Shown in pieces: positions 1 to 39,154 of a DNA stretch of 39,154 nucleotides; position 1 is the stretch's first letter; every line of letters starts with the position of its first letter. This stretch comes from Fibrobacteria bacterium. GTDB taxonomy: Bacteria; Fibrobacterota; Fibrobacteria; UBA11236. The notes below the pieces were generated by a model. It did not search any database, was not told where the DNA came from, and saw nothing but the letters and a program-made list of their open reading frames with translations. Position numbers and translations under genes: made by a program. The DNA is taken from contig JAYTHY010000032.1 in NCBI GenBank assembly GCA_043732185.1, positions 1 through 39,154 on the forward strand, in the 5' to 3' direction.

Positions 1-69
1 TGTATTCACAGTGGTCAAGGTAGGAGCAGAATAACATTATTCTTCTTGACGGGAAAGGGGTAAGGATAC

Positions 70-387
70 CTATTGGGAGCGGTATCCCCAATCCTGGGAA
101 CGGCCGTTTTGGATTTCGGTGAGGATTTTAAGCAATGAGTTTTCACATTTTTTTAAAAATTGCAATCGAGTCTCTTCCAGTGATACTTCCTTGCGCACGA
201 CAAAAACCTGTTTTTCATGCGCTACTAAGGAAAGGATATAATCATGTTCCAACCATTGGCTGAAATAGGCCACCAGCGCTTCCGTATTGAGGAAATTGTA
301 CTTGGTTTCCTCGCGAGACGCGACGTCTTGTCCAATCGACCAAGGCGCGTATTCCGGGTTGGGTGGATAGGGATAAAGCATGGTCAT
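70..387 (-). CDS. Hypothetical protein (~105 aa)
   Basis: Only sizeable ORF in this interval, divergent from yajC. Start moved from the TTG at 423 to the ATG at 387 because the TTG is part of a -35-like hexamer. No recognisable family motif. Confidence 0.55.
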   Translation of the reverse strand: MTMLYPYPPNPEYAPWSIGQDVASREETKYNFLNTEALVAYFSQWLEHDYILSLVAHEKQVFVVRKEVSLEETRLQFLKKCENSLLKILTEIQNGRSQDWGYRSQ

Positions 388-394
388 ATGTGAA

Positions 395-423
395 ATTATT
401 GGCGCGGCGAGGGGTGGCGTCAA
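395..423 (-). promoter_or_regulatory. Putative sigma70-like promoter (possibly leaderless transcript)
   Basis: Minus strand reads TTGACG (423-418), 17 bp, AATAAT (400-395), 7 nt, ATG (387). No SD in between. Confidence 0.4.
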
Positions 424-545
424 GAACGGGACGCACGAAGGCGTAAATGTGACCGATTCTTGACCTCGAAAACCCCCAAGAGCCTTAATTACTATATTAT
501 TTCGGTTATTTTTGCCTTTATTAACACTTTCGACTGGACCCCAGC

Positions 546-833
546 ATGAATTTCGACATTAAAGACCTGCTCTTTTTTGGACCTATGATTTTGATAATTT
601 ATTTCATGATCTTTTTGCCCAAGAAAAAAGAACAGCAAGCCATGACTAAAATGCTTGGTTCACTCAAAAAGGGTGACCGGGTATTGACACATTCAGGCAT
701 GTATGGGGAAGTGGCCGCCATCAAAGAGAATCTCATTACGCTTAAGTTTTCCGATAATGTACGTATCGATTTCAACAAAAGCGCCATTCAAAAGGCTGTT
801 GATGAACCGGTAGAAGCCAAAGAAAAAGCCTAA
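546..833 (+). CDS. yajC: Preprotein translocase subunit YajC
   Basis: N-terminal TM with 'IIYFMIFLP' plus 'LKKGDRVLTHSGMYGEV', the classic YajC signature; 95 aa. Confidence 0.95.
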   Translation: MNFDIKDLLFFGPMILIIYFMIFLPKKKEQQAMTKMLGSLKKGDRVLTHSGMYGEVAAIKENLITLKFSDNVRIDFNKSAIQKAVDEPVEAKEKA

Positions 834-862
834 CTCTAAACGACTGTCACAGCGAGCACTTT

Positions 863-1384
863 ATGATATTGCCCATTTACAAATACGGCCAAAAGGTGCT
901 CCGCAAACGTGCCGTGGATGTAGGCGCCATCACACCCGGACTGGTCAAACTAGCCGAAGATATGCTGGAAACCATGTACGATTCCGCCGGAGTCGGCTTG
1001 GCTGCGCCTCAGGTAGGCAAATCTCTGCGATTAATTGTGGTGGATATTACTTCGGAAGAAGAGGAGCGAAAGCCGTATTATCTCTTTAATCCCGTGGTGA
1101 TAACCTCGAGCAATCCGGTAGGGGCAGAGGAAGGTTGCCTGTCGGTACCCGGCATTTGGGCGGAAGTGGAAAGACCGGAAACCATTACGGTAGAGGCGCG
1201 TGGGCAGGATGGGAAAAAGGTGGTCCTTAAAAACATTTCCGGGCTGCTGGCCCGCTGCATCCAACATGAAATCGATCACCTTAACGGAGTACTCTTCGTC
1301 GATAAGATTTCCGATGCGGATAGGACATTAAACGAGGTGAAACTCCAGAAACTCTCCAAGGAATCAAAATCGGCCCCAAGGTGA
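863..1384 (+). CDS. def: Peptide deformylase
   Basis: Motifs GVGLAAPQVG, EGCLS and QHEIDHLNG. Confidence 0.97.
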   Translation: MILPIYKYGQKVLRKRAVDVGAITPGLVKLAEDMLETMYDSAGVGLAAPQVGKSLRLIVVDITSEEEERKPYYLFNPVVITSSNPVGAEEGCLSVPGIWAEVERPETITVEARGQDGKKVVLKNISGLLARCIQHEIDHLNGVLFVDKISDADRTLNEVKLQKLSKESKSAPR

Positions 1385-2907
1385 TACTTTCTCTGCGCAT
1401 TAGAAGACTAGGAATCGCGCAGCTTGGGTTAGGCCTCCTCAGCTTTATTTTTTCTTGTGCTACAGCCCCAGTCAAGCCAATTGAATTACCAAGCCGCAAT
1501 TTGCCCATTTCCCTACCCTATCCTGAAGTTGAAGATACGCTGGCATGGGACCCCGATCCCATTCATGATTCTGACCGGACCGGTTCTGACACGGATTCCA
1601 CCTATGCCACCCATTCACTAGGCACTGGTGGCTGGTCCAGTCCGCCTGTTTCATCCGACTCTTCTTCATTGGTAACTTCGCCGATACCCCTTCCCGACGG
1701 AATCCGAACTCAGCCTCGCCCCAAGGATTTACCCGATAAGATTCGAGTTTTGTTAAGCCGCGATGCCCGCACTCTTTCAGTGTATTCACTCGGAGAGTTG
1801 CAAATTCTGAGCGAAAGTGTCACCCTAGAACCTAACCCTGCCCTGCGCTCCTGGACTGCCACTAAGCTTGTGACTGTGCGTGGAGCGATGCTAATCCGTC
1901 GCCAAAACCTTGGTTTTGAACTTAGCCAAAATGGCAAAACCCTAGCAACCACCACATCCACACGACTCAGATTGATTTCCGTTAATCGGTTTAACCTCAT
2001 CGATTTGAATGGCTCCGTTTACCGAGGTGGTATGCATTTGTTGGGACAAACCGATGGAGGTATTGTAGCCATCAATGTGTTGGGTGTGGAAGACTACCTT
2101 CGCGGCGTTTTGCCTTATGAACTCGGCACCGTAGACCGCGGATCCTTGGAAGCGCTAAAAGCTTTAGCAGTTGTCGCCCGCACCTATGCCTACAAACGCA
2201 TGCTACACCCGGGCAACCGCGACTTTCACGTCTTTAGCGATGTCCAGGACCAAGTTTACAAAGGCGTAAAAGGCGAATACTTGCTGAGCGACCGTGCTGT
2301 TTGGGAGACCAGAAGCATGGCCGTTTTATACCGGGATAGCTTAGCCCAATGCTATTACTTTTCAACCTGCGGTGGCCACACGGCCAGTAAACATGAGGTG
2401 TGGGGAGGTGAGAGCGTTCCCTACCTGCTTTCGCGTTCAGACAGTGATGACAAGGGCCAAGCCTTTTGTCGCGCCTCCAAGTATTCTTCCTGGACGGAGA
2501 ATTGGAATCAAATACAGCTCGCGGGAATACTCAAACGAAATCTAAAATCTGCAGGCGTAAATGATGTCCCTGGTTTTAGTCGCATCAAAAGCCTTGAGGT
2601 CACTACCCGAGCCACCTGTGGTCGTATTCGAGTTCTTAAAATCAACACGGATGGCGGGCCGATCCTGGTCAAAGGAGACAAGGTTCGCTGGGCTTTAAGA
2701 CCCTCCGCGAACGAAAATAAAATTTTGCCTAGCGCCTCGTTTGACGTGAGAATGGTCGATGGCCAGGTAACGGCCGAGGGACGGGGATTCGGACATGGAG
2801 TGGGCCTGTGCCAAATGGGAGCCATCGCCCGCGCTAAAGCGAATCAAAGTTTTAAGCAAATCATCGACGCCTATTTTACTAATGTTCAACTGGTAGAATA
2901 CCGGTAA
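1381..2907 (+). CDS. SpoIID/LytB-domain lipoprotein (peptidoglycan lytic transglycosylase family)
   Basis: 'EDYLRGVLPYE', 'LKALAVVARTYA', 'DQVYKG', 'STCGGHT' and 'GRGFGHGVGLCQMGA'. Lipobox-like 'FIFSC' followed by a Ser/Pro-rich linker. GTGA overlap with the def stop. Confidence 0.9.
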   Translation: MILSLRIRRLGIAQLGLGLLSFIFSCATAPVKPIELPSRNLPISLPYPEVEDTLAWDPDPIHDSDRTGSDTDSTYATHSLGTGGWSSPPVSSDSSSLVTSPIPLPDGIRTQPRPKDLPDKIRVLLSRDARTLSVYSLGELQILSESVTLEPNPALRSWTATKLVTVRGAMLIRRQNLGFELSQNGKTLATTTSTRLRLISVNRFNLIDLNGSVYRGGMHLLGQTDGGIVAINVLGVEDYLRGVLPYELGTVDRGSLEALKALAVVARTYAYKRMLHPGNRDFHVFSDVQDQVYKGVKGEYLLSDRAVWETRSMAVLYRDSLAQCYYFSTCGGHTASKHEVWGGESVPYLLSRSDSDDKGQAFCRASKYSSWTENWNQIQLAGILKRNLKSAGVNDVPGFSRIKSLEVTTRATCGRIRVLKINTDGGPILVKGDKVRWALRPSANENKILPSASFDVRMVDGQVTAEGRGFGHGVGLCQMGAIARAKANQSFKQIIDAYFTNVQLVEYR

Positions 2908-2924
2908 AGTTGGAGAGGTAAATC

Positions 2925-3695
2925 GTGTTGGTTATTCGAGACATGCAAGTGCAAGCGCTTGGCGAGTCGATTAGGTCGCAATTCGAAGGGCGTCTGCAAA
3001 ACCATTTAATCGAAGCCTTCCCACGCCAATGCGAATTCCTAGGTTCAACTCAGGTTCGGGAAATTATTAAGCTGGGGGTATTGCGCGCGAGTCGTTTTGG
3101 TTTTAATAGCGAAGCGGATGTCTTCTTATACCTCTGCTTAATGATGATGCTCGGCTCGTTTTTCGATGAAGATCCCCTGCTGCATTGGGTGCCACGCTAT
3201 TTGGACGCGCCCCTTAGACCAGGAATTGCTGGAGACCGTGAAAAATTATTGCAACTCCATGCTGCCACCATGGATTACCTTGACCATATAGCAGGTGACG
3301 AGAATGAGAGCCTCATTCGTGCCCTAATACGTTTTCGTGATTTCGATGTCAATGCCTTCCGAAAACTATCCGACATCGGTCTCCCTCAGGCTCTTTGCGA
3401 CATTTGTTCTTCGCTCTATCCACAGAAGGCAGCCTTTGCCGGAACCTCGTCCATCACAGCTTCATTTCAACGCGCAGTTGCTGACGGTCGAAGCCATGGA
3501 CTACTTACCGCTTATGGCCTAGGTATATATACTGCAACGGCCTTTATGTTGGGCCTAGGATTTAGGAAAGATCCTCAATTTACTTGGGCGAACCATGCGC
3601 TCAATCATCCCGTCCAAGGCAACGGTGAAATGGCTGCGACGCAACTCAATACCGAGGCCAGGAAATACCTCGCATTCGGCCTCACTGGCGGATAG
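2925..3695 (+). CDS. Hypothetical helical protein made of two ~60-aa repeats; resembles T6SS-effector-associated adaptor/chaperone-type proteins
   Basis: SD GGAGAGG at 2911-2917 and GTG start. Internal repeat 'FP...F.G...G....Y....MLG..F..DP...W' occurs twice. The function is my inference. Confidence 0.7.
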   Translation: MLVIRDMQVQALGESIRSQFEGRLQNHLIEAFPRQCEFLGSTQVREIIKLGVLRASRFGFNSEADVFLYLCLMMMLGSFFDEDPLLHWVPRYLDAPLRPGIAGDREKLLQLHAATMDYLDHIAGDENESLIRALIRFRDFDVNAFRKLSDIGLPQALCDICSSLYPQKAAFAGTSSITASFQRAVADGRSHGLLTAYGLGIYTATAFMLGLGFRKDPQFTWANHALNHPVQGNGEMAATQLNTEARKYLAFGLTGG

Positions 3696-3701
3696 TTCAT
3701 T

Positions 3702-5465
3702 ATGTGCATACCCAAAAAAGAGAAACGCAAAAACCAAACCAAGCAAGTTGTTTCTAAGCAAGAACCGGTAGTCAGCTCAAAGTGCCATCGGGATTCAGTT
3801 GAAGAAATTTCAGAAAAAACAAGTTTGGAAATCTATGATCTAACCGCAATTACCTGTGATTTGCCTATCAAACTTACAGATCGCGATTTGCACTGGAAAA
3901 CGTATTCCACCCCAGGTACTGCCAAGGTGACGGTGACCACCGATCCGAATCAAAAAGACGTGTGGGACCTTTTAAAATGGAGCGAAGGCGCTCCTGGTGC
4001 ATCTGAAAACGAAAAGCTTATAGACTTAACAACCGCTCGCGATGCAAAAATAAGTGTAACCCTCGAACAAGATATTCCAAAAACGCTAGTTGCCGATCTT
4101 CATATCTGTCAATGGCCTGTACTTGAGGTGCAGCTTATTCAATTCAATGCGATTTCTGTCGTTGAGGATGGAACGCCCCGCATCGACAAGCTCTTATCGC
4201 GCCGTTGGGAAAAAGGAAGAGCGAAACAAAATCCAATATGTTACGCAGCCGGAAGTAAGATTAAAGTAGACGCCACGTTAAACGTCACGACAGTTTCCAC
4301 CGATGATGAAGACGTAAAAATAAAAGCGGTATCCACATTGGGTGGCAAGGTTTTCACCTGGGAGGCTATTGCCAAGATACAAGCGGGAAAGAAAACAGTT
4401 GAGGTGAAGGCCATTAGTTGCGATGTCGCCTTAGCAATGGGTGTAGCCATTTACGATGCAATGACTCTCGACTGGTCCATGTTGGGCTCAGACGGCGTCA
4501 CCTGGTCGGCAATTGGCAGTACGGTGCAAACACTGTATGTGACGTTAGGCGCGCCCGTAGTCGGCACGAAAGCCTATTGGACCCTGCTTGACGTTTCCTG
4601 TCGGGCCGCGGCGGGTCAATTAACAGAAAATACCTTTGTTCCAGCCGCCTTTACCGCATTTGCAAATAGTACTGGAGATGGCAGAGGCATGGTACGCAAA
4701 GGCGACGGAGTTCGTTTGTCCTACTACAAATTTGGTGTGAAGACTTCTGGAGATCAAACCGAGCCCTCCGTATACAGTACTCGCGGCATTCTCAGTCGAC
4801 CTGACGGAACCGGGCGCTGCGGGGGATGGGCAAATCTCTTAATCCACCTTTTCAAAATCCACGGAATCTCGAGTGGTAAGCAACTCCTATTTTTCCGCCC
4901 CTACGATCTCAAACCGGATATTTACAATCGTTTTTTGGTTAAGAACTGTACATTCGCAGGTGCAGGCACGGCCAACGCAAAGGCGGGCTATACGCATAAG
5001 GGGGATACTGAGTGCATAAAGCAGAACGGCCTGGCAGGCCAGGGCAAAACGAACCCACAATTTGATTTTGGCGACCACGTTGTAGTAGAGCATGACGGAA
5101 AAATTTACGACCCATCGTATGGCGCTGGTCCAATCCTCTCACAGCGAGCCTATGAAGATGGCGCCATTGCTGGAATCGGCAGAATTACCACTGGAATCCA
5201 ATTCACCCAATTGGATGGAACAAAACAATTTATTTCTGAAGAGTGCGCGGAAGGATTTATTGCCCATACAGTTACGGCCGGTGAGACTATCGCAGATATT
5301 GCTTTGGCATATACGGTTGCTTCGGTCGTACAACTTTTCGATCATCCCTATAATCATCATTTAAAGACTACACGAGTTACTGCGGACAAAATTATGGTGG
5401 GAGATACAGTGAATATTCCACGTGATAGGACTACAAAACCTATACTTTACACCCGCTATGCATGA
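3702..5465 (+). CDS. Putative toxin/effector: papain/transglutaminase-like Cys-His-Asp domain plus C-terminal LysM
   Basis: 'GTGRCGGWANLLIHLFKIHGI' (C373) and 'DHVVVEHDGKIYDPSYG' (H459, D470). LysM 'HTVTAGETIADIALAY...HPYN..LK..R...IMVGDTVNIP' at ~aa 522-573. Beta-rich N-terminal half; no signal peptide. Confidence 0.7.
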   Translation: MCIPKKEKRKNQTKQVVSKQEPVVSSKCHRDSVEEISEKTSLEIYDLTAITCDLPIKLTDRDLHWKTYSTPGTAKVTVTTDPNQKDVWDLLKWSEGAPGASENEKLIDLTTARDAKISVTLEQDIPKTLVADLHICQWPVLEVQLIQFNAISVVEDGTPRIDKLLSRRWEKGRAKQNPICYAAGSKIKVDATLNVTTVSTDDEDVKIKAVSTLGGKVFTWEAIAKIQAGKKTVEVKAISCDVALAMGVAIYDAMTLDWSMLGSDGVTWSAIGSTVQTLYVTLGAPVVGTKAYWTLLDVSCRAAAGQLTENTFVPAAFTAFANSTGDGRGMVRKGDGVRLSYYKFGVKTSGDQTEPSVYSTRGILSRPDGTGRCGGWANLLIHLFKIHGISSGKQLLFFRPYDLKPDIYNRFLVKNCTFAGAGTANAKAGYTHKGDTECIKQNGLAGQGKTNPQFDFGDHVVVEHDGKIYDPSYGAGPILSQRAYEDGAIAGIGRITTGIQFTQLDGTKQFISEECAEGFIAHTVTAGETIADIALAYTVASVVQLFDHPYNHHLKTTRVTADKIMVGDTVNIPRDRTTKPILYTRYA

Positions 5466-5509
5466 ACTACCTAAACCAAACGTTCTTCAGTTAAGCTGCA
5501 GAGGATTAC

Positions 5510-6643
5510 ATGCTCAGATTCAGGAACTCACCTGCGGCAATTTTAGTCCTATTTTTGCTGATGGCAATAGGCTGTACTATGCCTCGATTCGCGGCGAGGA
5601 ACAAGACTATGGAATTTAAACTTAAACCCATCGCTCAAGGAAGTATTCCCGGGCTTGGGGATACCTCATTGACGGCCATAAGACTGACCAGTGTGGATGG
5701 ACCGCAAATAATTGCTGCTCATGATAACGAGGGTAAACTGGTTCTTTCGCTTTCAAACTTGATCCAAGACACCTCAACAAGCGAATTTAAATCGGTTCTT
5801 TCCACAGCCCATCCCTTGCCAGAGTTGGCAGGTATTCCCGGCCCGTTACCTGATTGGGATGCGACCATTCTTGCCGACGGATCTGCTTCGGCCGTATGGA
5901 CATTGGCGGGAAGTGCAGTTTCTTATTTGTCCTTTCGCAACTCGAAGCATGCTGAAATTGGAACTGTAAACGAGCAAACACCCTTTGGTGTCTTTGGCGC
6001 GCCCCATTTCCTTAAGGCCGATACTGTTTCCAACTTACCCATCGCAGCCATCGCATTACTTGATGGTGAAGCTCAAGTTGTGGTATTTAAACCCAATTCA
6101 GCACAGTCCTTTGCCAAACACAAAACTATTGAAGCCGAATGGCGAGGCGTCCCCGTCGATGCCAGGCTGGTGCGTAACAGATCGGGTTATTTACTTTTCG
6201 TGAAGGTACTGGCAGCGGGTGCCGAGCCTATTCATGCTGAGCGTAGAACGGGATCTGGAAAGTTACTCATGCCGGGTTATGTGGATATGATCCACCTGGA
6301 TGCTGAATTCAATAAGGTCGCAATGGGAAACGCACCGTTCGGCGACCTGTTAGTATTTGAATTTGATGCTGTTTCAACAGATCCGTTTTTGGCCGTATTT
6401 GCCACAACCGTCACGGGAGCCCATGTCGTAGTATTTGAGGAGCGAGAAGATGCTCGTGGATTGCAGGTAACATTAAGGCGAATGTCGTCCGAATGTATTT
6501 CCGCTGAACCCTTCGCTTCGCCTTCATTGATAGCCTCAAACCACATTCTCTATGCGGCGGCTATCCGCTCCGTGAATACCAAGGACGCTCAAATTGTCAT
6601 TGACAAATTGGATTTGGACCTGATCCCTTCAGATGGAAATTAA
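5510..6643 (+). CDS. Hypothetical lipoprotein (candidate immunity protein; beta-rich, possibly a propeller)
   Basis: SD AGAGGA upstream. Signal peptide II 'AAILVLFLLMAIG-C' (C22). Lies directly downstream of the putative effector. Confidence 0.7.
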   Translation: MLRFRNSPAAILVLFLLMAIGCTMPRFAARNKTMEFKLKPIAQGSIPGLGDTSLTAIRLTSVDGPQIIAAHDNEGKLVLSLSNLIQDTSTSEFKSVLSTAHPLPELAGIPGPLPDWDATILADGSASAVWTLAGSAVSYLSFRNSKHAEIGTVNEQTPFGVFGAPHFLKADTVSNLPIAAIALLDGEAQVVVFKPNSAQSFAKHKTIEAEWRGVPVDARLVRNRSGYLLFVKVLAAGAEPIHAERRTGSGKLLMPGYVDMIHLDAEFNKVAMGNAPFGDLLVFEFDAVSTDPFLAVFATTVTGAHVVVFEEREDARGLQVTLRRMSSECISAEPFASPSLIASNHILYAAAIRSVNTKDAQIVIDKLDLDLIPSDGN

Positions 6644-6653
6644 AATTGAAAAT

Positions 6654-6684
6654 GGGCGGCGCGTGGGTGATTTAACCACCGCCC
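6654..6684 (-). terminator. Possible weak hairpin terminator at the convergent lipoprotein/thiS junction
   Basis: GGGCG..GTGG / CCAC.CGCCC bulged stem overlapping the thiS stop, followed by ATTTT on the minus strand. Confidence 0.25.
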
Positions 6685-6881
6685 AAAAATTTCACGATTT
6701 CGACTTCGTCGCCATCCTTTAGAATAATACTGGCATACTCGGCTTTACTGGGTACGAGGCGGTTGAGTTCCACAACTACCATTTCCATTTTCAATTTATA
6801 GTGCTGGAGCAGCTGCAACAAATTGAGACCGGATTCCAGGTCGGCTTTTTCGCCGTTGACTTTGACTTGCATTGGGTTCAT
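6672..6881 (-). CDS. thiS: Sulfur carrier protein ThiS
   Basis: 69 aa ubiquitin-like fold: 'VKVNG', 'VVVELN', C-terminal 'GDEVEIVKFLGGG'. Start may be the second Met (6872). Confidence 0.92.
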   Translation of the reverse strand: MNPMQVKVNGEKADLESGLNLLQLLQHYKLKMEMVVVELNRLVPSKAEYASIILKDGDEVEIVKFLGGG

Positions 6882-6902
6882 AAAAATTTTAGTAAAAAGT
6901 AT

Positions 6903-9900
6903 TCAGGCAAGACCGAACCCTTGAGCAATCGGCTTCTGCCCCAAGGTCATATTGAAAACCATATCCGTAACATACCTGCGGAAAGAATCGTTTTGCACAA
7001 ATTGTTTGTAGACCTCGGTGTCATCCTTCAGAAATCCCAACATCACGTTTTGCAGGGCTTTATCGTGTTCGAGTCTAGCAGTATTTGGCGTGTTCTTCTG
7101 AGCATTGAGATAGGCTTGATCGGCAGCCACTTTAGGGGCAATTTCCTCACGGATACGTTTTCCAACACGATCGGCATCGGAAAATAGAGTTGAAAAATTA
7201 TCGTTAAAGGTTTTCAGGATGCTGCTCAGTCGGTCCATTTCCGGCTCGGATTTTCGACCGCCGCCTTCGGTCGGAATGGGTGCTATTTCTGCATTTTGGT
7301 CCGGTAATTGGATGCGCATAGCCGCCTGTTTTTCCGTGCGATAGCTATCCATGTCGATGGCTTCGAGAATCCCCTTAGACAAATCTTCCTCAATCGGTGC
7401 TGGCAATTTGGAGATGAGGAAATTGAGGAAAATGGACAGTTTTTCCCAATCGGCATTGGTATAAGGTAGCACCGAGGCAAGAAAATCATAGGTGCGGGTG
7501 AAGGTTTTGGCCTTGCCTTTGAAATCCACTTGGCCGTCTTCATCCAGATGATCCTTATAGGCATCAACGCAACTATCGAGAAGGGGATCCAAATTTTCCC
7601 GCAACGCTCCAGATAGATAAAGGGTGACGAATTGGTCGATTTTTTCATGATCATAAACCTGATGGTTGTCCAGAGCAGCCTTAAGGTCATGCAGCTTGTT
7701 GGGATCGGTTTCTTCGCTCAGTACCGTGGTCCGGTAATAATCGGCAAAGGCCAAGGTAATGGTTTCGGTATCATTCATGAAATCGAGCACGAAGACATCA
7801 TGCTTTTGCGGATGTGCGCGGTTGAGCCGCGACAGGGTTTGCACGGCCTTAATGCCGGATAAGGGCTTGTCCACATACATGGTATGCAGTAAAGGTTCGT
7901 CGTAACCGGTTTGGAACTTATCCGCGCAGATTAAAAACCGATAGGGGTCTTCCTTGACCTTGTCGGCGATATCATTGCTTGGGAACCCATTCAAAGTGGA
8001 TTCCGTCATTTTAAGACCGCCATATTCCACCTCACCGGAAAAGGCGACGATGGCCTGATGCGGGCTTTTGCGCTCCTTCAAATACTCGCGGAAGGCATGG
8101 AAATATTGGATGGCCCTTTCGATGCCGGCGCAGACGACCATGGCCCGGGCTTGGCCGCCGATTTTATTCAGCGCCATCACCTGCTCATGAAAATGATCCA
8201 CCATGATTTCCGCCTTGAGTTTGATGGCATGATCATGGCTCTCCACATACTTGCGGAGTTTTTTCTTGGCGCGCTTGGTGTCGAACTCGGGATCGCTGTC
8301 CACGGTTTTCACCAGCTTATAATAGCTGTTCACGGGGGTATAGCATTTGAGCACGTCCAGGATGAAGCCTTCCTGAATAGCCTGCTTCATGGTATAGGTA
8401 TGGAAGGGCTTATGCTTGACCTTGCCTTCCGCATCCGCAGGCTGCGGTTCCCCAAACATTTCCAAGGTTTTGTTTTTAGGCGTCGCGGTAAAGGCAAAAT
8501 AACTGGCATTGGTCAGTAACTTGCGCGATTCCATCACCCGGTTAATTTTGTCTTCCGGAGTTTCGTCCTCGTCCTTCTCAGGCCTCTCCCCCGCCTCACC
8601 CAGAGCGCCACTGATGGCGGCGGAGGTTTTCCCACCTTGACTGGAATGGGCTTCATCAATGAGTAACGCGAAGTTGCGGGTGCGCTGATCCGATCCGATT
8701 TCATCAAGGATATAAGGAAATTTTTGCACCGTGGAGATGATGATTTTCTTGCCGCTCTCGATGAACTCGCGCAGCTGTTGGGATCCTTCGGTCACCGCGC
8801 CCACGGTAGCGCCCACCTGAGCGAATTGCCGGATGGTATCACGAATCTGTTTGTCCAGAATACGCCGATCGGTGATGACGACGATGGAATCGAAAACCGC
8901 TTTGCCGTCCTTATGGACACCAATCAGTTGATGGGCCAGCCAAGCGATGGAATTGCTTTTTCCGCTACCCGCCGAATGTTGGATCAAGTATTTACGTCCC
9001 GCCCCTTGGGCGGCGGCATCAGTCAAAAGCGCCCGTACCACGCCCAGCTGATGAAAGCGGGGAAAGATTTGGACAAACTTTTTCTTGCCGGTCTTTTCGT
9101 TTTTCAGCTCCACCACTTGGGCATAGTTCTCGATAATATCGGTCAAGCCCAGTGGCGTCAGGATGCGCTTCCAGAGAAAATCGGCCTTGAGCCCATTAGG
9201 ATTGGGCGGATTGCCCGCGCCGTCATTCCAGCCTTGATTAAAGGGTAGGAACCAAGAGGCTTTGCCCTTGAGCTCGGTGCAAAACATGACCTCGTTTTCA
9301 TCCACAGCAAAGTGAACCATACAGCGGCCAAAGGCAAAAAGACGTTCGCGCGGGTCACGGTCGCGCTTGTACTGCTCCACGGCATCTTCTACGGTTTGCT
9401 TGGTAAGGCTGTTCTTGAGTTCGAAGGTGGATACGGGCAGGCCATTGATAAAAAGGCCCAGGTCGAGGGCACGGTTGGTTTCATCGCGGCTATACCGGAG
9501 TTGGCGGGAAACGCTGAAGCGGTTGGCGGCATTGAGTAAGGTGGCCTTTTCGTTTCCGGGCGAAGGCGTGCCGTAGAAGAGTTCCACGGTATACTTTTCA
9601 TGCTTGAGCCCATGACGAAGGACCTGGATGATGCCTACCTTGGTTATCTCAGCCTGAAGCCGAGCCAGGAATTTGCGGCGAACGGGAGTATCGCTGGAGA
9701 GCTCCAGGGCAGCGGCGATTTTGGGTTGGGTGGCTTCCAAAAAGGCGCGGAGGTGAACGAGGTCTACGTAGGCTTCTCTATCGTAGTCGCCAGCATCGCC
9801 TAGAAGCCAACCGGTGCCACCATAAGGCTCGGCGGATTTTTGGAACATGTCGGGTGGCGGCGTTTCCAGCTTGGCCCGGCCGGTCATGGCGATGAGGATG

Positions 9901-9938
9901 AGGTCTTCGAGTCCGCGTTCGGTAGTATCCGTTTTCAT
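6903..9938 (-). CDS. hsdR: Type I restriction enzyme, restriction/motor subunit
   Basis: Nuclease motif 'DLGLFINGLPVSTFELKN', Walker A 'QHSAGSGKS', 'IDEAH', 'FTATPK', 'QTGYDEP' and 'QTLSRLNR'. ATGA overlap with the hsdS stop. Confidence 0.96.
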   Translation of the reverse strand: MKTDTTERGLEDLILIAMTGRAKLETPPPDMFQKSAEPYGGTGWLLGDAGDYDREAYVDLVHLRAFLEATQPKIAAALELSSDTPVRRKFLARLQAEITKVGIIQVLRHGLKHEKYTVELFYGTPSPGNEKATLLNAANRFSVSRQLRYSRDETNRALDLGLFINGLPVSTFELKNSLTKQTVEDAVEQYKRDRDPRERLFAFGRCMVHFAVDENEVMFCTELKGKASWFLPFNQGWNDGAGNPPNPNGLKADFLWKRILTPLGLTDIIENYAQVVELKNEKTGKKKFVQIFPRFHQLGVVRALLTDAAAQGAGRKYLIQHSAGSGKSNSIAWLAHQLIGVHKDGKAVFDSIVVITDRRILDKQIRDTIRQFAQVGATVGAVTEGSQQLREFIESGKKIIISTVQKFPYILDEIGSDQRTRNFALLIDEAHSSQGGKTSAAISGALGEAGERPEKDEDETPEDKINRVMESRKLLTNASYFAFTATPKNKTLEMFGEPQPADAEGKVKHKPFHTYTMKQAIQEGFILDVLKCYTPVNSYYKLVKTVDSDPEFDTKRAKKKLRKYVESHDHAIKLKAEIMVDHFHEQVMALNKIGGQARAMVVCAGIERAIQYFHAFREYLKERKSPHQAIVAFSGEVEYGGLKMTESTLNGFPSNDIADKVKEDPYRFLICADKFQTGYDEPLLHTMYVDKPLSGIKAVQTLSRLNRAHPQKHDVFVLDFMNDTETITLAFADYYRTTVLSEETDPNKLHDLKAALDNHQVYDHEKIDQFVTLYLSGALRENLDPLLDSCVDAYKDHLDEDGQVDFKGKAKTFTRTYDFLASVLPYTNADWEKLSIFLNFLISKLPAPIEEDLSKGILEAIDMDSYRTEKQAAMRIQLPDQNAEIAPIPTEGGGRKSEPEMDRLSSILKTFNDNFSTLFSDADRVGKRIREEIAPKVAADQAYLNAQKNTPNTARLEHDKALQNVMLGFLKDDTEVYKQFVQNDSFRRYVTDMVFNMTLGQKPIAQGFGLA

Positions 9939-11356
9939 GCGGCGGCTTCCGTGGGTTCGGGTTCCAGTTCGGATTCTTCGTCTAGATCTTCCGTATCGGG
10001 TTCTAGGGGGATTTCTTCGGAGGTGGCTGGGAGGTTACGGGCGGCCTCGCGCACGTCAACTTTTCCGGTGACGACGTCGGCGATTAGGCGGGTGCGGTAT
10101 TCACGTATGAGGTCGATTTCGCGTTCGGTACGTTGTAAAAGTGAATTTTGTCCAATAAGTTGTCTTTTCAAGAAATCAATGATTTCTGATTGTTCGCCAA
10201 CAGGGGGCAGTGGAATTTCAAAAGCGTTCCATGAGTCCGTTCTAAGACAACAAGTTCCATGGCCAGCCAATTCCACTAATCCCAGAATCTCCTTTTTGAC
10301 TCCTGTAAGTAAGGAGACAAAAAATTCTGGGTTCAATTTCGACTTCATTAATATTGCCTTCATATCTTGGTTTATTGTAATGACAACCATTGATATTGCC
10401 GTCGGAAATGTTCGAGCCAAAATCATTCCTCGGACTACAATTAAAACTGCCGGTGGATTAATAAGAGAAATCCCAGTCTGATGAAGAGCCGATTCTGAAA
10501 TATGGTCTTTTGAGTCAAAAATTTCGCGAACCTTCATGTCTTTGGGGCTAACCCAAGGAATATTTCCATTCCAATACTTTTCTTGGCTTTTATTAGGCGT
10601 CATTCCACCAATAGTTTCCGTCAGATGTTTAATCTTTCGCACTTCCCAATGCTCCGGTATCTCCCCAAGCCAAGGAATCCCAGAGTCCTTCAGTTTTACA
10701 TCCGGATCAATCCCCCGCGTCACAGCCCGGTGAATAATGGCTTGCTTCTGCTCGTTCAACAGCGCAATGACTTTTTTCTTGGTCCGGATGAATCGATCGA
10801 TCCGCTGGTTTGCATGGTCGAGAAAGCGCACGATGGCCGCTTGCTCGTCGGGCGGGGGAAGTGGGGAATAAATCATTTTGAAATGTTCTGGTCTTAGGCT
10901 CCACATATCTGATGTGATTCCGTATGACCATCTCTCAGCTTCCTTGGCAAAAGCAGGCGTGCGAAATATATGATGGAAATATCGTGGATTATTTTCTTTT
11001 CGGAGTCGAATGACAACATAGGCAGGACTGATGATACCGCGAAGATCTGAGACGCCAATGGAACCTTGCCAAGCCCGCATTTTGTTGTAGGCGATATCTC
11101 CTGGGCATACCAACTTATATGCAGACTTATCTTTGCGTGAACTATCCTTCTTAGAACTATTGGCGAGTAATGCGCGTTGCTGAATAACACCGCGAGTGAT
11201 TGTAACGGAGAGCATTTGTTCATCCGAGCAATTTCGCTGTTTTATTTCTTCAAAAACGGCTCGGTTTGGCAAAAGGGTCCAGTGTTTTGGAATTCTTCCG
11301 AGCCAAACTTGGTCGGACTCACTATACTCCCCGTACGGCTTCAACCCATCGATCAT
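9935..11356 (-). CDS. hsdS: Type I restriction enzyme, specificity subunit (two TRDs)
   Basis: Conserved repeats 'WLGRIPKHW' / 'WLGEIPEHW', 'PLPPPDEQ' / 'PLPPVGEQ', and 'LIADVVTGK'. Start set to ATG 11356, preceded by SD GAAGGAGA. Confidence 0.95.
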   Translation of the reverse strand: MIDGLKPYGEYSESDQVWLGRIPKHWTLLPNRAVFEEIKQRNCSDEQMLSVTITRGVIQQRALLANSSKKDSSRKDKSAYKLVCPGDIAYNKMRAWQGSIGVSDLRGIISPAYVVIRLRKENNPRYFHHIFRTPAFAKEAERWSYGITSDMWSLRPEHFKMIYSPLPPPDEQAAIVRFLDHANQRIDRFIRTKKKVIALLNEQKQAIIHRAVTRGIDPDVKLKDSGIPWLGEIPEHWEVRKIKHLTETIGGMTPNKSQEKYWNGNIPWVSPKDMKVREIFDSKDHISESALHQTGISLINPPAVLIVVRGMILARTFPTAISMVVITINQDMKAILMKSKLNPEFFVSLLTGVKKEILGLVELAGHGTCCLRTDSWNAFEIPLPPVGEQSEIIDFLKRQLIGQNSLLQRTEREIDLIREYRTRLIADVVTGKVDVREAARNLPATSEEIPLEPDTEDLDEESELEPEPTEAAA

Positions 11357-11395
11357 CGTCTCTCCTTCAGGATTGAACCCAGTTCCCAAGGCAAT

Positions 11396-11475
11396 CGCTT
11401 AAATAAGCAAGTCTTTGAAATATAAGGGGTTATAGTGATTACTCGCTTTGGCATAGGGGTCACGCTTAAATAAGC
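11396..11475. repeat. Two identical 13-bp direct repeats CGCTTAAATAAGC, each containing the palindrome GCTTA-N2-TAAGC
   Basis: Exact copies at 11396-11408 and 11463-11475 (67-bp period) in the 120-bp gap between the Schlafen-ATPase stop and the hsdS start. Confidence 0.85.
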
Positions 11476-11476
11476 C

Positions 11477-12886
11477 TTAAGCCCAAAAGGGCAGATAGCG
11501 GGCGAATTTCCGGGATGACCCGACCTTTTCATCCGGCTTGATTTTTCCTGCCTCAATGGCTTGAGTAATAATTTGGGATGTGATGGCACTTTTGCTTTCG
11601 GGTAGCCGAAACCTTTCCCGCAAACTTTGGTTCGTCATCCTTTCGGACATGACCCATTTGAGGGCGCAATGTTGGTAGCAAGCTCGCACCCGATCGTCCC
11701 TATCCATTGCTTCCAGCTCCTTGGGGCCATATAAGGTCACCATGGTGCGTTTGGGAGCTACCCGAAAATCCGGGGCGGGTAATTGGAAAACCTCCACTGC
11801 ATTAATCACCTTATCCACCCCGCTGCCTTTCTCCTCACAAATCCCAAATCGCCGCATCATATCGGCCAGGCGTTCATTTCGGCTTTGGTATCCGTCTACG
11901 AATCGTTCCACCGATACCACGGGTTCACCCGGATTGGAAATCTCGATGCGATTGCTGTAGATTTCGATCATCACCGAAGCGCCTGTAATACTGAAGTCTT
12001 GGTGGATGAGGGCATTGGCCACCAATTCGCGGATGGTGATTTCCGGAACCAGTTTTACTTCCTTACGCAGTGCATTTTCGATGATTTCATTTTGCGGCAA
12101 TTGCCCCATGATGAAGCGAACCAGTCCTTGGAACCCGACGGCATAGCCTTTGGCTCCTACCTGATCTAGTTTGGTTTCCAGTTTCGAGATATCCGAATAA
12201 ACCACCACTCGAGGTGCTTTTCGGACCAGATCGGAAAAGTCTTCCAACTTTTTCGCCAGCAGGAGCGCGCCTAAGCGGCGAATGGAATACATATCGCCAT
12301 GGGCATCGATAAGCCTTTCCTGTAAAAGCCTTTCAATCACCCCCGTTTGTGTGGTGGGATACGGGAGTTTCAATAATTCAAAATAGGCCTGTGTATCTAG
12401 AAGATCAATAACCTTTTGAGCATCTAGGTCCGATTTGGAGGCTTCTTCCAACCAATTAGGCATGCCTTCGGCATGAATCCTACGGAGGACATCATCGCTC
12501 ATGAATACCAGTTCCTCGCCGGAACGCATGAAATACGCGCCGTCCAAGCTAAAAGCTGTGCCTTGTGGACGAGAAGGAATATGAAAAACCAGCACCCGCC
12601 CCTGGGGATGGATTACCACATCAATATCCACACGAAAGCCTAAGGCATGAAATATTTTTTCGGTCATTTTAACAGGATTATTGAAGGCGGCCGTTCCCAC
12701 TACAGATCGCGGGGGTTTGTCCGCCACCCCCAGCAAAAGATGACCTCCACCTTCATTGGCGATGGCCACGCAATATTGATAAAGTTTAGTGTTGTCGAAT
12801 TGGCTTTTAGCCTCTTTAAACTCGAGCCTTTGATGCTCAGTGGACGTACTCCGCCAAAGATCAATTTGTTCGACGGTGGTGCTCAA
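11477..12886 (-). CDS. Schlafen/AlbA_2 domain + RecG-C-like (HATPase_c_4) domain + C-terminal wHTH protein
   Basis: N-terminal 'EHQRLEFKE...AIANEGGGHLLLGVAD' (AlbA_2). 'RELVANALIHQD', 'IEISNPG' and 'SRNERLAD..RRFGICEEKGSG' (HATPase_c_4). The TTG start overlaps the hsdM TGA (TTGA). Confidence 0.85.
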   Translation of the reverse strand: MSTTVEQIDLWRSTSTEHQRLEFKEAKSQFDNTKLYQYCVAIANEGGGHLLLGVADKPPRSVVGTAAFNNPVKMTEKIFHALGFRVDIDVVIHPQGRVLVFHIPSRPQGTAFSLDGAYFMRSGEELVFMSDDVLRRIHAEGMPNWLEEASKSDLDAQKVIDLLDTQAYFELLKLPYPTTQTGVIERLLQERLIDAHGDMYSIRRLGALLLAKKLEDFSDLVRKAPRVVVYSDISKLETKLDQVGAKGYAVGFQGLVRFIMGQLPQNEIIENALRKEVKLVPEITIRELVANALIHQDFSITGASVMIEIYSNRIEISNPGEPVVSVERFVDGYQSRNERLADMMRRFGICEEKGSGVDKVINAVEVFQLPAPDFRVAPKRTMVTLYGPKELEAMDRDDRVRACYQHCALKWVMSERMTNQSLRERFRLPESKSAITSQIITQAIEAGKIKPDEKVGSSRKFARYLPFWA

Positions 12887-15224
12887 TGCACGGCCCCGAC
12901 GATTTCCGAAAGCAGGCCTTCAGTCTCTGCTTCCAAGGCCAGAATGTCGGCGCGGATTTCCGCCAAGGTGCGCAGGGGCTGGGGTTTGTAGAAGTGGCGG
13001 GTGAAGGACACTTCATAGCCAATCTTGGTGGCATCGGCATTGATCCAAGCATCGGAAGTATAGGGCAGAACCTCTCTTTGAATAAACGCTTCAATACCGC
13101 CTTGTTCCAGTAAGGGCACCTGCTCCGTATCCCGCAAATCGGAATCGGTATCATATTCCACCAGGCAGGTTTTACCATTCAGCTTGGCTTCGAAAAGACC
13201 GTAAAGGGAATTGGGCACGGATTTAGTTTTGCCGGGCTTGTGAATTTTAGCGATGACGGGCGCGGCTGTTTCCACCCGCCAACTTACGGCGCGTAGAATG
13301 GCTTTGAGATCCGATGCTCCCACTTTTAGATCGCGCTTGGTCAAGACGGCATCGACTTGATCGCGAAAGAGATTATGGTCTGCAAAAACTTCGCCGCCCA
13401 AATCTTTTCTCAGCGTATTAGCGATTTCAAGCAGGCGCGCGTCCCGCTCCCAGGATTTGGCATCGAGAAGCTTTTTCTTTTTCTTTTCCGGAAGCCCTTT
13501 TTTGGTTGCACCTTCTTCGCCTTCACCCTCTTCTTCCCCATCATTCCATTCCGCCAATTTTTTTTCCAATGCCTCGCGAATTCCGGCAAAGTCATTGAAA
13601 AGAGATTCGCCCATTTCTTCATAAAGTTGGGAACGGATATCTTCATCGCCCGATAAAAATCGCAGAGATTCGATGGCCTTCACGGAAAGCTGGCTATGCA
13701 GGCGCAGGGGCCTTTCGACCGTGACCTTCCAATAACCAAAGGCAGCATTGGGGAAAATCTTGGACTGTTCATTTTCCTTAAAACCTTGATGGGTTTCACA
13801 AATGCGGCGGATATCTTCCTCGGAGAGTTCGCAATTTTTCTTACCTAGGTTCTTGCGCAGGGGTTTGTACCATTGCGAGGCATCGATGAGCTGCACCTTG
13901 CCTTTCCGATGGGCGGGCTTACGGTTGGTGAGCACCCAGATATAGGTGGCGATGCCGGTATTGTAAAAGAGGTTCAGAGGCAATGCAATAATCGCTTCCA
14001 ACCAATCACTTTCGATGAGCCAACGACGGATATTGCTCTCACCTTGCCCGGCGTCACCGGTGAACAGGGAGGAGCCATTATGCACTTCGGCGATACGGCT
14101 GCCGAGCAAGGTTTTATGGTTCATTTTGGAAGCCATATTAGCTAGGAAAAGCATCTGACCATCGCTGGAGCGCGTGACTAGGGAATAGTCCTCCTCGGTT
14201 CCGTGGCTGAACTTGAAGCGCGGATCGCGCATACCCTCCTTGCCGCCCATGGAATCAAGATCCTTTTTCCAGCTTTTGCCATAAGGAGGATTGGCCAGCA
14301 TGAAGTCGAATTCCTTGGCGGGAAAAGCATCATGCGATAAGGTGGAATGTTCCGCGCCCCCGATAATATGGTCGGCACTGTCCCCTTCGCCTTTGAGGAG
14401 CATATCGGCTTTGCAAATGGCATAGGTTTCCGGATTTATCTCCTGGCCGTAAAGGTGCGTGACCACCTGCTTCCCGCGTGCTTCGGTCAATCCCTTCAGA
14501 CGCTCTTCAGCCACGGTGAGCATGCCTCCCGTACCGCAGGCGCAATCATAGAGCAGGTAAGATCCGGATTGCACCGCATCGGCGATAGCAGGAAGATTAG
14601 GTCCGCCATCAGGCGCACGGCGTCGCGCGGAGTCCAATGTTCGCCCGCTTCTTCATTGTTTTCTTCGTTGAATTTACGGACCAGCTCTTCGAATACGGTG
14701 CCCATGGCATGGTTGTCCATGGCAGGATGCTTAACCGAACCATCGCCGTTGAGAACCGGATTGGGACTGAGGTTGATATCGGGATTGAGGAATTTTTCGA
14801 TCAAGGTGCCAATGGCATCGGCTTTGGACAGGGTCGAGATCTGGTTCCGGAATTTGAAATTTTCCAGAATATCCTGCACGTTTTCGGAAAAGCCGTCGAG
14901 GTAGTCGTTGAAGTCCGCCAGCAATTGTTGTTGGCTGGAGCGGGCCTTGAGATCGCGTAGGGTGAACTTGGAGGTATTGTAGAAGGCTTGACCGGCGGCT
15001 TTGCATAGGGCAGCCCGCTGTTCCGTGATCGAAGCGGCATCGAGCATCGTTTTGGTTTCCAGAACCGCATTTTTAGTCGGTTCCAGAACCGCATCCAAGC
15101 GGCGCAAAACGCACATGGGTAGGATGACATCAGGATATTTACCACGTCTGAAAAGATCCCGGAGCACATCGTCTGCAATACCCCAGATAAACGAGACTAT
15201 TTTATTGTGCGCAGCCTGATCCAT
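12883..15224 (-). pseudogene. hsdM: Type I N6-adenine methyltransferase subunit, split by a 1-bp deletion near 14588 (real lesion or sequencing error)
   Basis: 5' part has 'FIWGIADDVLRD' and 'AGEHWTPRDAV'; 3' part has 'YDCACGTGGML' and 'ANPPY'. Minus strand reads TTC CTG CT ATC GCC GAT; one extra base gives F-L-P-I-A-D and a single 780-aa ORF (2342+1 = 2343 bp). Confidence 0.9.
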
Positions 15225-15420
15225 GGTCAAATTCCGATCAATTTATTGATAATAATGATATGGGAATCGGCCAATTCCAGGGCTTATTCCAATCCCTAAA
15301 AGTTAGTTATTGCGCCAGCTTGTCTGAGCCCACATAGATGCGGCGCCGAATGCCCTGCCAGATGATGAAGCCGCCCGGCTTTTTCCTATATTCCTTAAAA
15401 ACCTACCCTGGAAATATTGC

Positions 15421-18153
15421 ATGGAAAGTCGTTACACCCCGCAGGACATTGAAGAAAAATGGTATCGCACTTGGCGGGAGGCAGGAGCCTTTGAGCCCAA
15501 AAGCCGACCTGGACCTGGCGAGGGCAAGCCCTTTACGATTGTGATTCCCCCTCCCAATGTAACGGGCGCGCTGCATATGGGTCATGCGCTGAATAATACG
15601 TTGCAGGATGTGCTTATTCGCTTCAAGCGGCTGCAGGGGTATCGAACTTTGTGGCAGCCGGGAACCGATCATGCCGGGATTGCAACGCAAAGCGTGGTGG
15701 AAAAACAATTGGCCAAGGAGGGCGTCAAGCGCCAGAATTTGGGCCGGGAAAAATTTGTCGCGAAAGTTTGGGAATGGAAAAACGAATACGGGGATAGGAT
15801 TGTCAATCAGTTGATGCGCCTCGGCAGTTCCTGCGATTGGTCGCGGCTGCGCTTTACCATGGACGAAGGGTTATCCAAAGCGGTGCGGGAAGTTTTTGTG
15901 CGGCTACATGAGGATGGCCTGATTTATCGTGGGACGCGCCTTATCAATTGGTGCCCTAAATTGCAAACAGCCTTGGCCGATGAAGAGGTGGAAAGCAAAG
16001 AGGTGAAAGGACATTTCTGGTCCATTCATTATCGGCTGGTGGAAGATACCACTCAGTTCATTACCGTTTCCACGACGCGGCCGGAAACGCTTTTTGGCGA
16101 TGTGGCCATTGCCGTAAATGCCGACGACATGCGTTATAAACATTTGATTGGCAAGTATGTTTTTATTCCCACGACAAATCGGCAGATTCCGATTGTGGCG
16201 GATGAACATGCGGATCCGGAAAAAGGTACGGGCGCGGTTAAGATCACTCCTGCGCATGATTTCAACGATTATGAAGTGGGCAAACGCCATAATCTGACAC
16301 CGGTAATCGTGATGAATCTCGATGCCACCATGAATCATTTGGCGGGCGTGTATCAAGGCTTGGACAGGTTCGAGGCGCGCAAGCGTCTGGTGGCCGACCT
16401 GGCTGCGGATGGCCAACTGGGTGTGGTGGAAGACAGGTTTATTGCCTTGCCGCTTTGCTATCGCTCCGGCGATGTAGTGGAACCATATTTGCTCGATCAA
16501 TGGTTTGTGAATATGAAGCCCTTGGCCGAACCTGCCCTTGAAGTGGTTGCAAAAGGGGAAACCCGTTTTGTACCGGAGCGGTATACCAAAACCTACCGGG
16601 CTTGGTTGGAGCCCTTTAAAGATTGGTGCATATCGCGGCAGCTGTGGTGGGGACATCAAATCCCGGCCTGGTATGTGATTTCCGAAACGGATGGCAAACG
16701 CCGCCAGGATACACCCATTGTGGTGGCCCGAACGGTAGCGGAAGCCCAAGCGCAGGCTCAGCTAAAGTATGGCGATAAAGCGGTGTTGGTGCAAGAAGAG
16801 GATGTGCTCGACACCTGGTTCTCCAGCGCGTTGTGGCCCTTCAGCACTTTGGGATGGCCGGACAAAACGCCGGAACTGGAAACCCATTATCCCACCGATG
16901 TGCTGATTACGGATCGCGGCATTATTTATTTCTGGGTAGCGCGCATGATTTTTTCAGGCCTGAAATTTTTAGGTCGGACGCCGTTCCATACCGTGTACAT
17001 ACACGGCACCATTCTGGATGAAAAAGGCCAGCGTATGTCCAAGTCCAAGGGCAACGGCATTGACCCTATCGAGATGATCGGCAAGTACGGCGCGGATGCG
17101 GTGCGATTTGCCCTCATGACCTTGACCACGGAAGGCCAGGACATCAAGCTCTCGCCGGTCAAATTTGAATCCGGGCGCAACTTCGCCAACAAGCTTTGGA
17201 ACGCCGTGCGCTTTGTGCATCCTCACCTGGCGCAAAATAGGGAAACGCTTCAACACTCCGAACTGCATCTGGAAGGTCTCCATCTGGCCGATCGCTGGAT
17301 ATTGGGACGGCTGGATGAAACCATTCGCGTTGTTACGGAAAATCTGGAGCCAGCCACTTTGCGTTTTTCGGAAGCCGCACAGGCTATCTATCGTTTTACC
17401 TGGGATGATTTCTGTTCCAACTATTTGGAGATTCGCAAAAAGGTTATCACTGCAGATACGACTTCGGATTCGGCTTCGGCTTCTGGGGCGGGGTCAGAGG
17501 AAGCCAAGGCTCAAAAGCGACAGGCCGTTTCCGTTTTTGCCACTGTGTTGGAAAAGCTGATCGTTATTTTGCATCCCTTCATGCCGTTTATCACGGAAGA
17601 AATACGTTCCCATCTCGGCACCACCGATTTGCTCATCACGTCCAAGTGGCCTACAGCGGGTGTTGGCGGGGATCCGGAAGCGGAGCAAACGATGGCTTTG
17701 CTGCTCAAAATTGTCGATGAGGTACGATCCATTCGCGGTGAATATTCCCTGCCGCCCACGCATGCCATGGAACTGCGCATCAGCTGTGAAACGGCCACAA
17801 TGCAATCCATGGTATACACGCATCAAGATGTCATTTCCAGTTTGGAGAAAATATCCTCTTTAAGCGTGGAGCTGAAATCCAGTAAACCGGCTTTCTCCGC
17901 TTCCGGCATGTTTCCCGGTGGACGCATCTTTATGCCCTTGGAAGGTATTTTGGACCCGGCCGCAGAAAAAACGCGGCTGACCAAAGAACTGGGCAAGGCA
18001 GAGGGATTTGCCGCTTCGCAGGAGAAAAAACTGGCCAATGAAAGTTTTGTGAAGAGCGCACCAGTGGAAGTGGTGGAAGTGGAAAGAGAAAAGCTTCGAT
18101 CCCAGAAGGACAAGATTGAAAAACTGAAAGCGGCGTTGACGGACCTGGGTTGA
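15421..18153 (+). CDS. valS: Valine--tRNA ligase
   Basis: 'PPPNVTGALHMGH' (HIGH), 'DWCISRQLWWGH', 'RMSKSKGN' (KMSKS) and the C-terminal coiled coil 'KLANESFVKSAP'. Confidence 0.98.
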   Translation: MESRYTPQDIEEKWYRTWREAGAFEPKSRPGPGEGKPFTIVIPPPNVTGALHMGHALNNTLQDVLIRFKRLQGYRTLWQPGTDHAGIATQSVVEKQLAKEGVKRQNLGREKFVAKVWEWKNEYGDRIVNQLMRLGSSCDWSRLRFTMDEGLSKAVREVFVRLHEDGLIYRGTRLINWCPKLQTALADEEVESKEVKGHFWSIHYRLVEDTTQFITVSTTRPETLFGDVAIAVNADDMRYKHLIGKYVFIPTTNRQIPIVADEHADPEKGTGAVKITPAHDFNDYEVGKRHNLTPVIVMNLDATMNHLAGVYQGLDRFEARKRLVADLAADGQLGVVEDRFIALPLCYRSGDVVEPYLLDQWFVNMKPLAEPALEVVAKGETRFVPERYTKTYRAWLEPFKDWCISRQLWWGHQIPAWYVISETDGKRRQDTPIVVARTVAEAQAQAQLKYGDKAVLVQEEDVLDTWFSSALWPFSTLGWPDKTPELETHYPTDVLITDRGIIYFWVARMIFSGLKFLGRTPFHTVYIHGTILDEKGQRMSKSKGNGIDPIEMIGKYGADAVRFALMTLTTEGQDIKLSPVKFESGRNFANKLWNAVRFVHPHLAQNRETLQHSELHLEGLHLADRWILGRLDETIRVVTENLEPATLRFSEAAQAIYRFTWDDFCSNYLEIRKKVITADTTSDSASASGAGSEEAKAQKRQAVSVFATVLEKLIVILHPFMPFITEEIRSHLGTTDLLITSKWPTAGVGGDPEAEQTMALLLKIVDEVRSIRGEYSLPPTHAMELRISCETATMQSMVYTHQDVISSLEKISSLSVELKSSKPAFSASGMFPGGRIFMPLEGILDPAAEKTRLTKELGKAEGFAASQEKKLANESFVKSAPVEVVEVEREKLRSQKDKIEKLKAALTDLG

Positions 18154-18192
18154 GTCTATTCACTCGTTTTGAGTTGAACGCATTGCAATTCT

Positions 18193-19872
18193 CTAGCGTG
18201 TGCGCAGCAAGTACACACCGGTGCGTAAATCCTGGCGGGGCTGAATCAGCAGCGTGGACCCAAAAATCCGCACCGTAACGGGGATGCGACTGCCGGTAAT
18301 TTCAAACAACTCAAATTCGGGAACCGGATTAAGAAAATCCCATGGCAGAAATAGGGGATCCATTCCGCCCGGATGGTAAATTCGGAAACTTTCTGATTGC
18401 GATATCCGCGCCCGAGCGCCAATGTCAATGCTTTCCAAGGCAGCCCAGGCGTCTACCACTCCATACCCCATGGCTGAATCCGGATGCAGGAACCGGTCGG
18501 CGGTAGTGATCAAGGCTTGGCGAATGCTTTCGGCGCTGAGTTCCGGGTGCACCTGCCGCAAGAGCCCGGCAATGCCCGCCACCACTGGAGCGGCAAAACT
18601 GGTGCCGCCGAAAAGATTCACCGCGCCTGCGCCATCCCCGGAATTTCCCACCGCCACCGTGCATCCACTGAACAATCCTAAGGAAGCTACGTCCGGCTTG
18701 ACCCGCCCATCGGCGCTTGGACCCGTGCAGGAGTAACCGCAATGTTCCCGGTGCAAATCTGCAATGCCAACGGCCAGAATGCTATCCGCATCGGCGGGGG
18801 CGGACAAGGTGGGCGTGGTGGGAAAATGATCGGGACCGGGAATATTGCCTACGGATACAGAAACCACTACATTGCGCCGGGCCGCGCCTGTGGCTGCCAG
18901 GGAAGACGGGCGCGTTTTTCCATCCAAGACCGAATACGGGAGATCGGCATTACCGTCGTCATACTCATAGCGATAGCCCAAACTGATATTGATAACCTGC
19001 GCGCCGGAATCCACGGCACGCTCAATGGCAGCGGCAACATAATCTTCCTCTACGAATCCTTCATGAGCATTTTCTTCGGATCGGTATAGGAGAAATTCCG
19101 CATCCGGAGCCACGCCCACCAAAGTCCCAGGCAGGTTTCCACCAATCAGGGAAAGGCATTCCGCCCCATGGCTTTCCGGAGACAAATCCTGATAAACGGC
19201 CACGGGCTGTTTGGAGACGAAGTCCCATTGATCGCGGATTTTATTTTGCTTGAACAAGTCCTGGAAAACGGGGCTTCCCAAATGGAATTCCGCGTCGATG
19301 ATGGCGATGCGCAATCCATGGCCGGGCTTCCTTCCTGAATGAACGATCCAAGCATGTAGCTTATCGACCTGCAGGCTTTCCATCAATGCCTTTGCCGCTC
19401 CATAGTCGATGGACAAGGCAGCAGATTTTTTTAAACCTATGCCGTTATCCAAACCTATTCCTATACCTTTACCTTTACCCAAACCAACAGGCGGCCAAAG
19501 CTCTCCGGATTTAGGCAATGGCAGCCCGGGTTTGGCCTTACGAGGCAGGAGGGAAACTTCGAGCACAAAAGGCAATGCACGAAGTTGCGGAAACGCTTCG
19601 GCCACGGTCCAGCCGGAAACCCGGTTCTGCCATTTAAGGCGCGTATCGCATTGGAACCCGTGTGCCTCAAGGGAATCGATATACGGATCGAACACCGGTA
19701 GGTCTTCATAGCCGCGTGCCGTATGCGGAATTGCTGCGGAGCGTGGACCCTTGTCTGCCAAGCGAACCCATACCTTGACGGGTTCGGAGGCCAGGGCAGG
19801 CGGTGCCATACCCAGGTCCAGCAAAGAGGAAAACCCCAAGCCCAGTACTGTCCATCTCAGGGAGGGCCGCAT
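18193..19872 (-). CDS. Secreted S8 (subtilisin-family) serine peptidase with a C-terminal sorting-like domain
   Basis: Triad motifs 'IAIIDAEF', 'SHGAECL' and 'GTSFAAPVVAG', plus 'KPDVAS'. Start reassigned to ATG 19872 (signal-like 'MRPSLRWTVLGLG...PALA'), which removes the overlap with trpE. Tail is 'LRTGVYLLR'. Confidence 0.9.
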   Translation of the reverse strand: MRPSLRWTVLGLGFSSLLDLGMAPPALASEPVKVWVRLADKGPRSAAIPHTARGYEDLPVFDPYIDSLEAHGFQCDTRLKWQNRVSGWTVAEAFPQLRALPFVLEVSLLPRKAKPGLPLPKSGELWPPVGLGKGKGIGIGLDNGIGLKKSAALSIDYGAAKALMESLQVDKLHAWIVHSGRKPGHGLRIAIIDAEFHLGSPVFQDLFKQNKIRDQWDFVSKQPVAVYQDLSPESHGAECLSLIGGNLPGTLVGVAPDAEFLLYRSEENAHEGFVEEDYVAAAIERAVDSGAQVINISLGYRYEYDDGNADLPYSVLDGKTRPSSLAATGAARRNVVVSVSVGNIPGPDHFPTTPTLSAPADADSILAVGIADLHREHCGYSCTGPSADGRVKPDVASLGLFSGCTVAVGNSGDGAGAVNLFGGTSFAAPVVAGIAGLLRQVHPELSAESIRQALITTADRFLHPDSAMGYGVVDAWAALESIDIGARARISQSESFRIYHPGGMDPLFLPWDFLNPVPEFELFEITGSRIPVTVRIFGSTLLIQPRQDLRTGVYLLRTR

Positions 19873-19936
19873 ATTAAATGTTATATTAGCAACTTGCACC
19901 CATTGGAGACCAGCGGATAAAAACCGTCGCCATTTT

Positions 19937-21406
19937 ATGAAGACCTTGGAAGACATCCGGCCACTCGCTCTCAAGGGCAATGTAATCCCGCTCCATAAGG
20001 ATTTCCTGCCGGATTTGGATACGCCCATTTCCGCCTTGCTCAAGTTGAAACGGCCCGGTCATCGCGTTTTTCTATTGGAAAGCGTGGAGGTCGGTGAAAA
20101 GGTGGCCCGCTTTTCTTTCATCGGCAAAGACCCCCTGTACACGTTTACGGCCAAGGGCAGCCATGTCGAAATTCGCGGCAAAGAGCGCCAAGATATCGAA
20201 GGCGATGCGTTGGCGGAATTGCAAAAGTTTTTGGCCCGATTCAAAGGTGTGGACGATCCGGACTTGCCGCCTTTTTCGGGGGGCGCGGTAGGCTTTGTCT
20301 GCTACGATGCCATCCGACTGGTCGAGGATATTCCCGCCAGCGGCAAGGATGATTTCCATTTGCCGGATTTGCATTTCGGCATATTCGAATCTTTCCTGGT
20401 CTTCGATCATTTGAAACATAAACTGAGCATTGTCTCCAATGTGCTGGTGGATGAATTCCCTTCCCTGGATTTGGCCTATCAAGCCGCCGTCGCAAAAATC
20501 ACTGCACTGGAAGCGGATCTGGCACGGCCTGCGGTGCTGCCCGTGCCCTTAAGTTCAGAGCCCGCGCCGCCGGTGTGGGAGTCTAATTTTACAGAAGCGG
20601 GTTTCAAATCCGGTGTGCTCAAATGCAAAGAGTATATCCAAGCCGGTGACGCCTTTCAGATTGTATTGTCCCAGCGTTTCACCACCAGACCTGCAGCCGA
20701 TGCCTTGACCATCTATCGGGCTCTCAGGACCATCAATCCTTCCCCCTATATGTATTACCTGGATTATGGCGATTTTGAAATTGTGGGTGCATCACCAGAA
20801 ACTCTGGTCAAAGTGCAGAACGGAATTGCCGAGACCAAACCCATTGCCGGTACTCGTCCGCGTGGCCGGAACGATCTTGAAGATGTTGCCTTGGAAAAAG
20901 AACTGCTCGCAGATGCCAAGGAACGCGCCGAACATGTGATGCTCGTGGATCTCGGCCGCAATGATTTGGGCCGGGTATCCCAGTTTGGTACGGTGCGGGT
21001 TAAAAAATTCATGGCCGTGGAACGCTTTAGCAATGTCATGCATATCGTCTCGGAAGTGGAAAGCCGACTCAAACCGGAAATCCATCCCTTGCGCGCGTTG
21101 ATGTCCTGCCTGCCTGCCGGTACGCTTTCCGGTGCACCCAAAATCCGGGCCATGGAAATCATCGATGGGTTGGAGCCGCATCGCCGGGGCCTGTATGGTG
21201 GAGCCATTTGTTATATGGACTTCCGCGGAAATCTGGACTCGTGCATCGCCATCCGCACCATGGTGCTCAAGGACGGCACCGCCTACGTGCAAGCCGGTGG
21301 TGGTATTGTGGCCGATTCCGATCCTGATGCCGAGTATGCGGAAACCTACCACAAGGCCATGGCGCTGATGCGCGCGGTAGAGTTGTCCGGAAAGTTGCAA
21401 GTATGA
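19937..21406 (+). CDS. trpE: Anthranilate synthase component I
   Basis: 'FLLESVE', 'NPSPYMY', 'PIAGTRPRG', 'EHVMLVDLGRND' and 'PAGTLSGAPK'. Start reassigned to ATG 19937. Confidence 0.95.
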   Translation: MKTLEDIRPLALKGNVIPLHKDFLPDLDTPISALLKLKRPGHRVFLLESVEVGEKVARFSFIGKDPLYTFTAKGSHVEIRGKERQDIEGDALAELQKFLARFKGVDDPDLPPFSGGAVGFVCYDAIRLVEDIPASGKDDFHLPDLHFGIFESFLVFDHLKHKLSIVSNVLVDEFPSLDLAYQAAVAKITALEADLARPAVLPVPLSSEPAPPVWESNFTEAGFKSGVLKCKEYIQAGDAFQIVLSQRFTTRPAADALTIYRALRTINPSPYMYYLDYGDFEIVGASPETLVKVQNGIAETKPIAGTRPRGRNDLEDVALEKELLADAKERAEHVMLVDLGRNDLGRVSQFGTVRVKKFMAVERFSNVMHIVSEVESRLKPEIHPLRALMSCLPAGTLSGAPKIRAMEIIDGLEPHRRGLYGGAICYMDFRGNLDSCIAIRTMVLKDGTAYVQAGGGIVADSDPDAEYAETYHKAMALMRAVELSGKLQV

Positions 21407-22002
21407 TTCTGGTTGTAGACAATTACGATTCCTTCACTTTCAATCTGGTGCAGTATATCGGTGAAATAAATCCCGATCTGCGCGTCATCCGCAATGATGC
21501 CTTCAGCATAGAAGAAGTTCTGGCGCTTAAACCATCGCATATCGTGGTCTCGCCTGGTCCGTGTACGCCGGTAGAAGCCGGTATTTCCGTGGCGCTGATT
21601 CAAAAGGTGCCCACTTCCATTCCTCTCCTCGGCGTTTGCCTTGGTCACCAAGCCATCGGCGCGGCCTTTGGTGGCCAAGTAATCCGCGCGCCAGCCCCCA
21701 TGCATGGAAAAACCGCCACCATTGAACATGGTGGCACCGATTTGTTTCATGGGCTGCCACCGACATTTACAGCCACCCGGTACCATTCCCTGATCGTTTC
21801 CGAAATCGGTTTTCCGGATGAACTCACTGTAACGGCAACTTGCCGGGATACGACTGGTCCTCTCATCATGGCCCTGCGCCATAAGCATCGACCCATTTTC
21901 GGATTGCAATTCCATCCCGAGTCCATCTTGACTGAAAACGGCAAGCGGATGATCCAAAACTTCTTGGAGATGAAAGGGTTATTCTTGGAGAAAGGCATTT
22001 AA
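21403..22002 (+). CDS. trpG: Anthranilate synthase component II (glutamine amidotransferase)
   Basis: 'DNYDSFTFNL', 'SPGP', 'LGVCLGHQ' and 'QFHPES'. ATGA overlap with trpE. Confidence 0.95.
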   Translation: MILVVDNYDSFTFNLVQYIGEINPDLRVIRNDAFSIEEVLALKPSHIVVSPGPCTPVEAGISVALIQKVPTSIPLLGVCLGHQAIGAAFGGQVIRAPAPMHGKTATIEHGGTDLFHGLPPTFTATRYHSLIVSEIGFPDELTVTATCRDTTGPLIMALRHKHRPIFGLQFHPESILTENGKRMIQNFLEMKGLFLEKGI

Positions 22003-22003
22003 A

Positions 22004-23026
22004 ATGGCTGCCGCGCTACTTGGAAAATTGATACAAGGGGTTGATTTGAGCTTTGCAGAAATGCAAGGTGCCATGGCCGGCATTGTAGAAGGGCAATGGA
22101 CTCCGGCCCAGATCGGCGGATTCCTGATAGCGCTTAGAATCAAGGGAGAGACCGCGCAGGAAATCGCAGCAGCGGTATCCATCCTTAGAGAAAAAGCCAC
22201 GGTAGTGCCCACCTCTGCCAAACCGATTGTCGACACCTGCGGGACGGGCGGCGATCACAGCGGCTCGTTCAATATTTCCACGGCCGCTGCCATTGTGGCT
22301 GCCGGTGGCGGAGTAGCAGTAGCCAAGCATGGCAACAAGGCCGTCAGCAGCGCGTGCGGCAGTGCGAATGTGTTGCAAGAATTGGGCGTCAACTTGGAAC
22401 TGACCGCCGAGCAAGTGGGCGAATGCGTGGACAAATGCCGCATCGGCTTTCTGTTCGCACCCAAACTGCATGCATCCTTCAAACACGTGGTGGGCCCCCG
22501 CCAGGAGCTGGGTCAAAGAACACTGTTCAACGTACTCGGTCCCATGCTCAATCCCGCCCGGGCCAAACGCCAACTCATAGGCGTATACGACATGAAATTG
22601 ACCCGCATCTTGGCTGAAGTGCTGTCGGAATTGCGCTCCGAACACGTCATGGTGGTGGCCGGTACGGATGGGATGGATGAAATCAGTCTGACCGCGCCGA
22701 CCAAAGTCGCGGAACTGAAATCAGGTACGGTAACCGAATATATTTTAAACCCGCAGGATTTGGGATTCAACCTCTGCACGGCCGCGGACCTTCAAGGTGG
22801 CGATGCCGGCGTCAATGCTGCTATCATTCGTGGTGTTTTGGCGGGTAAAGCCGGAGCCCCTCTGGACATTGTGCTGCTCAACGCCGGTGCGGCCCTTTAT
22901 GTGGGGGGTATTGCAGCGGATCTCAAGGCCGGCGTGGCCCTAGCTCGGAAATCCGTGATCTCGGGTGCGGCTCAAAACACATTGGCCCAATGGATTTCCG
23001 TCTCGAAATCCTTCGCGTCAGTGTGA
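22004..23026 (+). CDS. trpD: Anthranilate phosphoribosyltransferase
   Basis: 'DTCGTGGD', 'FNISTA', 'AKHGN' and 'DGMDE'. Confidence 0.97.
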   Translation: MAAALLGKLIQGVDLSFAEMQGAMAGIVEGQWTPAQIGGFLIALRIKGETAQEIAAAVSILREKATVVPTSAKPIVDTCGTGGDHSGSFNISTAAAIVAAGGGVAVAKHGNKAVSSACGSANVLQELGVNLELTAEQVGECVDKCRIGFLFAPKLHASFKHVVGPRQELGQRTLFNVLGPMLNPARAKRQLIGVYDMKLTRILAEVLSELRSEHVMVVAGTDGMDEISLTAPTKVAELKSGTVTEYILNPQDLGFNLCTAADLQGGDAGVNAAIIRGVLAGKAGAPLDIVLLNAGAALYVGGIAADLKAGVALARKSVISGAAQNTLAQWISVSKSFASV

Positions 23027-23045
23027 TATAATTACCGATATCGAC

Positions 23046-23855
23046 ATGTCTGCCACCATCCTCGATAAAATTATCAAGGCCAAGGCCATCCGGTTATTGG
23101 ACCTCAAACAATCCGTATCCAGTGAAGATATAGAGGCGAAAGCCCGTAGACTCCCGCCATCCGATCACAATTTTCTTTCCGCTTTGACTGCGCCCAAACT
23201 TGCGTCCTCTGGAGGCCCCGGCATCCATGTCATTGCGGAAGTGAAAAAAGCCTCGCCATCACGCGGTATCATCCGAGACAACTTCAAGCCTTTGGAGATA
23301 GCGGCCGCTTACCTCGCCGGAGGCGCCTCAGCCATTTCCGTCTTGACGGAAGAAGATCCCTTTATGGGGCATGACAAATACCTACGGGACATTTCCCGGT
23401 CCGTGCCATTGCCCACCTTGCGTAAGGATTTCATCATCGATCCCTACCAGGTTTTTGAAGCCAAATGCCTTGGAGCCAGCGCCTATCTGCTCATTGTGGC
23501 ATGCCTTAAACCCAAGGATCTGACCAGCCTGATTGCTCTAGGATCGGAACTCGGCATGACGCCTTTGGTGGAAGCGCATACCGAAAGTGAAGTGCAAACC
23601 GCATTGGATGCCGGGGCGCGGCTAATCGGAATCAACAACCGCGACCTCAAAACCTTTACCATCGATTTGCAAACCAGCTACAAGCTCCGGAAGCTCATCC
23701 CATCGGAAATTCCCATGGTGGCCGAGTCCGGCATTCTCTCTTCAACCGACCTTAAAAACCTGGCGGAAGCAGGAATACAGGCGGCCTTGATTGGTGAAAC
23801 CCTGATGCGGCAAAAAGATATCACGGCCAAGCTCAAAGAACTGCTCTCCTTCTAA
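23046..23855 (+). CDS. trpC: Indole-3-glycerol phosphate synthase
   Basis: 'IAEVKKASPSRG', 'LRKDF', 'GINNRDL' and 'AESGI'. Start reassigned to ATG 23046. Confidence 0.96.
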   Translation: MSATILDKIIKAKAIRLLDLKQSVSSEDIEAKARRLPPSDHNFLSALTAPKLASSGGPGIHVIAEVKKASPSRGIIRDNFKPLEIAAAYLAGGASAISVLTEEDPFMGHDKYLRDISRSVPLPTLRKDFIIDPYQVFEAKCLGASAYLLIVACLKPKDLTSLIALGSELGMTPLVEAHTESEVQTALDAGARLIGINNRDLKTFTIDLQTSYKLRKLIPSEIPMVAESGILSSTDLKNLAEAGIQAALIGETLMRQKDITAKLKELLSF

Positions 23856-23878
23856 TCGTCCAGACGCTCCAAGCCACA

Positions 23879-24352
23879 ATGCCTCAAAAAATCCTTTTCG
23901 TCTGTCTTGGCAATATCTGCCGTTCTCCCCTGGCTGAAGGGATCTTCCTGCATTTGTGTGCAGAACAAAGTTTAAGCAGCGTGTATAGCGTGGATTCAGC
24001 TGGAACCGGAGACTGGCATGCCGGGCAGCAACCCGATAAACGCTCCATCGCAGCGGCCCAGCGGCAGGGCATCAAGCTAACGCATGTCTGCCGGCAAATA
24101 AGGCTCGATGATTTTTTGAAATTCGACCAAATCCTGGTCATGGACAAGAGTAATTTGCAGGACTTGACTGCACAATGTCCGCCGCAATACCGAACCAAAA
24201 TTAAACTCATCCGCGACTTCGATTCCGACGGGGAAAAGGGTCTTGACGTTCCGGACCCCTATTACGGTGGACCATCGGATTTTGATGCCGTTTACAGCAT
24301 GCTGTATCGATGTTGCACTTGCCTGCTAAACGATTTGGAAAACCTGCGTTAA
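23879..24352 (+). CDS. Low-molecular-weight protein-tyrosine phosphatase
   Basis: P-loop 'FVCLGNICRSP' and 'DPYYG'. Confidence 0.95.
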   Translation: MPQKILFVCLGNICRSPLAEGIFLHLCAEQSLSSVYSVDSAGTGDWHAGQQPDKRSIAAAQRQGIKLTHVCRQIRLDDFLKFDQILVMDKSNLQDLTAQCPPQYRTKIKLIRDFDSDGEKGLDVPDPYYGGPSDFDAVYSMLYRCCTCLLNDLENLR

Positions 24353-24390
24353 GTTGCCCCGGCTGCCCACTAATCTTACATTGACTTACT

Positions 24391-27300
24391 ATGCAAAAAA
24401 CCATATTCCACTTGGCTTATGTCCTATTTGTAGCCGCAATTACTTTTGGTTATTCCACTTCCCAAGCGGAAGCGTTGCACACATTGGAAACAGCCCACTA
24501 TCGCATTGCTTTTCCAAAAAAATATGAGCAAATGGGCGGTGAGATTTTAGAAATTGCGGAAAAAGTTTGGCCGACTTTGGCAAAAGCCTACGACAGCTAC
24601 GAACATTATGAAACCATCGACATCCTTATCACCGATGACGGAGATGATGCGAATGGGTTCGCCATTTACAATTTTTCCAGAGTGGCCATTTTCGCCCCGC
24701 ATATGGATTGGGTGATGCGCAATCGCCACACTTGGCTTCGCAATGTAGTGACGCATGAGTTGGCGCATATTTTCACATTACGCCGGGCAGCATGGCTTTC
24801 TCCCGTCGACCAGGTTGATATCTATGGCGGCACTTACAATTACAGCGATCGGATCAATTACTCGTTTCACCTGCCTTGGATTCCTTTGGTTGCGCCCACC
24901 TGGTACATTGAAGGCATTGCCCAATTTGAAGCCGCACAAAACGGCAACGACTCGTGGGATTCGCAGCGGGATATGGTGCTGCGCGATGCCTACTTGACAG
25001 GCACCTTACCGACTCTTGATTTTATCGAAACATTTCAAAGCGATGAGGACTGGACGCAAAGCGAACGCTGCTATAATACCGGCTTCGGATTCCTACTGTA
25101 TCTGAAAAATCGCTTTGGGGTGGACAAGGTGCGTGAACTTGCAAAACCCAAGCCCATTTTCAACTTCTCCTATTCAGTCCGCAAAGCTTTCGGAAAAGAA
25201 CTTCCAGATCTATTTGAAGACTTCCGCCGTTCTCTAGTGGAACGCTACGCGGACTTCAAAGACTTTTCCGTCGACTCTCTAGCCGATAGTGAAATGAAGG
25301 GTGGATACCAACAAAACCTGGCCCTCTCATCGGATGGGAGATTTATGGCCTGGCTCGGCAATGGCGAGAATCGCCGCGCCCCATTAAATTGGATTTTCTG
25401 GAAAGAAATAGGATCCGGAAAAATCAATAAATCGGCAAGCACGGTTGATAAGCCTCAAGGACTTACCGCTCCCGTGAACACTGGTCTTAATCAAACTCAG
25501 CAATATCATTTAAAAGCAGCGCCGACTCTAGCATCGGGTTTAAATGGGGACTACGGTTCCATGTCCGTATTTTCTGGTCAACGGATGGGAAATCCTTTGT
25601 TGGGACTGGCGAGAAATATTATCCCGAACATTCAACGGCGCGCCATATCTAGAACGAATAGCCCAACCAAAGCAGTTTTGCCATCTGATGTAGAGCGGAG
25701 CGATGAAGCCGGCTCATCAGGACTCGAATTCAACCATGACAATTCAAAACTGCTCACCACTCGCCGGGATAAATACGCGGCTTATACGGATATTTGGGAA
25801 TATGACTTTCGTTCCAAAGAAGATGAAGAAGACAAATGGCATCGCCTTACTTGGGAAATCCGAGCAGCATACCCCAGTTATCATCCCACTAAAAACCTGA
25901 TTGTTTATACTTCAAAGTCGTATGGAACCAGCAATCTTAGGTTATTGGATTCGACTGGCCAGGGGTTTATACTCACAAATTTTACCGACGGGGAGCAGAT
26001 TTACAATCCCCGCTTTAATGGAAAAGGCGATTCAATTTATTTCACACTTGGCATTGAAGACAAAGAAGCCATCGTGTCCATCAATGCCGGAACCCCTGCC
26101 TTTGATCCCTTCTTAGCCCTTAGAGATTCCGCCGTTTTTCCAGATTCAAGTTACCTGGCCAAATCTCAACGACTCACCTTTATCACTCCAATGAAGCACG
26201 GGTCCATTCGCAACATTCGATTTTCCAATGACACTCTTTTTTGGTCCTCTAACTCGGAAGACAGCTTGAATAGTGTGTACGATATCTATGCCAAACTCCC
26301 CCAGGATTCAGCCGTTTACCGTGCCACACAGGTTGCGGGTCAAGCCTTGGAAGCACTTCCCCACAATGGAACGCTGTATTATCAGGGATATCATAGACAG
26401 AAATTTCAAATTTTTAAACAGACTTTAGCCCTCACGAGAACCAAGAATATTCTGTATTCAGTGACTGACTCGCTCCCAACTTTTAAGCCAAAGCCTCTTG
26501 AGTATTCCAAGGCTTTTGATACCAGCACCTACTACGGGACCAAGGTCGCCACAGAAATAATTCCCTACCTCGCCGTGCAGCCGCAGTTTTTAAGTGGGGA
26601 TCGCTCCTTTACGGATCTCGCATTAGGCGTCAACGTGACCATGGGAGAAGCTTACGGAGGCTGGATGCAAAGTGTGGGTGGTGCAATAACCAAACGAGCC
26701 AATTTGAAAGATCCGATGAATTACCAATTGTCCTATTCGGGATTTCTCACTTCCACCTCTATTCGACATACCACTTTTGACTGGTCTCCGGCATTGTATT
26801 ATGGCCTTTTTCATGATGTGCTTCAATTTAATGATCGTAGAGATGTCAATGATGGGTTCGTGATTGGTTCCGACTCCATTTCAGTCAAAGGAAATCAAAG
26901 CGCACGCAGCCAATTCAGCCGTTATGCCGCTTCCGTTGCCTCTCCACTCCCCTATGGACTTCTCATTGACGCAAGCTTTTGGACTCAATCCATCACTGAA
27001 ATCGACAATCAAGCCATTGTCTTTCATAATTTCACCACCAATGAAAACTTTACGCAGAAGCAAGAAGCCACAAGCCTATCCGACGCCCTGCAACATCGAC
27101 ATTTCAACACGGGTTTAAACTGGTCTTGGTCCAAAGGAATGTGGGGCACCTACTTGCCTACAGGCGGATGGATAAGCACCGGGATTCACAAATGGTGGGC
27201 AACCTATGAAACTGGTGCTTTTACAACTTTAGACTCAGCGACCAGTAACCAGCTCATCATGGAGGGGAATATCGCTCCCAGGGGCATTTTACCATTGGCG

Positions 27301-28017
27301 AAATTTGAGCCCTGGAATTTTGATATTGCCGGCGGAGGCCTGTTTTCATTAGGCAAAACCTTTACCCTCTTTGCAAATGTCGAGGCTTCCGCCTTTTTAA
27401 ATAAAGAACCTATGTCAACGGATTCGGTGCAAGTCACACCCAATAATTTTACCACAGTTGAAAATCTGGACGATGGATTATGGGTCATGGCCAATCGAAT
27501 TGGTTATTTCAGATTGCACGGTTATCCCTATAACTTCAAGTATCGCGGACGACAAATCATGGAAGGCTCTTCCATGGTCTACGGACAATTTGGGATTCAA
27601 ATCCCAATTAAAGTTGGATTATTTATTCCTGATTTACCCACAAGCTCGCTTAAACAATTCCTTATTTCAGGCATTGGAGAATGGGGTACGACCTTAAACT
27701 CCGCGCCGGATAAAATCTATCGCAGCCTTGAGGAAGGGCAACATCATCTGCTCTTGGACTTTGGGCTTAAAGCCTCCATGAATTTTAACCTGTATCACCA
27801 GATTCCATTCACTCTGTATGCCCAAGCCTTTGTTCCCTTTAATGAACTCAAAGCCGAAAATTTATACTGGGATGACTTTTCCCATACAGGGAGACCCAAT
27901 CCGGATGGTTCAGCGAGTCCGGAACAAATCAGGAATGCCGGTCAAGATCGGGCCACATATATCAATCAAGTCAAAGACCCACGTTACTTCGTTGGTTTCA
28001 ATCTCGGCATTTTCTAG
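24391..28017 (+). CDS. Large outer-membrane protein: N-terminal gluzincin/peptidase MA-like domain, TolB-like beta-propeller, C-terminal beta-barrel
   Basis: Signal peptide ('...SQA-EA'). 'VTHELAH' plus downstream 'WYIEGIAQF'. PD40-like blades ('ALSSDGRFMAW', 'YPSYHP', 'YNPRFNGKGDSIYF'). Amphipathic strands and terminal 'YFVGFNLGIF'. Confidence 0.75.
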   Translation: MQKTIFHLAYVLFVAAITFGYSTSQAEALHTLETAHYRIAFPKKYEQMGGEILEIAEKVWPTLAKAYDSYEHYETIDILITDDGDDANGFAIYNFSRVAIFAPHMDWVMRNRHTWLRNVVTHELAHIFTLRRAAWLSPVDQVDIYGGTYNYSDRINYSFHLPWIPLVAPTWYIEGIAQFEAAQNGNDSWDSQRDMVLRDAYLTGTLPTLDFIETFQSDEDWTQSERCYNTGFGFLLYLKNRFGVDKVRELAKPKPIFNFSYSVRKAFGKELPDLFEDFRRSLVERYADFKDFSVDSLADSEMKGGYQQNLALSSDGRFMAWLGNGENRRAPLNWIFWKEIGSGKINKSASTVDKPQGLTAPVNTGLNQTQQYHLKAAPTLASGLNGDYGSMSVFSGQRMGNPLLGLARNIIPNIQRRAISRTNSPTKAVLPSDVERSDEAGSSGLEFNHDNSKLLTTRRDKYAAYTDIWEYDFRSKEDEEDKWHRLTWEIRAAYPSYHPTKNLIVYTSKSYGTSNLRLLDSTGQGFILTNFTDGEQIYNPRFNGKGDSIYFTLGIEDKEAIVSINAGTPAFDPFLALRDSAVFPDSSYLAKSQRLTFITPMKHGSIRNIRFSNDTLFWSSNSEDSLNSVYDIYAKLPQDSAVYRATQVAGQALEALPHNGTLYYQGYHRQKFQIFKQTLALTRTKNILYSVTDSLPTFKPKPLEYSKAFDTSTYYGTKVATEIIPYLAVQPQFLSGDRSFTDLALGVNVTMGEAYGGWMQSVGGAITKRANLKDPMNYQLSYSGFLTSTSIRHTTFDWSPALYYGLFHDVLQFNDRRDVNDGFVIGSDSISVKGNQSARSQFSRYAASVASPLPYGLLIDASFWTQSITEIDNQAIVFHNFTTNENFTQKQEATSLSDALQHRHFNTGLNWSWSKGMWGTYLPTGGWISTGIHKWWATYETGAFTTLDSATSNQLIMEGNIAPRGILPLAKFEPWNFDIAGGGLFSLGKTFTLFANVEASAFLNKEPMSTDSVQVTPNNFTTVENLDDGLWVMANRIGYFRLHGYPYNFKYRGRQIMEGSSMVYGQFGIQIPIKVGLFIPDLPTSSLKQFLISGIGEWGTTLNSAPDKIYRSLEEGQHHLLLDFGLKASMNFNLYHQIPFTLYAQAFVPFNELKAENLYWDDFSHTGRPNPDGSASPEQIRNAGQDRATYINQVKDPRYFVGFNLGIF

Positions 28018-28067
28018 ACGATGGCACAGTCCAGCAGCACAAGGTAGACAGGCTTAAAGGTTCGCTT

Positions 28068-29303
28068 ATGAAAAATCCAGGTTTCACAACAGGCATTATC
28101 CACTCGGACCGACTCGGGCAACCCGAACACGGATCCCTGCATAAGCCCGTGCATACATCCATCGCCTACGGCTATACAAAGGCCGAAGATTTGGCCGCCG
28201 TTTTCCAAGGGACTGCCAAAGGGTATGCCTATTCACGCCAAGCCAATCCTACTGTTGCCGCGTTGGAGAAAAAAGTAACCTTGATGGAACAGGGCGTCGG
28301 CTCCTTGTGTTTTGCCACGGGCATGGCTGCTTTGGCCGTGGTCTTAACGACCTTATTGAAAAAAGGCGACCACCTAGTTTCCAGCTCATACTTGTTCGGC
28401 AACACCAATAGCCTCTTGAATACTTTAATGGGGCTCGGCATTGAAGTCAGCTTTGTGGATGCCACGGAGGTGGACAATGTGGCCGCGGCGATTAAAACCA
28501 ATACCCGCATGGTCCTGGTAGAAACCATCGCCAACCCAGTTACCCAGGTGGCCGACCTCGCCCGCATCGGTCAACTATGTGAAACTAAAAACTTGATCTA
28601 CATCGTCGACAATACCGTAACCTCCCCTTATCTTTTTTTAGCGCGTACCGTCAAAGCCACCTTCTCCGTAAATTCCCTTTCCAAATACATCGGCGGACAT
28701 GGAAACGCCTTAGGGGGTAGCGTTACTGATACGGGCCTTTTCGATTGGACCCCCTATCCCCATATCTTGCCCATTTATAAAACAGCGGGCTCGGATCCGT
28801 TGCAATGGGCCCTTCTGCAAATGCGTAAAAAGGGATTGCGGGATTTTGGCGGGACCATGGCTCCCGAGTCCGCCCATATCATATCGGTCGGCGCCGAAAC
28901 TTTGGCTCTGCGCATGGATCGCGCTTGCAGCAATGCTTCACGGCTTGCCATGTATCTGGAGACACATCCCAAAATAAAAAGCGTGCACTATCCTGGGCTT
29001 TCCTCGCACCCCCAGCATGCCTTGGCCCGGGAATTGTTCAAGCGAACCGGAGCGCTGCTCAGTTTTGTACCAGCCGATGGCGTCCATCCCTTCGCTTTGC
29101 TCAACCGGTTGCAGGTCGCCATTTGCTCCAGCAATCTCGGCGACAATCGCACGCTGGTCATACCAGTGGCCCAAACTATTTTCTTTGAAATGGGGCCCGA
29201 GCGCCGGGCCAGTATGGGTATTGATGAAGGCTTGATCCGAACCTCAGTGGGCATTGAGGATTCGGAGGATTTGCTCGAAGACTTTGGGCAGGCACTGGGT
29301 TGA
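28068..29303 (+). CDS. Cystathionine gamma-synthase / O-acylhomoserine sulfhydrylase family PLP enzyme
   Basis: 'YSRQANPTV', 'FATGMAA', 'ETIANP', 'DNT' and PLP-lysine '[11 protein letters not shown]'. Exact specificity cannot be determined by eye. Confidence 0.9.
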
Positions 29304-29328
29304 TTATTTTGTTCCCGTTGGAGGTTTG

Positions 29329-32300
29329 ATGCATTTTCAGGATTTGATTCTCACCCTGCAAAACTATTGGAGCGTGCGCGGCTGTTTGCTGACCCAGCCG
29401 TATGATGCTGAAAAGGGCGCGGCTACGTTCAATCCCTCCACTTTCTTGCGCTCTCTCGGGCCCGAGCCCTTTGCGGCCGCTTTTATCGAGCCTTGCCGCC
29501 GACCCAAAGATGGCCGGTACGGTGAAAATCCTAACCGTATGCAACACTATTATCAATTCCAAGTGGTGCTGAAACCCAGCCCTCTGGATATTGTGGATCT
29601 GTACATTGGATCGCTCAAAGAAATCGGCATCAAACCGGAAGATCACGATATCCGCTTTGTCCATGACGATTGGGAATCCCCTACCCTGGGCGCTTGGGGC
29701 CTCGGCTGGGAAGTCTGGCTGGATGGCATGGAAATCACTCAGTTCACGTATTTTCAACAAGTGGGCGGATTGCCGCTGCTGCCGATCATGGGTGAAATCA
29801 CTTATGGTTTGGAGCGCCTGTGCATGTATTTGCAAAAGGTGGACAACGTTTTCGATCTCAAATACAACGATCGCTTTACCTACGGCGATATTTTTCATCA
29901 GAACGAAGTCCAGTTTTCCAAGCACAATTTTGAATTGGCCGATGTCGACATGCATTTGAAATTGTTCACGAGCTTTGAAGGCGAATGTCGTAGGCTTTGT
30001 GAAGCGGGTGTGCCAGCTCCAGCCCTGGATTATTGCCTTAAGGCCAGCCACTCTTTCAATCTTTTGGATGCCCGAGGCGCCATCTCCGTCAATGAACGCC
30101 AAGGTTACATCTTGCGCGTTCGCACCTTGGCCAAATCAGTGGCTGAAGCCTGGCTGAAAAACCGCCAAGATTTGGGCTTTCCATTGCTCGCACGCGCGCA
30201 GGCCACACCTTTCGCTGCAATTGCAATCCCTTCCGAAATTGCCGCCCCGACTCAAGTCAAACAGGTTCCGCTTTTGGTTGAACTTGGCGTGGAAGAAATG
30301 CCTGCCCGCGTTTTCGGGCCGCTGCTGCGCGATTTGCCCGCCCTGCTTAAAAAGCATCTAGATACCACCCAGCTCCAGCCGCAGGATATCAAGATTTTCG
30401 TCACACCAAGGCGCATCGCCATTTCCATCGGTTCGATACTGACCGGCACTCCGGATGTGAAACTGGAAATGAAAGGCCCACCGGCCCAAATGGCCAAAGA
30501 TGCGGAGGGAAACTGGACCAAGGCGGCCCTAGCCTTTGCCCAGAAAAACGACATCGACGCCAGTCAGTTGGAAATTAAAAATATCGGTGGGGGTGAATAC
30601 CTTTTTGCACTGGCCGAAAAAAAAGGGCGAAACGCATTGTCTCTGCTCGGCGATATTTTCCCCAAGATTTTTTCGGAAATCCATTGGTACAAAACCATGG
30701 TTTGGGGCGATGGCACCGGATCCGCTTTTGTCCGGCCCGTCACCTGGCTTGTGGCCTTGCTTGGCGACCAGATTATTCCCATGACTTTTGCTGGTATTAA
30801 GTCCGGATCGGAAAGCCGCGGTCATCGCTTCTTGCACAATCGTAGCATTCCCGTTACTGCGCCTCGTGAAGCCTATTTGGCGGCCTTGCGCGCGGTCAAG
30901 GTAGTGGCGGATCAGGAAGAGCGCAAAGCACTGGTGCGCAAACTCACGGAAGAAACAGCCCTTAAGGCCAACTGCCAGTGGCGAAAAGACGAAGACTTGC
31001 TTGACACCGTAACCTATCTGCTGGAATTCGCCGTACCCGTATTGGGCAGCTTTGCGGAACGGCTACTGGAAGTGCCGGAAGAAGTGCTTGTATCGGAAAT
31101 GCGCGAGCATCAAAAATATTTCGCGCTGGAAAAATCCGACGGCAAACTCACCAATGCCTTTATCGCCATTTCCAATATGGAATGCCGGGACTACGCCTTG
31201 GTGCGCTCCGGTAACGAAAAAGTGTTGCGGGCCCGATTTGCCGATGCGGAATTTTTCCTCAAAGAAGACCGCCTACGCACGCTTGCATCCAGAGGCAAGG
31301 ATTTGAAAAAGGTCACATTTCTGGCCGACCTTGGCGCGGATGGTACACTCGCAAGCAAAGTCGTGCGAGCAGAAAAAATCGCCCTGCATATCGCTGGCTT
31401 GGTTTTTCCAATGCCCCAGGGCGGTAAAGCGGATACTGGAGATGCGACGCAAAGTCGACTTGAAAGAGTGCAACAAATAGTACGCCTAGCCAAATGCGAC
31501 CTGACCTGTAATATGGTCGGCGAATTTCCGGAGCTTCAAGGCATTATGGGACGTTATTATGCCATCGCCGAAGGTCTCGATCCCATCGTAGCAGACGGCA
31601 TTCGCGATCAATATCACCCCCGCAATGGCGACGACACCTTTCCCGGCAGCGACGAAGCAGCCATAGCCGGTTTAGCCGACCGCTTGGACACACTCATCAT
31701 CATGTTCGCCAAAGGCAAGTCGCCAACAGGTTCCTCCGACCCTTACGCGCTGCGCCGGGCTTGTTGGTCCTCCGTGGCCTTGATTGTAAACCGCGGCTTC
31801 CATATCGATATCGCCGCGGTGCTAAAATTTGCCTTAGCGGAAATCTATCCCGCGTTCCTGAAACCACCAGAAATGGTGGGGCTCCAAGCCAAGCTCCTGG
31901 AGTTTTTCCTAGGACGGACTAAAAATCTGTTTCAAGAAGCCGCCCGCCCCGGACTTCCTGGCGGGTTCGCGCGCGAGACGATTGATGCGGCCGTGCAAAG
32001 CCGAACCGGCTGGTACGATTTCACGGACCTCATTTCCCGCCTGGACGCCCTGCAAACATTCCGAAACCGTCCCAACTTTTCCCAAGCTGCGGAAACGTTT
32101 AAACGCGTGTCCAATATCCTGGACAAGGACACAACCGGAGAGCCAAACGCAGCAGCCTTCCAAGTTCCTGCTGAGCAAAAACTGATGAAAACTGTCCAAC
32201 GGTCAGAGCAGGAAGTGCGCCACGCTTTCGCTATCCGTGACTACGCGGCAGTATTGAATACCGTCGGAGCCTTACACGGCGATGTCGCCGCATTTTTTGA

Positions 32301-32418
32301 AGCGGTAATGGTCAACGACCCTGATACATTCCTGAGAACCCAGCGGCATCAACTGCTGCGCAAGGTCCGCGACTTGGTGGGTGAAATCGCTGATTTCTCT
32401 GCCTTCCAGGGAGGATGA
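29329..32418 (+). CDS. glyQS: Glycine--tRNA ligase, fused alpha/beta subunits
   Basis: Alpha motifs '[14 protein letters not shown]', '[16 protein letters not shown]', 'EITYGLER' continue in frame into beta motifs 'ELGVEEMP', 'TPRR', '[10 protein letters not shown]', 'SDPYALRR'. SD GGAGG before ATG 29329. Confidence 0.95.
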
Positions 32419-32439
32419 ACTTTCCAGGACGGTTAAGGA

Positions 32440-33606
32440 TTAATGAGAAAAAGACTCCAGACGCTTTACAGCCTCTGCCACCGGTAAGACCGTAACGCCA
32501 CGGGCCAAGGAAATAGGTTCCTTCCCGCTAAACAGAATCCATTTCTCCTTCGGCTGCAGATCGTCGCACCCTTGATAAAAACCACGGCTCAATTTGGGAA
32601 GCGAAGTTGCTTTGATTTCTGCGACTATTTGAACTTGGCCACCTTGGGATAAGACCAAATCAATTTCCGCACCGGCTGCCGTTCTCCAGAAGCCCATGTC
32701 CCAACCCAACGGCAGTGCTGCCCGAACCTGTTCCATCACGAAACTTTCCCAGGAATGCCCATAAATAGGATGCACATGCAATTGCTCCCAATGGGTGAGA
32801 CCATGCAATGCATGTAACATGCCCGTGTCCCGCAGGTAGACCTTGGGTGACTTGGTCAATCTCTTTCCCAGGTTGGCATGAAACGGCTGAAGTCTGCGGA
32901 CCAGAAAAACCTGCTCCAACATATCCAGGTAGCGGTTACAGGTTGGAACCGAAACCTCCAGACTTTTGGCAAGGTTGCTCGCATTCCACAACTGGGAATG
33001 CACATGCGCCAGCATGTGGAGAAACCGGTTGATCCGAGGTGGTGCCACATTGAAGCCTAGAATGCGGATATCCCTTTCAAGCAAATCATCCAGGTAATTG
33101 AGCCGCCACCGGAGGCTGGCTTCGTCTCCCGTCGCCATGAGAGATGGCGGGTATCCCCCTCGCAACCAAAGGGTTTCCCGGGATATCAAATCCGCGTTTA
33201 CTTCCTTTTCCAGAAAGGGTGTGAGTTCCAGGGTGATATTGCGACCTGCGAGACTTTCGGCGCTTTGTCGACGGAGGTCCGGTGCGGCAGAGCCGAGTAA
33301 CAAGTAACGGCCCGGTTTCCGATTTTCATCGACCAAGACTCGCAGTGCTGGAAAAAGATCCGGCATACGTTGGGCTTCATCGATGATAACCAGACACTCT
33401 TGATAGGGCCTTAGAGCGTCCAAAGGATCTTCCAATATCAGTCGATGTTGCGGATTTTCCAGATCGAAATATTTTGAGTCCCTGCCTACATGGAGTGTTT
33501 TTGCCAAAGTTGTTTTTCCAGTTTGCCTTGGGCCAACTAGCGTTACGATTGGGCTTTCAGCCAGGCATTGTAGCAAGCGCGACTGTAATGAGCGATTAAT
33601 CATCAT
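32440..33606 (-). CDS. AAA_14 ATPase with DUF4143 (wHTH + PD-(D/E)xK-like C-terminus)
   Basis: 'GPRQTGKTT', 'IIDEAQ', 'LLGSA', 'ESLAGR', 'RGGYP', 'KSPKVYLRDTG' and 'FWRT..GAEIDLV...EIK'. Confidence 0.92.
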   Translation of the reverse strand: MMINRSLQSRLLQCLAESPIVTLVGPRQTGKTTLAKTLHVGRDSKYFDLENPQHRLILEDPLDALRPYQECLVIIDEAQRMPDLFPALRVLVDENRKPGRYLLLGSAAPDLRRQSAESLAGRNITLELTPFLEKEVNADLISRETLWLRGGYPPSLMATGDEASLRWRLNYLDDLLERDIRILGFNVAPPRINRFLHMLAHVHSQLWNASNLAKSLEVSVPTCNRYLDMLEQVFLVRRLQPFHANLGKRLTKSPKVYLRDTGMLHALHGLTHWEQLHVHPIYGHSWESFVMEQVRAALPLGWDMGFWRTAAGAEIDLVLSQGGQVQIVAEIKATSLPKLSRGFYQGCDDLQPKEKWILFSGKEPISLARGVTVLPVAEAVKRLESFSH

Positions 33607-33638
33607 TGTAATTTTAATATTATTTATTAATTATACAA
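33606..33638 (-). promoter_or_regulatory. AT-rich imperfect palindrome overlapping a putative leaderless sigma70 promoter of the ATPase
   Basis: TTGTA-att-TTAATA-ttatt-TATTAA-tta-TACAA. Minus strand reads TTGTAT-16bp-TAAAAT-taca-ATGATG. Confidence 0.55.
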
Positions 33639-33681
33639 GGATATAAATTCAATATCGGCTCAATTTTGAAATTTTAGCCAT

Positions 33682-33710
33682 AAAAAAAGGGCAGGTCCTA
33701 AGACCTGCCC
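33682..33710 (-). terminator. Rho-independent terminator of the PEP-CTERM gene
   Basis: 9-bp stem GGGCAGGTC/GACCTGCCC, 4-nt loop, then T7 on the minus strand, ~30 nt after the stop. Confidence 0.9.
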
Positions 33711-33741
33711 CTTCCACTTAAGTAGTGTTTGAGCTAAGCGA

Positions 33742-34743
33742 TTAAGCCTTGTTCTTGCGACGACGGGCAGCGAAGCCTGCCATTGCCAAGCCCAAGCCCA
33801 TCAGGCCAAGGGTCGAGGGTTCTGGTACGGCTGGGGGTACGATAACGCCGCCCACTCCGGAGAAGCCGAAGATGAAGGTTGGGGTATCGCTGACAGTGCC
33901 GCCAGGACCGGCTGAGCTCTGACCGAAGGAGTAGATTTCTGCGCCAACATTGTTGAGGGCGTTGAAAGCGTCAGCTTCTGTCGGGGTTGCGCCGTAGAAG
34001 ATTTTGAAGGTGATGGACTCACCGGCAGCCAAGGAGCCAAAGCCGAAGTCAAACACGGCGCCATGGTCGCGAGGACCGGCGTCGACGAAGTTGACATTGG
34101 CCAAGCCATAGGAAGACCGAGGAGCCAAAGGATTGGGGGTTTCAAAGCCATTGTTGTCGGAATAAAGAACATTGTCGCCAGCAACTAAGCCGCCAATGGT
34201 CACGTATTCACTGAATTCGGTGGGGGGAATATCCCAATCCATAGCGCGGGTATAGCGGACATCGGTAAGAGCCGTTGCGCCGGTGTTGGTCAAGGTGACC
34301 ATATCCTGGAACAGGGCAGAATTGATGGAAGGGGAGTATGCCTGGGTGATCATCAAAGCAGGCAAGTCTGTTAGCAAAGTGGTTGATGTGGCTGTGGAGC
34401 CAGTTACACCGGTCAGTCCGCCACCCACTAGGGTGAGATTCTGAACGCCGCCACGGGAAATGTCGGAAGAGCCACCAATGCTACCGGTAGCGGAAGCGCC
34501 CCAGCCTTCGCAAACGCAGCCAGGATAGGTGCCGTCACCGATACCGGTGTAGCTGGCGCCAGCTCCAGGAGGCGTATAGGATACGCCGACTCCTAGTGCA
34601 CGGCCAACGCCGGTGTAGATACCGAGATTGCCGTAGTCGGTTACGCCGAGCGCAACATCGCCGGAAGTGATAATCGCATCGCCAAAGCTCATAGAAGCGG
34701 CGGCTGCCAGGGTTAATCCAATTTTTAACGCGTTCAAATTCAT
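33742..34743 (-). CDS. PEP-CTERM sorting-domain surface protein
   Basis: Signal peptide 'MNLNALKIGLTLAAAASMSFG' and C-terminal 'VPEPSTLGLMGLGLAMAGFAARRRK'. Start reassigned to ATG 34743 (SD-like GAGGG). Gly/Thr/Ser-rich. Confidence 0.93.
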   Translation of the reverse strand: MNLNALKIGLTLAAAASMSFGDAIITSGDVALGVTDYGNLGIYTGVGRALGVGVSYTPPGAGASYTGIGDGTYPGCVCEGWGASATGSIGGSSDISRGGVQNLTLVGGGLTGVTGSTATSTTLLTDLPALMITQAYSPSINSALFQDMVTLTNTGATALTDVRYTRAMDWDIPPTEFSEYVTIGGLVAGDNVLYSDNNGFETPNPLAPRSSYGLANVNFVDAGPRDHGAVFDFGFGSLAAGESITFKIFYGATPTEADAFNALNNVGAEIYSFGQSSAGPGGTVSDTPTFIFGFSGVGGVIVPPAVPEPSTLGLMGLGLAMAGFAARRRKNKA

Positions 34744-34783
34744 CTGTCCCTCAGTTGGGTTAAAGGTTCTGGTGAGCAATAAA

Positions 34784-34799
34784 GCAAGTGGTGTGCCAA
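34784..34799 (-). promoter_or_regulatory. Sigma54 (-24/-12) promoter
   Basis: Minus strand TTGGCAC-ACCAC-TTGC matches TGGCAC-N5-TTGC exactly, ~40 nt upstream of the PEP-CTERM start. Confidence 0.85.
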
Positions 34800-35018
34800 G
34801 GCTCAAAAAACCAAATCGACATGCATTTCGATGTCCTGCGGTTCCGGCAAACCCTCATTTTTTACAAATTTCAATGATTTTGAATGACTGAAGGCGCAAG
34901 CGCCCAGAATTTCTATGTCGGCACCGGATTTGTCTCCGGATTTTAGAACGAAAAGAGTGGAAAGAAAAATGGGTAAGTGCCGGAATTCTTTACGCTTGAA
35001 AAGAATCCGATTTATGAT

Positions 35019-36938
35019 TTATTTGGAATTGGCCAGGAGATTTACAGCATCCGGTTTCTCTGCAAAACCAGCGGAAGATTTTAAGGCTTCATCCAAATGT
35101 AATTTTCCTTGATCGGCTTTTCCATTTTTGAAATCGACCCATGCCAAGTGATAATTGACCGCTGGATTTCCAGGAGAAAGGTTTCGCGCCTTGTTCAAAT
35201 AGGATTCCGCTTCCGCATATTCGCCCAGCTTGGCTAAGACCCAGCCGATGGTATCGAAATAACGCGGATCCATGGAAAAGTTTTTGGCTTTGAGTTTGTT
35301 CACATACATCCGTCCCTTAGTCGTATCGCCTTGTTTAATACCGAGTTCCCAAGCGAGATTGTTAAGGCACACCGCATTGTTGGAATCAACCGAAAGTTCA
35401 GTTTCAAAAGCAGCGATTGCCTTGGCAGGCAACTGCTTACGCATGTAAATGTCTCCAATAAGTGAACTAAATCCTGGCATTTTCGGATATTCTTTTTGGA
35501 TGCCAATTGCCAGGGCTAGTGCCTTATCCAAATTTCCCGCGTTCATTTCCCATTCCATAATTGTCGCACGCTGCTTTAATGTGGGCTTGGGTATTTTCGA
35601 CTGGATGGCCGCCGCCGTCGCAAATTGCCTGATGCTGGCCAAACGCTGGGCATAAATACTCGCAGCTAAGGAATTTTTTGGGTACGCCTTATACAGGGAA
35701 TCTGCTTCGACCAAGGCCCAATAATTTTGTTCGTTCATCTGGAAATAATTGACTCTCGCCCATCTCGATAAAAAAGTCTTGTCAACGGGGAATTGGTTTT
35801 GGAATTCCTTGAGCAGCGGCTGCATTTGCGCCGGTACTTTGGGAATAACAGAGTCGGCGCGCGCGCCCATATCCAGGGCTTTGTAGCAGGCAGAAACATA
35901 GAAGGCCAGGCTTTGCGTCTTGTCGCCAACCTGCAAGCGACGCAAAATCTCCAAGGCTTGGGCCGGCTGCTGGTTAGCCATCAATATCAATGTCGCGAAC
36001 ATAAAGGGAGTTTTGGCTTCTGCGGGTTTAGCTTCGGCAATCGCTTGGTATAATTTATAAGCAGAATCGTATTTCCCCTGTTTGGCGCGTAGTAATGCCA
36101 ATTCGGTGAGCGCGGAAATATTCAACTCACGAGCCTTTTGAAAAGGTGAGAGCAATTCGCCCGCCTCTTCGAGCTTGTTCTGCATCGACAACAAATGTGC
36201 TTTTCGGATTGTGATAGGATCTTGCAGGGACTTATCATCGCTTGCCCATTGGTTCAATACCCATTGAGCCGAATCCAGTTTGTGTTCCATCAAATAGGTG
36301 TCCATCAAATACATGCGAGCCAAGGCCAACTTGGGCCTGCTCTTAAGCACCTGGTTCAGTAGTTCTCGGCTCTTGGCGATATTGCCTCTTTTAAGCAGCA
36401 CCTCGGCCAAGGGTAGGATGGAGACGATGGAATCCGGATGGGCTTCGTACAAGTAGGTGAGTTCAGACTCGGCTAAATCCAACCGGTTTTGGCGCATGCG
36501 CACTTGGGCCAAAAAGTAGCGGGTTGGAAAATCGGCGGGGTTGGTGGTCAAAATTTCTTGAACCACGGAGAAGAAACCATCCAGATCACCGGCTGTGAAA
36601 TTCAGTTTTGACAGCAGGCGCTTGGCTTCCAAATCTTTTGGGTTTGCTTTGACGTAGGTCTTGGTGTATTCAAGAGCCGTATCCATTTTCTTTTCCTTGA
36701 GGGCCCACTCCACCTCCAAGTTCAGCACTTCCATCGAAACCCAGGCGGTATATCCACCATGCAGCGCATACGCTTCCTCGTATTCCTTATGTGCAAGTAC
36801 ATAATTCTTTTCGCGTGCAAACAGGCGTGCCTTGGTCACATGATTCGCAAAACGCTTGGAGGGACGGTATTGGAAGGTGAAAAAAGCAACGGCTGCCAAA
36901 ATGACGGCAGCCGCAATGGCGATAAACTTCTTACTCAT
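35019..36938 (-). CDS. Membrane-anchored TPR-repeat protein, PrsT-like
   Basis: N-terminal hydrophobic anchor and TPR repeats throughout. C-terminal 'LNNLAW', 'DTIGWV' and 'YHLA' are typical of PrsT-type TPR proteins. Adjacent to a PEP-CTERM gene. Confidence 0.8.
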   Translation of the reverse strand: MSKKFIAIAAAVILAAVAFFTFQYRPSKRFANHVTKARLFAREKNYVLAHKEYEEAYALHGGYTAWVSMEVLNLEVEWALKEKKMDTALEYTKTYVKANPKDLEAKRLLSKLNFTAGDLDGFFSVVQEILTTNPADFPTRYFLAQVRMRQNRLDLAESELTYLYEAHPDSIVSILPLAEVLLKRGNIAKSRELLNQVLKSRPKLALARMYLMDTYLMEHKLDSAQWVLNQWASDDKSLQDPITIRKAHLLSMQNKLEEAGELLSPFQKARELNISALTELALLRAKQGKYDSAYKLYQAIAEAKPAEAKTPFMFATLILMANQQPAQALEILRRLQVGDKTQSLAFYVSACYKALDMGARADSVIPKVPAQMQPLLKEFQNQFPVDKTFLSRWARVNYFQMNEQNYWALVEADSLYKAYPKNSLAASIYAQRLASIRQFATAAAIQSKIPKPTLKQRATIMEWEMNAGNLDKALALAIGIQKEYPKMPGFSSLIGDIYMRKQLPAKAIAAFETELSVDSNNAVCLNNLAWELGIKQGDTTKGRMYVNKLKAKNFSMDPRYFDTIGWVLAKLGEYAEAESYLNKARNLSPGNPAVNYHLAWVDFKNGKADQGKLHLDEALKSSAGFAEKPDAVNLLANSK

Positions 36939-36962
36939 GGTATTCCTCTGGGCGTATTGCCT

Positions 36963-37811
36963 TTATTCTTTCTGCATTTCCTGGGCCCGTTGGGCCTCAT
37001 TACTGCCGGGGCATTCGGAAATGAGTTTGGTCCATTCTTCATCCCGCTTGGCATTCTCTTTTTTCTGATGGTGGATTAGTCCGGACTTAAAACGAGCGGA
37101 ACAATTTTTATTGCCGCGCGGAAACTCCTTGATGACACGCTGATAAGCCTCAAGTGCTTTGTCGGGCCTGTCCTGCTTAAGCATGGTTTCACCCAACCAG
37201 AACATGGCGAGCTCCCGCCAGGTGCCACCGGTATCCTTTTCATATACGCTTTTAAAACCGGAAAGGGCTAGGTCGTATTTGCCTCTGATATAATCATCGC
37301 GGGCTTGATTGAATAGGTTTTCCAGATCTAAGCCTTCCACTACGCGCACGGTTTCACCTGTAGGCGTTCCGCCTGGGGTAGCAGGCGTGACAGTTCCGGA
37401 AGGCACGGCGACTGCATTCGGCGCTCCTGGTGTGGAGGTAGATCCTGTTTGGCCAGCTACGCCGCCCATTATAAACTTTTTCTGATCCAGTTTTTCAATT
37501 TTGGTGCTAAGCGTGGTCAGCTTGTATTGGGTTTCATCTATCTGGGATTGCAAACGGATGATCTGGGTCTGTAATTCCTTGAGCATCAAGGTCAAGTCAG
37601 CCTTCATTTTGCTTGAAGTGCCGCCCTGCGCCAGATTTAGGTCATCAATGGATTTTTGCAAATCGACCACTTGGGTCCGCACCGCTTTGACCTCGTCCTG
37701 AACTTTGCGCAGTTCTTCCGTTCGCAGCAACGTTATTGAAGCACAGCCGCTTAAAAAAAGGACAGCGCAAGCCAAGCAAGCGCTAACCCTGGACAAAAGA
37801 GCCTTGGACAT
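36963..37811 (-). CDS. cpoB: Tol-Pal system protein CpoB/YbgF (coiled coil + TPR)
   Basis: Lipobox 'LFLSGC', N-terminal coiled coil, C-terminal TPRs ('AMFWLGET', 'EFPRGNK'), directly downstream of pal. Confidence 0.85.
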   Translation of the reverse strand: MSKALLSRVSACLACAVLFLSGCASITLLRTEELRKVQDEVKAVRTQVVDLQKSIDDLNLAQGGTSSKMKADLTLMLKELQTQIIRLQSQIDETQYKLTTLSTKIEKLDQKKFIMGGVAGQTGSTSTPGAPNAVAVPSGTVTPATPGGTPTGETVRVVEGLDLENLFNQARDDYIRGKYDLALSGFKSVYEKDTGGTWRELAMFWLGETMLKQDRPDKALEAYQRVIKEFPRGNKNCSARFKSGLIHHQKKENAKRDEEWTKLISECPGSNEAQRAQEMQKE

Positions 37812-37819
37812 GGACTAGC

Positions 37820-38347
37820 CTAGAAAGTGGTCGTAAATTCAACGCGACGATTTTTGGCATACGCGCCTTCGTCATGGCCTTCCATTGCCGGCTTCTCTTC
37901 ACCATAACTGATGGTGGTGAGGCGCGTGCCTGGAACGCCGTAGCTGGTTAGGTAATCATTGACGGTTTTTGCACGCCGCTCGCCAAGGGCAAGGTTATAA
38001 TCGTTGCTGCCCTTCTCATCTGCATGGCCTTCCACACGCGCCGTAATTTCCTTAACTTCCTTCATCAGCTTGCCGATTTCCTGCAAGGTTGCCTGACCTT
38101 CCGGGGACAAAGTGCTCTGATCATATCCGAAATAAACCGGCTTGAACACCTCTGCAATACGGGCTTGAATGCGTTGACGGCGCAAGGCTTCTTCGTCCAC
38201 TTTGGGAGGCTCTTGTTTTACGACGGGAGGGGTCGGTTCCGCCATTTTAGGAGGAAGAGGCTCGGGAGGAGTTGGAATTGGTTTTTTAGCGCAGCCAATG
38301 ACGGACAAAACACCGAGACCTACCAGGGTCCATTGTTTGATATTCAT
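37820..38347 (-). CDS. pal: Peptidoglycan-associated lipoprotein Pal
   Basis: Lipobox 'VIGC' and OmpA-like 'EGHADEKGSNDYNLALGERRA', 'SYGEEKP', 'NRRVE'. Confidence 0.96.
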   Translation of the reverse strand: MNIKQWTLVGLGVLSVIGCAKKPIPTPPEPLPPKMAEPTPPVVKQEPPKVDEEALRRQRIQARIAEVFKPVYFGYDQSTLSPEGQATLQEIGKLMKEVKEITARVEGHADEKGSNDYNLALGERRAKTVNDYLTSYGVPGTRLTTISYGEEKPAMEGHDEGAYAKNRRVEFTTTF

Positions 38348-38429
38348 AATTCAATCTCCTTATTAACCGTAAAAATAGTCAAAGTTTGAATGTAATTTAG
38401 TTAATCACCCGATTTATGGGGCCGAGAGG

Positions 38430-39154
38430 CTAATAATCCGACCATTTTGGCATAAAATTGCCCCCAGAAAAGCTAATTCGTTTTTGCGCGGTCCCATCTG
38501 CATTCATCATGAAAATTTCGGAACCACCCGTTCTGGTGGACATGAAGACAATGTGGCGTCCATCCGGGCTCCAACTGGGGTTTTCATTGCTACCTGCGCC
38601 GGTAGTCAATTTTACCGGGTCCTTGCCATCGGGTGAAAGCGTCATAATATTCATATTGTTGCCTTCATCCATGGCCGCAAAGGCAATTCGATCCCCCTTC
38701 GGCGACCAAGCTGGCGAAGCGAAATAATCCCCTTCATGCGTAATAGCCCGTAAGTTGGACCCATCCCTGTCCATGATATACACCTGGGGCTTGCCGCTGC
38801 GATCGGAGATGAACACTATTTCATACCCATTGGGAGACCAACTCGGTGACGTTTCAATGGAACCGGAAAAAGTAAGGCGCTGGGATTTTCCTTCCGGAAA
38901 AGTACGGCGATAGATTTCGGTATTGCCATCCGTAGTGGAAGCGAAAACAATTTCCTTATCCATCTTATTGTATCCCGGCGAAGTATTCATGCCCTTTGAA
39001 GTGAAGTAAACGCCGTTCTTGCCACTTTCGAAATCCTTCAAATAAAACTGCGGCTGACCACCGGCATAACTGGTATAGAGGATTTTGTTTTTTCCTTCCA
39101 CCCAACAGGGCATGAGATTGATGGATTTATTCTTGGTCACATCCACCACATTGG
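38430..39154 (-). CDS. tolB: TolB beta-propeller protein (5' end outside the window)
   Basis: PD40 repeats 'SPSWSPNG', 'SPAWSPKG' and 'NPSWSPDG', upstream of pal. The frame is open to the window edge. Confidence 0.92.
   Translation of the reverse strand, partial: NVVDVTKNKSINLMPCWVEGKNKILYTSYAGGQPQFYLKDFESGKNGVYFTSKGMNTSPGYNKMDKEIVFASTTDGNTEIYRRTFPEGKSQRLTFSGSIETSPSWSPNGYEIVFISDRSGKPQVYIMDRDGSNLRAITHEGDYFASPAWSPKGDRIAFAAMDEGNNMNIMTLSPDGKDPVKLTTGAGSNENPSWSPDGRHIVFMSTRTGGSEIFMMNADGTAQKRISFSGGNFMPKWSDY

Follow-up and report, generated by a model that had tools for sequence, protein, structure and literature searches.

In the window, a stretch of 39,154 nucleotides from a Fibrobacteria bacterium, three genes (A, B and C) lie between spoIID/lytB (1381..2907, +), which forms the left flank outside the module, and thiS (6672..6881, -) on the right. 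Gene A (2925..3695, +) has a GTG start with GGAGAGG upstream and encodes a tandem pair of helical domains (256 aa), gene B (3702..5465, +) encodes a signal-less putative T6SS effector (587 aa), and gene C (5510..6643, +) encodes a putative immunity protein of 377 aa in its long form with signal peptide. The ORFs are real, with gaps of 6 nt between A and B and 44 nt between B and C, and the arrangement of three co-oriented, tightly spaced genes between spoIID and thiS described in an earlier sequence-only reading was found to be correct. The cassette is a recent insertion: its presence is patchy among congeners, and spoIID directly abuts thiS in those that do not carry it. Around the cassette, neither flanking repeats nor a target-site duplication was observed, and the counts of promoters and terminators at the locus were the same as in shuffled sequence. 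A-B-C is a conserved module, of which the genome carries a second, paralogous copy. The three proteins had no family match in Pfam, PHROGs or PADLOC, NCBIfam gave a single match for B, below the cut-off, and none for A and C, and PDB sequence searches with profiles of all three returned nothing credible; matches in the ESM Atlas were unnamed clusters only (0.96 for A; 0.88, a lead only, for C).

B has no signal peptide. Its disordered, Cys-containing leader is followed by an Ig-like domain (residues 43-137), a beta-sandwich (residues 139-281), a transglutaminase-like core (residues 282-~518) and an accessory LysM domain (residues 520-574; 5259..5423, +), which was present in 47 of the 66 loci counted and superposes on LysM with Z 7.4 and an rmsd of 1.0 over 46 residues. 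The core is papain-like with Cys, His and Asp in that order, and the predicted catalytic residues are Cys373 (GRCGGW; 4818..4820, +), His459 (5076..5078, +) and Asp470 (YDPSYG; 5109..5111, +), conserved in 121, 120 and 117 of 122 aligned sequences, respectively. The earlier description of B as a signal-less protein with a catalytic triad plus LysM was therefore confirmed.

When the core alone was used in fold searches, transglutaminase-like proteins ranked on top. The best match was streptococcal TglA (9crn; Z 9.5, with a middling rmsd of 5.6 over 130 residues), the next were the TGase 4xz7 (Z 7.7) and LapG (Z 7.4), and PeiP (Z 6.5) and PeiW (Z 6.3) stood below these three; Foldseek with the core gave no match at E<=0.001. 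Moreover, the layout of beta-sandwich and core aligns with the animal enzymes TG2, TG3 and FXIII (Z 8-9, rmsd 6-7), and weak Transglut_core matches were found in three relatives of B (P0007, P0104 and P0109). Judged from these modelled folds, B is an enzyme of the transglutaminase-like superfamily with a Cys-His-Asp triad; since the fold scores are middling, they give the superfamily and not the reaction. Membership of B in the Tae/NlpC-P60 peptidoglycan amidases is unlikely: Pfam NlpC/P60 had no match in B, and the MepS-containing entry 8xud reached only Z 3.0 against the core, compared with Z 9.5 for TglA. A distant common origin of both within papain-like enzymes may nevertheless exist. The effector family counts 1,471 representatives at 50% identity, and its core is not exclusive to the T6SS, because Sec signals or domains of the adhesin type occur in distant relatives.

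A consists of two repeats (domains at about residues 1-124 and 133-254), with HMM matches at residues 2-124 and 133-254, in keeping with the helical repeat protein that had been read from the sequence. An A-type domain is fused C-terminal to Pfam DUF4123 in L016, L047 and L059, and 5 of 76 loci, in 3 independent groups, have the A domain behind DUF4123 in one protein; in L012, L014, L033/34, L050, L052, L057 and L060 a DUF4123 gene is located immediately upstream of A. A itself did not match PF13503, the DUF4123 N-lobe, and the N-lobe of the host genome was found on another contig (C38). A thus probably corresponds to the C-lobe of a DUF4123 (Tap/Tec) adaptor that is split into separate proteins, similar to co-TecT, and the occurrence of the same domain fused to the DUF4123 C-terminus in other genomes argues that it is the effector-binding half, which would bind B. 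Among 53 loci with at least 900 nt upstream, A adjoins B in 37, while 16 have no adjacent A. Genes of the A family also stand before unrelated proteins with similar Cys-containing leaders, and the A domain could therefore be used as a marker for further orphan effectors. PDB matches of A to Vpu and to designed proteins were judged to be chance.

C is located directly after B in 60 of the 66 loci with at least 900 nt downstream. Its N-terminus is a hydrophobic signal, and such a leader occurs in 48 of 53 C ORFs. As to the proposal that C is a lipoprotein, the protein in the window may be one, with a relaxed, lipobox-like motif (A-I-G-C22; Cys22 at 5573-5575, +); the proposal does not hold for the whole family, as a lipobox was found in a minority of C homologues and most have, as judged by eye, a plain Sec- or Tat-like signal. 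Modelling of the two proteins as a complex had also been suggested. The model of B (137-587) with C (30-377) reached a score of 0.85, against 0.00 for the best of 3 controls; as a rough guide with our own alignments, 116 of 157 solved complexes score this high, as do 2 of 215 mismatched pairs. The runs agree in at least 87% of contacts, with a partner pLDDT of at least 83. The two chains come closest where residues 372-374 and 458-460 of B face residues 134-136 of C, so that a conserved loop of C (Gly134-Ser135-Ala136; 5909..5917, +) is modelled against Cys373 and His459. C is accordingly regarded as a putative cognate immunity protein that, in the model, blocks the active site of B.

A predicted second start in C (Met34 with the internal ribosome-binding site GAGGA; 5596..5611, +) lies after the signal peptide and is conserved, its position being fixed across about 50 diverse homologues. 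In L074 the long and signal-less forms are split into two genes, and only signal-less C is encoded in L018 and L048. C may thus be made in both an exported, periplasmic form and a cytoplasmic form. The conserved second start is new here, and its fixed position makes compartment-specific immunity directly testable. A target restricted to the cell wall is weakened by the predicted cytoplasmic form; a cell-wall target of B is plausible, and a protein target is at least as likely given that isoform.

No vgrG, PAAR or hcp was found among the 28 window proteins scanned, in agreement with the sequence-only reading, which had placed a secretion system elsewhere in the genome. The host genome indeed contains TssA, B, C, E, F, G, K, L and M, two Hcp, VgrG, PAAR, DUF2169 and a single DUF4123, and the B core is fused to VgrG in P0123, while in L065, L067 and L068 it follows PAAR in the same reading frame with one intervening TGA. 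Genes linked to the A/B/C loci are DUF4123, PAAR, VgrG, TssG and Hcp. A T6SS marker was found in 27 of 76 loci and none in the surrounding DNA covered for the other 49 (38 of 60 non-redundant groups); the loci were found with close-family motifs and are phylogenetically related, and therefore these counts are not independent. TssC was present in 17 of 19 other B-carrying genomes (the 2 without a match are possibly incomplete MAGs) and DUF4123 in 15 of 19. Among 201 genomes of the host phylum, 87 have TssC, including all 6 with a B match. The only DUF4123 N-lobe of the host genome lies beside a small protein with a helix-CxxC tail. Loading tails of this kind are otherwise found on VgrG and PAAR.

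Based on these results, A-B-C is very probably an orphan T6SS cargo module of a split-adaptor C-lobe, a transglutaminase-like effector and a cognate immunity protein, and the suggested order of adaptor, effector and immunity gene, with delivery by a T6SS encoded elsewhere, is supported by the fusions of A to DUF4123 and of the B core to VgrG, the conserved gene order, the T6SS genes of the host and the active-site-blocking B-C model. This reading builds on observed gene order, fusions, co-occurrence and conservation and on modelled folds and B-C contact, from which we infer the secretion, toxicity and substrate of B, its binding to A, the relay in trans and the two isoforms of C. B would be injected into neighbouring bacteria by the T6SS, and A, which has no N-lobe encoded alongside it, would bind the effector as the C-lobe of a DUF4123 adaptor. 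As the only N-lobe lies on another contig beside the tail carrier, loading of the two orphan cassettes would take place in trans, from the tail carrier to the DUF4123 N-lobe, to A and then to the B leader. LysM may hold B in the envelope, B may also be harmful in the cytoplasm, and C, made from two starts as exported and cytoplasmic forms, would put its Gly-Ser-Ala loop into the active site.

What B attacks is less certain. Proteolysis, deamidation or cross-linking at protein amide or isopeptide bonds, mainly in the envelope and also in the cytoplasm, is a reasonable though tentative proposal, and peptidoglycan as the only substrate is less favoured, with a smaller but appreciable chance. A fuller alternative is that the T6SS delivers B as a peptidoglycan-specific endo-isopeptidase or amidase (gamma-D-Glu-mDAP or cross-links) and that cytoplasmic C is only a folding or activating chaperone. 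LysM in most loci, LysM plus PG_binding_1 in one relative (P0098) and the hydrophobic leader on most C ORFs are in line with this, as are the core matches PeiP and PeiW, enzymes that cut pseudomurein; however, these are outranked by TglA, 4xz7 and LapG, and LapG and TGases are protein-directed enzymes. For the chaperone role there is a precedent in Tli of Enterobacter cloacae, in which cytosolic protein arises from alternative starts and is proposed to act in folding or activation (10.1101/2023.03.28.534661). On the other hand, LysM is absent from B in 19 of the 66 loci and can serve VgrG loading (PMC10673891), and two loci (L018 and L048) encode signal-less C alone. We consider this alternative rather unlikely.

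It is improbable that B is not antibacterial at all but a secreted surface-modifying or anti-eukaryote enzyme which C, as a regulator, holds latent. The layout shared with TG2, TG3 and FXIII and the Sec-exported distant relatives with adhesin domains would fit such a role, but a dedicated downstream active-site inhibitor, as modelled, with an export signal, the patchy insertion among congeners and the DUF4123, VgrG and PAAR links are together typical of effector-immunity pairs directed against bacteria. For an extracellular contractile injection system as the delivery route, a transglutaminase-like toxin is on record, EAT14 (PMC11297309). This route is nevertheless very improbable, as the host genome, scanned for T6SS components, has a single sheath match and a single VgrG match plus T6SS membrane-complex genes, and the linked genes are DUF4123, PAAR, VgrG, TssG and Hcp.

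The closest known arrangement to the cargo module proposed here is TecT/co-TecT/TseT/TsiT of Pseudomonas aeruginosa (PMC11582642), in which N-lobe and effector-binding C-lobe are likewise on separate genes, followed by effector and immunity gene, and the tail of VgrG or PAAR to which the N-lobe binds is a helix-turn-helix with a Cys pair. A, compared with co-TecT by its role, is duplicated and orphaned from its N-lobe; the tail in the host genome is on a small stand-alone protein, and TseT is a DNase whereas B is transglutaminase-like. RIX adaptors (PMC10435454) are similar in that a small protein replaces VgrG or PAAR as bearer of the C-terminal platform, as the carrier beside DUF4123 presumably does; compared by description, they are reported from Vibrionaceae and have TTR-type platforms. 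B shares its Cys-His-Asp core fold with TglA (9crn), 4xz7, LapG, PeiP/PeiW and TG2/TG3/FXIII, but at 10-18% identity and with long insertions, and it has Ig spacers, a loading leader, LysM and a dedicated putative inhibitor. Transglutaminase-like toxin domains of conflict systems also include Tox-TGase and EAT14, both compared here by description. The table row for Tox-TGase names T2SS, T3SS and PVC but neither a T6SS nor an immunity protein (PMC3482391); in EAT14 the triad residues follow another order (C298, D397, H410) and DUF4157 is present (PMC11297309). C and Tli are unrelated proteins, similar in alternative starts after the signal of an immunity lipoprotein and in the cytosolic pool; unlike in Tli, the second start of C is fixed in position and its two forms can be separate genes (L074).

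In main texts of the literature, the B family was not found described, although these families may be listed in supplements (Salmonella STox tables, effector clusters of PMC11148199) or in dbVgrG; main texts, with subscription titles partially covered, contained neither a transglutaminase-like T6SS effector-immunity pair nor selenocysteine in T6SS tails. Three previously nameless protein families gain testable roles, and B represents a widespread effector family from little-studied phyla, e.g., Fibrobacterota and Acidobacteriota. A much broader reading is speculative, and as a whole we think it unlikely: B would found an antibacterial T6SS toxin family acting by transglutaminase-type protein cross-linking or deamidation, with the two-domain layout of animal transglutaminases, a dual-start immunity gene for two compartments, and a trans relay with a CxxC/CxxU switch tail, i.e., selenocysteine in the loading tails of related bacteria, among them PAAR-Sec-effector read-through fusions.

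The CxxC tail that binds DUF4123 terminates in related loci as Cxx-TGA, together with a SECIS-like hairpin, and from sequence the Cxx-TGA likely encodes selenocysteine. An Rfam search gave no SECIS match, and a strict PAAR-type pattern occurred in 0 of 401 genomes; matches to a looser pattern were mostly due to chance, and of 30 loci examined only 1 was a tail gene. The CxxC/Cxx-TGA exchange bears on a question raised in PMC11582642, namely whether the two tail cysteines act as a redox trigger that releases the effector. Selenocysteine in the tails, if true, would extend the bacterial selenoproteome to the T6SS.

The three tightly spaced open reading frames that the sequence-only reading had placed between spoIID and thiS were found at the positions it gave: gene A, the putative adaptor half (2925-3695), gene B, the putative transglutaminase-like effector (3702-5465), and gene C, the putative immunity gene (5510-6643). 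They are separated by gaps of 6 and 44 nt and flanked by spoIID on one side and, after C, by a convergent thiS. None of the three matched a curated family, and their closest relatives (96-99% identity) come from Fibrobacteria MAGs. The cassette is an accessory insertion, because A and B follow spoIID in only 3 of the 15 genus genomes (the host genome G000, G223 and G224) and spoIID abuts thiS without an insert in eight (including the unpublished G213); two have other short inserts at this place, and in two no thiS was found within 1.5 kb of spoIID. A second, divergent A-B-C cassette is present in G000 (contig C129, L001:9627-12886), with an A of a single repeat (116 aa), a B of 29% identity without LysM, and a C that shares its internal Met and ribosome-binding site with the window's C. 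The same contig carries another orphan pair, in which an Imm72 protein comes after a 601-aa protein lacking a signal (L001:2085-4778).

With close-family motifs, 19 genome loci and 57 metagenome loci were fetched (60 groups at 85% identity), and the genes co-occur as had been supposed: C follows B in 60 of the 66 loci having at least 900 nt downstream, and A precedes B in 37 of the 53 with enough upstream DNA. Four of the six loci without C are fragments or weak matches, one has both genes on the opposite strand, and in one, what remains of B and C shares a frame. A T6SS marker is present in 27 of 76 loci (DUF4123 in 24; VgrG/PAAR/Hcp/Tss/DUF2169 in 9), and 49 have none within the fetched DNA. 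At the genome level, TssC was found in 17 and DUF4123 in 15 of 19 B-carrying genomes. Within the host phylum, B matched in 6 of 201 genomes (three strongly), all six with TssC vs 87 of the 201 sampled genomes overall, so T6SSs are common there. The T6SS expected elsewhere in the genome is present in G000 (TssA, B, C, E, F, G, K, L and M, two Hcp, one VgrG, one PAAR, DUF2169 and one DUF4123; the search covered components other than TssH and TssJ). On its contig C98 (L007:7302-12363), vgrG and DUF2169 accompany a PAAR fusion whose C-terminal domain is of the BPSL0067 family, with further unknown genes after it, one with PG_binding_1.

Searched against 1.84 billion representatives, B had 1,471 matches with E<=0.001, and the putative catalytic residues Cys373, His459 and Asp470 were conserved in 121, 120 and 117 of 122 aligned sequences, respectively. 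In the AlphaFold2 model of B (pLDDT 93) a disordered leader is followed by an Ig-like domain, a beta-sandwich, the catalytic core and LysM, the last present in 47 of 66 loci counted. The Foldseek comparison of this model, suggested with the earlier reading, placed transglutaminase 3 first (E 7e-6); sandwich and core together matched TG2, TG3 and factor XIII with a Z of 8-9, though the rmsd was 6-7. The core, also folded by itself (pLDDT 96), was closest to TglA (Z 9.5, rmsd 5.6, 130 aligned), followed by TGase 4xz7 (Z 7.7), LapG (7.4), PeiP (6.5), TG3 (6.4) and PeiW (6.3); an NlpC/P60 entry reached Z 3.0, and Foldseek with the core alone gave no match at E<=0.001. The modelled fold fixes the transglutaminase-like superfamily, not the reaction, and it is improbable that B belongs to the Tae amidases. 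A Pfam scan covered 62 of the 150 relatives listed. One of the 62, P0123, is a full-length VgrG whose C-terminus consists of the sandwich and core of B, and several distant ones have Ig, Calx-beta, cadherin or dockerin domains; signal-like N-terminal sequences occur in some distant relatives.

The interaction proposed between effector and third gene product was predicted by a complex model scoring 0.85, vs 0.00 for the best control. In a calibration that applies roughly (own alignments), 116 of 157 solved complexes attained this score, compared with 2 of 215 mismatched pairs. Runs had at least 87% of contacts in common and partner pLDDT of at least 83. The closest contacts join Gly134-Ser135-Ala136 of C to residues 372-374 and 458-460 of B, the catalytic Cys and His included, and this loop is conserved (G in 42, S or G in 51 and A in 47 of 52). 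Since a PDB sequence search with the B and C profiles found no resembling entry for either, recall of a similar complex is less likely. The distances of B and C covary (Mantel rho 0.48), which kinship alone could yield. The model supports C as a putative active-site-blocking immunity protein.

Gene C also seems to contain a second start (in the window, GAGGA at 5596 and ATG at 5609). Among 53 C ORFs (14 near-duplicate or fragmentary loci and the second C of L074 being left out), 50 have a Met 17-31 residues ahead of the first conserved Leu, 35 of these at exactly 20 or 25 residues, the Met frequency in the body being 1.3%; a hydrophobic segment precedes it in 48 of 53. Pairing energies were computed with the anti-SD string of the 16S tail. 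They were <= -5 kcal/mol at 26 of 48 such Mets vs 57 of the 437 remaining internal Mets (p 1.5e-9), and pairing was stronger than in synonymous shuffles in 40 of 47 (p 9e-9), p-values that overstate because the homologues are related. Only the short form is encoded in L018 and L048, and in L074 C is present as two genes, of which one lacks a signal and the other bears a lipobox. A precedent for a two-start immunity protein is found in a preprint on Tle/Tli of Enterobacter cloacae (bioRxiv 10.1101/2023.03.28.534661). A cytoplasmic C would mean either that B is harmful in this compartment or that C additionally acts as its chaperone there.

In its presumed working the cassette resembles the T6SS cargo modules already known to have a split adaptor, and it shows the testable features of that kind; our confidence in such a module is high. 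Most likely, A would capture B, a shared DUF4123 N-lobe and a tail-bearing carrier would tether it to the spike, the T6SS would deliver it into neighbouring cells, its Cys-His-Asp core would attack amide or isopeptide bonds there, and C would protect in both periplasm and cytoplasm. That the bonds belong to proteins is a little short of an even prospect, and that B acts on peptidoglycan only, in line with the cell-wall target first proposed, is a more tentative possibility; the results here do not separate the two. The nearest toxin concepts to B are Tox-TGase (PMC3482391) and EAT14 (PMC11297309). Full-text literature searches, covering main texts, listed no description of the A, B or C families.

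For gene A, the split adaptor is suggested by gene fusions. Its repeat forms the C-terminal part of DUF4123 proteins in five loci (L016, L041, L047, L058 and L059; DUF4123 Pfam-confirmed in three), and in eight further loci an A-repeat gene lies immediately 3' of a short DUF4123 gene. According to PMC11582642, the conserved N-lobe of DUF4123 adaptors binds a helix-turn-helix tail of VgrG and the variable helical C-lobe binds the effector, and TecT/co-TecT is named as a split adaptor. A itself falls outside PF13503, and its putative role fits that of the C-lobe. In six loci A stands ahead of unrelated proteins that, judged by eye, have a low-complexity Cys-containing leader in common with B; this leader is missing from several B homologues without A, and we infer that A reads it. 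The lone DUF4123 of G000 (183 aa) has no C-lobe, and the gene 3' of it encodes 176 aa that end with the helix-CxxC tail, which is borne by PAAR or VgrG in other loci and is absent from the VgrG and PAAR of G000. We infer that a trans-acting relay of carrier tail and DUF4123 N-lobe serves both G000 cassettes. Unnamed carrier genes of this kind, of 150-200 aa, lie beside DUF4123 in G000 (L008:9620-10688, contig C38) and in about 15 loci related to it; they encode a small N-terminal domain, a Pro/Ala linker and the loading tail, and by functional analogy only, their products may act like RIX-type secreted adaptors (PMC10435454). At L062:2436-4464, where A is absent, the B homologue right after DUF4123 itself starts with the MLTIRxxQM motif of A, which suggests that this motif could dock on the N-lobe. 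At L017:989-2719, downstream of vgrG, an unknown protein of 577 aa begins with a fused A-like domain.

In relatives, though not in the window itself, 13 of the 21 examined ORFs for tails or PAAR end in Cxx-TGA instead of CxxC, with TGA at the place of the second Cys (L014, L016, L030, L041, L046, L047, L050, L060, L065, L067, L068, L071 and L074); the bearers are PAAR, VgrG or carrier genes. All 13 stops are TGA vs 56% among other stops of the same loci, and a GC hairpin with a GU loop lies 16-22 nt downstream in 10 of 13 vs 8 of 290 other TGA-ended ORFs, by a rule drawn up after inspecting these tails. One further tail gene with the same hairpin (L131) was found blind. The hairpin resembles the E. 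coli fdhF SECIS; Rfam gave no SECIS match, and a strict pattern for such tails was found in 0 of 401 genomes. The selA gene is present in all three Cxx-TGA genomes checked and none was found in G000, which has a Cys tail; Cys tails also occur in G004 and G009, both selA-positive. Probably these tails contain selenocysteine (CxxU) and the hairpin is a SECIS. PAAR and B lie in one frame with a single TGA and hairpin between them at L065:3573-5642, L067:159-2138 and L068:7074-9092, which are candidate PAAR-Sec-effector read-through fusions.

Elsewhere in the window, a type I hsdM (12883-15230, minus strand) is broken into two frames that overlap near 14500-14640, by either a frameshift or an assembly error, and its R-M cluster includes a Schlafen AlbA_2/RecG-like gene. 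A 1208-aa exported protein (24391-28017, plus strand) without a Pfam match has a HELAH zinc-peptidase-like motif near its N-terminus and two partial paralogues in G000.
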